From an uncultured Gemmataceae bacterium (GTDB taxonomy: Bacteria; Planctomycetota; Planctomycetia; Gemmatales; Gemmataceae), in NCBI GenBank assembly GCA_963750165.1, contig CAVVPN010000003.1:2848001-2912000 (forward strand): a stretch of 64,000 bases of DNA, given 5' to 3'. The translations under genes and the position numbers were made by a program. Positions 1 to 64,000 of the stretch are shown piece by piece. How positions within the stretch are numbered: the first letter of the stretch is position 1; each line of letters begins with the position of its first letter. Under the pieces are notes generated by a model. It ran no database searches. It saw only the letters and a program-made list of their open reading frames with translations, and was not told the origin of the DNA.

Positions 1-750
1 CTTTTCCGTCACCAGCGTGCCGATGGTATGGCCGGCAATGGCCCGTTCGATGTTGCCTTCGCGCTTGAAATTGAACACCAGGATCGGCAGTTTCGCCGCC
101 CGGCACAGGTCGATGGCGGCGGTGTCCATCACCCGCAAATTATCGCGGATCACCTGGTCGTAAGTCAACTTCTCGTAGCGCACCGCGTGTGGGTTCAGCT
201 CCGGGTCGGCGCTGTAGACGCCATCGACCTTCGTCGCCTTGAGCAGGATGTCGGCCTGCAGCTCGCAGGCGCGCAGGGCGGCGGCGGTGTCGGTCGTCAC
301 GAAGGGGTTGCCGGTGCCGCCGGCCAGGATCACGATGCGGCCCTTCTCCAGGTGCCGGGTACAGCGGCGGCGGATGTACGGCTCGGCCACGCTCTCCATG
401 CGGATGGCGGTCTGCAACCGCGTCTCGCAGTTCAGGCTCTCCAAAGCGTCCTGCAGCGCCAGACCGTTCAGGATGGTGGCGAGCATGCCCATGTGGTGGG
501 CGGTGGCCTGCTTGATGACATCGCCGCCGGCGCTGAACTGGGCGCCGCGCAGGATGTTGCCGGCCCCCACCACAATCGCCAGCTGCACGCCGCGCTCCAG
601 CACACGCTTGGCCGTGCGCGCGATGTTCAGCGTCTCGTCGATGCTGATGCCGCTCTTGCCGACGTAGCCGAAGCCCTCGCCGCTGAGCTTCAATATGACG
701 CGGTGGTACTTCGGTTTCAACGGATCAACGGCGGGTTGAGAATCGTCCAT
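1..750 (-). CDS. pyrH: UMP kinase (3' end runs off the window)
   Basis: Manual minus-strand translation from ATG 750: MDDSQP...[14 protein letters not shown]...[10 protein letters not shown]...[17 protein letters not shown]...[18 protein letters not shown]...[13 protein letters not shown]. Absent from the ORF track because the stop is outside the window. Confidence 0.95.
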
Positions 751-813
751 CAGGGTGCCTGGGGTTGCGGAGTGGGTATCACTCTCGCCATTGTAGCGGC
801 GGCGGCGAATCAA

Positions 814-885
814 GGCGAGCGGGGTCGCGTCAGCGCCCCGTGCGCGCTATCGAGCGCACGGGGCGCTGACGCGACCCCGCTCGCC
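814..885. repeat. REP-like perfect 32-bp inverted repeat between divergent pyrH and ptsI
   Basis: GGCGAGCGGGGTCGCGTCAGCGCCCCGTGCGC (814-845) and its exact reverse complement (854-885). Confidence 0.9.
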
Positions 886-893
886 CCGGCCGT

Positions 894-922
894 TTGACGC
901 TCTGCGCATCGCTTGTTAGAGT
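894..922 (+). promoter_or_regulatory. putative sigma70 promoter for ptsI
   Basis: TTGACG (894-899), 17-nt spacer, TAGAGT (917-922); ATG at 929. Confidence 0.5.
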
Positions 923-928
923 GAAATC

Positions 929-2689
929 ATGAAGAAAGGTGTGCCGGTGTCGCCGGGTGTGGCCGTCGCCCGCGCTTACTGCGTGGACGAGGTGCTGGCC
1001 CGCCGCGAACCCAGTAAACTCGACGAAGCCGCCCTGTCCGACGAGGTCGTTCGGTTCGACCACGCCTGCGCCGCCGCGGCCAGGGAACTGGACGCTATCG
1101 TCGCGCGCGTGCAGCTCCCAGGTCGGCGACGAGGCGGCCGCCATCTTCCAGGCCCACCGCCTGCTGCTACGCGACCCCGTACTCACCGCACGCGTCAAGA
1201 ATGCCATCCTCACCCAGCACGTCGATGCCCGCACCGCCCTGCACGACGTGCTCGACGAGTACGCCGCCCTCTTCGGCCAGATCAAGGACGAGTACCTCAA
1301 GGAACGCATGGCCGACATCCGTGATGTCATCGGCCGCGTCATCGCCCAGCTGGCTCTGCAGCAGGATGGCCATCGCCACACCCTGGAAGTCAACGAACCC
1401 GTCATCATCGTCGCCCCGGAAATCCTGCCGTCGCAGGCGCTGACGTTCGACCGGCTGCAGGTGGCCGGCATCATCACCGAGGCCGGCGGCACCACCGGCC
1501 ACGCCGCCATCCTGGCGCGGTCGCTCGGCATCCCCGCGGTCTCGGGCCTGCGCGGCATCCTGCGTGAAGTGCAGACCGGCGACCTGATCGCCCTGGACGG
1601 CCGCGAGGGACACGTCTATCTGCGGCCGGGCGCCGAGGTGGAGGCGGCCTACCGCAAGCTGCAGCGCGAGTACGTGGACATGCGCGACCGGCTGATCGAG
1701 AACCGCGATCAGGAGCCGGTGACGCGCGACGGCGAAGCCGTGCGAGCTGCTGGCCAACGTCAACGGGCCGCCGGATGCGTTCATGGCGGTCAAGGCGGGG
1801 GCCTGTGGCGTCGGCCTGTACCGCACCGAATACCTGTTCCTGACGCATCCGACGGTGCCGTCGGAGGAGGAGCAGCTGGCGGCATACCGGGCGGTGATCG
1901 AGGCGGCGCCGAACCGTACCGTGACGATCCGCACGCTGGACCTGGGCGGCGACAAGCACGTGGCGTACCTGAACCCGCTGCACGAGGCCAACCCGTTCAT
2001 GGGCTGGCGCAGCATCCGCCTGAGCGGCGCCTACCCGGAGTTCTTCCAAACGCAGTTGCGCGCCATCCTGCGCGCGGGACTGCACGGTCAGATCAGCCTG
2101 CTGTTCCCCATGATTAGCACCGTCGAGGAGGTGCAGCGCCTCAAGCGCGATGCTCAAGCGCACCCGGCAGGCGCTGCGGCGGGCGGCGGTGCCGTTCAGC
2201 GAGGACGTGCCGGTCGGCATCATGATCGAGGTGCCGGCGGCGGCGCTGTGCATCGACACGCTGCTGCAAGAGGTCGATTTCGTCAGCATCGGTTCCAACG
2301 ACCTGATCCAGTACGTCATGGCCGCCGACCGCGACAACCCCAAGGTGGCGCACCTGTGCGAGCCGTTCACCCCGGCCATCATGAAGCTGCTGGCGTACGT
2401 CATCCGGGCGTGCAACGCCCACGGCAAGCCGGTGACGCTGTGCGGCGAAATGGCCGGCCGGCCGCGCTGCTTCCTGCCGCTGTTCGGCATGGGACTGCGC
2501 CGCTTCAGCATGAGCCCGGCGTTCGTGCCGTCGATCAAGGAGATGGTGCGCCGCACGCAGCGCGAACTGGCCGAGGAGGTCGCCGAGCGTGTGCAAGCGA
2601 TGAAGACCGTCGGCGAGGTGCGCGGCTACCTGACCAAACAGACAAAATCCCTGTGCCCGAATGTTGCCTTTCTGGACGTGCGGCAGTAA
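929..2689 (+). CDS. ptsI: phosphoenolpyruvate-protein phosphotransferase (PTS enzyme I), split by about 3 frameshifts
   Basis: MKKGVPVSPGVA; GGTTGHAAILARSLGIPAV (phospho-His); GVGLYRTEYLFL; IRTLDLGGDK; EANPFMGWRSIR; GIMIEVP; SIGSNDLIQY; LCGEMAG, spread over four ORF segments. Confidence 0.9.
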
Positions 2690-2724
2690 TTTACCTACAC
2701 CCTTGACGTTTCGCTGCCAGCGCC

Positions 2725-2847
2725 CTCGCTCCCACGCGGAGCGTGGGAACGCATGGTTGCGACGCTCCGCGTCGCGCCTGCCCAGCGGTGGGGACGGGAT
2801 GCAGAGCGTCCCAGGACTCGCATTCCCACGCGGAGCGTGGGAACGAG
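2725..2847. repeat. REP-like doublet
   Basis: Two copies of palindromic CCCACGCGGAGCGTGGGAAC at 2731 and 2825. Confidence 0.8.
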
Positions 2848-3107
2848 GAAACCGATTCCGCAGTTGCAACACACCTTTGGCACACGATTTTTCGTGTTTT
2901 CCGGGGTGTTTTGATACTACAATTAGGGTCGGGCTGCCGATTCTGGCGACCCTACCAACGACACAAACTTTGCCAGCAGACGCAGCCTCTTGGGAGGCGA
3001 GAAGGCTGAGCGAAAAGCAAAAAACTCCTTGAAGTTGGGACGGGTGCCGATATATTTTCATATCTCCACCCGAAACGGGTCGTTTCTCGTGTTTTGAGGG
3101 GACGTTT

Positions 3108-3302
3108 ATGTCGAGTAGCGTGATGGCGGAGTTGGATTTCATCGAAGAGTTGCGGTTGCGGCGCTGGGCGCGGGAACATTACGTCCCGGCCGGCCAGCGG
3201 GAGCACAACTGGCACCCGGTCGTGCATGAGGAGATGGAGAAGAAGGATCAGGAGGGCGATCCCCGCCTGGCTGGCCTGTCGTACGCCTGGACCAAGAGCT
3301 GA
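3108..3302 (+). CDS. small hypothetical protein (64 aa)
   Basis: GAGGGG RBS; ELDFIEELRLRRWAREHY...WHPVVHEEM resembles a small planctomycete protein family (recall, unverified). Confidence 0.7.
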   Translation: MSSSVMAELDFIEELRLRRWAREHYVPAGQREHNWHPVVHEEMEKKDQEGDPRLAGLSYAWTKS

Positions 3303-3463
3303 CCACCCCGTCCACGCCGACCCGAGGCCCCGACCTCTCCCGAATTCGGCCGCCTCGGGTCATGGTTTTTCCAACCCGCAGTAAACTCAGCGACATCCTA
3401 CCAACCGCGGTTCCCCGCGGCGGCGCACCCGGTGCGCCGGCGTTTTCCCGGAGGGCCTGATTC

Positions 3464-4642
3464 ATGGGCTTCTTTTCCGGCGCCTCACCTGCGCCCGTTA
3501 CCGCGTCGCCGGCGCCGCCCCGCGCGCCTTCGGCCCTGACGAACTGCAAAAACTGGACGCTGCGGCCATCGGCAAGCAGCGCGTGGTCAGCGCCGATGGC
3601 GTGCAGGCCGGCTGGACTGCCGGCGACCACATCCTCGACACGCGCTTCGACCTGGCCAAGAACGTCAGCAACGACACGCTGCACTTCGCCCTGCGCGTGG
3701 ATGCCCAGAAGATCCCGGGTGAGTTGCTGCGCGCCTACACGCAGGTGGAGCTGGAGGCGCAGGCGGCGGCCAACCCGAGCGGCCGGCCCAGCGCCCGCCA
3801 GCGCCGCGAGGCGCGCGAGACGGCCCGTGAGCGCCTCGAAGCCGAGGCCGCCGACGGTCGCTTCCTGCGCCGCCAGGCGTTCGAGCTGCTCTGGGATGCG
3901 CAGTCGAACGAGCTGCTGGTCGGCACCACAGCGATCACGATGATCGACCGGCTGCACACGCTGTTCCAGCAGACGTTCGGCCGCGGTTTCGAGATGCTGA
4001 GCGCCGGCCGCCAGGCGTTCGCCCAGGCGGAGACGCGCAACCAGACACGCGGCGTCGATGACGCCTTGCCGGCGGTGTTCCTGCCCGGCGTCAGCACGGC
4101 CGAAATCGCGTGGCTGCCGGACGAGAACAACCGTGACTACCTGGGCAACGAATTTTTGCTGTGGTTGTGGTACGTGCTGGAGAACGAGTCGGACACGTTG
4201 ACGCTGGCGGACGGTTCCGAGGCGGCGGTGATGCTGGCGCGGACGCTGGTGCTGGAGTGTCCGCGTGGCGTGTCGGGCAAGGAGAGCATCAGCAGCGATG
4301 GACCGACACGGTTGCCGGAGGCGCTGCGGGCGATCCAGTCGGGCAAGCTGCCGCGCAAGGTCGGCCTGACGGTGGTGCGGCACGACCAGCAGTACGAACT
4401 GACGTTGCAGGCGGAGACGCTGGCGATCTCCGGCGCCCGGCTGCCGCCGCCGGAGGGCGACGACGAGCGCGCCCGCCTGGACGAGCGCGTGACGCAGCCT
4501 GCGGCACTTCCTGGAGACGCTGGATTTGCTGTACGACGCCTTCGGGGCGCGGCGGTTCGGCGCCGGCTGGTCCAAGGATCTGGCTCGCATTCAGAAGTGG
4601 CTCAGCCGTGACGAGCGCAGCCGGCTGTCCGGAGTCGGTTAG
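3464..4642 (+). CDS. RdgC-like recombination-associated protein, two frameshifts
   Basis: MGFFSG start; FALRVDAQKIP; YLGNEFLLWLW; PEALRAIQSGKLPRK; after a shift near 4498 it reads LRHFLETLDLLYDAF to TAG 4640-4642. Confidence 0.7.
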
Positions 4643-4773
4643 TCAGGATGAGGGCGTGAGGGGTGACGTACAGCGGCGGACCTGTGTTTCACCCCCTCAC
4701 CTCTTCACCTTGTCACCCCCTCACCGCCTGCTAGGATTCCTCCAAACCCTCGCCCGCACCACAGGCCGTTGTC

Positions 4774-5553
4774 ATGCCCATCGAAATCGTCTGCGAATCC
4801 TGCTCGGCCCGGCTGCGCGTCGCCGACGAGCACCAGGGCAAGACTGTGCGCTGCCCGAAATGCAAGAAGCCGATCCCGGTGCCCACGGCCCCGGTTCCTG
4901 AAGTTCTGGAGGACACCCTCGAAACTGACCTGGAACTGGTCCGGCCAGGAGAAGACCCCTTCGCGCACCTCGACGAGGTGGACGAAAAGGTGCAGCAGCT
5001 GATTACCGACGAGCTGGAGCGCGACGAGCAAGTCATCTGGGTCGGCCGGCCGCCAGAGGACGAGTACAAGTCCAATCCGGTCCTGCTGTACATCATCGGC
5101 GGGGTGAGCGGGGTGCTTTCTCTGTCGTGTTTGGGAATGCCCTTCTGCTGCATGGGCTTGAACACCGGGGACCGGTTCACATCCCACCCCATGGCCTGGA
5201 TTGTGTTTATCGGCGGCTTCCTCCTCCTGGCCGCGATGGCCGGCGCGGTGACTTACGCCGCCGCGTACATGCCGAACCACATCGCCCGCCGGCCGTGCTA
5301 CGTGCTCACCGACCGCCGTATCCTGGCCACCGAGGGCGTCAAAACGCTCAAGATCGCGCCGGCCACGTACATCGCCAAGATGCGCCGCCAGGATTTGCCC
5401 AGGCGGCGCGGCCACGGCAACCTGCACATCCCCATCAAGGCCAGCGGCTACGACGACGCCCGCATCAAACTCGACACCATCCCGGACGTGGCGGCCGTCG
5501 AGCAGCTGATCCGCGACGTGCTGCTGGAGGGCAAACGGCCGCCAGGGCGCTGA
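4774..5553 (+). CDS. zinc-ribbon membrane protein
   Basis: N-terminal CxxC...CPKC; two hydrophobic helices; YVLTDRR motif. Confidence 0.75.
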   Translation: MPIEIVCESCSARLRVADEHQGKTVRCPKCKKPIPVPTAPVPEVLEDTLETDLELVRPGEDPFAHLDEVDEKVQQLITDELERDEQVIWVGRPPEDEYKSNPVLLYIIGGVSGVLSLSCLGMPFCCMGLNTGDRFTSHPMAWIVFIGGFLLLAAMAGAVTYAAAYMPNHIARRPCYVLTDRRILATEGVKTLKIAPATYIAKMRRQDLPRRRGHGNLHIPIKASGYDDARIKLDTIPDVAAVEQLIRDVLLEGKRPPGR

Positions 5554-5558
5554 ATGGC

Positions 5559-5634
5559 AGCGCTAAGCCGCAAGCGGCAGAACAGCAGGGATGGCGCTTC
5601 ACCCCAGAGGTTCTGCCGCTTGCGGCTTAGCGCT
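5559..5634. repeat. REP-like inverted repeat (also at 13131-13182, partial near 15413)
   Basis: AGCGCTAAGCCGCAAGCGGCAGAAC ... GTTCTGCCGCTTGCGGCTTAGCGCT between convergent genes. Confidence 0.85.
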
Positions 5635-6232
5635 CGGCCGCCTGGAATTTTTCCAGTTCCACAAGGATTTCCACCTCGCGGTTCTTGACGATCTGCTTGA
5701 CCATGCCGACGTTGGCGGCGTACCAGGTCGTGATCGCGGTCTTCTCGCCGCCCACCTTGAGGTCGGTGGTGGTGACCTTGAGGGCTCGATAGGGCTTGCC
5801 GCGCACGGTGACCGCCTCGAACTCCTGGGAGTACCGGCCCTGCAGTTCCTGACCGGCGGTGCGCGACTGCACCTGCCAGTGCGCGTCCTTTTTGGCCGGC
5901 ACCTTGCACAGGCACAGCGGCGGCAGCAGGTCAAAGGCGTTGGCGCGGAAGCGGTAGACGCCATCGGGCCGCACGCCGACGTACTCGACCACGGTGGTGC
6001 CGTCGCCCTTCGTCTCCAGGCGGGCGCACCACTGCTTGTCGATCAGTTCGTGCTTGACCACGCGCGTGACCAGGGTGCGCGGGCCGACGCGATACTCCCA
6101 GCGATTGCTGACCTGGAGCGGGAAATAGGGCGAGTCCTTGAAGCCCTGCTTGTCGGCCTGGGCCGCGGCGGACGGCAGCCCCAGCGCCAGGGCGGCGACC
6201 AGCAGGACGGCGGTACGGGGCATGTGGGGCAC
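5627..6232 (-). CDS. exported hypothetical protein
   Basis: Signal peptide; YFPLQVSNRWEY...TWYAANVGMVKQ. Confidence 0.75.
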   Translation of the reverse strand: MPHMPRTAVLLVAALALGLPSAAAQADKQGFKDSPYFPLQVSNRWEYRVGPRTLVTRVVKHELIDKQWCARLETKGDGTTVVEYVGVRPDGVYRFRANAFDLLPPLCLCKVPAKKDAHWQVQSRTAGQELQGRYSQEFEAVTVRGKPYRALKVTTTDLKVGGEKTAITTWYAANVGMVKQIVKNREVEILVELEKFQAAER

Positions 6233-6256
6233 CTCGAACGGGGAATCGCCACAGGG

Positions 6257-8548
6257 CTAGCGCGTCGCCAGCAGCTCGCGCACCACGCGGCCCGGCGACA
6301 TCGGCAGTTCGTACAGGCGCACGCCGACCGCCCGGTAAATGGCGTTGGCCAGCGCCGCGGGCGGCGGCACGATCGGCACCTCACCGACGCCGCGCACGCC
6401 ATAGGGGTGGTGCGGGTTCGGCACCTCCACCAGCACCGCGTCGATCATTGGCAGGTCCAGGCTCGTCGGCATGCGATAATCGAGATAGCTGGCGTTGGTC
6501 ATCTGGCCCTTGTCGTTGTAGACGTACTCCTCGTTCAGGCCCCAGCCGATGCCCTGCACCGCGCCGCCCTGAATCTGCCCCTCGACGTAGCTGGGGTGGA
6601 TGGCGGTGCCCACGTCCTGCACCGCCGTGTAACGCAGGATGGTCACCTTGCCCGTTTCCGCATCGACCTCCACATCGACAATGTGCGTGGCGAACGCGCC
6701 GCCGGCGCCGGGCGGATCGACGCTGGCGCGGCCGACGACCGTGCCGCCGGTGTGGTGCAGCTTCGCGGCCAGTTCCTTGAACGTGAAGTGCTTCGCCGGA
6801 TCGCTCTGGCAGGTCAGCACACCGCGCTCGTACTTCACGTCCGCCGGCGACGTGCCCCAGAGGTGCGCCGCCCGCGCCGCCAGCTGCCGCTTGATGTCCT
6901 GCGCCGCCTCGTAGGCGGCCCAGCCAGTGGCGAAGGTGACACGACTGCCGCCGGTCACGTCGGTGTAGCCGACCATGTCCGTGTCCGCCACCACCGGCTT
7001 CACGTCCTCCGCCCGGATGCCGAGCGCTTCCGCCAGCTGCATCGCAATCGACGTGCGCGTGCCGCCGATGTCGGTCGAGCCCTCGACCAGGCTGACGCTG
7101 CCATCGGCGTTGACGCTGGCGGTGGCGCTGGACTTCAGGCCAATGTTGAACCAGAAGCCCGACGCGACGCCGCGGCCGCGGGGTCTGGTCGGGAGACCAG
7201 ACCCCAACGAGGGGAGCGGGGTCTGGTAGTGCGGATGCTGCCGGGCCGCCTCGACCGTCTCCAGCATGCCGATGCGCGGATACACCGGGCCGTCCGCGCG
7301 GCGGGTGCCCTCGCGGGCGCCGTTGCGCAGCCGGAAGTCAAGCGGGTCGATGCCCAGCTGCTCGCACAGTTCATCGACGACGGTCTCGGCGGCGAAGGCG
7401 GCGTTGGTGGCGCCGGGCGCCCGGTACGCGCTGGTGGCCGGCTTGTTGACCACCACATCGTAACCGTCAATGGTGACATTGGGGATGTCATAACACGCGA
7501 AGACGCACATGGCCCCCGGGCCGACGGGCGACCCAGGGTAAGCGCCGGCCTCGTAAGCGAGGTACGCCTCCGCGGCGGTCAGGCGGCCGTTCTTATCGGC
7601 GCCCAGCTTGACGCGGATGAACGAGCCGGGCGTCGGGCCGGTGCCCTCGAACACGTCGGCACGGCTCATGAGCACCTTGACCGGCTTGCCGGCCTTGCGG
7701 CTCAGCAGCGCCGCCACGGGTTCGAGGTAGACGCGAATCTTGCCGCCGAAGCCGCCGCCGATTTCCATCGGCACAACCTTGATGCGCGACACGGGCATTT
7801 GCAGCAACTCCGCCACCTGGGCGCGGACGGTGAACGCGCCCTGCGTGCTGCACCAGATGGTGAGCGCGCCGTCGGCGTTCCACAGCGCCGTGGCGTTGTG
7901 CGGCTCGATGTAGCCCTGGTGGACGGTTGCGGTGCGGAAGCTGCGCTCGATGACCAGGGCCGCCTCGGCGAAGCCCTTGGTGGTGTCGCCGAGCTTGAAC
8001 TGAAAGTGCTTGGCGATGTTGGAGCCCTTGCCGGCGGCGCCGTTGGGGCCGGGCTGCTGGGCCAGCGACTCGGTGCGCAGGCCGGGGTGCAGCAGGGGAG
8101 CCTCGGGCCGCATGGCCGCGAGCACGTCGGTGACGGCCGGCAGCGGTTCGTAGTCCACCTCAATCAGCGCCAGCGCCTCCTCGGCGACGTGCGGGTTGCT
8201 GGCGGCGACGGCGGCGATGGCGTGGCCCTTGTACAGCACCTTTTCGCGAGCCAGGGTATTGCAGCTCAGGTGACGCAGGTTGATGGCGCCCTCGCCCAGC
8301 TCGGCGATGCGGTCGCCAGGCTCGGGCAGGTCCTGGGCGGTGACGACCGCCTCGACGCCGGGCAGCGCCAGTGCCTTGTTGACGTTGATGCCGCGGACGT
8401 GGGCGTGCGCGTGTGGACTGCGCAGGACGCGGCCGTGCAGCAGACCGGCCAGCTGCAGGTCGGCGCCGTAGAGGGCGCGACCGGTCACCTTGTCGAGGCC
8501 GTCGTGGCGGATGGGGCGTGTGCCGATCACCTGGTAGGGGGTGCTCAC
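6257..8548 (-). CDS. xanthine dehydrogenase / CoxL family molybdopterin-binding subunit
   Basis: GTG start 8548; KVTGRALYGAD; RSPHAHA; GGGFGGK; AYRAPG; VEGQIQGG; GVRGVGE. Confidence 0.92.
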   Translation of the reverse strand: MSTPYQVIGTRPIRHDGLDKVTGRALYGADLQLAGLLHGRVLRSPHAHAHVRGINVNKALALPGVEAVVTAQDLPEPGDRIAELGEGAINLRHLSCNTLAREKVLYKGHAIAAVAASNPHVAEEALALIEVDYEPLPAVTDVLAAMRPEAPLLHPGLRTESLAQQPGPNGAAGKGSNIAKHFQFKLGDTTKGFAEAALVIERSFRTATVHQGYIEPHNATALWNADGALTIWCSTQGAFTVRAQVAELLQMPVSRIKVVPMEIGGGFGGKIRVYLEPVAALLSRKAGKPVKVLMSRADVFEGTGPTPGSFIRVKLGADKNGRLTAAEAYLAYEAGAYPGSPVGPGAMCVFACYDIPNVTIDGYDVVVNKPATSAYRAPGATNAAFAAETVVDELCEQLGIDPLDFRLRNGAREGTRRADGPVYPRIGMLETVEAARQHPHYQTPLPSLGSGLPTRPRGRGVASGFWFNIGLKSSATASVNADGSVSLVEGSTDIGGTRTSIAMQLAEALGIRAEDVKPVVADTDMVGYTDVTGGSRVTFATGWAAYEAAQDIKRQLAARAAHLWGTSPADVKYERGVLTCQSDPAKHFTFKELAAKLHHTGGTVVGRASVDPPGAGGAFATHIVDVEVDAETGKVTILRYTAVQDVGTAIHPSYVEGQIQGGAVQGIGWGLNEEYVYNDKGQMTNASYLDYRMPTSLDLPMIDAVLVEVPNPHHPYGVRGVGEVPIVPPPAALANAIYRAVGVRLYELPMSPGRVVRELLATR

Positions 8549-8635
8549 GGGGGGTCTTCCGTTGGGTTGGGGCGAGCGGTTGCCGCTGCGGGTTGTTATC
8601 GGAAATGCTCGCGAGACGGGCAAGGCAGCGGACCC

Positions 8636-8776
8636 CAGTTGTGGCGTGGTCCCCCAGTTGTGGCGTGGTCTCCGGACCACGCCACCGGGCCGAACCGAAG
8701 GTCTCCCCACCTTCCGGCGCCTGAAGAGGAGACCTTCGGTCGCAGCCGTGGCCCGGTCAGGAGACCGGGCCACAAC
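8636..8776. repeat. composite REP-like element
   Basis: GTTGTGGCGTGGTC tandem; CCGAAGGTCTCC/GGAGACCTTCGG; GTGGCCCGGTCAGGAGACCGGGCCACAAC. Confidence 0.8.
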
Positions 8777-8812
8777 TGGGAATGCTCCGAACCGCCAGCG
8801 GCAGTCAAGGGA

Positions 8813-10473
8813 CTACTTCTGCAACTTCTCCAGCAACTTATTCGTGTCCTTGCGTAACTGCTCGTAAATCGCCATGTCCTGGCTGAGCGTGCGCAGCTGC
8901 GTCATCACCGCCGGCGTCTCGTTGATCCACTTGCGGCCGGCGGTCGTGGAGGCCATCTGCGACAGCGACTGCACCGCCATGACGCGGCCGTCGCCAATGC
9001 GCTTCTCCGTCACCTTCGCGCCGCCGATGGTCTTCTCGGCACTGCTGCCTTCCACCTTGCCGCCGGTGCCGGCGTAAATCTGAATCTTGTCGTCGCGGAG
9101 GAACTCCAGCAGCACGTCCATCGTCGCCTTCGGTGCCTTGTCGCGCTCGAAGATGCCCAGCAGGTAGGCACAATCGTAGCGAAGCATCTTGGCGTCGGGC
9201 TCACGGGCGTCGGTCATGAGCTTGGCCATCGCCGGGAACAGACCGGGGATGTCCACCATCTTCTCCCGATGGACGCGCAGGGCCCACAACGCCCGCTCAC
9301 GCACGCGCATCGGAGCGGCCGGATCCTCGATGACCTTCAGCAGCCCCGGAGCCGCGGTCTTCGCCGCCGGCACTGGCCCGATCCGCGACAGCGCCACCGC
9401 CGCGTCGGCGCGCACCTCCATCCGCTCGCCGGCGTCCTGCACCATTGCCGCCAGGTCCGGCACCGCCTTCTCGGCATGCACTTCCAGACCGCCCAGCGCG
9501 ACGGCAGCGTAGCGACGCATTTCCGCGTCCCTGTCCTTCAACGCCCGTTGCAGGTCCGGGGCGGCCTCCGCGGCGTAGGTGCCGATGTTCTTCAGCGCCG
9601 CGCACGCCTTCTTGCGATACTCCAGGTCGCCGGTGTTGAGCAGCCCACGCAGCAGCGGCACGGCCTGCTTGCCCGTTTCGCCGCCGATGTTGCCCAGGGC
9701 CATGGCCGCGTTGTTGCGCACCTCCGCGTCGCTGTCGCCCAGCGCCGCGATCAGCGGCCCGGCCTTTTTGGCGTCTTCCGGCGTCACCAGCCGTACCAGC
9801 GCCAGCACCGCCGCCCGCCGCAACTCGCCATCCCTGTCGTTGCAGCACGCCAGCAGGGCGTCCAGGGCCTTGCGGCCCTTGTCGGCATCGTGCTCGGCGA
9901 CCGCGTTGGCCGCGTTCATTTTCACCTGCGGATCGGCGTCGCCGAGCAACTTCGTCAGCACGCCAACGTTATCGTTGCCGACCTGGCCCAGCGCCCAGGC
10001 GACGTTCTGACGCACGCCCACGCTGGCGTTGCCGGCCTGGCCGCGCAGCGCTGTCAGGATGGCCGGCGTCTCACGGCCCATGGTGCCCAGCGCCACCGCG
10101 GCGCTGCGCTGCACGGCCGGGTCGGGGGACCGGTTCAGCGCGTCGCACAGCGCGTTCTGGGCCTCGGGCGTCGGCGGGACACCGCTCTTGGAGCAGATTT
10201 CGCCCAGGGCGTAGGCCGCGGCTTCCTGCACCCGGGCGTCCTTGTCGTTGCGCAGCGTGGCGACCAGCTGCGGCAGCGCCGGCTGCGCCGGCGGCCCGAG
10301 CTTGCCCAGCGCGAAGGCGGCAGCGCGGCGAGCGCGGGCGTCGCCGGCATTCAGGTCGGTGGACCACTGCTTCCAGCCCTTGCCCAGAAACTCCTGCGCC
10401 GGCGCGGCGCCGGGGCTGCGATCAGCCCCAGGACGCCGAGCAGCAGCGCCGCCCTCCAGGTACGGCGGGTCAT
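8813..10473 (-). CDS. exported HEAT-repeat protein, frameshift near 10390
   Basis: ATG 10473 overlaps the upstream stop (ATGA); signal peptide; repeated D.D.EVR..AA.ALG units. Confidence 0.85.
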
Positions 10474-12050
10474 TTCGCGCCCCCCTTCTTGTTGGTGCTT
10501 TTCTTCTCGGTGAGGATGATCTTGATGGCCTCTTCCGCCATGCGCCGCAGCGCCTCGGGGTTTCCCATGTCGAGCGATACGACGCGCAGCTGGGGCAGGG
10601 CAGGCCGAGCCCGGTTCTCCATGCTCGCCAGGGCCATCACCGCCGCGGCAACGACGTTGGTGTCGTTGTCCTTCAGGCACTTGACGAGTGCATCCATGTG
10701 CTGCGGGGCGGCGCCGATCCGGCCCAGCGCCTGGATGGCCGCCGCGCGCACCTGCTGTTTTTCCTTCGGATCCTCGACGAGGCGGAGCACCGGGTTGGCC
10801 ACTTCGGCGGCGTCCTTGCCGAGCGTGGCCAGTGCCTCCAGGGTAGCGACGCGCACCGCTAGATCCTTGTCCTTCAGGAGGCCGATCATCTGGCTCAGTT
10901 CGCCCTTGGCGTCGGCACCGAGGCTGGCCAGGTTCGCCAGGGCGGCGACGCGCATCGGCACATCCTCATCCTTCAGGAAGGAGGCCACCGTCGGGGCAAT
11001 CGTCTTGCCGCCCATGCGCGTCAGTGCATGCAGCGCAGCCACGCGGATGTTCACGTCATCGACCTTCTTGGGGTCCAGGCACTCGACGTACACGAGCTTG
11101 ATCTTGTCCCTGGCCTCCGGGCCGAGTTTGGCCAGCGCGTGCAGGGCCTCAATGCGCACGGCGTGGTCCTTGCTCTTGGTCGCGTAGTTGGCGAGGGCCT
11201 CGCGGCGGTCCTTGTTCCTGGTCTTGTCGATGCCGTAGGCAACCAGGTGGGCGTTGATGCGGACGCTCAGGTCCTTTTCCTCGTACGCCTTGGTATACAG
11301 GATTTCGTTGATGTACTGATCCACCGCCTTTTTGGTGGCGTTCAGGTCCGTCAGGTCGAGGCGATCAATGGAGTGCAGGATGGCCATTTTGACCTGGGAG
11401 GAGGGTTCGTACTTGAGGCGCTTGAGCAGGGCCTCACTGACCTCGAGGGGCGGCGTTTCCTTCTTGCGGTCGAAGGGGTAGCTGCCCAGCATGGTGGCGG
11501 CGAGCTGGCGGATTTCCCAGGTATCGAGATCGCGGACCATCGCGGCGATTTCGTGGGCCGCCGCCTTCATGTACGGCCCGAGGTTGCTGATCGCCACCAG
11601 GGTGCGGTACTTGACGACGACCTGCCGGTCCTTGAGCAGGTTTTTGAAGACGTTCACCACCTCAATGACCTGTTTGGGGTCCACTTTTTCCTGGCTATGC
11701 AGGATCGACACCAGAATGGTGGGGGCGTTGGCGAGGAAGCTGGTGTCCACGTACAGTCCGGACGCCGGCTTGTGTTTCTTCAGTTCGCCGAGGATGATCG
11801 GCACCGCCTCGTAGGCCTTTTTCGGCCCGAACTCCGTCACGGTCTTGAGGGCCTGAAGGCTTTTGGCCCGGTCCCTCTGCTTGATTTCCTTGATCCATTC
11901 CTCGGCCTTCTTGCCGCCGATTTCGGTGGGCCAGTCGTGTTTTTTGTCTTTGTCTTTGTCCTTGTCCTTGCCTTTGCCCTGTGCGTGGGCACCGCCGACC
12001 AGCAGCAACGACAGGGCGACCACCAGGGTACTGAGAGAGAGCACGCGCAT
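10470..12050 (-). CDS. exported HEAT-repeat protein
   Basis: Signal peptide; (DK)n tract; C-terminal HEAT units such as KDKDLAVRVATLEALATLG. Confidence 0.85.
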   Translation of the reverse strand: MRVLSLSTLVVALSLLLVGGAHAQGKGKDKDKDKDKKHDWPTEIGGKKAEEWIKEIKQRDRAKSLQALKTVTEFGPKKAYEAVPIILGELKKHKPASGLYVDTSFLANAPTILVSILHSQEKVDPKQVIEVVNVFKNLLKDRQVVVKYRTLVAISNLGPYMKAAAHEIAAMVRDLDTWEIRQLAATMLGSYPFDRKKETPPLEVSEALLKRLKYEPSSQVKMAILHSIDRLDLTDLNATKKAVDQYINEILYTKAYEEKDLSVRINAHLVAYGIDKTRNKDRREALANYATKSKDHAVRIEALHALAKLGPEARDKIKLVYVECLDPKKVDDVNIRVAALHALTRMGGKTIAPTVASFLKDEDVPMRVAALANLASLGADAKGELSQMIGLLKDKDLAVRVATLEALATLGKDAAEVANPVLRLVEDPKEKQQVRAAAIQALGRIGAAPQHMDALVKCLKDNDTNVVAAAVMALASMENRARPALPQLRVVSLDMGNPEALRRMAEEAIKIILTEKKSTNKKGGAK

Positions 12051-12129
12051 GTTCTGACCTTTGCGTTTAGATGGTTCTTCCCCGCTTTTAGATTACCACG
12101 CGCTTGCGGCGCGTGGCAACAGGGTTGTG

Positions 12130-13114
12130 CTACGGCTGTCGCGGCAACGTGTACCACGCCAGGTTACACGCCTCGCGTTCCTCCGTGTCCAGCGTCGCGC
12201 CGGCCGCCGCCAGGCTCTCCGCCAATTGCTCCGGCTTGCTGGCGCCGACGATGGCCGCGGTGACGCCCGGCTGTGCCAGCACCCACGCCACCGCCACCGT
12301 CACCAGCGCTTTGCCGCGCGGCTGGAAAAACTGCTGCAACCGCTGCACCGCCTCCAGCTGCGCCTGCTGCCAGTAGCGCTGCCGATACAGTTCGCCCGTC
12401 TTGCCGAGCGTGAAGCGCGTGCCCGGCGGCGGGCTCTCCAGCGACCGATACTTGCCCGTCAGGAAGCCGCCCGCCAGCGGATTATACGCGATCACACCGA
12501 TTCCCTGATCGCGGCACAACGGCAACAGTTCGCTCTCGATTTCGCGGTAGAGCAGGTTGTAGCGCGGCTGCACGCAGTCGAAGCGCGCCAGGTCGTGCCG
12601 GTAGCTGACGCCGAGCGCCAGCGCCACCTGCCAGGCCGGGAAATTCGAGCAGCCGAGGTAGCGGACCTTGCCGTGGCGCACCAGGTCGTCCAGCGCCCGC
12701 AGCGTTTCGTCGATGGGCGTCTCCGGGTCGGTGCTGTGCGGCTGATACAGGTCGATGTAGTCGGTGCGCAGGCCGGCGCAGGCTATCCTCGACCGCCTTG
12801 AGGATGTGGCGGCGCGACAGGCCCTCGTCGTTGGGGCCGGGGCCGACGCGCATGCGGCACTTGGTCGCCAGCACGAATTGATCGCGGCGGTGTTCGAGCC
12901 ACTTGCCGACGATCTCCTCGGTGCGGCCGGCGGTCTCGATGGACGGCGGCACCGGGTAAACGTCGGCGGTGTCGAGGAAATCGACGCCGGCCTCGGCGGC
13001 GCGGTCGAGGATGGCGAACGACGTGCGTTCGTCACACTGGTGGCCGAAGGTCATGGTGCCCAGGCAGATTTCCGAGACTTTGAGGCCGGTGCGGCCGAGA
13101 CGGCGGTGGTTCAT
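12130..13114 (-). CDS. aldo/keto reductase, one frameshift near 12775
   Basis: [63 protein letters not shown]. Confidence 0.92.
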
Positions 13115-13288
13115 GGTCGTCCCTCTCCTTCTGCCACTTGCGGCTTAGCGGGCAGGAAACGCGCTAAGCCGCAAGCGGCAGAAAACACAAATGCCCGCCG
13201 TCATCTTATGCGTTGACGCCGCCGTGGCGCTGCCGTACCCTGATCGGTCAGACGCACACCCGCGAGTCGCCCGCCAGGAACCCATCCC

Positions 13289-15395
13289 ATGAAGCGCTTG
13301 CTCTGCCTGACCGCCGCGGCCCTGACGCTGACCGCCCTGCTGTCGGCCGGCTCCGTCGCCCAGAAAAAGGACACGCCGAAGGACGCCCGCTACGGCAAAC
13401 CCAAGGACTACAACGGCTACTTCCCCTGGACGCCGCCGACCAGCAAGGAAGCGTGGGAGCGCCGCAAACAGGAGGTCCGCGAACAGCTCCTGGTCGCCAA
13501 CGGTCTGTGGCCCATGCCCGAAAAGACGCCGTTGCACCCGGTCATCCACGGCAAGATCGAGCGCGACGGCTACACCATCGAGAAGGTGTATTTCGCCAGC
13601 CGGCCGGGCTTCTACGTCTGCGGCAACCTGTACCGGCCGACCGGCAAGAGCGGCAAGCTGCCCGCGGTGCTGAGCCCGCACGGCCACTGGGCCAACGGCC
13701 GTTTCTACGACGCCGGCGAGAAGGAGGCGAAGAAGCAAATCGCCAGCGGTGCCGAGACGACCATGGCCGGCGCCCGCTATCCGCTGCAGGCGCGCTGCGC
13801 CCAGCTAGCGCGGATGGGCTGCGTCGTCTTCCACTACGACATGATCGGTTACGCCGACAGCCAGCAGATCACGCACCGCACCGGCTTCCTCGACGTGGAG
13901 GCGGAACTGCGGTTGCAGAGTTTCATGGGACAGCAGACGTGGAACACCATCCGCGCGCTCGATTTCCTGACGAGCCTGCCGGACGTGGACCCGGCGCGGA
14001 TCGGCGTGACGGGCGCGAGCGGCGGCGGCACGCAGACGTTTATTCTGTGTGCCCTGGACGCGCGGCCGGCGGCGGCGTTCCCGGCGGTGATGGTCGGCAC
14101 GGCGATGCAGGGCGGCTGCATCTGCGAGAACTGTTCGTACCTGCGCGTCGGCACCGGCAACGTGGAAATCGCCGGCATGTTCGCGCCGAAGCCGCTGGGC
14201 ATGAGCGGCGCCGACGACTGGACCATCGACATTGAGACGAAGGGCCTGCCCGAGCTGAAGGCGCTGTACCGCCTCTACGGCGCCGAGGACAAGGTGTTCG
14301 CGAAGACGTACAAGCAGTTCAAGCACAACTACAACCAGATGAGCCGTGAGTTGATGTACAACTGGTTCAACCAGCACCTCAAGCTCGGCCTCAAGGAGCC
14401 GGTGAAGGAGCAGCCGTTCGTGCCGGTGCCGCCGAAGGAGCTGTCCGTTTTCGACAAGGAGCATCCGCTGCCGAAGGATGCCGTCAACGCGGCGGCGCTG
14501 CGCCGCGAGCTGACCGCGGAGTCGGAGAAGCAGCTGGAGGCGCTGCTGCCGAAGGACGCGAAGACGCTGGAGGCGTTCCGCCGCGTGGAGGGGACGGCGC
14601 TGCGGGTGATGATTGGCGACACCGTGGCCAGCCAGCACGCCACGACATCGCCGCCGACACCGCCAGCCTTCAAGGACGGCGGCAACGTCGCCGTGAGCAA
14701 TTTTGTCATCACCCGCAAAGGGCGTGAGGTGGCGATCCCTGCGACGTGGGTCCACGCCAAAAGGCCGAACGACGCCGTCGTAATCTGGGTGGACGCGGAC
14801 GGGCACAACGGCGTCCTCGACAAGGACGGCAAGTTGACGGCGGCGGCAAAGGCGGTCTGGGAGAAAGGCGCCCATCTGCTCGCCATTGATCCGTACCGCA
14901 CCGATGTGAATGCCCAGAAGGAGCGGCCGCCGGTGAACAAGCAATTCGCGGGCTACACGTTCGGCTACAATCGGCCGCTGCTGAGTGAGCGGGTTTCGGA
15001 CATCCTGACGGCGGTGGACTTCGTGAAGGGCACCAAAGTCTACAAGCGCATCCACCTGGTTGGTGTCGGCGAGGCCGGACCGTGGGTGCTGCTGGCCCGC
15101 GGCCTGTGCGGCGACGCCGTGCAGCGCACCGCCGTCGATCTGAACGGCTTCCGCTTCGAGCAAATCAAGGACATGAACGACCCGATGATGTTGCCCGGAG
15201 GCGCTGAAGTACGGCGGCCTGCCGGCGCTGGCGGCGCTGGCGGCGCCGGGCGAGCTGTACCTGCACAACGCCAAGGGCACCGGCTCGTCGCGCTGGCTGG
15301 AGGCCGCGTACACCGCCGCCGGGGCGCCGCGGGCGTGGCAGCGCCACGAGGCGAAGCAGGACACCGCCGCCGTGCTACAATGGCTGCTGCGTTGA
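13289..15395 (+). CDS. exported acetylxylan esterase-like alpha/beta hydrolase, frameshift near 15200
   Basis: Signal peptide; PAVLSPHGH; RIGVTGASGGGTQT nucleophile elbow; GGCICEN; continues LKYGGLPALAAL to TGA 15393-15395. Confidence 0.85.
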
Positions 15396-15450
15396 CGCCG
15401 GCCCTCTTCTGGTCTGCCGCTTGCGACGTAGCGCTTGCAGCGAGCGTTTA

Positions 15451-15510
15451 GTCCGAGCCCGAGCGCCAGCGAGGTGGTAGCAGGCCCCTCGCTGGCGCTC
15501 GGGCTCGGAC
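15451..15510. repeat. REP-like inverted repeat (same family at 29315-29373)
   Basis: GAGCCCGAGCGCCAGCG / CGCTGGCGCTCGGGCTC. Confidence 0.85.
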
Positions 15511-15576
15511 CACGAACAAGAATAGCCAGGACGATGAGGTTCTTGTGACAGTTGAAGTTCCCATCGAGGACTGCCC

Positions 15577-18500
15577 ATGTCCGATTCGCCGACCGGCTCC
15601 GCTGCCGCTGACGCCCCCACCGGCTCGTTCCCCCCGCCCACCCTCACCGGGTGCGACGCCCCTGTGCAGCTGCGGGAGCCCGAGGAGGCGCCGCCGACCG
15701 CTGCGCCGCCCGGCGGCGCCGCCCAGGAACCCGCGGCGTCCGCGGCGGCGGTGCCGTTGCGCCTGGACCGCTACGACGTACTGGGCGAGATCGCGCACGG
15801 CGGCATGGGCGTCGTCTACAAGGTGCGCGACCCCAAGTTGGGCCGCACCCTGGCCCTGAAGGTGCTCCTGGACTGCCACGGCCAGCGCCCCGACCTGCGC
15901 CGCCGCTTCCTGGAAGAGGCGCAGATCGGCGGCCAGTTGCAACATCCGGGGCTGGTGTCCGTCCACGAACTGGGCAGCCTGGAGGACCAGCGGCCCTTCT
16001 TCACCATGAAGCTGGTCAAGGGCCGCACGCTCGCCGAGTTGCTGCGCGAGCGTGCCGCGCCCGCGGCGGACCTGCCGCGCTTCCTGGGCATTTTCGAGCA
16101 GGTGTGCCAGACGCTGGCGTACGCGCACAGTCGCGGCGTCATCCACCGCGACCTGAAGCCGGCCAACGTCATGGTCGGCGCCTTCGGCGAAATCCAGGTG
16201 ATGGACTGGGGCCTGGCCAAGGTGCTCGGGCAGCAGCCCGCGGCGCTGGCGCCGGCCACGGCGGCGGGGACAAGCACGCTCTATTCGTCGCGGCTCTCGA
16301 CGGCGGACGAATCGGCGACGCGCGCGGGCACGGTGCTGGGGACGCCGGCGTACATGCCGCCGGAGCAGGCCCGCGGCCAGGTGGACCACCTCGACGAGCG
16401 CTGCGATGTGTTCGGGCTGGGGGCGCTGCTGTGCGAAATGCTCACGGGGCAGCCGCCCTACGCCGGGCCGCCCGAGCGGGTGCTGGCCCAGGCGGCGCAG
16501 GGCGACCTGGCGGAGGCGCACGGCCGGCTGGAGCGCTGCGGCGCGGACGCGGAGCTGGTGCGGCTGGCGCTGCGGTGCCTGGCGTTCCAGCCGCTGGAGC
16601 GGCCGGCGCACGCGGGGGCGGTGGCGGAGGCGGTGACCGCCTACCGGGCCGGTGTGGAGGCGCGGTTGCGGCAAGCGGAGGTGGACGGCGCCGCAGCGCG
16701 AGCGCGGGCGGCCGAGGAGCGCAAGCGGCGGCGGCTGACGCTGGCGCTGGCCGGTTCGGTGCTGCTGACGGTGCTGCTGGGCAGCGGCGGCTGGCTGTGG
16801 ATCAGCCAGGAGCGAGCGGCGCGCGAGCGCGAAGAGCTGGAGGAACAGACCCAGCGGGAGCGCGCGGCCCTGGCCGACCGGGAGCAGCGCGAGCGCGCGG
16901 CGCGCGACCAGCAGGCGGCGGCGGCCCGGCAGTTGCAAACGGTCCTGGCCCGGGCGGAGGAGCGGCGCGCCCGGGCGCGGGCCAGCAACGACGCCGCCCG
17001 CTGGGCCGAGGCGCGGACGCTGGCCGAGCAGGCCGAGACGCTGCTGGCCGGCGTGTCGGATCCGGAGCTGGGCGGGCGCGTGCGGGCGCTGCGGCGCGAG
17101 CTGGAGGACGAGGAAAAGGACCGTCAGTTGCTCGTGCGCCTGGAGCGGCTCTGGCAGGAGCGGCTGCTGACCGAGTACCGCCGGGTGTTCGGCGAACACG
17201 GCTTCCGGCCCCAGAAGCTGAGCGCGCAGGACGCGGCGGACTGGGTGCGGCGGCGGCCACCGGAGACGCGCGCGCGGCTCATCGCCGGCCTGGACGCCTG
17301 GATGGTGCTGGCCCCGTACCGCGGCCCGGAGCGGGACGCGCTGTTCCGGGTACTGCAGGCGGCCGACGACAACGGGCCGCGCAAGGAACTGCGGGCGGCG
17401 GTGGCGAAGAACGACCTGGCGGCGGTGGAACGGCTGACCACGCCGGAGGCGCTGGAGCGGCAGGGTCCCGAGACGGTGCTGCTGCTGGCCGGCTACCTGC
17501 AGACGCGGAAGCTGAACCGGGCCATCGCGGTGCTGCGGTCGGCGTACGCGCGCTTCCCGGGGGACTACTGGATTGTCGTCACCCTGGCCCGGGCGCTGGA
17601 GGACAGGAACACGTACGAACTGGCCGAGGCCGCCGCCTACGAGGAGGAGGTGCGGTTCCGCACGGCGGCGCTGGCGCTGCGGCCGGACAGTCACGACGCC
17701 CTGCTGACGCTGGGCCACGCCCTCGCGTCCCGGAAGCGGTTCGACGAGGCGCTGGCGGTCCTGAAGCGGGCGACCGAGCGGCAACCGGCCGACCCCTACG
17801 GCTGGGTGGCGCTGGCCTGGGCGCTGCAGGAACAGGGCCGGTTCAAAGAGGCCGAGGGAGCGGTGCGGCGGGCCCTCCAACTAAAGCGGACGAGCAACGC
17901 GGAAAGCGTGCTCGGCCTGATCTTCTTTGGCCAGGGCCGCTACGACGAGGCCGTCGCCGCGGCGCACCGCGGCCTCCGGCTGTACCCGACCGCCGAGGGG
18001 CACCTCGGCCTGGCCGCCCTGCTGTGGCGCAAGGGCCGGCTGGACGAGTCCGCCTGGGAACTGCAAAAGGCCCTCCACTGGCAGAACGACCTGCTGGCCG
18101 CGAAGTTTCTCCTGCAACTCCACGTTTACGAAAAACAGGGCCGCTCCAAGGACGCCGAGACGTTGTGCCGCACTGCCACCCTGCTGCAGCCGCAGAACCC
18201 GTCCACGCACCTCGCCCTGTACATCTGCCTGGTGACGCAGGGGCGCTTCGCCGAGACGCCGCCGGTCATCAAGCGCTGCGCCGACCTGGCGGCGCAGACG
18301 CCCAACATCCACAGCTTCCCGAAACTGGCGGTGCGCGAGACGGAGCAGATCCTCGCCCTGGAGCCGCAGTTGGCCGCGTTCCTCAAGGGCGAGTTGAAGC
18401 CGCGTGACGCCGCGGAGCGCGACCTGCTGCTGTACCTGTGCTGGGCGAAAAGGCGCTACGCGGGGGCGGCCCGGCTGTACACCGACGCCTTCGCCGCCGA

Positions 18501-18849
18501 CCCGAAGCTGGCCGACGATTTGCGCGCCGAACACCGATGCGACGCCGCCCGCAGCGCCGCCCGCGCCGCCGCCGGCCTGGGTGACGGCAGCGCCCTCGCT
18601 GAAAAAGAGCGGACGCGCTTGCGGAAACTGGCCGTGCAGTGGCTGCGAGACGACCTGGCGGCGCGGGCCAAGCAGCTGCAAGCGGTTGACCCGGACGAGC
18701 GTGCCGACGCGGCGGAGCGGCTGCGCTGGTGGCGGTGGGATCCGGCGCTGGCGGGCGTGCGCGACGCGGCGGCGCTGCAGCAGTTACCGACCGCCGAGCG
18801 GCAGGCGTGTCAGCAATTCTGGGCGGACGTGGCAGCGCTGGTGCGCTGA
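15577..18849 (+). CDS. membrane Ser/Thr protein kinase with TPR repeats
   Basis: [41 protein letters not shown] helix; TPRs. Confidence 0.93.
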
Positions 18850-18934
18850 AAGCCCGGTCGCTTCCCGAGGTGGGCGGGCCAGGGCCGCTCCTGTCGCTGG
18901 AGTCTACCTCTCGAAGTAGGCAGGGGGTGGTTGC

Positions 18935-19012
18935 GTGTGCCACTGCCTGGCCGCCTCGTGAAGTCTCCAGTACCCCCGTCCGGTCGCTCAGGGCGGCCAG
19001 GCAGTGGCACAC
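18935..19012. repeat. REP-like 21-bp inverted repeat
   Basis: GTGTGCCACTGCCTGGCCGCC ... GGCGGCCAGGCAGTGGCACAC. Confidence 0.8.
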
Positions 19013-19131
19013 ATCGCTTTTCCTGCCCGCCTACTTCGGGCGGCTCACCCCTGTCGTCGAACGCGGCTCGACACTTCGCCAAGCGTTTGTTCTAATCCCC
19101 GCAGATGTCGTCCCCATCCCATCAAGGAACT

Positions 19132-19830
19132 ATGCCAATGGCCGTGACGTTTGCGAACGCCGCCGAACTGGTGCGAAGGTTGGGCAACATCCCCCTGGAC
19201 CGCATTTGCTTCACGCCACCACCGGGCACGGCCACCGAGCGCGATTTGCGCACTGCGCTGCGCCGTTCCGATCGCCTATACGAACTCGTCGATGGCACGC
19301 TGGTGGAGAAGACCGTGGGACTCAGCGAATCGATGATCGCAGGCCAAGTCTTGAGCGAGATCAGAGCCTTTGCCCGGAAGCATGACCTGGGCATTCCCGC
19401 CGGCGCGGACGGGACGGTACGGTTGCTGAAGGGGCTGGTGCGGATGCCCGACGTGGCGTTTTTCAGCTGGGACAAACTGCCCGGCCGCATGATGTTGGAG
19501 AAAGCGATCCCGGACGTGGCGCCCGATCTGGCCGTCGAGGTGCTCAGCAAGGGGAACACGCCCGCGGAGATGGCACGCAAACTCCGCGAATATTTCCTCG
19601 CCGGCACCTGCCTCGTCTGGATGATCGACCCACGGAAGCGCCAGGCGCAAGTTTACACCGCGCCTGATGCCCCAGCCGCGACTCTGGACGAAGCGCAGGC
19701 GCTCGACGGCGGCAACGTACTGCCCGGCTTCACGCTGCCGCTGGCCGAGCTATTCGCCCACTTCCCCGCCGCGCCCAAAAAGAGCCGCACGCCTGGCAAG
19801 AAGAAGTCCGGAGACCGGTCCACCCGTTGA
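19132..19830 (+). CDS. Uma2 (DUF820) family endonuclease
   Basis: ELVDGTLVEK; VRMPDVAF; PDLAVEVLS; YFLAGTCLVWMIDP; LPGFTLPLAELF. Confidence 0.9.
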   Translation: MPMAVTFANAAELVRRLGNIPLDRICFTPPPGTATERDLRTALRRSDRLYELVDGTLVEKTVGLSESMIAGQVLSEIRAFARKHDLGIPAGADGTVRLLKGLVRMPDVAFFSWDKLPGRMMLEKAIPDVAPDLAVEVLSKGNTPAEMARKLREYFLAGTCLVWMIDPRKRQAQVYTAPDAPAATLDEAQALDGGNVLPGFTLPLAELFAHFPAAPKKSRTPGKKKSGDRSTR

Positions 19831-20053
19831 CTGTGCCTGAGGATAGGGAATCTCCGGCCCCCCAGGGTCAACCAGGGGGTCTGTGAAATGAAACGAGACG
19901 AGTTCCCTCCGTGGCACTCTTTCATACAGGATACCACAACGGCCGCGACAGCGGAATGGCGGCGGCTGGCCTCGGCTCCCCCTTGACACGCCGGGCCGGC
20001 TGTGGGATCTTCGCCGCCCCGAGGGTGGGCGCGGCGCACGGAGGGCGCGAGGC

Positions 20054-21623
20054 ATGGCGGCAGCGCGGCAAGGCATCCCAACGCGGTGGCGCCTGCCGTT
20101 GCTGCTGGCGCTGGCGCTGTCGCTGTTCGGCGCACGGCTGAGCTGTCCGCTGCTGGAGCCGGAGGAGACGCGCTACGCGGAAATTCCGCGGCAAATGCTG
20201 GCGCAGGGCCGGTTCATCGAGCCGGTCTGGCACGGCGAGGCGTACTACCACAAACCGCCGCTGGTGTACTGGCTGGTGATGGCCAGTTACCGTGTGCTGG
20301 GCGTCTCGGACGCGGCGGCGCGGCTGGTGCCGGCGCTGGCGGCGGTGCTGCTGGTGCTGCTGACCTACGCCTGGGGACGGTCGGTGGCGGACGCCTGGAC
20401 GGCGCTGGTGGCGGCGCTGGTGCTGTGCCTGTCGGGCCGCTTTGTTTACCTGGGCCGGATGCTGGTGCTGGACGGTGTGCTGGCGCTGTGGGTGACGGCG
20501 GCGCTGGCGGCGGCGCAGCAGGCGCTGGTGCGCTGGCGGTGGCGCTGGTGGCTGCTGGCGGCGGTGTGCGTGGGGCTGGGGCTGCTGACCAAGGGCCCGG
20601 TGGCGCTGGCGCTGGTGCTGCCGCCGGTGGCATTTTTCTGCCGCTTGCGGCAGAACGACGGGATAGGGCGCCTGGTGCTGCGCCTGCTGGTCTTTGTCGC
20701 TGTCGCTGTCGCCGTCGCCGCGCCGTGGTACGCCGCCGTCGCGCTGCGCGCACCGCCGCCGCCGCGGACTTCTTCTGGCAGCACAACGTCCAGCGCTTCG
20801 TCGCCCCCATCGACCACGCCAAGCCGTTCTGGTTCTACCTACCGCTGCTGCTGACCGGCACACTGCCCTGGTCGCTGCTGCTGGTGCCGTTGGCCTGGCG
20901 CCTGGTGCGGCACCGCCCCGATGCGGTGCCGCTGCCGCCGGCCCTGGGGTTCTGGCTGACCGCCGCCGGCTGGTGCCTGCTGTTCTTTTCGCTGTCCGGC
21001 TGCAAACGGCCCGCGTACCTGCTGCCGGCGCTGCCGCCGCTGGCGCTGGTGCTCGGCGACTACCTGGCGCAGCGGGTGCGCCGGACGACCGCCGCGCGCT
21101 GCTGCGCTGGACGGGCGTCGCCGCGGTGACGTTCGCGGTGTTGCTGGCCGGCGTTCACGAGGGGCTGGCGAGCTACCACCGCCGGTTCGGCCTGCGTGGC
21201 CTCGTGCGCCGCCACCGCGCCCTGGCCGCCGACGCTTCGCTGGCGGTCTACTGCTACCCGCACCGCTGGGACTCGGTCAGCTTTTACCTGCAGCGCGACG
21301 ACGTGCGCGTCCTGACCGCCGGCGACCGGACGGCCCTGGCGGCGGAGCTGGCGAAGCAACCGCGGGCGCTGGTGTTTGTCAAGGCACAGCGCGGGTTGGC
21401 GGAGCTGGCGTCCGTGCTGCCGGCCGAACTGGAGCTGGTGCCGCACGGCCGACAGGGGACATTTGTCGCGGTCGGCCTGGTGCGGCCGCGGCTCGGCCCT
21501 GCCCGGTTGACCGCGGCCCTGCCGTGGCCTACCTTTTGGCAGGATCTCAACCTTGGGCCCCAGACGAGAACACCATGTCACACGAACCCGTCACCGAACA
21601 GCAAGGAACGACTGCCACCCTGA
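20054..21623 (+). CDS. ArnT/GT39-like membrane glycosyltransferase, two frameshifts
   Basis: EPEETRYAEIPRQM; KPPLVYW; LTKGPV; HAKPFWFYLP; CKRPAYLLP across three ORFs. Confidence 0.85.
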
Positions 21624-21943
21624 CCGCCGTCGAGCGCCGCCTGTGGGAGCGCCTGGCCTGCACCCGGCCGATCCCGCGCCGTCTGTCACTGGAGCCGGGC
21701 AAGGACCTGGACGATGGCTGGGTGGTGGACCTGTCCGCCGGCGGCCTATGCGTGCTGCTGAACGTGCGGCCGAAGCCAGGCGACGTGCTGTCGATGGAAC
21801 TCGAAAGCAACCCCGATCACCTGCCCGTGGAACTGCAAGCCCGGGTGGTTCGCGTCGAGGCCCTGCCCGAGGGCGACTGGCTGGTCGGCTGCCAGTACCT
21901 GGAGCCCATCAGCGAAGAAATGGTCAATGCGCTGCTGCTGTAA
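21575..21943 (+). CDS. PilZ domain protein
   Basis: RRLWER (RxxxR); DLSAGG (DxSxxG); WLVGCQY. Confidence 0.8.
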   Translation: MSHEPVTEQQGTTATLTAVERRLWERLACTRPIPRRLSLEPGKDLDDGWVVDLSAGGLCVLLNVRPKPGDVLSMELESNPDHLPVELQARVVRVEALPEGDWLVGCQYLEPISEEMVNALLL

Positions 21944-21975
21944 CGCGGTCGGACAAAGCGCTGCCGGACCAAACG

Positions 21976-22154
21976 GACCCCGTTGTTAGTTTCGCGCGGA
22001 CTCTGCCCGCATGAAACTAACAACGGGGTCCGTCGTTGGCGGGCGAGCACGACACCGCTTGCCAGTGCGCATCGCGGTCGGGTGTAGCGGTCAGTTCGTA
22101 GTGGAAGTCGCCAGACTTCCGTAGCGGCTTCGGAAGTCTGGCGACTTCCGCTAC
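21976..22154. repeat. two REP-like hairpins
   Basis: GACCCCGTTGTTAGTTTC/GAAACTAACAACGGGGTC and GGAAGTCGCCAGACTTCC/GGAAGTCTGGCGACTTCC. Confidence 0.8.
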
Positions 22155-22223
22155 CCCCAAACGCCAACCGCTCTAAAATGTCAGCAACGAGCGGACGCAC
22201 TGCACCGGGAGGGGGAACCTGAC

Positions 22224-22805
22224 ATGGGCGCGAAACGCATCCTGATGGTGGTGGGCGATTTTGTCGAGGATTACGAGGTGATGGTGCCGTTCCAGGCGCT
22301 GCAGAGCGTGGGGCACCATGTTGATGCCGTCTGCCCTGGCAAAAAGGCCGGCGACCAGATCAAGACGGCGGTCCACGACTTCGAGGGCGATCAGACGTAC
22401 ACCGAGAAGCCCGGCCACCACTTCACGCTCAACGCCAGCTTCAGCGACGCCCGCGCCGATCTGTACGACGCGCTGGTGCTGCCGGGCGGTCGGGCGCCGG
22501 AATACCTGCGGCTCAACGAGGGCGTGCTGCGGCTGGTGCGCGACTTCACCGAGGCCAAAAAGCCCATCGCGGCGCTGTGCCACGGCGTCCAGATCCTGAC
22601 CGCGGCGGACGTGCTCCGCGGCCGGCAGTGTACCACCTACCCGGCGGTTGGGCCGGAGGTCAACGCCGCGGGTGGCATTTACGTCGAGGTGCCCGTGACC
22701 CAGGCGGTGCGCGACGGCAATCTCGTCACGGCGCCGGCGTGGCCGGCGCACCCGGCCTGGCTGGCGAAGTTCCTCGACGTGCTCGGCACCCGGATTCAAC
22801 TCTGA
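22224..22805 (+). CDS. DJ-1/PfpI family protein
   Basis: [30 protein letters not shown]. Confidence 0.92.
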
Positions 22806-22821
22806 CGATTGGAAGCGGCAC

Positions 22822-24058
22822 ATGGACAGCGCCATCGTGGAAGGCGTGCTGGCGGACATCGACGGTGTGCGGCACGGCCAGGTGGTCATCGAGCGCGGTG
22901 TTATCACCGCGGTGGGGCCGGACCTGGGCGCGGCGACGCACCGCTTCGGCGACGATTGCCTGATCTTCGCCGGCATGGGCGACGTCCACATCCACGCCCG
23001 GCAGGACGTGACCGGCCGCGAGAATTACAAGGAGACGTTCGCGACCGCGGCGGCAGCGGCGCTGCACGGCGGCGTGCTGCACGTCGCCGACATGCCGAAC
23101 AACCCCGCGGCCCCGGTGGACGACGCCACCTACGCCGCCAAGGAGGCGCTGCTGACGGCGGCGGCGCTGCCGGTGACGTTCACGCTCTACGGCGGCATTG
23201 GCCCCGGCACGCGGCCGCTGCGGCGTGAGGTGCCGTACAAGGCGTACATGGGCCCGAGCGTCGGCGAGTTGTATTTCCGCTCGCTGGAGCAGCTCGACGA
23301 AACGCTGGCCCACTACCGCGGCCGGGCGGTCAGCTTCCACTGCGAGGATCCGATTTTACTGGAGCAGCACCGAGGCGCGGCGACGCACGAGGCGCGGCGG
23401 CCGCCAGCGTGTGAGATCAGTGCGACGCGCTTCGCCCTGGCAATGATCGAGAAGTACGGCCTGCGCGGCAAACTTTGTCACTACTCCGTGGCGGAGGGGC
23501 TGCCGCTGATCCGGGCCGCGAAGACGCAGGGCCTGGCGGTAACGGCAGAGGTGACGCCGCACCACGTCTTTTTCGACACCGCGATGTTGACGGACGCGAA
23601 CCGGCCGTGGATGCAAATGAACCCGCCGCTGCGCAGCCCGGCGGACCGCGCCGCCATGCTGGACGCGCTGCGGGACGGGCCGGCGGATTTTCTGGCGACG
23701 GACCACGCGCCGCACACGATCGCGGAGAAGGAGGCGCGGCGTTTCGGGGCAGCCGCACCTGGACACGTATGGGCCGTTCGTGACGTGGCTGCTGGTGGAA
23801 GAAGGGTTTCGACCGGAGCGCGTCGCGGAGCTGTGCTCGGCCAACCCGGGGGCGTTCGTCAACCCGTATCAGCATGAAAAGTATGGGCGGCTACTGCCGG
23901 GCTATGTGGGATCGCTGACGGTGCTGAACCTGCGCCGGCCGACGACGGTGCGGCGCGAGGATCTGCGGACGCGCTGCGGGTGGAGTCCGTTCGAGGGCGT
24001 GACGTTTCCGGGGGGCGTGGCGGCGGTGTTCGTGCGCGGGGAACTGACGGCTTCATAG
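22822..24058 (+). CDS. pyrC: dihydroorotase-family amidohydrolase, frameshift near 23735
   Basis: DVHIH; DMPNN; FHCED; EVTPHH; MNPPLR; TDHAPH; CGWSPFEG. Confidence 0.75.
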
Positions 24059-24121
24059 GCCGATGGCTTGCGGACGGACGCGGTTTGCCCTAAAATACGA
24101 ATAATCAGAGGCTTGAGTGAA

Positions 24122-24952
24122 ATGCTGAACTTCCTTTTCTGGAATATGAAGGGCAGCAATATTGCTCTCCTCACCAGTCTGGTGAGGCAGCACAATGTGG
24201 ATGTGCTCGCCTTGGCGGAATGCCCAGTAACATCCGGCAATGTACTAATCGCACTGAATCAGCCAACGTCAGATTACTATTTTGCCCCAAGCGATTGTGA
24301 TAAACTTCAGCTGTACACTCGGTTTTCCGATCAGTTTGTGCTGCCTATTCAACAAGGAGGCAACAGCATCCGGGGTGATGACTTCAGTATTAGGCGGCTG
24401 GCCCTCCCTGGTCGGGATGAAGTGCTACTGTGTGCAGTACACTTTCCATCAAAACTGCGGCAGCAACCTGTGGATCAGACAATCTTCACGACCCATTTCG
24501 CCCGAATCTTGGCGGAAGCGGAGGCTGCTGTCGCACACTCCAGGACGGTGTTGGTTGGTGACCTGAACATGAACCCTTATGAAGACGGGGTGGTGGTCAC
24601 CGCCGGTCTTCATGCAGTGATGACTCGACGCCTGGCGATGCGCGAGACGCGGCGCGTCAAATTTGAGAGTAATCTGTTCTTTTATAACCCCATGTGGTCT
24701 CATTTTGGTGAGAAGAAGCAAGGGCACGCCGGCACCTATTACTACTCGACCCCAAAGACCAGGGCCGATTTCTGGAACGTTTACGACCAGGTACTGGTTC
24801 GGCCGGCTCTACTGCCTTTTTTTCGAGATGAAGATGTTACGATCCTTTGGCAAGACCTGGCAGCAAATAAAACACTATTAAAAGTGGATGGCAGCCCGAA
24901 CGAGAAGGACTTTTCGGACCACCTTCCCATTCTATTCCGGCTGCACATTTGA
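24122..24952 (+). CDS. endonuclease/exonuclease/phosphatase (EEP) family protein
   Basis: FWNM; LALAE; VHFPSK; VGDLNMNP; YDQVL; SDHLPI; visibly lower GC than the flanks. Confidence 0.85.
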   Translation: MLNFLFWNMKGSNIALLTSLVRQHNVDVLALAECPVTSGNVLIALNQPTSDYYFAPSDCDKLQLYTRFSDQFVLPIQQGGNSIRGDDFSIRRLALPGRDEVLLCAVHFPSKLRQQPVDQTIFTTHFARILAEAEAAVAHSRTVLVGDLNMNPYEDGVVVTAGLHAVMTRRLAMRETRRVKFESNLFFYNPMWSHFGEKKQGHAGTYYYSTPKTRADFWNVYDQVLVRPALLPFFRDEDVTILWQDLAANKTLLKVDGSPNEKDFSDHLPILFRLHI

Positions 24953-24964
24953 AGGAGGTGCCTG

Positions 24965-25354
24965 ATGTCAGACAAGGTGTCGGAAAATTTGTGGCCGACA
25001 GATTTCGGGGTGATCGCGGAGCGGACCCCCGTAGCGATCCTGCGCGAGCAGGCTCAGGCATTGGGGGAAAGGACGTCAAATATTGTCGTGGGGAGAGTTC
25101 AAACCACGGGTGACGGCTCCACTCGGATTTATCATCAGCTTAACTTGTACTGCGGCCCGTTGGGCTTCCAGATGCCTTTTTTGGCGGTCGATCACGACAT
25201 CAATCTGTACCCCGCCCGGATTATCGTTGCCGGTGAAGGCGGAATAATTCCCGTGGGAAATGAGGCCGAACTCACCGAACATCTGAAGGAGATTTTTTCA
25301 CGCGAAAAATCGAAGAAGGTGATTGCCAGTCTCATTGCCCAGAGCAAGCAGTAG
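24965..25354 (+). CDS. hypothetical protein coupled to the EEP gene
   Basis: AAGGAGGT RBS right after the EEP stop; same lower-GC composition. Confidence 0.8.
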   Translation: MSDKVSENLWPTDFGVIAERTPVAILREQAQALGERTSNIVVGRVQTTGDGSTRIYHQLNLYCGPLGFQMPFLAVDHDINLYPARIIVAGEGGIIPVGNEAELTEHLKEIFSREKSKKVIASLIAQSKQ

Positions 25355-25375
25355 TTCCCGTTTCGGGACCACACT

Positions 25376-25960
25376 TCAGGGCGCCGGCTCTGGCACCGGC
25401 AGCAGCGGCAGCAGTGCCGCCAGGTCCGCGTGCGTCAGCGGCGGCAGCGGCTGGAAGCCCTGCCGCGCTACCCGCGGCGACCGCACCACCGCCTCCTTCT
25501 CGATCAGGTAAAAGCGGTTGTAGCCGTCGCGCATTTCATTGACGGCGGTCAGATCGACCGTAAACAGGAACGCCCGCCAACGGTCGTTGAAACGCTCCAG
25601 GCTCTCGCGCAGTTCCGTCAGCGCCCGCCGCAGCGCCCGCTTCGAGGCCGTCGCCTCCACAAATACGCGCAGCCGCGGCTCCAGCTCCGCGTGCAAGCGG
25701 CACAACTGTTCCAGGTGCTCCGCCGTGGCCAGCAGCGGCCGCAGCGCTGCCGCGTCACCGGCCAGCGCGAACAGCCGGCCCACGTTCAGGCGCACCATCG
25801 GCAGCCACTCGTCGCGCTGCTGCCGGCAGCGGTGCAGCAACCGCTCCAGCGCCTCCTCCACCTCCCGCGCCCGCCGCGCGAACGCCGGCCCGCCCGCCAG
25901 CGACATCACCTCGCGGGCCAGGTTCTGATCCTGCCGGCCGACAATCGGTGTCTCGTCCAC
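25376..25960 (-). CDS. hypothetical protein
   Basis: GTG 25960 with GGAG RBS; coding-like C-terminal part of the ORF (FNDRW...YNRFYLIEKE). Confidence 0.7.
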   Translation of the reverse strand: MDETPIVGRQDQNLAREVMSLAGGPAFARRAREVEEALERLLHRCRQQRDEWLPMVRLNVGRLFALAGDAAALRPLLATAEHLEQLCRLHAELEPRLRVFVEATASKRALRRALTELRESLERFNDRWRAFLFTVDLTAVNEMRDGYNRFYLIEKEAVVRSPRVARQGFQPLPPLTHADLAALLPLLPVPEPAP

Positions 25961-25989
25961 GTCTCCACCCCTGCGTGTCTCGGCAACGC

Positions 25990-26808
25990 CTACCCCATTG
26001 TACCATCCACCTTTTCCAGATGCCCGAGCGGGACGTAGTACTTCGCGTAACGCTCGCCGTCGGTGTAACGCAGGCCCTGCGGATGCGGCACCAGCACGGT
26101 CGCCCGCCGCGTGATGCGGTTCAGGATGCCCGTCAGCCGCGCACCCTCGTACTGGAACGCGACGCGGTCGCCCAGCTTCAGCGAAAACTGCACCTCCGCC
26201 TGCTCGTGCGCCGTCACCAGGTCGTGCGTCACGTCCGTGTGCGCGAACAGTCGCGCCGCCAGCCCCTTGAAGTTCGCCCGCTTGCAGCTCGACTCGTCCC
26301 AGACCAGCATCTCGATCAGATGCAGCAGTTCGTGCTCCATGATGCGCTGCAGCGCCTGCAACCGGTCGGCGCAGACCTGGCCGTTGATGCGCACCTCGCG
26401 GCGCTCGTCGGTGAAGGTCTGGAACAGCAGCGTCGTCGAGATGGCGATCTCGTAGCGGGCCTGCCAGTCTCCCGGCCCGTTCTGACCGGGGCGGCGCTTC
26501 CAGCGGTACGTCTTGCCGCCGGCTCGCGTCATGCGCGGCGCCAGCCGGAAGTTGAGCGGGCTTTGTTGCTCCGCCAGCGCCTGGCGGACGCGGCCCTGAA
26601 AGAAGCGCTCGTCGTACAGGTCGAAAAGCCGCGCCAGATCGGTCGTCGCGATCGTCGAAAAGTTGCCCGACTTGAGGTGCAGCGACTCCGTCAGCACGCT
26701 CTGGTAGATCGCCGCGGTGTGCGCGCGGACCTGCTCGGTGCTCAGGTGCGTCGTGGTGACCAGCGCCTTCAGGGCCGCGCTGGGGCCATCGTTGGATACC
26801 GGCATCAT
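25990..26808 (-). CDS. SprT-like zinc metalloprotease
   Basis: RMTRAGGKT; MEHELLH (HExxH). Confidence 0.75.
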   Translation of the reverse strand: MMPVSNDGPSAALKALVTTTHLSTEQVRAHTAAIYQSVLTESLHLKSGNFSTIATTDLARLFDLYDERFFQGRVRQALAEQQSPLNFRLAPRMTRAGGKTYRWKRRPGQNGPGDWQARYEIAISTTLLFQTFTDERREVRINGQVCADRLQALQRIMEHELLHLIEMLVWDESSCKRANFKGLAARLFAHTDVTHDLVTAHEQAEVQFSLKLGDRVAFQYEGARLTGILNRITRRATVLVPHPQGLRYTDGERYAKYYVPLGHLEKVDGTMG

Positions 26809-27063
26809 GAATCGACAATCCTGCAACAGGGGAAGTTGAGCAAGCAGCCTCAAAATGGTAGGGGCCAGGGGTCGGTCCTGTCAATACGGCGGCAGCGCTT
26901 GCCCGAACGGCAAAATCCATGCAGCCGGCAAGTTGCGCTTCAGCGCTTACGTCCCTGCAACCGATCATCTTTTCGAGCGGTGCCGCGCTGCCTCGGAGCA
27001 GTTGCCGAAGGCGGCGCGGGGGCATCCTGGAAAGTTGTGGACGTTCGAGCAAGGAGGGGCGCC

Positions 27064-28038
27064 GTGAGTGCCAGGCAACAAGGACCGTTTCGGGAGCGCT
27101 GGCGGGCCGCGGTCGCGTGGGCGTTGACGGCCGTCGTGTGCGGCTGGGGTGCCGTGCCTTCCGCCCCAGCTCAGCCTCCCACGCTGGACGACGGCGGCGC
27201 TCAGGTGGAAACCTACCACGGGTTGCACCGCGTCGCGCCGCCACAGGAGCACGCGGCCCCGCCGCCCGCCCCGCTGCCGCAGGTGCCGGCCGTGGTCCTG
27301 CCGCCGACGACTAACGTCTGGACCAACGCTTCCGCCGTGGGGGAGTTGCTGCCGCCACTGGTCGGCAAGCGTCCCGAGGTCGATCCCGGCCTGCGCCCGG
27401 CCATGCACCGCCCGCCCGTGGAGGTGCCGCCGGTGCCGCCGCCCCCGCCGCTTTTGCAGCCTGCCCCGGTCGCCCAGGAGCCGGCCGCCGCGCCAGCCGA
27501 CCCGAAACCCAGCCCGCCGCCGCAGGAACGGCCGGCGCCGACCACCCTGGTGTTCAACAGCGCTGCCCCGGCCGAGCCGCCCCCTCCGGCGCGGCCGACG
27601 CCGGACTCCGCGGCCGTCGGGGCGTTGCACGACCTCACGCTGCTGCACGCGATCATCGCCGTGGCGGCGTTCGTCGTCGGACCGCTGGTGTCCGTGCTGG
27701 CGGTGCTGTTCCTGCTGCGCCGCTACACGGGACGCAACGGGCCGCTGGTTCGGGTGGAGTTCGTCAACGGCCAGGGGCTGACTCTGGTGTCGCAGGCCGC
27801 CGGCGCCGTGGAATCCCACCGCGTACCGGTGCCCGCGCCTGCCGAACCGGCCCCGGTGCCCGATGAGTTAGCCGGCACCGCCCAGCGCTTCGACATCGGC
27901 CCGACGTTCGCGGAGGAGCACCAGCAGCGCGAGCAGTCTCAGCGGCAACAGCAGGAGGCGACGCTGCGGCACATCTTCGAGGAGAATCTCAAGCTCCGCG
28001 GCCAGATCGCCGAACTGCCGGGCGAGGTGGAGACGTAG
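27064..28038 (+). CDS. proline-rich membrane protein
   Basis: AGGAGG RBS before GTG; hydrophobic N-terminal segment; Pro-rich linker; TM helix; Gln-rich coiled-coil C-terminus. Confidence 0.65.
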   Translation: MSARQQGPFRERWRAAVAWALTAVVCGWGAVPSAPAQPPTLDDGGAQVETYHGLHRVAPPQEHAAPPPAPLPQVPAVVLPPTTNVWTNASAVGELLPPLVGKRPEVDPGLRPAMHRPPVEVPPVPPPPPLLQPAPVAQEPAAAPADPKPSPPPQERPAPTTLVFNSAAPAEPPPPARPTPDSAAVGALHDLTLLHAIIAVAAFVVGPLVSVLAVLFLLRRYTGRNGPLVRVEFVNGQGLTLVSQAAGAVESHRVPVPAPAEPAPVPDELAGTAQRFDIGPTFAEEHQQREQSQRQQQEATLRHIFEENLKLRGQIAELPGEVET

Positions 28039-28202
28039 GCGGGACGCTGGCACACCGGGGCACCGGGAGGCGCGGGTTGACAGAGCAAGGGGGCCAAGGG
28101 GGCCAAGGGGGCCAGCTTTTTCACACGTCGAGAATCGGCGTTCTTGAAGACAGCGCCGAACCAAATAGCGATCCATTTCTTGAGCAGGAAAGGGAAACAG
28201 GC

Positions 28203-29279
28203 ATGGACAGGGGCGTCGTCTACATCGGCATGGACCTGGGTACGTTCAAGACCTCGGTGGCCTCGTCGGCGGGCGTGCGCGACGTGATTTACAGCGCCGT
28301 CGGCCGGCCGAAGGACCACGTCGCCCGCACCATGCTCGGCCGCGATGTGGTGTTCGGCAACGACATCATCGAGCAGCGGTTGGCCCTGAACGTCATCCGG
28401 CCGTTCGAGAAGGGGGTTCTCAAGTACAACTCGAACAAGGCCGCCGGCCTGGCACAGGAGCAGAACCACGACCGCCGGGAAGCGGCCCGGTTGCTGGTCG
28501 AGCACGCGGTAGCGCTGACGCGGCCGCCCAAGGGCGCGGCGATCTACGGCGTCATCGGCGCCCCGTCACGGGCCAGCGTTGGTAATAAAAAGGTCATCCT
28601 GGAGGCGGCCCAGTCCGCCTTCGACGCGGTGATGATTGTCTCGGAGCCGTTCACCATCGCCTACGGCATGAACCGCCTGACCGATACGCTGGTCATCGAC
28701 ATCGGCGCCGGCACCACGGACCTGTGCCCGATCTGCGGCACCTTCCCGACCGAGGAGGAGCAGGTGACGGTGCCGCTCGGCGGCGACTTCATCGACGAGC
28801 ACTTCCAGAAGCTGATGCGCAAGGTGTACCCCGAGGCGCAGCTGTCGATGAACATGGTGCGCGAGATCAAGGAGAAGTACGGCTTCGTTCACGACCTGAA
28901 CGAGAAGGTGATCGTCAACCTGCCGGTCCAGGGCAAGCCGAAGGCGTTCGACGTGACCGGGCCGCTGAAGGAGGCGTGCAAGTCGATCGTGGCGCCGATC
29001 CTGCAAGGGCTGCGCGATCTGATTGGCCGCTTCGACCCGGAGTTTCAGCAGCGGATGCTGAACAACATCGTGCTGGGCGGCGGCGGCAGCCAGCTCAAGG
29101 GCCTGGACCGCGTGATCGAGGACGCGCTGAAGGAGTACGGCGGCGGCAAGGTGCGGCGCGTCAGCGACGCGGTCTTCGCCGGGGCCGTTGGGGCGCTGAA
29201 GCTGGCGATGGGCATGCCGCTGGATTGCTGGGACGGGTTGCTGTCGGCCAGGCACGCGGAGGTGGTGGAGGCGGCGTGA
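28203..29279 (+). CDS. MamK-like bacterial actin (MreB/MamK superfamily ATPase)
   Basis: IGMDLGT; VGRPKD; VIGAPSRAS; VSEPF; DIGAGTTD; IKEKY; NIVLGGGGS; GALKLA...P...W; colinear with MamK as I recall it. Confidence 0.85.
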   Translation: MDRGVVYIGMDLGTFKTSVASSAGVRDVIYSAVGRPKDHVARTMLGRDVVFGNDIIEQRLALNVIRPFEKGVLKYNSNKAAGLAQEQNHDRREAARLLVEHAVALTRPPKGAAIYGVIGAPSRASVGNKKVILEAAQSAFDAVMIVSEPFTIAYGMNRLTDTLVIDIGAGTTDLCPICGTFPTEEEQVTVPLGGDFIDEHFQKLMRKVYPEAQLSMNMVREIKEKYGFVHDLNEKVIVNLPVQGKPKAFDVTGPLKEACKSIVAPILQGLRDLIGRFDPEFQQRMLNNIVLGGGGSQLKGLDRVIEDALKEYGGGKVRRVSDAVFAGAVGALKLAMGMPLDCWDGLLSARHAEVVEAA

Positions 29280-29399
29280 CTTGCTTGGTTCGTCGTTCCG
29301 CCTTCTGGTTCCTGGACGGAGCCCGAGCGCCAGCGCGGGGCAGCGCTGCCCCGCGCTGGCGCTCGGGCTCCGTCCCAATACGCCAACGACCGGCTCCGC

Positions 29400-32300
29400 T
29401 CAACGGCCCCTCTCCACCACATGCAGCAGCACATGAAAGTCCGGCCGCGTCCGCACCGGCGCCAGGGCCGAGTGGTTGCGCAGCACGTCCGCATCGCGGT
29501 AGCCCTGGGTGACTGCCTCGCGCAGCAGTGCCATCGCCTGATCCGCATAGGCACGCCGCTGCGCCTGTTCCTCCTGCGACAACTCCATCTTGCCAGTGCC
29601 CACCATTGGCACCAGCCGCGCTACGTCGATACCCATGCTGACCAGATCCTTGGGGTTGTCCCCCACGTACTCCCGCCGCTTACACGTCGCCGCCAGCGAC
29701 TCGGCCAGGCGGCCGTCCAGGCGCAGGGCCGCCGCCAGGGCGGTGTAGTAAACGTTGAGGGCGTTGCGGTAGCGCGGCACCGTCGGCGCCGCCGCCAGGT
29801 TGCGCTCCTGCAGGCGGATCGCCCGGCGGATCACCTCCGCACCGGCGACCGGCTGCCCCGCCTGGGCCAGGGTGATGCCGAGGTTGTTCAGGAACATGGA
29901 CAGGTCGGCACGCATCACGAGGTTGTCCGGCTGCACCGCCACGACGATTTCCTGATGATACCGGGCCAGTTCGTAGCAGCGCAGCGCCTGCGCGGGCCGC
30001 GGATTGCCGTAGAACTTCGTGCCCAGCGTGTGGTAGTTCTGCGCCAGCCCGTTGCGCAGCCGCCAGTCGTCGGGACGCTCCTGCACCAGCTGCTGCCGCA
30101 GCGCCGTCGCGTGGTTCATGCTCCGCAGGGCGTTTTCGGGATCGTTCGCCGCCAGCTGGGCCTCGGCCAGGTGTCGCCAGCTGCTGGCGACCTCGCGACG
30201 CAGGGCCAGGTCGTTGCCGTGAGCCTCGGCGAGTTGCTCGAAAAAGGCCACCGCCTCCCAGGCGCGACACAGCGACTCATCGACCCGGTTCAACCGTCGC
30301 AGCATCGTGACCAGTTCGGCGTAGTGGGTGTGCAGGTGCGTGCAGTGACCGGCCGTGTGCGGTGACCGCTCCACGGCGATGCGTTCGTGGGCCACCGCCT
30401 CGGCGAACGCGGACAGCCCCTCGACGGGGCGCTTCAGTTCCGTCAGCACCCAGCCCAGCTCCTGCAACGTGCCGGCGTGGGCGTCGCGCACGTCCAGGTT
30501 TTCCGGGTTAACCTGCAACAGCCCCACGCGCAGGTCACGCGACCGCCGTAGCGGCTCCAGCGACTTCGTCCGCTGGTTCTGGGCCACGTGTACCTTGGCG
30601 AGGTAGAAGCAGGTACGGGCCAGCTCCTCGTGATACTCCGCCACCTGGCTGTGCTTCTTGACCAGCGCCTCCTGCAGGCCGCGCGCCTCCAGGTAGAGCG
30701 GCAGCGCCTGAGCGTGGCGGCGCTGCTGACGCTCGGCGTGGCCCAGCGACCGCAGACAGGCCGCCAGGAAACTGCGGTAGTCGGCCACACTCGGGCTCTC
30801 CTTCGCACATTTCCGCCAGTGTTGCTCGGCCGCCCGCAGTGCCTGGATGCCCTCGGCATAGCGGCCCATCGTCACCAGCCGGTCGCCGACGCGCCGCTGG
30901 TTCAGGGCCAGGTCGTATTGCAGCCGCAGGTTTTTGGGCTGCGCCTTGACCAGCTCCAGCTGGATGGACCGGGCCAGTTCGTAGCACTCCAGCGCCTTGT
31001 GGCTGTCGCCGCGGGCGGCGTGCAGCACGCCCAGGTTGATGTGACAGACGGCCAGGTCGGCACGCAGGTGGACGGCCTTCGGATCCTTCGCGAGTAGTTC
31101 GCGGAGCAACTGGTGCGTCGTCTCGAACGTCGTGGTCGAGTCGTCCAGGTCTCCCAGCGTGCGCTGGATGCCGCCCTTGTTGGTGTGGGCGATGGCCAGC
31201 GACTTTTTGGCCCAGGCGCCCCGTTCCGGGTGGTTGCGCAACGGCATCAGCAGGGCACAAGCACGGTCATAATCCTTCAGGGCCGCGCGGGCCTGGTTGA
31301 GCGATTGCTTGACCTGACCGCCGTTGATGTAGGCGTCCGCCAGCTGGGCCTGCAGTTTGGCGTTGTCAGGCTGGGCGTCCAGCAGTTGCTGGAATAACTG
31401 CTGCGACTGCTGGTAAGCGGCCAACGCCTTCTCCTGGGGGCCGATCCGGTTCGTGATGGCCCCGACGCGGAAATAGGTCAGGGCCAACTCCTCGCGCAAC
31501 TGCGGGTCGTCGCCGCGCTGCTTCAGGAACTTCTCGTAATAGCGCAGGGCTGACTCCAGCAGTTCCTTGCGCAGCGGCTCCAGCCCGGGCACGTCGCGCA
31601 ACCCCCCCTCGCTCAGGCGGCGGACCATGTCGTTGATGACGGCGCGCGCCTGCCGGTAACTGGTCTCCTCCTTCTTGTGGGCCGCCCCTTCATTCTGCCG
31701 GGCCACCTCCTCCTTCTTGCGAGCCTCCTCTTTCTCCATCACGAGACGTTCGACGCGGGTGCGCTGCTCGTCGGCCCGGTGGTAGTTGGCCTCGGCCGTC
31801 TCGGCGTGCGCCTCGGCGACCTGCCACTGCCACGTCGCCAGGCCGCCGCCAGCCAGCAGTGACAGCAGCAGCGCCGCCGCCAGGGCGGCGACGATCGGCT
31901 TGCGACGGCACCAGCGCCAGAAGCGCTCCGGCGTCCGCACCGGCCGGGCCAGGATCGGCTCGACGTTCAGGTAGCGCTCCAGGTCGTCCGCCAGCGCCGC
32001 GGCGCTGGCGTAGCGCCGCGCCGGATCCTTTTCCAAACATTTCAGCGCGATGATCTCCAGGTCCGCCGGCACCCGCGGGTTGAGCGCGCGCGGCGGCGGT
32101 GGCTCGGTGTCGAGCGCGGCACGCAGCGTCAGCAGCGGCGTCGCCTCTTTGAACGGCGGCCGGCCGGTGAGCAGCTCGTACAGGATGGCGCCGAGACTGT
32201 AAACATCGGCGGCGACGGTCAAATCCTTGTGCGGCCCGGCGGCCTGCTCGGGGGCCATGTAGCTGGGGGTGCCGACGGCGATGCCGGTTTCGGTCGGGTT

Positions 32301-33062
32301 CGGGCTGGCGCGGTTGACCCACTTGGCCAGGCCGAAGTCGGTGACGTGCGGCCGGCCGTGCTCGTCGAGCAGGATGTTGGCCGGCTTGAGATCGCGGTGC
32401 AGCAGACCACGGCGGTGAGCATAATCGACGGCCCGGGCAACCGTGGCCAGCAGCCGCGCCGCCGCCTCGGGGTCGTCGCGCAGCCGCTGGATGTGCCGCG
32501 TCAGGCTCGACCCGTCGATCAACTTCATCGCGAAGTAGTGGCGGTTCTGGTCCTCGCCGATGTCGTAAATGGGGACGATGTGCGGGTGATCGAGGCCGGC
32601 GACGGTCTCGGCCTCGAAGCGGAAACGCTGCACCGCGTCGGGCGTGGCCAGGTCGCCGGCCAGGATCATCTTGAGCGCCACCTGCCGCTGCAACCGCCGC
32701 TGCCGGGCCTTGAAGACGACGCCCATGCCGCCGCGGGCGATCTCTTCCAGAATCTCGTACTCGCCCAGGCTGGCCGGCGTGAGGGGGCCGTTCAGACGGG
32801 TGCCGTCGCGCGGCGTGGCGGAGCCGTGCCCAACGGTGAGGCTTTTCGACGACAACACCGCCTCGCGCAGCGGTGCCATCAGGGAGCCGAACCGATCCTC
32901 GTCGGCGAAGAACTCGCGGAGGTCGTCGGCCAGCTCGGGGTGGCGGTCCAGCCAGCGTTGCGCGTCCTGCCGCCCCTCGTTCTCAACCGCGTCGAGGTAG
33001 GCGGCGACGACATCATCAAGGAGTTGTTCGCGGTCTTGCAGGTGCTGTGGCTCGGCGGCCAT
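29400..33062 (-). CDS. membrane Ser/Thr protein kinase with TPR repeats
   Basis: [42 protein letters not shown] helix; many TPRs. Confidence 0.93.
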   Translation of the reverse strand: MAAEPQHLQDREQLLDDVVAAYLDAVENEGRQDAQRWLDRHPELADDLREFFADEDRFGSLMAPLREAVLSSKSLTVGHGSATPRDGTRLNGPLTPASLGEYEILEEIARGGMGVVFKARQRRLQRQVALKMILAGDLATPDAVQRFRFEAETVAGLDHPHIVPIYDIGEDQNRHYFAMKLIDGSSLTRHIQRLRDDPEAAARLLATVARAVDYAHRRGLLHRDLKPANILLDEHGRPHVTDFGLAKWVNRASPNPTETGIAVGTPSYMAPEQAAGPHKDLTVAADVYSLGAILYELLTGRPPFKEATPLLTLRAALDTEPPPPRALNPRVPADLEIIALKCLEKDPARRYASAAALADDLERYLNVEPILARPVRTPERFWRWCRRKPIVAALAAALLLSLLAGGGLATWQWQVAEAHAETAEANYHRADEQRTRVERLVMEKEEARKKEEVARQNEGAAHKKEETSYRQARAVINDMVRRLSEGGLRDVPGLEPLRKELLESALRYYEKFLKQRGDDPQLREELALTYFRVGAITNRIGPQEKALAAYQQSQQLFQQLLDAQPDNAKLQAQLADAYINGGQVKQSLNQARAALKDYDRACALLMPLRNHPERGAWAKKSLAIAHTNKGGIQRTLGDLDDSTTTFETTHQLLRELLAKDPKAVHLRADLAVCHINLGVLHAARGDSHKALECYELARSIQLELVKAQPKNLRLQYDLALNQRRVGDRLVTMGRYAEGIQALRAAEQHWRKCAKESPSVADYRSFLAACLRSLGHAERQQRRHAQALPLYLEARGLQEALVKKHSQVAEYHEELARTCFYLAKVHVAQNQRTKSLEPLRRSRDLRVGLLQVNPENLDVRDAHAGTLQELGWVLTELKRPVEGLSAFAEAVAHERIAVERSPHTAGHCTHLHTHYAELVTMLRRLNRVDESLCRAWEAVAFFEQLAEAHGNDLALRREVASSWRHLAEAQLAANDPENALRSMNHATALRQQLVQERPDDWRLRNGLAQNYHTLGTKFYGNPRPAQALRCYELARYHQEIVVAVQPDNLVMRADLSMFLNNLGITLAQAGQPVAGAEVIRRAIRLQERNLAAAPTVPRYRNALNVYYTALAAALRLDGRLAESLAATCKRREYVGDNPKDLVSMGIDVARLVPMVGTGKMELSQEEQAQRRAYADQAMALLREAVTQGYRDADVLRNHSALAPVRTRPDFHVLLHVVERGR

Positions 33063-33065
33063 GCG

Positions 33066-33631
33066 TCATTCCCCCGCGCGCAGGTGTTGCCGGAGTTGTT
33101 TGAGGCCGCGCCGCAGCAGCGACGCGACGGCGGCGCGGCTGCGGTCGAGGTGCTTGGCGATGTCGTTGAGCGACCAACCCTCGCAGTGCCGCAGCAGTAG
33201 CACCTCACGCTGGTCGTCGGGCAGGGCGCCCAGCTTTTCGGCCAGCTGCATGACCTGTTCGTTGCGCTGGGCCAGTTCGCTGGGCGACTCCTGCTCGGCA
33301 ACCAACCACGCCTCCAGCCGGGCGGACGACTCCTGCAACGACGCCTCCAGGGAGCGCTCGAGGTTGATGTCGCGTTTGCCGCGGCTGAGGTCGCGGACGG
33401 CGTTGGCCATCGTGTTGGCCAGAATCTGCCGCAGCCAGGCCGCCTGCTCGCCGGCGCTGTGGCCGCGGAACTGGCCGCTGGCCTGATGGTGCGCAAAAGC
33501 GTCTGCTGCACCAGGTCGGATGGGTCCAGCTTGCTCTGGAGCTTGACGCTGATCTGCAGCCGCGCCAGCAGACGCAGGTAATCGCGGTAACGCTCCAGCG
33601 GCGCTACCGGGCCATTATCCAGGGAGGCCAT
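33066..33631 (-). CDS. ECF sigma factor (planctomycete type), frameshift near 33490
   Basis: LERYRDYLRLLARLQ; DPSDLVQQT; WLRQILA; LPDDQREVLLLRH; SLLRRGLKQLR; ends 3 nt before the kinase start. Confidence 0.88.
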
Positions 33632-33750
33632 GCGGTTGCTCCTGAGGGTAGAGACACCCCGGGCGGACAATTAAACCACGGCGCCACCCTGGCCGGCAGC
33701 AGGTGGGCGGTGTTCGTGGGTTTAGAGCGGTTCGCGTTTGGGTAGCGCAC

Positions 33751-33820
33751 AAGTCGTGGGACGGCTCTCCAGAGCCGTCAGCGTTCTCCCGACGGCTCTG
33801 GAGAGCCGTCCCACGACTTG
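33751..33820. repeat. REP-like doublet (same family at 36391-36458 and 52575-52599)
   Basis: CGTGGGACGGCTCTCCAGAGCCGTC / GACGGCTCTGGAGAGCCGTCCCACG. Confidence 0.85.
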
Positions 33821-33973
33821 TAGTCCACGCGACTGGGAACCGCTCTAGTATACCCGACGACTTCGCAAAGGTAAAACGTGGAAGGTGGGGAAGTGTTGCG
33901 GCGGCGGGTGTCCTTTTCTTCTTCCGTGGGGCAGGCTTTCCAGCCTGCCCCACGAAAGAAGCGGCCGATACGG

Positions 33974-34714
33974 TTACGGCATCTCCTTGACCTGGATGTG
34001 GCGGAATTCGAACTTGCCCGTCTCGGCCTGCAAACCGATGCCGCCCTTGGTGCCGGCGTTCATCGCCTTGTCCATGATCTCGCCGTTGCACAGGCACTTC
34101 GCGACGGCGCCGACGCTGATCTTCAGGTCGGTGACCGCCACGTCCTTGCCGTTGAGCCTGGCCGCGGGTTTGCCGTCCTTGACGGTCAGTTCGAGCAGGT
34201 CACCGGCACCGACCATCTTGTTGTTGACGGTGGTCTTGACGACGCCGTTCTTGACGGTGATGTCCAGTTCGTTCCAGTCGTCGTTCTTGAACTTCTTGAG
34301 GTGTTTCATCTCGTTGCGGCGGATGAAGTCGCGCACCTGCAACTGCGGCCCGCGGAGGTAAACGCCGCTGTCCGCCTTCGGGGCGGCGCGGAACTCCAAC
34401 TTGAGATGGAATTCCTTGTTGTAGTCCTTGACGGTGTACAGATCCTTGATGCCGCCCTTGCCGTCCCTGTCCTTCGCGTTGGCGACGATGATGCCGTCCT
34501 TGACCTCGAAGCGTTTGTCATACGTTTCCAGCTTGCCGGTGAGATCCTTTTCCTTGTAGTACCGCCAGCCGGTGAGATCCTTGCCGTTGAACAGCGAGGT
34601 GTAGCCCGGTTCGGGCTTCCAGGTGTCCTGCGCCGTGGGCGTGGTGCCGGCCGTGGCGCCGCAGGCGACCACCAGCGCCGCCGCCAGGACGCCGTGCAAC
34701 CAACTCTGCTTCAT
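33974..34714 (-). CDS. DUF1080 (3-keto-disaccharide hydrolase family) protein
   Basis: LFNGKDLTGW; ADSGVYLRG; WNELDI; GGIGLQAE; FRHIQVKE. Confidence 0.9.
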   Translation of the reverse strand: MKQSWLHGVLAAALVVACGATAGTTPTAQDTWKPEPGYTSLFNGKDLTGWRYYKEKDLTGKLETYDKRFEVKDGIIVANAKDRDGKGGIKDLYTVKDYNKEFHLKLEFRAAPKADSGVYLRGPQLQVRDFIRRNEMKHLKKFKNDDWNELDITVKNGVVKTTVNNKMVGAGDLLELTVKDGKPAARLNGKDVAVTDLKISVGAVAKCLCNGEIMDKAMNAGTKGGIGLQAETGKFEFRHIQVKEMP

Positions 34715-34804
34715 GGAAGTGCTCCTGTGATTTAGAGGTCTCGGCCCCAGCTGACCCCGATTACATTTCGCGCGGACTGCGACGCGCGTGAAACGTAAAC
34801 GAGG

Positions 34805-35512
34805 TCAGCGAGGGGGAACAATCCTGGATTCCGGCAGTTCCTTGAGGTAAATGTTCTTGAACCACAACTCGTCGCCGTGATGCTGCAACTCAATCGGTCC
34901 GCTCGCCGGCAGCGGCTGGCCGCGCTCCCAGTAGTTCTCCAGCGGCGTGTCGTTGACCACCTTCTTGCCGTTGAGGAACACGGTCACCCTGTCGCCCTTC
35001 ATGATGATGTGGAAGGTGTTCCACTGACCGGGCGGTCGGTCGGCGACCAGCAGCGGCTTGCGCGGGTTCTTCTGGTTGTTGTACAGGCCGCCGGAGCCCT
35101 CCGGGTTGTCCCAGATTTGCACCTGCGGATGGCCGCGCAGGTAAATGCCGCTGTCGCCCTTCTTGCCGATCTTCCAGTCCACGTACAACTCGAAGTTGCC
35201 GTAATCCTTCGCCGTTTGCAGGTTGTTGTTCTTGCCGTCGTAGTGGATGACGCCATCCTTGACGGTCCAGTGTTGCAGCGCCTTGGGGGTGGCCTTGGCG
35301 ACTGCCGCTTTGTACTGCTCCGGCGTCATTTTCTTGCGCTGCTTCACGTCCACCAGGCCCTGCCAGCCGGTGAGGTCCTTGCCGTTGAACAGGGCGGTGA
35401 AGCCTGGCGGAGGCGTGTTGTCGCGGGGCGGTTGCTTGTCCTGGGCGGGCACGTCCACTGCCAGCAGCAGCCCAACCAGGGCCACGGCCGGCAGGGCCAG
35501 CGCGGTTCGCAT
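34805..35512 (-). CDS. DUF1080 family protein (tandem paralog)
   Basis: LFNGKDLTGW; GDSGIYLRG; GQWNTF; GPIELQHHG; FKNIYLKE. Confidence 0.9.
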   Translation of the reverse strand: MRTALALPAVALVGLLLAVDVPAQDKQPPRDNTPPPGFTALFNGKDLTGWQGLVDVKQRKKMTPEQYKAAVAKATPKALQHWTVKDGVIHYDGKNNNLQTAKDYGNFELYVDWKIGKKGDSGIYLRGHPQVQIWDNPEGSGGLYNNQKNPRKPLLVADRPPGQWNTFHIIMKGDRVTVFLNGKKVVNDTPLENYWERGQPLPASGPIELQHHGDELWFKNIYLKELPESRIVPPR

Positions 35513-35651
35513 ACGGTTGCTCCTTCGCTCCAGAGGGGTCACGGTCAACGTCCCGCACGAGGACGTTTCATTGCGGTGGGAAACCGGCGGGCTGTCGGTA
35601 GGTTTTCCAGAAGTGTACCGCGGCGGCGCGGGCGATACAAAGGATTTCCGG

Positions 35652-36200
35652 TCAAGCTTTCTTCTCAATCAGCGACTGCGACTTGACGACCGTGTGCTCC
35701 TCGGGGAAAGTGTGGAAGGCGGACAGGAACAGGCAGCCAGCCCGGGACTCGACGGCCACCAGGCCGAGCGGCGCCAGGGCCAGACGGTGGTGCGGTTGAA
35801 AGTGGTGCAGCAGGCCGCGCTTGTCGCCGTCGGCCAGAATCTCTTCGTGGACGTGAGCGAAAATCTCCGGCGGTAGCACCTCGACCTGGAAAGTGGTCTG
35901 ATAGTGGACGCCATGAGCGCAGGCGAGGGTGCCGCTGTGCTCGCCGCGCAGCCGATAGCTGAGCAGGCGTCGGCCCTGGGGCAGTTCCTGCTCCACGGCG
36001 GCGGCGACCTCGGTCAGGCAAACGTCGCGGTTGTGCCAGTGGACGGCGTGGCCGGTGCGCGTGATACGCACGGTCAACTCCCAGTCGTCACGCCGGACGG
36101 TGCGGCTGGCCAGGATGTCAAACAACTCGGGGTGCAACGGTTTTCCGTAGAGCTGGAAAACCAGGTCCGCCACCCGCGGTCGTACCAGGTAAACGCCCAT
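35652..36200 (-). CDS. DUF2617-like hypothetical protein
   Basis: LHPELF...GHAV...FHTFPEE...VKSQSL. Confidence 0.7.
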   Translation of the reverse strand: MGVYLVRPRVADLVFQLYGKPLHPELFDILASRTVRRDDWELTVRITRTGHAVHWHNRDVCLTEVAAAVEQELPQGRRLLSYRLRGEHSGTLACAHGVHYQTTFQVEVLPPEIFAHVHEEILADGDKRGLLHHFQPHHRLALAPLGLVAVESRAGCLFLSAFHTFPEEHTVVKSQSLIEKKA

Positions 36201-36521
36201 GACACTTCCAGCTACGGTCCTCCCTCGGAATCGACTCGCCCTCACCGCGGGATTATAGCAAGCCCCGGTGCGGCCACAATGCGTCTTCTGCTGAGGAAAT
36301 TGCCTGATCTGCCAGGCCGCTGTCACAATCCGATCCCGCGGAACTGCAAACCGGCGCCACGCGGTCGTTTCCCGTCCGGTAAGGAGGCGCCGAACAACAA
36401 CTTCCAAGAGTAGGACGGCTCTGGAGAGCCGTCCTACGAAGTTGTTGTTCGGCGCCTCCTAAGAAGCAAAAACGACCTCGGCGCAGAGGGCTCACGCCCT
36501 CCGCGCCGAGGTCACTTTCGG

Positions 36522-37127
36522 TTAGACGCAGGCCAGCTCCCGCTCACGGGGCCGGTCCTGGGTCTTGCGGCCGCGCGGGCCGTCGCCGGGCTGGGCCGTC
36601 TCCAGCTGCTGCCGCAGCCGGTTCCGGGCCACGTGCAGCCGCCGCTTGATGGTGCCAACCGGCGTCTCGAACTGCTGGCTCATCTCCAGGAGCGACTGAC
36701 CCTGGATGTAGAAGGCCACCAGCGTTTCCCGGTCGATGGCCTTCAGCCGCTTCAGGCCGACCCACAGCTCGGCGTTCTGCTCGGCCCGAACCAGCTCATC
36801 CAGCGGCGTGGCGCCCTGGGCGGCCGTGTTCTGCAGGACCTCCGGCTCGGTGCCCTGCAACGGCAACCGCCGCGTCACCCGGTTGATGGCCATGCGCACC
36901 GTGATCTGGCACAGCCAGCCGATGAAGCACTTCAGGTCGCGCAGCTGGCCGAGCTTCGTCCAGGCGTGGATGAACACCTCCTGGGCCAGCTCCTGGGCCT
37001 CCAGCGGGTTGCGCAGCCGGGCCAGCGCCTTGGCGTAGACGATGGGCTGGCAGCGCTGCACCAGCTCGCCGTAGGCCGCCCGGTCACCCCGCTGGGCCGA
37101 CTCCACCAACGTGTAAATCTCGTCCAT
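36522..37127 (-). CDS. ECF sigma factor
   Basis: AQRGDRAAYGELV; AQELAQEVFI; FIGWL; PVGTIKRRLHVARNRLR. Confidence 0.9.
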   Translation of the reverse strand: MDEIYTLVESAQRGDRAAYGELVQRCQPIVYAKALARLRNPLEAQELAQEVFIHAWTKLGQLRDLKCFIGWLCQITVRMAINRVTRRLPLQGTEPEVLQNTAAQGATPLDELVRAEQNAELWVGLKRLKAIDRETLVAFYIQGQSLLEMSQQFETPVGTIKRRLHVARNRLRQQLETAQPGDGPRGRKTQDRPRERELACV

Positions 37128-37526
37128 AATGATGGCGCACCTGTCCCGATCCCTGTTTCGGTTGTGGCACCGCGGCAGAACGGCTGGCCCCCGCCCCGGA
37201 TCAACGGCGGGAACACGCCACACCCAGTCTGCACACGCAGGCCGGGGGGCAGCGACCGTTCGCGGTGGTTGTGACGGCACGACACGCGACCTTGCAGCAC
37301 CCTTTTCGTGGTGAAGGTGGGCCGCCTGCACTACGAAAGTGCGGCAGCGCACGACGGCACGGGGTCACGCAGGGGTCAATGGTCCGCGTTGAGTAACACC
37401 AGGAATTTCACTGGTTGAGCGTGTGCGGCGACAGAAACGTGTCACCAATTCACTGGCAGACTGGGCATCTGCCGGGCGTCGGAATGTGGGTACTAGTTTC
37501 TGCGCATCACATGCTCTTTCCTCGGG

Positions 37527-38039
37527 TCAATAGGTGGTAAAGTTCCCGTAATACGGCAGCCGCAACTGCGGTTGCCACACCGGCGGGATGCGATTTTTGA
37601 CCCCCGATGAGCGCGGCGAGCAGATGAGGCTGCCGCGTACCGAGGGCCGGCGCATCCCGGCCAGGGAACCCGAAGGCTGGTCTGTGGTTAGCGACGCTAA
37701 CGCACGGGACTGGCCCTGGACCAACTGCCGTCCGGAGAGGACGGCCCGCCTGGCGGTTCTCGCGAGGCGGCGACTGTCGAGGACACCAGTGGAGCTTCCG
37801 GGCCGACCGGCCCGATGCGCAGGGCGCTTCCCGCCTGGCGTGCAGGCGGTGGTGCCCCGCGTACCGGCATCGATGTCGGCTTGCGGGTCGCTCGGGAACA
37901 GGTGTCGTGCGAAGGACAGGGAGAGCACCTGAGGTTCCTGGACGGCCAGATTGGAACCGATGCACTCCACGACCATCCGCACGTCATGGTTGACGCGGAC
38001 GCCACGCAGCACCAGGGATTCCAGATTCTTCACGGCCAT
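37527..38039 (-). CDS. possible hypothetical protein upstream of the ECF gene
   Basis: GGAGG RBS (38046-38050) before ATG 38039; no recognisable domain. Confidence 0.35.
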   Translation of the reverse strand: MAVKNLESLVLRGVRVNHDVRMVVECIGSNLAVQEPQVLSLSFARHLFPSDPQADIDAGTRGTTACTPGGKRPAHRAGRPGSSTGVLDSRRLARTARRAVLSGRQLVQGQSRALASLTTDQPSGSLAGMRRPSVRGSLICSPRSSGVKNRIPPVWQPQLRLPYYGNFTTY

Positions 38040-38488
38040 GGGAGACCTCCGGCGATCAAAGGGGTTGACCCGATGGGTCAACGAGGGTTGAAAAAAGGGC
38101 GTCGGATGTATGGGCGACTTTCGTTGTTTGGGGGCGAACCGATTCTGCAAAACCATCTAACAAGTACATCGTCCGCCCGCGCTCTTGCTTGCGCGAGTTT
38201 TGGGCTTTTTTTGGTTTTGGTGGCCTGAAAGATGATTTTGGGTTGACGATATACTTACAGATCGTTCGACCTGATGAAAGGTTCGCGCAAAATACCAAAA
38301 ATCTTTTTGAGAGTCAAGCAAGTCACATGCCGGAGCCGGACGGCGGCCGAATGCTGCGACACAAGTCGTATATTCGCAAGGAGAAGAGAAAAATCACCTG
38401 GCGGCAAGCGCGGCGGTTGGGGAGCGCCGGAAAAAGGTGTCGCGTTTTGCCACGCCGTGCCAGGGCGAGTGCAGCATTTTGCCCGGCG

Positions 38489-39163
38489 TTACTGCTTGTG
38501 AAACATTTGCAGCAGGTGCTCGACCTGTCTGCGGACCTCGGGCGTTTCCTTGTAGATGGGGGCCGGCGGCAGGCGGACCTTCTCATTGACCCGAGGCGTG
38601 TCGTAGCCGGGCGAGCGCGGCACCGGCGTCACGATGTAGACGGGGTTGGTCGCGCCGCGCCGCGCCGTCAGCGCCAGGACGTATCGGCCCGGCCCTTCCC
38701 AGCCGTATTCCTTATCGCACAACCGCAGGTTGCGCACGGTCAGGGTCTCGCCTTCCAGGTTGGCCCGGTCCTTCGGCCACAGCACTTCCTTGACGACGAC
38801 TTCTTCAAACGGCCCGTCGCCGACCACCTCCACGGGAACGCTGATGACCTTCCCGGGCACGGTTTCGAGGCGGGCATACTGCCCTGGCAGGGTCCACGCC
38901 TCGGAGCCGGGGATGCCGAGCAGCGGCACGGGCAGCAGGGCGGGCAGTTTCACCTGTCGCGGCGGCGGTTTGTGGCTGCCGTCCTGCAGTTCGGCGACGA
39001 CAACGAGGTTCGCGACCAGGAGTTGCGGACGTGAGACGACGATGGCTTTCTTGCCCGAGGTGAGCTGCTCGCGCAACACCGGGTACGCCAGCGCCATCAG
39101 GCAGCCCATCCAGGCCACGAACACGATGGCCGCCACCGTCAGCCGTGCCCTGCCCCTGCTCAT
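38489..39163 (-). CDS. hypothetical membrane-anchored protein
   Basis: N-terminal TM helix; directly follows the upstream stop. Confidence 0.7.
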   Translation of the reverse strand: MSRGRARLTVAAIVFVAWMGCLMALAYPVLREQLTSGKKAIVVSRPQLLVANLVVVAELQDGSHKPPPRQVKLPALLPVPLLGIPGSEAWTLPGQYARLETVPGKVISVPVEVVGDGPFEEVVVKEVLWPKDRANLEGETLTVRNLRLCDKEYGWEGPGRYVLALTARRGATNPVYIVTPVPRSPGYDTPRVNEKVRLPPAPIYKETPEVRRQVEHLLQMFHKQ

Positions 39164-39164
39164 G

Positions 39165-39575
39165 TTATTTCACCTCGTCCAGCTCGATGCGGTAGCCGTG
39201 CAGGAGGGCCTCGTCGAGGTCGAAGAGATTGTGAAAGTCATCACGAGTGTCCTCATCGGTCTTGCTCATCAGCCCGACTTCCACGAGGTTGAAGACCAGT
39301 TCGCCCACGTCGTCGGTGCGCTGGATGCCCCAGAGGCGGAAGACCGTCCGCGCCATGCGGCCGAAGTCGCGCAGGGCCAGGTCGCGCATGCCAGCCAGCA
39401 GTTCCGGGCCGCTGACGTGTTGCTCCGCGGTCACCTGACGGCGACCTGCCGCCGGCTCGCGCCCCAGCAGTTTCTGCGTGTGCTGCAGCGCGTGGAACAG
39501 GAACTCATAGGCCTCATAGGCGTAGCGCCCGTCGCGACGAACGACCTCGGCCAGACCGGGGTGGTACATGCTCAT
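39165..39575 (-). CDS. Minf_1886-like (Verrucomicrobia/Planctomycetes-restricted) protein
   Basis: RYAYEAYEFL; HVSGPELL; WGIQRTDDVGELVFNLV; DDFHNLFD. Confidence 0.8.
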   Translation of the reverse strand: MSMYHPGLAEVVRRDGRYAYEAYEFLFHALQHTQKLLGREPAAGRRQVTAEQHVSGPELLAGMRDLALRDFGRMARTVFRLWGIQRTDDVGELVFNLVEVGLMSKTDEDTRDDFHNLFDLDEALLHGYRIELDEVK

Positions 39576-39656
39576 GCCTTCGATAACCCTCAACTCTTTA
39601 TTCTTCGTTCGTAGTACCGCCTTCAGGCGGAAGCCGACCATCAGATTCCGCCTGAA

Positions 39657-39825
39657 GAGAGCGTCCAGCTTTCAAGTGTTGGTAATTAAGGAGTTACGGC
39701 GATCCAGGTGGCCCAAAATGGGGGTGGAGGGGGTCCGGGAATACCTGAACAAAAAAGCCTCTTCCGAGACGTAACCCTCTTGCCGTAAACCCTTTCCCTG
39801 CACCACTTATAAGCTGGACGCTCTC
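39657..39825. mobile_element. MITE (~169 bp) with terminal inverted repeats, inserted in a REP
   Basis: GAGAGCGTCCAGCTT ... AAGCTGGACGCTCTC flanked by a TGAA direct repeat. Confidence 0.75.
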
Positions 39826-39851
39826 TGAAGGCGGTACTACGAACCAAGACA

Positions 39852-40661
39852 TCATCCCAGGCGCGTCAAGATCTCGTCGGCCGCCACCGGCAGCCGGCGA
39901 CCGTCTTCAAACTCCACCAGCAGCTTGCGGGCGAGGATCTCCTGCGCGATCACACGCCCCTGGCCCTTGGCCGTGACGACGCGCGACCCCGGCGGCGGCA
40001 GCGCCTGCTGAAACTCCTCGTACACGTCCTGCTCGAAGCGCAGACAGCACTTGAGCCGACCGCAGCGGCCGGAAATCTTCGACGGATCGAGCGTCGATTT
40101 TTGCAGCTTGGCCATGCGCATCGACACCGGCGGCATCACGGCCATGTGCGTGTTGCAGCACACCGGCTTGCCACAATCGCCGAAGTCCGCCAGCAACTTG
40201 GCCTCGTCGCGCACGCCGATCTGCCGCATTTCGATGCGCGTGCGGTACTCACGCGCCAGGTCCTTGACCAGTTCGCGGAAATCGACACGCTTCTCCGCCA
40301 AAAAATAGAACACGATCCGCTCGCCGCCGAACAGGTGCTCCACGTCCACCAATTCCATCTGCAACCGGCGCGTCTCGATGTAGCGGTTGCAGGTGTGGAA
40401 CTCCTCCAGTTCGGCCTGGCGCAGACGGGCGGCCTGTTCGTGATCGTCGGCGGTGAAGGGCCGCACCAGTTCGCCGTGGGTGGGCTCGCTGAGCAGTTGC
40501 ACGGCGCGCGCCGTGGCTTCGCAGAGTACCTCGGCCGCCTCCAGGCCGCGCTCGGTGCGCACGACGACGTGCTGGCCGCGGACGAACGGGAGGTCGGCCG
40601 GAGCCTGGAACTCGCCCAGGAAACGCATGGCGCCGTGTCGCGCGATGTAACTGCCCGGCAT
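39852..40661 (-). CDS. PSP1/RicT (YaaT) family protein
   Basis: RVDFRELVKDL; RIEMRQIGVRDEAK; CGKPVCC; KISGRCGRLKCCL. Confidence 0.9.
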   Translation of the reverse strand: MPGSYIARHGAMRFLGEFQAPADLPFVRGQHVVVRTERGLEAAEVLCEATARAVQLLSEPTHGELVRPFTADDHEQAARLRQAELEEFHTCNRYIETRRLQMELVDVEHLFGGERIVFYFLAEKRVDFRELVKDLAREYRTRIEMRQIGVRDEAKLLADFGDCGKPVCCNTHMAVMPPVSMRMAKLQKSTLDPSKISGRCGRLKCCLRFEQDVYEEFQQALPPPGSRVVTAKGQGRVIAQEILARKLLVEFEDGRRLPVAADEILTRLG

Positions 40662-41028
40662 GGGGTTGGTCCTTGGTACGGAACCCCGGAGGTCGCTGGA
40701 CGGCCCCCATTGTAAAGCACTGGCTCACAAAGGAAAGAGCATTGTCGGGCTTGGCGGTCCTGGTGGCGGTGGGAGAGTCGAGCGATTGGCGGGGTTGGCA
40801 CCGGTGAAGGACATAGGCCGCAACTGCTTACCTCCAAAGCATAGCTCGATCACCTGCGCCTGTAAAGCCGGAAATCCTGGAAAAATCGGGAAGGTTCCCT
40901 ATGCCGTCGGCGATACCTGGCGCCGGGGACGTTTCTGCCGTCCGGCGAGAAATTCTTGACCTAGACTTGCAAGGGATTGTGTCGGCCGATCGTTGCCGGA
41001 GAATCCTCCCCAATTCAGCCAGGTGGAG

Positions 41029-42390
41029 ATGACCGTGCGCAAACTGCTTGTGGCAAGCCAGAAGGGCGGCGTTGGGAAAACGACCACGGCGATCAACCTC
41101 GCGACGGCGACGGCGCGATCGGGGGAACGGGTGTTGCTGGTGGACGCCGACCCGCTGGGCAACGTCGGCAGCGCCCTGAACCTGGCGGCCCACGGCCAGC
41201 GCCGGCCGCTGCGCGAGATCGGCTTCGACAACGGCGCCCTGTACGGCGACGTGGCGCCCGACCTCGACGTGCTGGCGCCCGCCCAGGAGGGCGGTTTCGC
41301 GCCGGAGGACGTGGAGCAGGTGCTGCGGTTGCTGGACACGGAGGAGTTCCGGGACCGTTACCGCTGCGTCATCGTCCACGCGCCGCCGATCATGGGGTTG
41401 CGGCCGCGGGCGCTGCTGCAGGGCTGTGACGAGTTCCTGTTCGTGATGCGGGCGGAGCCGATGGTGTTCCGCACACTGCCGCTGTTCCAGGAAACGATCA
41501 AGGCCATCCAGCGCGAGGGCGGCCCGGTGTTCCGCGGCGTGGTGGTGACGCAACCGGCCTCGGAGCGCTGGGAGACGGACCTGCGCCGCTTTCTCGGCGA
41601 CAAGGCGTTGCCGACGACCATTCCGGTCGATGGGGCGGTGGAGGAGGCGGCGATGATCTACCAGGTGGTGACGCTGGCCAACCCGGACGCGCCTGCGGCG
41701 CAGGCCTACTTCCACCTGGCCGGCAACCTGGGCCTGGCGACGGGCGCGGGCTATGCCGAACCGCACCCGCTCCCGAAGCGCGCGGTCGAAAAGATTGCGG
41801 CCGTCGCGCCTGCCCGCCCTGTGCTGGCGGCGGCTGCCGTGGCCGCCGCACCCGCTGCGCCGCCGGCAGCGCGCCGGAGCCGGCCGGAGCCGGCACCGCG
41901 CCCGACCGCGCCGCGCCGCCCGGCGCCACGTCCGGTCCGTCCCGAGGCCGCACCCCGCCCGACGCCGACGCCCGTCGAGACGCCGCGACCGAAGACCGTG
42001 GCGAAAGCCCCCGCCCCGCCCGAGGGCGGCCTGATCCGTCCCTGGCAGCTGGCCGTGGGCGCCGCGCTGCTGTTCGGGGCGGTGCTCGGCACGCTACGCG
42101 CCGCGACGACGCTGCTGCCGATGGTAGTGGGCATCGGCACTGCGGCCGTGGTGCTCGTGGCGGTGCTCCAGATGAAGCAGAACACCGTCGCGCAACCGAC
42201 GAGGAATTCACCACCGAGAACGCAGCGCGGCAGAGAGAAGACAAAGAATGATGAATTAAACACTCTTTGGCTTTTCTCTGCGCGCTGCGTTCTCGGTGGT
42301 GAATTCCTTTTGCAACTCATCCGCGGCGGAGTGCCCGGCCCGGCAGTGCCGCGGTGCGCCGGCCGTCCTCCAGCACTGGCACCCCGTTGA
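41029..42390 (+). CDS. ParA/MinD family ATPase with Pro-rich linker and two TM helices
   Basis: SQKGGVGKTT; VLLVDADPLGN; the 3' end runs through a REP and is uncertain. Confidence 0.8.
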   Translation: MTVRKLLVASQKGGVGKTTTAINLATATARSGERVLLVDADPLGNVGSALNLAAHGQRRPLREIGFDNGALYGDVAPDLDVLAPAQEGGFAPEDVEQVLRLLDTEEFRDRYRCVIVHAPPIMGLRPRALLQGCDEFLFVMRAEPMVFRTLPLFQETIKAIQREGGPVFRGVVVTQPASERWETDLRRFLGDKALPTTIPVDGAVEEAAMIYQVVTLANPDAPAAQAYFHLAGNLGLATGAGYAEPHPLPKRAVEKIAAVAPARPVLAAAAVAAAPAAPPAARRSRPEPAPRPTAPRRPAPRPVRPEAAPRPTPTPVETPRPKTVAKAPAPPEGGLIRPWQLAVGAALLFGAVLGTLRAATTLLPMVVGIGTAAVVLVAVLQMKQNTVAQPTRNSPPRTQRGREKTKNDELNTLWLFSARCVLGGEFLLQLIRGGVPGPAVPRCAGRPPALAPR

Positions 42391-43870
42391 CGACCACGTG
42401 CGTCATGCCCACCGCCAGCGGCCGGCCGTCCTCATAGGTCGAGCGATCCGCGACGGCCGCCGGGTCGAAGACGATCACGTCCGCCGCCATACCCGGTCGC
42501 AGCAGACCGCGGTCGCGCAGTCTGAAGCGCTGCGCCGCGTGCGCCGCCAGATGCTGCACCGCTTCCTCCAGCGTCCACGTCGGCTCGTCACGGACGTAGT
42601 GGCCCAGGTAGCGCGCAAAACAACCGCAGCCGCGCGGGTGCGGCCGGCTGCCGGTGTAGATGCCGTCGCTGCCCGCCATCATCGCCGGGTGCCGCATCAG
42701 CTGCCGCACATCCTCGCCAGAGCGCTGCCGGTGCGCGGCGATGCAGCCGACCGCCAGCTGCGACGCCAGCAGCACGTCACAGACAAAATCGCCCACGCCG
42801 ACGCCCAGTTCCTGTGCCGCCTCCGCCAGCGACTGGCCCTCGTGACGGCGATACGCCTCCGCCGCGACGTAGGTGAGCCGCACGCCGTCGATGGGGCCGC
42901 GCGTCGGCTGGGCGAACCAGTCGGTGAGGCGCTGCCGCTGGCTCGGGTCCGCCAGGCGGCGCAGCGTCGGCTCGGGGCCGCCCTCCTGAATCCACGGCGG
43001 CAGCGCGATCATCGCCAAAATGGTGCTGCCGGCCAGGTAGCAATAGAGGTCGTAGGTCGTTTCGATGCCTTCCCGCCGCGCCGCATCAACGCGCGGCAGC
43101 ACCAGCTCAGCCCGGCTGTTGAAGTGCGACACGTGAACCGGCACCTGCGCCTCGCGGCCGATGTGGAACACCTCATCCAGCGCGGCGTGGACGCCGTCCG
43201 GGGCGTAGCTGCGCATGTGCGTCACGTAAACGCCGCCCACGTCCGCCATCTCACGGCACAGGGCCGTCAACTCGTCGGTGCCGGCGTAGCGGCTGGGGAT
43301 GTAATCCAGGCCGCTCGACAGGCCGACCGCCCCCTCGTCCAGGCCCTGCCGCAACAGCCGGCCCATCCGCTTCAGCTCGTCGGCGGTCGGCGGCCGCGTC
43401 TCCAGGCCCATCACCTCCATGCGCAGGTTGCCGTTGGGCACCAGCATGGCCACGTTGACCGCACATTGCCGATCAAAAATAGCCAGATACTCCGCAATGC
43501 TCGACCAGCGTTTCGTCACCGGCGGCTGACCGCTGAAGCCGGCCGTGTAGCGGCGCATGTAATCGAGTGTGGCCGGCGATGCCGGGGCCATCGCCACGCC
43601 ATCCTGGCCGAGCAGGTAGGTGGTGACGCCCTGGCGGATGGCCGGTTCATGCAGCGGATCGGCGAGCAGCGCAAGGTCACCGTGAACGTGGGCGTCAATG
43701 AAGCCGGGCGCGATCACCTGGCCGGCGGCGTCGAGGCGGTGTTTGGCCTCGACGCTGCCGAGCGGGCCGACGGCCGTGATGCGGTCGCCGCGGATGCCGA
43801 CATCGGCGCGCACCCAGGGGGTGCCGGTACCGTCGATGACGCGGCCGTTGTGGATCAGCAGATCAAACAT
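42317..43870 (-). CDS. N-acyl-D-amino-acid deacylase family amidohydrolase
   Basis: NGRVIDGTG; PGFIDAHVH; GLSSGLDY; HMRS; GSDG...PHPRG; GMAADVIVFD. Confidence 0.9.
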   Translation of the reverse strand: MFDLLIHNGRVIDGTGTPWVRADVGIRGDRITAVGPLGSVEAKHRLDAAGQVIAPGFIDAHVHGDLALLADPLHEPAIRQGVTTYLLGQDGVAMAPASPATLDYMRRYTAGFSGQPPVTKRWSSIAEYLAIFDRQCAVNVAMLVPNGNLRMEVMGLETRPPTADELKRMGRLLRQGLDEGAVGLSSGLDYIPSRYAGTDELTALCREMADVGGVYVTHMRSYAPDGVHAALDEVFHIGREAQVPVHVSHFNSRAELVLPRVDAARREGIETTYDLYCYLAGSTILAMIALPPWIQEGGPEPTLRRLADPSQRQRLTDWFAQPTRGPIDGVRLTYVAAEAYRRHEGQSLAEAAQELGVGVGDFVCDVLLASQLAVGCIAAHRQRSGEDVRQLMRHPAMMAGSDGIYTGSRPHPRGCGCFARYLGHYVRDEPTWTLEEAVQHLAAHAAQRFRLRDRGLLRPGMAADVIVFDPAAVADRSTYEDGRPLAVGMTHVVVNGVPVLEDGRRTAALPGRALRRG

Positions 43871-43976
43871 GGCCTGGCTCCTTGGGGGGCGTGCGGTCCT
43901 ATCATATCGTGGTGCAGGCGGCTCGCCTGCATTCCGGTTCCGCAGGCGCGCCGCCTGCACCACGATGAGGTCGGTC

Positions 43977-44423
43977 ATGGGCAAGGCCCGCAAGAAATAC
44001 TGTTACGAATATCCGCGGCCGGCGGTGACGGTGGACATGGTGCTGGCGACGCGCACGTTGCCGCGGCGGGTGCTGCTGATCCGCCGCAAGCACGACCCGT
44101 TCGCCGGCAAGTGGGCGCTGCCGGGCGGCTTCGTCGATGAGAATGAAGATCTCGACGCGGCGGCGCGGCGCGAGCTGCGCGAGGAGACGGGGTTGGAACA
44201 GGTGGCGCTGGAGCAGTTGCATACGTTCGGGACGCCGGGCCGCGACCCGCGCGGCCACACGGTCAGCGTCGTGTACCTGGCGGAGGTGGACGCGGACCAG
44301 GTGCAGCCGCAAGCGGCGGACGACGCGGCGGCGGTGGCGTGGCACGCGCTGGACCAGCTGCCGCCGCTGGCGTTCGACCACGCGGACATCCTGGCGCTGG
44401 CGCGGCGGCGGCTGGTGGAGTAG
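43977..44423 (+). CDS. NUDIX hydrolase
   Basis: WALPGGFVDENEDLDAAARRELREETGL Nudix box; RDPRG; LAFDH. Confidence 0.92.
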   Translation: MGKARKKYCYEYPRPAVTVDMVLATRTLPRRVLLIRRKHDPFAGKWALPGGFVDENEDLDAAARRELREETGLEQVALEQLHTFGTPGRDPRGHTVSVVYLAEVDADQVQPQAADDAAAVAWHALDQLPPLAFDHADILALARRRLVE

Positions 44424-44465
44424 AATGGGGCGGTTGATCGGCGGCCCTGTTCAGGAGACACGCTC

Positions 44466-44804
44466 ATGCCAATCCACGACTGGGCAAGGGTCGATGCCAA
44501 CCTGTGCCACGACTTCCATCAAGCCTGGACCATCGGCATCTGCAATGCCCTGAATGGCGGTCTGCTGCCCAGGAACTTTTCCGCACTCGTCGAACCGCAC
44601 GCAATCGAAGCCGTGTCGGACAGCCAACAAGCAATTTTGGCCGCTCGCGGCAACCGCATCACCCTCCGGCACGCGCTCAACCGATCACCCTGGCCGCCTA
44701 CGTCGCGCGCGGCGGCCCCTTGCCCGACGAACCGCCCGAGTAGAATGGCCAGCACCCGTTCCATCGAAAGCGGATACCGGCCGCCCCGAATAGCTCTGGG
44801 GTAG
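44466..44804 (+). pseudogene. internally deleted DUF4058-like gene remnant
   Basis: MPIHDWARVDA..HDFHQAW N-terminus and GNRITLRH, then jumps to a C-terminal-type PITLAAYVA in another frame; the central nuclease part appears missing. Confidence 0.6.
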
Positions 44805-44878
44805 CCAACGTCTATCTCCTTGACTAATATATCCTCACGAAAACCGCCTCGGCCCACTACCCGCCAGGAGCACCACCC

Positions 44879-45544
44879 ATGACACGGCACGTTCTCCTTG
44901 GTAGCACCGCGCTGGTCGTGTTGTTCACAACCGTCACTCTGACGGAAGCGGTTCAACGAGTTCGCTTTGGACCGCGACCCAGGCTCACCATCGTGAGTGG
45001 GGGAGTGGTTCACGCGGAATATTATTGGCCAGAGCAAGGAGCCGCCAAGGTGCCGCCGGTCCTCAACTTCAAAATGACCAGCCTCGACGGCAAGACCACG
45101 GACCTGGCCCAGTACAAGGGCAAGGTCGTCCTGTTCGTCAATGTCGCCAGCGAGTGCGGCTACACACCGCAATACAAGTCGCTGCAGGCGCTGTACGCGA
45201 AGTACGGCAAGGACGGCCTGGTCATCGTCGGCGTGCCGAGCAACGACTTCGGCGCCCAGGAGCCCGGCACCAACGCCCAGATCGCCGCGTTCTGCAAGCA
45301 GGAATACGGCGTCACCTTCCCGATGCTGGCCAAGGTGGTCGTCAAGGGCAACGGCCAGACGCCGCTGTATAAATTCCTGACCGAGAAGGACAGCAACCCC
45401 AAATTCGCCGGCCCGGTGCGCTGGAACTTCGAGAAATTCCTGATCGGCCGCGATGGCGCCGTCATCGGCCGCTTCGCCTCCGACGTGGACCCGGATTCGG
45501 CGGATTTTCAGAAGGCCATCCGGGACGCCCTGCAACAGAAGTAA
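44879..45544 (+). CDS. glutathione peroxidase family protein (Cys type)
   Basis: NVASECGYTPQY; PSNDFGAQEPG; WNFEKFL; start uncertain. Confidence 0.92.
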   Translation: MTRHVLLGSTALVVLFTTVTLTEAVQRVRFGPRPRLTIVSGGVVHAEYYWPEQGAAKVPPVLNFKMTSLDGKTTDLAQYKGKVVLFVNVASECGYTPQYKSLQALYAKYGKDGLVIVGVPSNDFGAQEPGTNAQIAAFCKQEYGVTFPMLAKVVVKGNGQTPLYKFLTEKDSNPKFAGPVRWNFEKFLIGRDGAVIGRFASDVDPDSADFQKAIRDALQQK

Positions 45545-45624
45545 CCGCCCGGCTTTCCCCGTGTTCGCAACAGAGGGTGAGGCGCGTGCCTCACGGTTTC
45601 GCGATTGTTTCCAAGGAGAAGTCC

Positions 45625-46227
45625 ATGGTTCGTTACGCGATGGCGACCCTGCTCGGTGGCGTGCTGCTCGCGGGCCTGGCCCCGGTCAGCGGCCAGACCG
45701 CCAAGCTCAAGATCGGTGCCGCCGCCCCCAACTTCAGCAACCTGCCCGGCGTGGACGGCAAGGCGCATTCGCTGGCCGATTTCAAGGGCAAGGACGTGGT
45801 GGTGATCGCCATCACCTGCAACCACTGCCCGGTGGCGGTGGCCTACGAGGACCGCATCATCGCCTTCGCCAAGAAGTACGCGGGGACGGGCAGCAAGGTC
45901 GGCTTCGTGGCCATCAACGTCAACAACCTGGAAGCGGACAAGCTCGACAAGATGCAGATCCGCGCCAAGGAGAAGGGCTTCAACTTCCCGTACCTGTATG
46001 ACGCCAGCCAGCAGGTCGGCAAGGCCCTGAACGCCTCGGTCACGCCTGAGTTCTACGTCTTCGACAAGAACCGCAAGCTGGTCTACTGGGGCTCGATGGA
46101 CAACAAAATGACCAACCCCACGACCAACTACCTCGAGCCCGCCGTCGCGGCCGCGCTGGCCGGCAAGACTCCGACCACGCAGACCACCAAGGCGTTCGGC
46201 TGCTCCGTCAAGTACGACTCGAAGTAA
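45625..46227 (+). CDS. exported thioredoxin/redoxin family protein
   Basis: AAGGAG RBS; signal peptide; CNHCP; FPYLYD; GCSVK. Confidence 0.88.
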   Translation: MVRYAMATLLGGVLLAGLAPVSGQTAKLKIGAAAPNFSNLPGVDGKAHSLADFKGKDVVVIAITCNHCPVAVAYEDRIIAFAKKYAGTGSKVGFVAINVNNLEADKLDKMQIRAKEKGFNFPYLYDASQQVGKALNASVTPEFYVFDKNRKLVYWGSMDNKMTNPTTNYLEPAVAAALAGKTPTTQTTKAFGCSVKYDSK

Positions 46228-46350
46228 CCCTTCGCGAACCCATCTCCGCCCGGCCGCTTTTTCGTGGGGCAGACATTCCTCTCTGCCGGTGACCTGGCAG
46301 ACAGGAATGTCTGCCCCACGAGAGCAGCGGCCCTTCCTCGGAGGAATCCC

Positions 46351-46896
46351 GTGCGTGTCCTCTTTCACCCCGCCGTGTGCGCCCTGGCTCTGGTCGCCGG
46401 CCTGATGGCCCTGGTGTTTGGCTGCACCGCCGATCCGCAGGGTGACAGCAAACGCGAGATCAAACTGGACGCGGTCAAGGTCAAGGCGTTTGAAAAGGCG
46501 CTCCAGGCGCACAAGGGCAAGGTCGTCGTGCTCGATGTCTGGGCGGATTTCTGCATCCCCTGCAAGGAGGAGTTCCCCAATCTGGTCCGGCTGCACCAGC
46601 AATACGGCAAGGACGGCCTGGTGTGCATATCCATTTCGGTGGACGAACCCGAGGGCCACGCCGGGGCGCTCAAGTTCCTGAAGAAGGTGAAGGCGACGTT
46701 CCCCAATTACCGGTTTGACTTCCAGGAAAACGCGGAGTGGCAGGACCACTTCAACATCAAGGGGCCGCCGGCGGTGTTCGTGTACGGCCGCGACGGCAAG
46801 CTCGCGGCCCGCTTCGATCACAACGACGTGGACAAGACCTTCACCTACAAGGACGTGGAAAATACGGTGAAAAAACTGCTCCCTGCGGGGAAATGA
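46351..46896 (+). CDS. TlpA-like disulfide reductase (lipoprotein)
   Basis: GGAGG RBS; lipobox-like VFGC; WADFCIPC. Confidence 0.85.
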   Translation: MRVLFHPAVCALALVAGLMALVFGCTADPQGDSKREIKLDAVKVKAFEKALQAHKGKVVVLDVWADFCIPCKEEFPNLVRLHQQYGKDGLVCISISVDEPEGHAGALKFLKKVKATFPNYRFDFQENAEWQDHFNIKGPPAVFVYGRDGKLAARFDHNDVDKTFTYKDVENTVKKLLPAGK

Positions 46897-46935
46897 CAGG
46901 CGTTCCATTGGCTTCGATTGAAGGAGATCCGTTCG

Positions 46936-47493
46936 ATGAAATGTACGCACCTGTTCGCGGCGGCGGTTCTAGGGCTGGCGGTGGCGGTCGGCAGCACGCT
47001 GGCGGGCGGTCAGCTGAAGAGCGGCCCGCAGGTCGGCGAACTGCTGCCCGGCCCGTTCGAGCCGTTCAACGTGACCGGCGACAAGGCCGGCCAGAAGAAT
47101 TGCCTGTATTGCCAGCACGGCCCGGCGCCAGTGGCCATGATCTTCGCCCGCTCCACCAGTACGCCGCTGACCGCCCTCATCAAGAAGATCGACGCCGCCA
47201 CGGCCGCCAACGCCAAGGCCGAGATGGGCAGCTTCGTCGTTTTCCTGAGCGACAAGGCTGATCTCGCCGTGCAGCTCAAGAGCCTGGCCGCGAAGAACAG
47301 CATCAAGCACACCACCCTGGCGATTGACAACCCGCCCGGCCCCGACGGCTACAACGTCGCCAGGGAGGCCGACGTGACCGTGGTGCTGTATCGCAACGCC
47401 AAGGTTGTCTCGAACTACACCTTCCGCGCCGGCCAGCTCAACGAGCAGGCGATCGAGCGCATTCTCAAGGACATTCCGAAACTCGTGAAGTAA
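46936..47493 (+). CDS. exported thioredoxin-like hypothetical protein
   Basis: AAGGAG RBS; signal peptide; CLYC. Confidence 0.65.
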   Translation: MKCTHLFAAAVLGLAVAVGSTLAGGQLKSGPQVGELLPGPFEPFNVTGDKAGQKNCLYCQHGPAPVAMIFARSTSTPLTALIKKIDAATAANAKAEMGSFVVFLSDKADLAVQLKSLAAKNSIKHTTLAIDNPPGPDGYNVAREADVTVVLYRNAKVVSNYTFRAGQLNEQAIERILKDIPKLVK

Positions 47494-47585
47494 GGGCGTC
47501 GGCCCCATCCGCCTTCATTTATGGTTTCGCGCTCATGAGCGCGAAACCATAAATGGGGTTCTAACGGGTTGCGGCGAGGTGAGAC

Positions 47586-48359
47586 ATGGATGTCTTCTGC
47601 GTCGGCATGTACCGTGCCGGCTCCACGTGGCAGTACGACGTGGCCAGCCAGCTGCTCGAACGCCACCGCGCCGCCCAGCGCCTCGGCTTTGTGACCGGCG
47701 ACCATTACTCGCCCCCATCCGATCCCGCGCCGGCCTGGCGCATCCTCAAAGCCCACGATGCACACCCCGCCTTCTCCGACATGTTGCAACGCCGGCAGGC
47801 GCTGGCCCTGTACTGCTACCGTGACCTGCGCGACGTGTGTTTTTCGCTGATGCACAAGTTCGGCGCCAGCTTCGCGGAGGTGGTCGAACGGCGACGATTG
47901 TTGCACCTGTGCCTGGACAACGACGCCTTCTGGCGAGCGCAGCCGGGCGTCCTGTGCCAGCGCTACGAAGCGCTTACGACGGACCCGGCTGCGGCGGCGG
48001 CGGAGATCGCGGCGCAGCTGGGTGTCGCGCTGGCGGCCGGTGAGGCGACGGCAGTGGCGGAGGAGTATTCGTTGACGGCGAACCAGTGGCGGGCCATCGA
48101 GCTGGCGAATCGGCTGCGCGAGCAGGGCGTGGACCTGGCGGACCCGGCGAACGCGAACCGCTGGGACGCGCGTACGCTGCTGCACTGGAACCACATCCGC
48201 AGCGGCCGCGTCGGTGACTGGCGGCGGCAGGCGACGCGGCGGCAGCTGACCCGGTTGGCGGAGATTTGTGGGCCGTGGCTGATCGCGAACGGCTACGCGC
48301 GCGACGGGCAGTGGGCACAACCAGGCTGGCGGGACCGGCTCAAGCGCTTGCTGGGGTGA
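47586..48359 (+). CDS. sulfotransferase-domain protein
   Basis: GMYRAGSTW (PAPS-binding loop); KAH; YRDLRDVCFS; RYE. Confidence 0.7.
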   Translation: MDVFCVGMYRAGSTWQYDVASQLLERHRAAQRLGFVTGDHYSPPSDPAPAWRILKAHDAHPAFSDMLQRRQALALYCYRDLRDVCFSLMHKFGASFAEVVERRRLLHLCLDNDAFWRAQPGVLCQRYEALTTDPAAAAAEIAAQLGVALAAGEATAVAEEYSLTANQWRAIELANRLREQGVDLADPANANRWDARTLLHWNHIRSGRVGDWRRQATRRQLTRLAEICGPWLIANGYARDGQWAQPGWRDRLKRLLG

Positions 48360-48363
48360 GGAT

Positions 48364-48457
48364 CGGAGGGGATTCACCACAAAGACACAAAGGGCACAAA
48401 GAAAACAATTTTGTCTTCCTTTGTGCCCTTTGTGTCTTTGTGGTGAATCCCCTCCGA
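48364..48457. repeat. REP-like inverted repeat with 9-bp subrepeats
   Basis: GATTCACCACAAAGACACAAAGGGCACAAAG / CTTTGTGCCCTTTGTGTCTTTGTGGTGAATC. Confidence 0.85.
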
Positions 48458-49201
48458 TTAGCGCGTGACGTAGTAGTACACCTGTGCCCCGGTCGGCAGC
48501 GCGTACTCCGGCTCCTGGATGGCCCGGGGGTCGTCGGCCGCGAGCAGGCGCAGCACCCCGCGGTCGTGCAGCAGTCGCAGTCCCGCATGGAAGTCCGGGA
48601 TGCTCAGCCCCGGCTGCTTTTCGGTGACGGCCCGGAACAATTCCGGCAGCGAGCAGTGGTTAATGACGCCGGTTTCGCGGCGGCGTTCGAGGTAGCCAAC
48701 AACCTCCTGGCCCCACGGCACCTGAGCGGCGGCGTCTTCCGGCAATGTCGGCTGCGTGGCGTCATGGCGGCGCAGCGACTCCAGCACGCGCTGGCTCAGC
48801 ACTTCCAGCCGATGGGTGACCGCCTGAACCTCGTCGGTGAGCCGCTGGCCGAGGGCGTTGAGTTCCTGGCGAATCCCCTGCATCCAGACGGGGATGCCCT
48901 CCTCGGTCATCTTGAGCACGGCCCGCAGCTCGTCCATGGCCCGCGCGGGCGACTCCTGTTCGTGAATGAAATCGACGCCCTTGTTGGTGACGCGCGCGAA
49001 CTCGATGAGGGTTTTGCCCCTCATATCTGAGCGGACCTCAATGAGGCCCTCCTTGAGCGCCCGGGCGACCGCCTCGGCGTTCAGGCCGAGCCGGCTGGCG
49101 AAGATGCCGGGGATTTTTCCGCTCCGGTACAGGCGCTGTTCGCCCGGCTGTGCCAGGGCGTCCTTGAGCGCGTCCAGCAACACCTGGGTCACCTTGTCCA
49201 T
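48458..49201 (-). CDS. hypothetical protein
   Basis: ATG 49201; coding-like composition; possible C-terminal winged helix. Confidence 0.7.
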   Translation of the reverse strand: MDKVTQVLLDALKDALAQPGEQRLYRSGKIPGIFASRLGLNAEAVARALKEGLIEVRSDMRGKTLIEFARVTNKGVDFIHEQESPARAMDELRAVLKMTEEGIPVWMQGIRQELNALGQRLTDEVQAVTHRLEVLSQRVLESLRRHDATQPTLPEDAAAQVPWGQEVVGYLERRRETGVINHCSLPELFRAVTEKQPGLSIPDFHAGLRLLHDRGVLRLLAADDPRAIQEPEYALPTGAQVYYYVTR

Positions 49202-49295
49202 GAGGGTTCGCCCGTCCGCCGTGGCCAGCCGTTCCTGGTCAGTGTACAGTGAAGAATGAACCAGGGCAGCGGTTTTTATCGCGCAGGCGAGCACC

Positions 49296-50288
49296 ATGCA
49301 ACCCCAACAACCGAAACGCTATCTCAGTGGCGTGCAGCCCTCCGGCAAGCTGCACCTCGGCAACTACTTCGGAGCCGTCAAGCAGCACATCGCGCTGCAG
49401 GACGAGGGCAACTGCTTTTATTTCGTGGCCGACTACCACGCGCTGACGACGGTGCAGGACTCGAAACGGCTGGAGGAACTGGTCCACGACGCCGCGCTGG
49501 ACTACCTTGCCCTCGGCCTCGACCCGGACAGGGCGAGCTTCTTCCGCCAGTCGGACGTGCCGGAGGTGTGTGAGCTGACGTGGATCCTCTCGACCGTGAC
49601 CGGCATGGGCCTGATGGAGCGGGCCGTCTCGTACAAGGAGAAGGTCGAGAAGGGCATCGAGGCCAGCGTCGGGCTGTTCACGTATCCGATCCTGATGGCC
49701 GCGGACATCCTGATTTACCGTTCGCATGTGGTGCCGGTCGGTCAGGACCAGGTGCAGCACCTGGAGATGACGCGCGACATCGCGGCCCGCTTCAACCGCA
49801 CCTACAAGGAAATTTTCCCGCTGCCGAGCCCGCGTCTGGATAAGCACGCCAAGGTGCCGGGCACCGATGGCCAGAAGATGAGCAAATCGTACGGCAACAC
49901 CATCGACATCTTCGCGGAGGGCAAGTCGCTGGAGAAGACGGTGATGGCGATCCAGACCGATAGCACACCGCTGGGGCAGCCGCTGGACCCGACCACCTGC
50001 AACGTCTTCGCGCTGTACAGTCTGTTCGCCACGGAGGACGAGAAGGCGGCGTTGGCGGCGGACTACCGTGGCGGCAAGATCGGCTACGGCGGGGCCAAGA
50101 AATTGTTGCTGACGAAGATTAACGAGTATTTCGGCCCATTCCGCGAGCGCCGCAAGCAACTGGCCGCGGATCGAGAGTACGTCGAGGACGTGCTGCACCG
50201 CGGTGCGAAGCGGGCGCGCGACGAGGCCCGGCAGACGATGGAACTGGTGCGCTCGGCAGTGGGCATGAAGCCGCGGCCGGTCGCGTAA
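49296..50288 (+). CDS. trpS: tryptophanyl-tRNA synthetase
   Basis: SGVQPSGKLHLGNY; YPILMAADIL; VPVGQDQ; KMSKS. Confidence 0.97.
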   Translation: MQPQQPKRYLSGVQPSGKLHLGNYFGAVKQHIALQDEGNCFYFVADYHALTTVQDSKRLEELVHDAALDYLALGLDPDRASFFRQSDVPEVCELTWILSTVTGMGLMERAVSYKEKVEKGIEASVGLFTYPILMAADILIYRSHVVPVGQDQVQHLEMTRDIAARFNRTYKEIFPLPSPRLDKHAKVPGTDGQKMSKSYGNTIDIFAEGKSLEKTVMAIQTDSTPLGQPLDPTTCNVFALYSLFATEDEKAALAADYRGGKIGYGGAKKLLLTKINEYFGPFRERRKQLAADREYVEDVLHRGAKRARDEARQTMELVRSAVGMKPRPVA

Positions 50289-50297
50289 AAAAGATCG

Positions 50298-50378
50298 ATC
50301 CACAGATGACACAGATAACCCAGATAAAAACAAGTAATTCTTTTGTTTTTATCTGGGTTATCTGTGTTATCTGTGGAT
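50298..50378. repeat. REP-like inverted repeat with 9-bp subrepeats
   Basis: ATCCACAGATGACACAGATAACCCAGAT / ATCTGGGTTATCTGTGTTATCTGTGGAT. Confidence 0.85.
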
Positions 50379-50399
50379 CTCTTTCTCTTGTGACTGCCC

Positions 50400-53336
50400 A
50401 TGCTCGATTTCACCGAACCCAAGCGCGCCGCCCTGGAAAAGCACCTCCGTCGCCACTTCGAGGGGGAGGTCCGCTTCGACGCCACCTCGCGTCGCCTCTA
50501 CAGCACCGATGCCAGCATTTACCAGATTGAACCGCTCGGCGTCGTGCTGCCGAGGACCGTCGCGGATTTGCAAACGGCGGTGCAGGTCGCCGCGGAACTG
50601 GGCGTGCCCGTCACGGCGCGCGGCGGCGGCACCAGCCTGTCCGGCCAGGCCATCGGCCCGGGGTTGGTGATCGATTGCAGCAAGTACCTCAACCGTGTGA
50701 TCGACATTGATGCCGTGGGCCGCACGGCGCGGGTGCAGCCCGGCCTGATCCTCGACCAGCTCAACCGCGCCCTGGCGCCGTTTCAGCTGCAGTTCGGTCC
50801 AGAGGTCGCGACCGCCAGCCGGGCCAACCTCGGCGGCATGATCGGCAACAACTCCGCCGGCAGTCGCTCCATCGTCTACGGCAAGACCAGCGATCACGTC
50901 CGCGGCCTGAACGTCTTTTTGGCGGACGGCAGCCGGGCGGAGTTCGCGGCGTTGAACGCTGTCGATTGGGCGAAGAAGGCGGCCGCGGTTGGGTCGGAGG
51001 GCGACATTTACCGCGGCGTGCAGCAGGCGGTGCTCGACAACGCTCCGGAGATCCGCCGCCGCTTCCCGCACATCCAGCGCCGCGTCAGCGGCTACAACCT
51101 CGACCTGATCGAGCACGGCCTGACACGCTGGCGCTGGGACGACCCGGCGGCGCGCGTCGGCCTGCACCAGCTCATCATTGGCAGCGAGGGCACGCTGGCG
51201 GTGGTCGCCGACGCGGAGGTTGAACTGGTGCCGCGACCGCTGCATCGCGGGCTGCTGGTGCCGCACTTTGCATCGCTGGCCGCCGCGATGGAGGCGCTGT
51301 CCGCGTGCCTGGAATTTGCGCCGTCCGCGGTCGAACTGCTGGACCAGTTGCTGCTCGACCTGGCTCGCGGCAACCTGTCGCTGAAGGACACGATGGCGGC
51401 GGTCCACGGCCGGCCGGCGGCGCTGTTCATGGTCGAATTCCAGGGCGACGACCAGGCCGAGGTTGCCGATCGCGTGGAAAAATTGCAGAAGCGCTTGCAG
51501 GGCGTGCGCGGCCTGACCGCGGTGGTGCCGGCGCTGGATGCGGAGCTGCGCAACCCCTTGTGGAGCCTGCGCAGCGCCGCGGTGCCGCTGCTGCTGGGCC
51601 TGCACGGCGACCGCAAGCCGGTCGCGTTCATCGAGGACACCGCGGTGGCGCCGGCCCGCCTGCCGGAGTTCGTCGCCCGCTTCCAGGAGGTGCTGAAAAA
51701 GCACGGCACCCACGGTTCGTTCTACGGCCACGCCAGCGTCGGCTGTCTGCACATCCGGCCGGTGCTGAACCTCAAGGACCCGAACGACGTCCACCGCATG
51801 CGCCGCATCACCGAGGATATTACCGATCTTGTACTGGAGTTCGGCGGCGCCCTGAGCGGCGAGCACGGCGACGGCCTGGCGCGGAGCGAGTGGAACCGCA
51901 AGATGTTCGGCGACGCGGTGTACCAGGCGTTTCGGCAGGTGAAGCAGGTGTTCGACCCGCGCAACCAGCTGAACCCGGGCCGGGTGGTGGACGCGCCGCC
52001 GATGACGGAGCAGTTGCGCTACGGCCCCGGCTACGCGCCCACGGAGCCGGCGACGCTGTTCGACTACGGCAAGCAAGAGGGGTTTGTCCGCGCGGTCGAG
52101 TTGTGCAACGGCTCGGGCGTGTGCCGCAAGCTCCAGGGCGGTACGATGTGCCCGTCGTTCCGGGCGACGCGCGACGAGAAGGACTCGACGCGCGGCCGGG
52201 CCAACGCGCTGCGGCTGGCGCTGGCCGGCGAGCGGCCGCTGCGGGCGCTGCGGAGCCAGTGGGTGTATGACGTACTCGACCTGTGCCTGATGTGCAAGGC
52301 GTGCAAGTCGGAGTGCCCGAGCAATGTGGACGTGGCCAAGCTCAAGTCAGAGTTCCTGCACTTCTACTACCGCGGCCGGCTGCGGCCGCCGGGCCAGTGG
52401 CTGATGGCGTACATTTACCGCGTCAACCAGCTGGGAGCGCTGGCGGCGCCAGTGGTGAACTGGCTGCAACAGAACGCGGTGGTACGGCTGCTGCTCGAAA
52501 AGTTTGGCGGCATCGACCGCCGCCGCAGCATGCCGGTGCTGCACGCCGACCACTTCCGCCGCTGGTTCGCCTACCGTGGGACGGCTCTCCAGAGCCGTCT
52601 CGCTACCAATCACGTGCTGCTGCTGGACGACTGCTTCACGACGTACAACGAACCGGACATCGGCCGGGCGGCGGTGCGCGTGCTGGAGGCGGGCGGTTGC
52701 AGTGTCGAGTTGGCGGGACTGGTCTGCTGCGGTCGGCCGATGATTAGCAAGGGATTCTTGACGCAGGCGCGCGAGCTGGTGCAGCAGCAGGCGCCGCGCC
52801 TGGCCGCGCACGTCGCCGACGGCACCCCCCTACTGGGCCTGGAGCCGAGTTGCCTCTTGACGCTCAAGGACGAGTGGCCGGAGCTGGTGCCTGGCGAGGA
52901 GACGCAGACCATCGCTGCCGCCGCTGATTTGGCCGACCACTGGCTGGCGCGGCAGGCGAAGGCGGGCAAGGTGACGCTGCCGCTGCGGGCGCAGCCGGAC
53001 AGGCAGAAAAAATGTTTACTGCACGGCCACTGTCATCAGAAGGCGCTGCTGGGCGTCGGCGGCAGCGCGGCGGCGCTACGATTGGTGCCGGGGCTGGACG
53101 TGCGCGTGCTGGACAGCGGCTGCTGCGGCATGGCGGGCTCGTTCGGCTTCGAGAAGGAGCATTACGACGTGAGCGTGGCGGTGGCGAACCTGGAACTGCT
53201 GCCGGCGCTGGCCGCGGCACCCGACACGCGCGTGGTGGCGCCGGGGACTTCGTGCCGGCACCAGATCAAGGACCTCGACGGCCGCCGGGCGTGGCACCCG
53301 TTGGAGGTGCTGGCGGAGGTGCTGCCGCCCACGTGA
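50400..53336 (+). CDS. FAD-linked oxidase with Fe-S domains (GlcD-GlcF-like fusion)
   Basis: ARGGGTSLSGQ; GSEGTL; SGEHGDG; CLMCKACKSECP; CCGMAG. Confidence 0.92.
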   Translation: MLDFTEPKRAALEKHLRRHFEGEVRFDATSRRLYSTDASIYQIEPLGVVLPRTVADLQTAVQVAAELGVPVTARGGGTSLSGQAIGPGLVIDCSKYLNRVIDIDAVGRTARVQPGLILDQLNRALAPFQLQFGPEVATASRANLGGMIGNNSAGSRSIVYGKTSDHVRGLNVFLADGSRAEFAALNAVDWAKKAAAVGSEGDIYRGVQQAVLDNAPEIRRRFPHIQRRVSGYNLDLIEHGLTRWRWDDPAARVGLHQLIIGSEGTLAVVADAEVELVPRPLHRGLLVPHFASLAAAMEALSACLEFAPSAVELLDQLLLDLARGNLSLKDTMAAVHGRPAALFMVEFQGDDQAEVADRVEKLQKRLQGVRGLTAVVPALDAELRNPLWSLRSAAVPLLLGLHGDRKPVAFIEDTAVAPARLPEFVARFQEVLKKHGTHGSFYGHASVGCLHIRPVLNLKDPNDVHRMRRITEDITDLVLEFGGALSGEHGDGLARSEWNRKMFGDAVYQAFRQVKQVFDPRNQLNPGRVVDAPPMTEQLRYGPGYAPTEPATLFDYGKQEGFVRAVELCNGSGVCRKLQGGTMCPSFRATRDEKDSTRGRANALRLALAGERPLRALRSQWVYDVLDLCLMCKACKSECPSNVDVAKLKSEFLHFYYRGRLRPPGQWLMAYIYRVNQLGALAAPVVNWLQQNAVVRLLLEKFGGIDRRRSMPVLHADHFRRWFAYRGTALQSRLATNHVLLLDDCFTTYNEPDIGRAAVRVLEAGGCSVELAGLVCCGRPMISKGFLTQARELVQQQAPRLAAHVADGTPLLGLEPSCLLTLKDEWPELVPGEETQTIAAAADLADHWLARQAKAGKVTLPLRAQPDRQKKCLLHGHCHQKALLGVGGSAAALRLVPGLDVRVLDSGCCGMAGSFGFEKEHYDVSVAVANLELLPALAAAPDTRVVAPGTSCRHQIKDLDGRRAWHPLEVLAEVLPPT

Positions 53337-53590
53337 AGCCTGAAGCTTGGTAGGAGGGAGGGACCATCCCGCCGCAAGACGACTCCCTGGTGAATGTCGT
53401 CGCACAAGTTACAATTACCTCATCGAACTCAAGCAGCGCTCGCGTGGACCGAACCGTGAGGTATCCTTTCCGCTCAGTTTTTTCGCAGACGGGCGCAGTC
53501 TTGAGCAAATGTATACCGCATATTTATTTTCCAATAAGTACATCGGAAAAGTGGTTGTCGGTGCTACTTCGCAGGGATAGGATCAACAAC

Positions 53591-53714
53591 TAGCGCGGAT
53601 TGCAGGTGCGTGTAGCGGGTAGTAGGTCCGGCGAGCCGAGCCGGACCCGCAGCGGGTGCCGCTCGGCTCGCGGCACCTACCCCAGACCGCTACACCCAAC
53701 CGCAATCCGCTTTA
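53591..53714. repeat. nested inverted-repeat element (MITE/REP-like)
   Basis: GCGGATTGC/GCAATCCGC and GTGTAGCGG/CCGCTACAC outer stems around an inner GTAGGT...ACCTAC hairpin pair. Confidence 0.7.
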
Positions 53715-53772
53715 GTTTTCTTGCAATCGTGCGAGATCCAGATTATTCGGAAAACACTTCAGCGAGCTACCC

Positions 53773-54591
53773 GTGACCGCACCACTGGCGAACTGCACCG
53801 CCGCCCTGGCCGAGGGCCGGCAACTGGAAGAACTCGCCGAGTTGCTGGCCCGCGAAGGCGCCACGGTCGTCCGCTGTCCGCTGCTGAGCATCCACGACAG
53901 CCCCGACACCGACACCGTGGTCGCCTGGCTGCGCGACCTGGCCGCCGACCGTTTCGCCTGGGCCGTATGGCTGACCGGCGAGGGCGTGCGACGGCTGCTG
54001 GGCTTCGCGGAGCGCGCCGCCCTGCGCGACGCGGTGCTGGCCGCGCTGGGCCGCGTCCGCTCCGTGACGCGCGGCCCCAAACCGGTGCGGGCGCTCAAGG
54101 AACTCGGCCTGACTCCGACCCTCGTCGCCGCGGCCCCGACCACCGAGGGCGTCATCGCCGCGCTGCGGAGCGAGCCGCTGCACGGCTTGCACGTCGGCGT
54201 ACAACTCTACAGCCCGGACAACCCGCCGCTGCTACAGTTCCTGCGCGACGCCGGCGCGACGCCGCATCCGGTGCTCCCCTACGTCTACGCCCCGGCTGCC
54301 GACGCCGACCGAGTCGGCGACCTGATCGTGCGCCTGGCCGACGGCGGCATCAACCTGCTCGTGTTCACCAGTTCGCCGCAGGTTGATCGACTGCTGGAGG
54401 TGGCGAAGGAACGCTGCCTGGAAGAGCACCTGCGGCAGGGGTTGGAGCGCGTCCGGGTGGCGTCCATTGGGCCGGTGCTGACGGAGCACTTGCGGCAGCT
54501 GGGCGTGCGCGTGGACGTGTGCCCCGAAACGGGCTTCGTGATGAAAAACCTGGTGCAACATATCAAACGACATTGGGAGGAGAGTCATTAG
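53773..54591 (+). CDS. hemD: uroporphyrinogen-III synthase
   Basis: WLTGEGV; RGPKP; PYVYAP; FTSSPQV; SIGPV. Confidence 0.8.
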   Translation: MTAPLANCTAALAEGRQLEELAELLAREGATVVRCPLLSIHDSPDTDTVVAWLRDLAADRFAWAVWLTGEGVRRLLGFAERAALRDAVLAALGRVRSVTRGPKPVRALKELGLTPTLVAAAPTTEGVIAALRSEPLHGLHVGVQLYSPDNPPLLQFLRDAGATPHPVLPYVYAPAADADRVGDLIVRLADGGINLLVFTSSPQVDRLLEVAKERCLEEHLRQGLERVRVASIGPVLTEHLRQLGVRVDVCPETGFVMKNLVQHIKRHWEESH

Positions 54592-54695
54592 TCAATAGTC
54601 ATTAGTCATTAGTTATCCGGGTCGCAGTCTCAAACAAAACTTTCACCCGCGACAGGGATCCGGATAACTAATGACTAATGACTATTGACTGATGA
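54587..54695. repeat. inverted heptamer tandem repeats
   Basis: (CATTAGT)n ... (ACTAATG)n. Confidence 0.8.
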
Positions 54696-54704
54696 CCAAT
54701 CAAA

Positions 54705-56147
54705 GTGATTGGTTCGCAGAGCCGCTGTGACTTCGGCCTGGCCCGCTGCGACGTGACGCCGCCGGTTGGCATCTATCATCGCATGTGGGGCGCCGCCACG
54801 CACGACCGCTCCACCGGTGTCCACCGACCCTTGACCGCCACCGCGCTGGTCTTCCGGCCGCTGGCAGGCACGGATGAAATGGTTGTGGTGGCCCTCGATC
54901 ACTGCCTGCTGTCGGCGCGCGAGATGGATGCGCTGCTCACGGCAGTGTGCGGCCGAACGGGACTGGCGACGGAGCGGCTGGTGGTGGCGTTCTCGCACAC
55001 GCACGGCGCCGGCCTGATGGGCCTGGAGCGTGCCGGCCTGCCCGGCGGCGACCTGATCGCGCCGTACCTCGACGACCTCGGCGTCAAGATGGCGGAGGCG
55101 GTCACCGCGGCGCGGCGGGCGGTGCAGCCGGTGACCATCACCTACGGCACCGGCCGCTGCGCCCTGGCGGCCCACCGCGATTTCTGCGACCCCATCACCG
55201 GACAGTTCGTATGCGGCTACAACCCGAACGGCCCGGCCGACGACGCCGTGCTGGTGGCGCGCGTGACCGGGGCCGACAGCCGGCCAGTGGCGGTGGTGGT
55301 CAACTACGCCTGCCACCCGACGACGCTGGCGTGGCAGAACACACTCATCAGCCCGGACTATCCCGGGGCGTTGCGCGAACTGGTGGAACGGGAGACGGGC
55401 GCAACGTGCGTGTTCCTGCAGGGGGCATCCGGCGACCTGGGGCCGCGCGAGGGTTACGTCGGCGACCCGGCGGTGGCGGATCGCAACGGCCGGCAGCTGG
55501 GCCATGCGGTGCTGGCGACGCTGGAAGGCTTGCCGCCGCCGGGCACGCGCTTCGAGTATCTCGGCCCGGTGGTGTCCGGGGCGATGCTCGGCACCTGGGG
55601 CCATGTGCCGCTGGACGCGGCGACGCTGCAACAGCAGGCGGTGTGGCGGTGGCGGCGCTGGGACGTGGAATTGCCCTACCGGCCGGACCTGCCAACGGCG
55701 GCGGCGACGCGGGCGGAGCGGGCGTCGTGGGAGGAGCGGGAGCACGAGGCGCTGCGGCTGGGCGACGCGGCGCAGGCGCGGCAGTGCCGGGCGCTGGCGG
55801 AACGGATGACGCGGCAGCTGACGCGCCTGGAGGGGCTGCCGCCGGGCGAGCATTTTCCGCTGCCGGTGGTGCTGTGGCAACTGGGCGACGCGCTGTGGTG
55901 CGCGGTGGAGGGCGAGCACTATCAGACGCTGCAGCGCGAACTGCGGCGGCGCTTCCCACAGACGCCGATCCTTGTGATGACGGTTGCGAACGGCTGGCGG
56001 CCGGCGTACCTGGTGGACGCGACGGCGTACGGCAAGGGCATCTATCAGGAGACGGTCGCGGTGCTGGCGGCGGGCTGTCTGGAGCGATTGATCGAGGCGG
56101 TGGCGGCACAAGGGCAGGCGTGGTTGGCGGCCGGGGACAGAGGTTGA
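54705..56147 (+). CDS. neutral/alkaline ceramidase N-terminal-like hydrolase
   Basis: DVTPPVG; SHTHG; NYACHP; FLQGASGD. Confidence 0.7.
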   Translation: MIGSQSRCDFGLARCDVTPPVGIYHRMWGAATHDRSTGVHRPLTATALVFRPLAGTDEMVVVALDHCLLSAREMDALLTAVCGRTGLATERLVVAFSHTHGAGLMGLERAGLPGGDLIAPYLDDLGVKMAEAVTAARRAVQPVTITYGTGRCALAAHRDFCDPITGQFVCGYNPNGPADDAVLVARVTGADSRPVAVVVNYACHPTTLAWQNTLISPDYPGALRELVERETGATCVFLQGASGDLGPREGYVGDPAVADRNGRQLGHAVLATLEGLPPPGTRFEYLGPVVSGAMLGTWGHVPLDAATLQQQAVWRWRRWDVELPYRPDLPTAAATRAERASWEEREHEALRLGDAAQARQCRALAERMTRQLTRLEGLPPGEHFPLPVVLWQLGDALWCAVEGEHYQTLQRELRRRFPQTPILVMTVANGWRPAYLVDATAYGKGIYQETVAVLAAGCLERLIEAVAAQGQAWLAAGDRG

Positions 56148-56171
56148 CGCGGACTGCTGGTGGGGTAAAGT
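56144..56171 (+). promoter_or_regulatory. putative tRNA promoter
   Basis: TTGACG, 16-nt spacer, TAAAGT, ending 9 nt before the tRNA. Confidence 0.45.
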
Positions 56172-56180
56172 AATCCATGA

Positions 56181-56263
56181 GCCGAAGTGGCGGAATGGCA
56201 GACGCGCCGGACTCAAAATCCGGTTCACGCAAGTGAGTGTGGGTTCGAGTCCCACCTTCGGCA
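56181..56263 (+). tRNA. tRNA-Leu(CAA), CCA not encoded
   Basis: GCCGAAG/CTTCGGC acceptor stem; CCGGA-CTCAAAA-TCCGG anticodon arm; long variable arm; GTTCGAGTC T-loop. Confidence 0.95.
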
Positions 56264-56377
56264 GTAACGAGTTACGGCAACTGAGCTGGCAAAGAGAAAA
56301 CCGCATTGGTAAGATTCTGGTAAGAATGCGGACGTCACACTGGGCTGACGCTTCGCTCTTACCAGGGGCTTACCAAC

Positions 56378-57724
56378 ATGGCATCCTTGCAACTTCGCGG
56401 CGACAGCTGGCGCGTTCTTTTCAATTACAACGGCAAGCAGCACTCTTTCCCCATCGGCCCCGTCGATTCCGTCGAGGCCGCTTCGTGGAAGGGCAAGGTT
56501 GAACACCTTCTGATGCGGCTCAAGCAGCACCTGCTCGACCTGCCGGTCGGGTGCGACATCGTGACTTTCCTTCAGCACGACGGCAAACCACCGACCGCCC
56601 CGGCGGTCCCGGCCAAGAAGCCGATCACCCTCGGCGAGCTGAGCGACGAATATTTGCAACTGCACGCCAAACTGCTCGACCCCCGCACCGTCGCCGACAT
56701 GCGCGGCCACTGGAAACACCTGGGGCGCCTGCTGCGGCTCACCACCGAGGCCGAGGCGCTGGCGCTGCCCAACCTCCAGAAATACGTCATGGACCGTGTG
56801 GCCGAGGGCGTCGAGCCGGCGACGGCCAAGAAGGAAATCATCACGCTTCGCACCTGCTGGAATTGGGGCGTGCGGATGGGCCTGCTCGCGGGCGCATTCC
56901 CCAACCGGGGCCTGCACTTCCCCAAGGGCACCGAGAAGCCACCGTTCATGACGTTCGCGGAAATCGAGCGCCGTGTTGCCGCCGGCGAACCGGAGTCGCT
57001 ATGGGAGGGCGTGTTCCTGACCCGCGAAGAAATCCAGGAGGTGCTTGACGTGGTGCGGGCCAGAGGCTGCTATCCCTGGATTCACCCGCTCTTCTGCATG
57101 GCCGCGCATACCGGGGCCAGGCGATCTGAGTTGACCGCTGCCCTGGTGACAGACGTGAACCTGCAGGACAAGACGGTGCTGATCCGCGAGAAGAAGCGCC
57201 GTCGCGATGTCCACGAATCCACCCGACGCGTGCCGCTCTCGCCTGCGCTTGCGCTGGTGCTGAAGGACTGGCTGGCAGCGCACCCTGGCGGTGCGCACCT
57301 GTTTTGTCATTCCGGTGAAATCGCCCGCAGCAAGAAGCGCAGCGCGACGACGGGGCACAAGGGCGAACAGGCGAGGGCATCAACACTGGTCGGCCGGACC
57401 AAGGGGGTAAAAAAGCGCGACACGCCGCCGCCCTCGCAGTTAAGCCGCACCGAGGCCAGCGACCATTTTCGACGGACGCTTGCCGGAACGAAGTGGCAGG
57501 TGCTGCCAGGCTACCACTGCTTGCGACACAGCTTCATCTCCAACTGTGCGGCAATGGGCATCGACCAGCGCCTCATCGACTCTTGGGTCGGCCACACCAC
57601 CGAGGAAATGAGGCGGCGGTATCGACACCTGATCCCGTCCGTCGAGCAGCAGGCTATCCGAGTGGTCTTTGGAGAGGCAGCAACCCCTCGCGGCGATAAC
57701 GCTGTAGCTCCTGATGGGAAATAA
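56378..57724 (+). CDS. tyrosine recombinase / integrase
   Basis: Catalytic set: TGARRSE (R), REKK (K), YHCLRH (HxxR), VGHT (H), RRYRH (Y). Confidence 0.93.
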   Translation: MASLQLRGDSWRVLFNYNGKQHSFPIGPVDSVEAASWKGKVEHLLMRLKQHLLDLPVGCDIVTFLQHDGKPPTAPAVPAKKPITLGELSDEYLQLHAKLLDPRTVADMRGHWKHLGRLLRLTTEAEALALPNLQKYVMDRVAEGVEPATAKKEIITLRTCWNWGVRMGLLAGAFPNRGLHFPKGTEKPPFMTFAEIERRVAAGEPESLWEGVFLTREEIQEVLDVVRARGCYPWIHPLFCMAAHTGARRSELTAALVTDVNLQDKTVLIREKKRRRDVHESTRRVPLSPALALVLKDWLAAHPGGAHLFCHSGEIARSKKRSATTGHKGEQARASTLVGRTKGVKKRDTPPPSQLSRTEASDHFRRTLAGTKWQVLPGYHCLRHSFISNCAAMGIDQRLIDSWVGHTTEEMRRRYRHLIPSVEQQAIRVVFGEAATPRGDNAVAPDGK

Positions 57725-57962
57725 CCCAGGCAGGGAATGCGCCTCGGCCCGACATCCGCTTTTCGGCGCGGATGCGGCCGAGGCGGCAGTGTTCCCTGAT
57801 CGTAAATTCCGCCTTGCCGACGAGGCGGGCGAACTCATCGGTGGCATACCATTCCTTGGCCGTCTCCCGCTCTATCAGGCGTGCCAGCATCTCCTCAATG
57901 CGCCCCAGGCTTTCCTCCATCGCTTCAATGCGCCCCATGCTTTCCTCAACGCTAACGCTCAT
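57654..57962 (-). CDS. excisionase-like helix-turn-helix protein
   Basis: WYATDEFARLVGKAEFTIREHCRLGRIRAEK...WVISHQEL; GAGG RBS; convergent with and overlapping the integrase. Confidence 0.8.
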   Translation of the reverse strand: MSVSVEESMGRIEAMEESLGRIEEMLARLIERETAKEWYATDEFARLVGKAEFTIREHCRLGRIRAEKRMSGRGAFPAWVISHQELQRYRREGLLPLQRPLG

Positions 57963-58327
57963 GGCTAAACCCTCTCTGCTTGACTGGCGCTTTCCGTTCG
58001 TGCTTGTTGCTTGACACAAATAAGCTAAGCCTGGAAAACCCTGCCAGAAAAGCCGAGTCTGCGTTCACCGGGAAATTTCCCCCGCCCCGGCGCCGGCACG
58101 TCTCCACAACGTCAACGAATCTGCAACTCGGGGCAGAACAACAATCCGGGGCAGCTCGACAGGGCCGTGACCACCCGAGCGGTACGGTGAAAATTCCCGC
58201 GAATGGCAGGGCTTGCAATTCAAGCGGCCTGGCGACCCTTGGTAAACTCTGGCAGCGCCAGTGTCGGCCCAGGACTGGGCGGGGCCGCAACGTTCATCCC
58301 CACCGCCGAGCCAGCACATCCGAACGT

Positions 58328-58420
58328 TCCAGCGTAGGCAACGTCGTGCTGTTGTGTAGCAGTCAGCGGCCCGAACCAGCGCAGCAACATGCTCGACACC
58401 ACGACGTTGCCTACGCTGGA
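58328..58420. repeat. perfect 21-bp inverted repeat
   Basis: TCCAGCGTAGGCAACGTCGTG (58328-58348) / CACGACGTTGCCTACGCTGGA (58400-58420). Confidence 0.9.
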
Positions 58421-58496
58421 GTTGTCAACTGTGCGGCTTGTGCGGCGCCTGACGGCTTGGCGGCGCTCGGGCCGATGGCAACCAGCTGTCAGCGAC

Positions 58497-58733
58497 CCTG
58501 CATGACACGCATGACACGCATGACACGCATGACACAGATGACGCATGACGCATGACACTTCAGACACTCGATGCTTGTCCCTTTGTGTCCCTTTGTCCCT
58601 TTCGGCTTTAAGTCCTGGACATCAACCACTTGGACGCCAAAGGGACAAAGGGACATGGGCGAGTGTCTGAAGTGTCATGCGTCATGCGTCATCTGTGTCA
58701 TGCGTGTCATGCGTGTCATGCGTGTCATGCAGG
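58497..58733. repeat. perfect 74-bp inverted repeat made of CATGAC(AC) units, with an inner TGTCCCTTT/AAAGGGACA repeat set
   Basis: 58497-58570 is the exact reverse complement of 58660-58733. Confidence 0.95.
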
Positions 58734-58973
58734 ATTAAGCTGAACCTCGCCTACGTCCTCAACACGCACCGCCGGCAGCTGACCGACCAGGACCGCGAGC
58801 GCATCGAGCAGGTCCGCCGCGACCTGGCCCGCGCCCAGGCGTCCGAGCCGCCGCCCCGGGAGCAAGACCCCGAGGGCTACCCGGAATTGCTGGCGGCCTG
58901 GAACGCCGCCAGCATCAACGCCCGTGAGAAGTTCATGGCCGACCGGCTCGCGACCCCACCGGCCGGCTGCTAG
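58734..58973 (+). pseudogene. 5'-truncated fragment of a phage/MGE ParB-like gene
   Basis: Coding-like stretch LNLAYVLNTHRRQLT...LLAAWNAAS starts abruptly at the IR arm with no convincing start or RBS. Confidence 0.45.
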
Positions 58974-59048
58974 CACGCCAGCGTGCGCAGGCGGCCCGCC
59001 AGGTCGTGCGGCGGGTTCAAGGCGGACTGCAGTGGGTGTAAGTCCGGA

Positions 59049-62000
59049 GCGTTCACCCCACGCACGTGGGGAGCAGGAAACCATGTCCGAAAATGTCACC
59101 CCTGGCGCCCGGTTCACCCCCACGCACGTGGGGAGCAGGGCACCGCCTTCGCCAGCGCCTGGTAGGCTTCCGGTTCACCCCCACGCACGTGGGGAGCAGA
59201 ACCAAGGTCACTCACTACTAACGACATAACGCGGTTCACCCCCACGCACGTGGGGAGCAGTCGGCAACAAAGCTGTCGAGCCGGTTGCGGTACGGTTCAC
59301 CCCCACGCACGTGGGAGCAGTCTGCAAGCTTGCGACGCGCTTCTCTGCTGCTCGGTTCACCCCCACGCACGTGGGGAGCAGCCGGCGCTGGAGTGAATTA
59401 TGAAACCGACCGACGGTTCACCCCCACGCACGTGGGGAGCAGCCTGCTGGTCCGCGACCCGGGCCGGCCGCTGTACGGTTCACCCCCACGCACGTGGGGA
59501 GCAGGCTCCCCAGCGAATGCCCCGGCCGCCGCATGACGGTTCACCCCCACGCACGTGGGGAGCAGGAACGACCCGCACGCCAGGGCGAACGCCTTATACG
59601 GTTCACCCCCACGCACGTGGGGAGCAGTGCCGCTGGTAGCCATTCAGGTACGACGTGCCCGGTTCACCCCCACGCACGTGGGGAGCAGGGCCTGGTCACT
59701 CCGGTCACTGCCGCCCTGCTCCGGTTCACCCCCACGCACGTGGGGAGCAGCGGCCACGGCCTGGCCAACGGCAGCGCCGTGTACGGTTCACCCCCACGCA
59801 CGTGGGGAGCAGGAGCAGTTCGAGCTTGCGGTTCATGCCGCACCCCCGGTTCACCCCCACGCACGTGGGGAGCAGTGGAGTTGTTTGAGATCAGGCATGG
59901 GCGTGGCCGGTTCACCCCCACGCACGTGGGGAGCAGGATTGGTGAGGGATTATGCTGGCCGGGCCGTTTCGGTTCACCCCCACGCACGTGGGGAGCAGAC
60001 GCGACGGGTGTGTACGACCGCCGCGTCTGTCGGTTCACCCCCACGCACGTGGGGAGCAGATCGCTCACCGCCAATGCTTATAACCCTTGCCCGGTTCACC
60101 CCCACGCACGTGGGGAGCAGGAGTTGGCTATCAAGCCAGTTGTCGGTTATGCCGGTTCACCCCCACGCACGTGGGGAGCAGGCCGTTTTGCTCGGCGCTA
60201 TTTGCGTGATTGACGGTTCACCCCCACGCACGTGGGGAGCAGCTGGCCGGCGCCATCAAGCTGAGCGTCAACGTCGGTTCACCCCCACGCTCGTGGGGAG
60301 CAGGAAATTGTCCACGTACTCGCGGCCCAGGAAGACGGTTCACCCCCACGCTCGTGGGGAGCAGTGTCGCGTTGCCGCCCGCCTCCGCTACGCGGTCGGT
60401 TCACCCCCACGCTCGTGGGGAGCAGCGGGGAGCCCCCGGGAGGTAGGGCCGTTACGCCGGTTCACCCCCACGCTCGTGGGGAGCAGCCCATGATGTGACT
60501 CCCTCTTGCGTCAATTGCCGGTTCACCCCCACGCTCGTGGGGAGCAGTCGCACCGGAATCCACCTCATAGCCCATTCTCCGGTTCACCCCCACGCTCGTG
60601 GGGAGCAGCTCTAGCTCCGGCTCGTTCAGCCGCACGCTCACGGTTCACCCCCACGCTCGTGGGGAGCAGGAATGAGGTCACTCCTCGGTAGTCGCCTGCA
60701 GTGGTTCACCCCCACGCTCGTGGGGAGCAGGTCGGCGACCGGCTCAGACATGGGCAATGGCTCCGGTTCACCCCCACGCTCGTGGGGAGCAGATCCCGGA
60801 GATGGACGCGTCGGGCGTCGGGGACGGTTCACCCCCACGCTCGTGGGGAGCAGTGCTTCACCTCGCCGACGGCAACGTTGCCCTGCGGTTCACCCCCACG
60901 CTCGTGGGGAGCAGGGCTATGCCAGCGCCGCCAGCGCCGGCTTTGGCGGTTCACCCCCACGCTCGTGGGGAGCAGCTCGTCGTCGTCGGTGTCTGGCCGC
61001 GACAGTTCCGGTTCACCCCCACGCTCGTGGGGAGCAGAAGCCGGCGCACACTCCAGGTTGCACAGGAAACGGTTCACCCCCACGCTCGTGGGGAGCAGGC
61101 CGCACGCCGCTCTGCGTGAATCCCGATCACCGGTTCACCCCCACGCTCGTGGGGAGCAGTGGAGCAGGCCGGCTGCCAGGTGCTGCGGGCACCGGTTCAC
61201 CCCCACGCTCGTGGGGAGCAGGGCAGCAACCCGCCCAACGCCAGCCCGCCCAATCGGTTCACCCCCACGCTCGTGGGGAGCAGGAGCGCGGCGTTGGTGC
61301 GGCCCTGCAGGTACGCGGTTCACCCCCACGCTCGTGGGGAGCAGAGCCAGTGATGACGCCGACGACAGCGCCGAGCACGGTTCACCCCCACGCTCGTGGG
61401 GAGCAGCCGAAGCCGTCCCCGCTCGACTTCGCCGCCGCCGGTTCACCCCCACGCTCGTGGGGAGCAGGCAGTACCGGATGAAGGGTCACGCCGAGGCGGA
61501 CGGTTCACCCCCACGCTCGTGGGGAGCAGGTACGAGCCGCGTTCACGGTCGCCGTGGTCAACCGGTTCACCCCCACGCTCGTGGGGAGCAGAGCGGCCCG
61601 GGATTGAAACCGGCCACGAACAGCGGTTCACCCCCACGCTCGTGGGGAGCAGGACCGCAGGCCCATCAACGTGTACTGAGCCGGCGGTTCACCCCCACGC
61701 TCGTGGGGAGCAGCAGGCACAAGGCAAGCAAATCGCCCAACGTCTCGGTTCACCCCCACGCTCGTGGGGAGCAGTCGGTCTCGGCCACCCAGTTGGGCCC
61801 GTACATCGGTTCACCCCCACGCTCGTGGGGAGCAGGCTCCCGTCCGGCACCAGGAAGCCGGGTGTCGGCGGTTCACCCCCACGCTCGTGGGGAGCAGGCT
61901 ATCGTATGCCAGCGTGCTGCCGCAGCTGACCGGTTCACCCCCACGCTCGTGGGGAGCAGGTAGGTGCTTCGCGGCACACTCACCCCGTTCTCGGTTCACC

Positions 62001-63977
62001 CCCACGCTCGTGGGGAGCAGGACCGGCGTGTGCTACGCCGGCATCTGGTGGACGGTTCACCCCCACGCTCGTGGGGAGCAGCACGGGTATGCCCGGGACT
62101 ACAACACACATTACGGTTCACCCCCACGCTCGTGGGGAGCAGGCGGCCTGGATGATGACGGAGCAGAATGCCGACGGTTCACCCCCACGCTCGTGGGGAG
62201 CAGGCAGAAGGTGGATTTTCCCACTCCCTTGTCACCGGTTCACCCCCACGCTCGTGGGGAGCAGGCCCCGTAGCCTCACAATCCGGCTGACCCGTTCGGT
62301 TCACCCCCACGCTCGTGGGGAGCAGGTCATGATCGGGGCCCCTGGGGTATCCTGATGCGGTTCACCCCCACGCTCGTGGGGAGCAGGCTCGCGGCGACCC
62401 TCAACGCATTTAAGGGAAAGGTTCACCCCCACGCTCGTGGGGAGCAGTTAAATTTCAGGTAGTGGCTTGGCCATACACTTCGGTTCACCCCCACGCTCGT
62501 GGGGAGCAGGGGCGTTACCGCTGCCGCTGCCCCAGCGCCTGCGGTTCACCCCCACGCTCGTGGGGAGCAGCGCCGGGCGGCGTAAGCGGCCGCGCCGGCG
62601 TCCGGTTCACCCCCACGCTCGTGGGGAGCAGATCATTGGCAGCCCACTTTCTTCGAGGTAGTCCGGTTCACCCCCACGCTCGTGGGGAGCAGTTGGTCAC
62701 CACGACGCGGGCGCCAGCCGGGAACGGTTCACCCCCACGCTCGTGGGGAGCAGCTGCTTGTTGCAGGTTCCGGCCCCGGCCACGACGGTTCACCCCCACG
62801 CTCGTGGGGAGCAGTGGGAGGTGTACTGCCGGCAGCGCTGGCAGTTCGGTTCACCCCCACGCTCGTGGGGAGCAGCGGCCTGAAGGGCGGGAATGGTATC
62901 TTCCACCCGGTTCACCCCCACGCTCGTGGGGAGCAGCCGAACGCTAGCGCACGCAAGCAAAGCTACGCCGGTTCACCCCCACGCTCGTGGGGAGCAGAAG
63001 TAGCTAACCCGCACCGACATGAGGCACCTCGGTTCACCCCCACGCTCGTGGGGAGCAGGACCAGGCTGCCGCAAATCATCAGGCGATGGCCGGTTCACCC
63101 CCACGCTCGTGGGGAGCAGGTCTGGAAGGTGGTGGTGGTGGACACCACCAACGGTTCACCCCCACGCTCGTGGGGAGCAGGAAAATCACAAGGTCGGCTC
63201 AGGGCTGTCTGGCGGTTCACCCCCACGCTCGTGGGGAGCAGTTCAGAACCGAGAGAAAATCGCTAGTACACTCCGGTTCACCCCCACGCTCGTGGGGAGC
63301 AGGAACGGAAACATCCTGAATGAAGACGTTCCCGCCGGTTCACCCCCACGCTCGTGGGGAGCAGTTCCTCCTCGCCGGCCATCCACACCACCGCGCCGGT
63401 TCACCCCCACGCTCGTGGGGAGCAGGACCAAAGCGCTGCAAATCATCAGGCGATGGCCGGTTCACCCCCACGCTCGTGGGGAGCAGGACCAAAGCGCTGC
63501 AAATCATCAGGCGATGGCCGGTTCACCCCCACGCTCGTGGGGAGCAGTCCCGTCGATGCCATGCACCCGGCTGATCCGCACGGTTCACCCCCACGCTCGT
63601 GGGGAGCAGCACTGGCCTACCGCATCGGCAGTCGGGCCGAGCGGTTCACCCCCACGCTCGTGGGGAGCAGCGATCCTGACGGTGCTCCAGGTTGACCGTG
63701 ATCGGTTCACCCCCACGCTCGTGGGGAGCAGGCCGGCCAACGTCCGTGTTCACGACAATTCCTCCGGTTCACCCCCACGCTCGTGGGGAGCAGGCAGCTG
63801 ACCTGCGCCACCGCGGGCGCCACCTCCGGTTCACCCCCACGCTCGTGGGGAGCAGTCGGCCCCGCGCCTGTTCCGCGCCGCCTCCTCCGGTTCACCCCCA
63901 CGCTCGTGGGGAGCAGGTCGCGGTCATCCTGAAAATGGAGGCGTCCACCGGTTCACCCCCACGCTCGTGGGGAGCAG
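59049..63977 (-). CRISPR. type I-E-like CRISPR array, 81 repeats visible, may continue past the window
   Basis: 29-bp repeat CGGTTCACCCCCACGC(A/T)CGTGGGGAGCAG with 32-34-bp mostly unique spacers. The reverse complement ends in ...GAACCG like E. coli I-E repeats. A degenerate repeat at 59049 marks the trailer end. Confidence 0.98.
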
Positions 63978-64000
63978 GGCCGTGGGGGAACCCTTGATGC

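Follow-up and report, generated by a model that had tools for sequence, protein, structure and literature searches.

A genomic island in a tRNA-Leu(CAA) gene of an uncultured Gemmataceae bacterium carries a type I-E CRISPR-Cas locus and a small open reading frame probably silenced by a crRNA-like guide

Introduction

Genomic islands that carry a whole CRISPR-Cas system of their own are a known arrangement. In Vibrio cholerae, the reported features of GI-24 and VPI-6 are those of non-self-mobilising islands of 17–29 kb that combine a tyrosine integrase and attL/attR sites with complete type I CRISPR-cas, and for GI-24, which spans 17 kb and carries type I-E cas genes, excision was assayed (PMC6360697). 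The published definition used by Islander asks that one replicon hold both an intact tRNA gene and, as a direct repeat, a displaced fragment of it, with a tyrosine integrase within the repeats (PMC4383910). Moreover, control of genes inside cas loci by crRNA-like guides has been described for several subtypes. In type I-E, the two degenerate repeats of CreR lie in the interval from cas3 to cas8e, and their spacer partly matches a PAM-flanked promoter site (10.1101/2023.03.10.532045; PMC10120712). CreP of the type I-F CrePA system is described as a 103-aa KilAC protein (10.1101/2024.01.05.574328), and the CRISIS proteins described for type I-C are Sir2, PHP-ATPase, TIR, TM, MBL and Tudigong hypothetical proteins (10.1101/2024.12.27.630466).

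Here, a window of 64,000 nt from an uncultured Gemmataceae bacterium (assembly GCA_963750165.1, contig CAVVPN010000003.1, here C3) was analyzed together with the DNA following it; coordinates above 64000 continue the numbering of the window, so that the contig position equals the coordinate plus 2,848,000. The locus is very probably a non-self-transmissible island of about 20 kb in tRNA-Leu(CAA) with a complete type I-E locus in cis; it would descend from a satellite, and its 68-aa open reading frame (ORF) is probably guide-repressed. As in GI-24, its closest precedent as far as that island has been described, an integrase, an att pair and a complete I-E gene set occur on one island. In contrast to the published features of GI-24 and VPI-6, the site is a tRNA-Leu(CAA) gene in a planctomycete, satellite debris adjoins the array, and cas3 is frameshifted. 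The island adds a planctomycete case to the known CRISPR-carrying islands and shows, base by base, how a satellite can turn into one. Of greater importance is the regulatory module, in which a single family of small proteins occurs under crRNA-like control in two subtypes with different PAMs, with covariation of guide and target over 12 loci.

Results and Discussion

The tRNA-Leu(CAA) gene serving as attL lies on the forward strand at 56181–56265 (called by ARAGORN at 56181–56263), and the 60 bp at its 3′ end (56206–56265) are repeated 19,977 bp away with 55 of 60 positions identical. This copy, attR (76183–76242, forward strand), covers the tRNA from its anticodon stem through its 3′ end, and the tRNA and its copy are the only Rfam matches. 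An intact tRNA gene and its displaced direct repeat, with a tyrosine integrase between them, is the arrangement by which Islander islands are defined. The five differing positions, all inside the tRNA variable arm, mean that the element may be old. Two candidate crossover sites, an anticodon block and a T-arm block, are identical in the two copies, and the fact that the repeat begins at the anticodon stem favours a crossover at the anticodon loop. The variable arm of the live tRNA, however, is the same as in six relatives, and the attR-type arm was seen in none of the 27 loci read, a set biased by having been picked for likeness to the live tRNA. Just inside the left end, two inverted tandem motifs of the form TGGTAAG-N4-TGGTAAG are found at 56307–56375, and a further tandem motif occurs at the far end (76038–76055, forward strand). 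In the 9.6-Mb genome the tandem TGGTAAR motif has five matches, three just inside the island ends and two beside paralogous integrases; of 19 non-self loci from other genomes, 11 were tested, and 6 of these have a looser form ahead of the integrase gene. These motifs are probable arm-type sites of the integrase. Additionally, the GC content of the island without its array is 62.8%, compared with 66.0–66.5% in the flanks. A homologous integrase was found behind the same tRNA in 2 of 29 other genomes. No empty site was seen in the genomes searched, all of them from genera other than that of the present genome: in none of 29 tRNA loci and none of 29 mug loci did the flanking genes lie within 1.5 kb.

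The integrase gene (56378–57724, forward strand) is an open frame of 448 aa with matches to Pfam Phage_integrase (E 1e-18) and PHROG 1 (E 1e-41), and its catalytic residues R248, H380-x-x-R383, H406 and Y415 are all in place. It is followed by a convergent gene for a 102-aa HTH protein (57654–57962, reverse strand), the HTH_17 match of which (E 0.0025) lies below the curated cut-off. Its paralogues adjoin all three paralogous integrases on contig C1, and position together with HTH_17 likeness make the gene a probable excisionase gene. A peptide-pattern search of genome and viral contig collections found no close relatives of the integrase, and no second island pairing this integrase with I-E cas genes was found. 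We propose that Int, together with Xis, would excise and reintegrate the island, which could neither replicate nor transfer alone.

The stretch between the HTH gene and the array contains hairpins and remnants of other elements. A segment at 58124–58225 (forward strand) matches, at 68% identity, the DNA that precedes an HTH gene of a different mobile element in the genome (contig C11, about 2.248 Mb), and that HTH gene belongs to the same family as the HTH gene of a satellite-like element on contig C6, which also contains genes for an integrase, a ParB-like protein, Prim-Pol, DUF3987 and a terminase-small-like protein. An imperfect inverted repeat with 50-nt arms (58303–58445, 74% identity) is followed by a perfect one with 74-nt arms (58497–58570/58660–58733), which is built of 9-mer units and encloses an inner imperfect palindrome; the fold of the hairpins has a z of -21 relative to shuffles. 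The 9-mer unit is clustered nowhere else in the genome. Two of 251 family genomes also contain these inverted units, which in one of the two lie some 0.75 kb past a DUF3987 gene. The short inverted repeats may therefore plausibly, with modest support, be an origin-type (iteron) remnant of a satellite. The genome as a whole holds 50 perfect palindromes with arms of at least 40 nt, so the large hairpin itself need not be specific to the element. Directly behind it lies what remains of a truncated satellite HTH gene, its 3′ part (58734–59054, forward strand), which is 89% identical to C6 over 58795–59054. This homology enters the terminal CRISPR repeat and ends there at a shared 4-nt microhomology, GTTC, which suggests that the replication module was removed by a single deletion or illegitimate join. 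The region thus looks like deletion debris and not like a streamlined design. The ancestor would have been a primase/DUF3987-type satellite, its replication genes having been lost when satellite DNA joined the last repeat of the array. The Prim-Pol/DUF3987 satellites of this genome, which we take to be PICI-like, resemble the island in the integrase-xis end and in the homologous DNA remnants; unlike in these satellites, replication genes, among them a primase or replicase, and packaging genes are absent from the island. It also differs from ICEs and IMEs, in that relaxase and conjugation genes are absent.

The array (59049–64965, reverse strand) comprises 97 repeats of 29 nt and 96 spacers of about 32 nt, and two of the repeats are short of one homopolymer base. 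Seven genes, cas8e-cas11-cas7-cas5-cas6e-cas1-cas2 (65060–70922, reverse strand), all open frames and all above the NCBIfam cut-offs, are followed by cas3 (71419–74146, reverse strand), an HTH-WYL-WCX gene (74177–75157, reverse strand) and a 109-aa ORF without family (75288–75617, reverse strand). The att pair encloses all eight I-E genes and the WYL gene. The seven intact cas genes and the 29-nt repeat are those of type I-E; cas3, in contrast, is probably not intact. Between the att sites, where the coding ORFs are accounted for, no Rep, primase/replicase, relaxase, conjugation, capsid or transfer gene was found.

These results agree in large part with the initial annotation of the window, which had described a tRNA-Leu gene beside an intact tyrosine integrase, a convergent HTH gene taken for an excisionase gene, stacked inverted repeats, a gene fragment and at least 81 repeats; exactly 81 lie within the window, and the fragment is that of the satellite HTH gene. 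It had also stated that no cas gene is in view, which is true of the window only, as the cas genes start about 1.1 kb past its edge, and had advised a search of the next DNA for a leader, cas genes and a duplicate of the tRNA 3′ end; the cas genes were found past the leader and the duplicate at 76183–76242. The att duplicate and the gene content likewise bear out its idea of an integrative element with CRISPR as cargo and without Rep, relaxase or capsid gene. The claim that the element keeps its own cis sites holds only in part: the repeats are plausibly of origin type, but their surroundings appear to be debris. Its further proposal, that the element could be a minimal mobile CRISPR memory cassette served in trans by Cas proteins from elsewhere, is highly improbable. 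A lack of Rep and transfer genes would suit such a cassette, and with a broken cas3 a nuclease from elsewhere would be required if interference works. However, the island measures about 20 kb and has a complete I-E gene set of its own, and since Cascade, cas6e, cas1 and cas2 are encoded intact within it, a supply in trans is refuted for Cascade and adaptation. Moreover, in this assembly, which is 93% complete, tblastn with the N-terminal part of cas3 detected no second copy, and the only other cas1 belongs to a partial type I-C locus.

When aligned to an intact homologue, cas3 is spread over three frames, with frameshifts near 72570 and 72130. It might be argued that both are assembly errors and that the system is fully active: both breaks sit in G/C-rich runs, the two shortened repeats each lack one homopolymer base, and the C6 satellite also contains split genes. 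This explanation is possible but rather doubtful, considering that none of the seven remaining cas genes is broken and that, in a control of 45 genes of the assembly, two frameshifts occurred in the 44 other genes (about 45 kb aligned) compared with two in cas3. Given this low background, the cas3 frameshifts are probably real. If so, the locus would acquire spacers and silence DNA without degrading it. Self-targeting as the cause of the loss of cas3 was rejected, as no site in the genome comes closer than four mismatches to any of the 96 spacers. A phage collection gave no match for the spacers of the array inside the window (80 of 96), and no clear protospacer was found in 251 family genomes, for which two candidates were scored per genome.

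The loss of the replication module, the deletion debris, the five differing positions between the att copies and the two frameshifts of cas3 would also be expected if the island were now fixed, that is, a dead satellite with att-like ends and a domesticated, decaying CRISPR locus. We consider this possible but less likely than not, because the frame and the catalytic motifs of the integrase are intact, the crossover candidates are identical in both copies and arm motifs are retained at both ends. The anatomy of a fixed island is compatible with that of the satellite-derived island proposed here, and the two differ on present mobility only.

Between cas3 and cas8e, the island contains a 68-aa ORF (71129–71335, reverse strand) together with a degenerate mini-array with a 35-nt spacer (71008–71099, reverse strand), which resembles the CreA/CreR guides in being a degenerate two-repeat unit with a spacer matching a PAM-flanked promoter site in the cas locus. 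A sigma-70-like promoter (71366–71394, reverse strand) was the sole match in 600 nt, in which 0.2 matches were expected, and the genomic target of the guide (71403–71420, reverse strand) lies 8 nt upstream of the predicted -35 box, adjoining an AAA PAM. Apart from the spacer itself, the pattern formed by its first 15 positions, with 6 and 12 left out, recurs once in the 9.6-Mb genome, at this target. We propose that Cas6e and Cascade would take up the short guide encoded by the mini-array and occupy the DNA immediately before the -35 box, and that bound Cascade would repress the 68-aa ORF and probably also the cascade operon behind it. The place of the mini-array between cas3 and cas8e and the PAM-flanked promoter target are shared with I-E CreR as described, from which the locus differs in that a conserved protein-coding ORF separates the target from the mini-array. 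Its PAM is AAA, and relatives have AAG or AAT. Like the published CrePA and CRISIS loci, it has a gene that is not a cas gene placed between cas3 and the genes for Cascade, and the guide target of that gene directly precedes its -35 box. Contrarily to the KilAC protein CreP as described for CrePA, the ORF has no KilAC match, and no lone HTH protein of about 70 aa is among the CRISIS proteins described, nor is the present family confined to one subtype, as it spans I-E and I-C.

Homologues of the ORF were detected in 20 of 300 class genomes, and in 8 of these 20 the ORF is located directly behind cas3 (one I-E, seven I-C). The presence of cas3 and cas5 was confirmed with Pfam for one of the I-C loci, and the other cas-linked loci of class genomes were assigned by translation. 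A metagenome scan added six loci, namely three with the order cas3-ORF-mini-array-cas8e, one full-length ORF without cas context and two weak partial matches, and an ORF alignment scan of the genome contig collection gave one weak partial locus. Wherever a downstream gene is visible, that gene is cas8e or cas5, and the ORF stands first, ahead of it. Four other I-E and seven I-C loci have their own guide–target pair with the PAM correct for the subtype. All 12 cas-linked loci (five I-E including this one, seven I-C) were compared. In all 12, a PAM-flanked target lies upstream of the ORF, with AAN in the five I-E and TTC in the seven I-C loci, and the mismatches fall mostly at positions 6 and 12. 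The pairing was better than 1000 of 1000 base shuffles and than all non-cognate regions of the same subtype in 11 of 12 loci; the I-C locus L039 did not beat its shuffles (P = 0.21), and in L033 position 3 of the seed is mismatched. Since all spacers differ between loci, guide and target co-vary. The mini-array follows the ORF in I-E and precedes it on the opposite strand in I-C. Taken together, this indicates that Cascade probably silences the promoter of the 68-aa ORF.

A guide-controlled small protein common to I-E and I-C appears to be new as far as our searches reach. Nothing specific to the 68-aa family was found in the literature; the supplementary locus tables of the CreR work and of bioRxiv reports may already list such mini-arrays, and two supplements of PMC10120712 contain none of four planctomycete terms. 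No family was assigned to the ORF by Pfam (to E 1), NCBIfam, PADLOC or PHROGs (to E 0.01), and its Atlas matches are unnamed clusters with recognition below threshold. A structural model (pLDDT 78) has three helices and resembles HTH, winged-helix and Myb-like domains, with a best Z of only 7.1 in VIA for what is a common arrangement; Foldseek returned nothing at E <= 0.001. The C-terminus carries a basic motif. Twenty-five other proteins, mostly of 68 aa, are 57–85% identical, and a profile search collected 602 representatives.

With regard to function, there is about an even chance that the protein is a non-toxic DNA-binding regulator or accessory factor leading the cascade operon and that the guide provides plain autorepression of the CreR kind. 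Such a role is consistent with the HTH/Myb-like three-helix fold and the basic C-terminal motif, with the first position of the ORF before cas8e or cas5, by which its promoter could serve the cas operon, and with the published I-E CreR that operates without a toxin. However, eight other I-E loci examined have no such ORF, so Cascade does not need it, and its recurrence in both subtypes is more in keeping with mobile cargo than with a core component. The other reading, possible if somewhat short of even chances, is that the protein is a CRISPR-repressed toxin or abortive-infection effector similar to CreP and the CRISIS proteins, by which the host would be addicted to Cascade and the island stabilised. 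The CreP/CRISIS-like position and guide geometry, with the target just upstream of the -35 box and mismatches at positions 6 and 12, would agree with this, as would the upkeep of the ORF in two subtypes with unrelated guides and its location behind cas3 in 8 of 20 genomes with a match; moreover, the only broken cas gene is cas3, which is dispensable for repression. Against it stand the lack of a match to any toxin or defence family in the collections searched and a fold that is a common HTH-like bundle. With still more reserve, we propose that the family as a whole is an undescribed toxin or abortive effector placed under Cascade in I-E and I-C via separately evolved guides, which would make the replication-less, cas3-broken island addictive and keep it through Cascade silencing rather than immunity. 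If the toxin reading is true, it would also explain the upkeep of an island with a broken cas3. With this module, the choice between a new safeguard toxin and a new Cas regulator can be put to a specific and inexpensive test. The occurrence of the domain in other contexts also argues against a toxin: many of the 30 longer homologues scanned contain it fused to AAA ATPases, hydrolases, lyases, glyoxalases, Mrr_N or DUF3644. Other homologues are located behind Fic genes.

A Second Satellite-Like Element Beside a CRISPR Array

On contig C6 (L005:3448-18279), a short CRISPR array adjoins, with its trailer end, a second satellite-like element of the genome. The order of its parts, namely integrase, satellite genes, trailer, leader and cas2, is identical to that of the main tRNA-Leu(CAA) island; the end of the contig falls within the integrase of the element. 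The cas genes at this array represent a partial type I-C set, consisting of a cas8c fragment, cas7, cas4, cas1 and cas2. In another genome (L174-L175, G388:C12), a further type I-E array with its cas locus has a tRNA-Thr gene and a different integrase about 10 kb from its trailer, an arrangement that perhaps constitutes a second CRISPR island.

Other Integrase-Linked Elements

Further integrase-linked elements lie in the genome of the main island. A patatin gene and a DncV-like cyclase gene (L007:16124-18385, contig C1), together CBASS-like, adjoin a paralog of the main island's integrase, and a paralogous integrase-xis pair is located at a tRNA-Leu(GAG) gene (L006, contig C1, approximately 284-301 kb) with a coupling-protein gene and ParB. 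The latter element is a possible mobilisation helper. A second full-length tRNA-Leu(GAG) gene, 93% identical, is found 131 kb away. On contig C11 (L181, 778.9-791.3 kb), a 12-kb tRNA-Phe island encodes DUF3987, an integrase and EAD1-trypsin cargo, and its att copy begins at tRNA position 26, as in the main island. A second tRNA-Leu(CAA) gene is among the 16 tRNA genes arrayed on contig C10 (88.5-90.1 kb).

Repeats, Spacers and the 68-aa Domain

In the type I-E array of the main island, numbered on past the window end along the same contig, a single repeat position changes blockwise between the 20 trailer-side repeats (59049-60242) and the 77 leader-side repeats (60275-64965). The leader-proximal spacer (64895-64935) measures 41 nt as compared to 31-34 nt for the remaining spacers. 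An identical pair of neighbouring spacers, and a third having 20 nt in common, occur at 63426-63518 and 63059-63090. The translated spacer 64039-64070 yields a putative phage HNH endonuclease motif. The 68-aa HTH-like domain encoded between cas3 and cas8e of this island also occurs as a standalone gene immediately 3' of a Fic-family gene at five loci (L034, L035, L037, L040 and L048), the Fic-family assignment being Pfam-confirmed in three of them.

Intergenic Palindromes

Long intergenic palindromes made of short tandem units lie at 54581-54700 and 48350-48450 of the window. Such palindromes are common genome-wide, with perfect arms of at least 40 nt at 50 loci.
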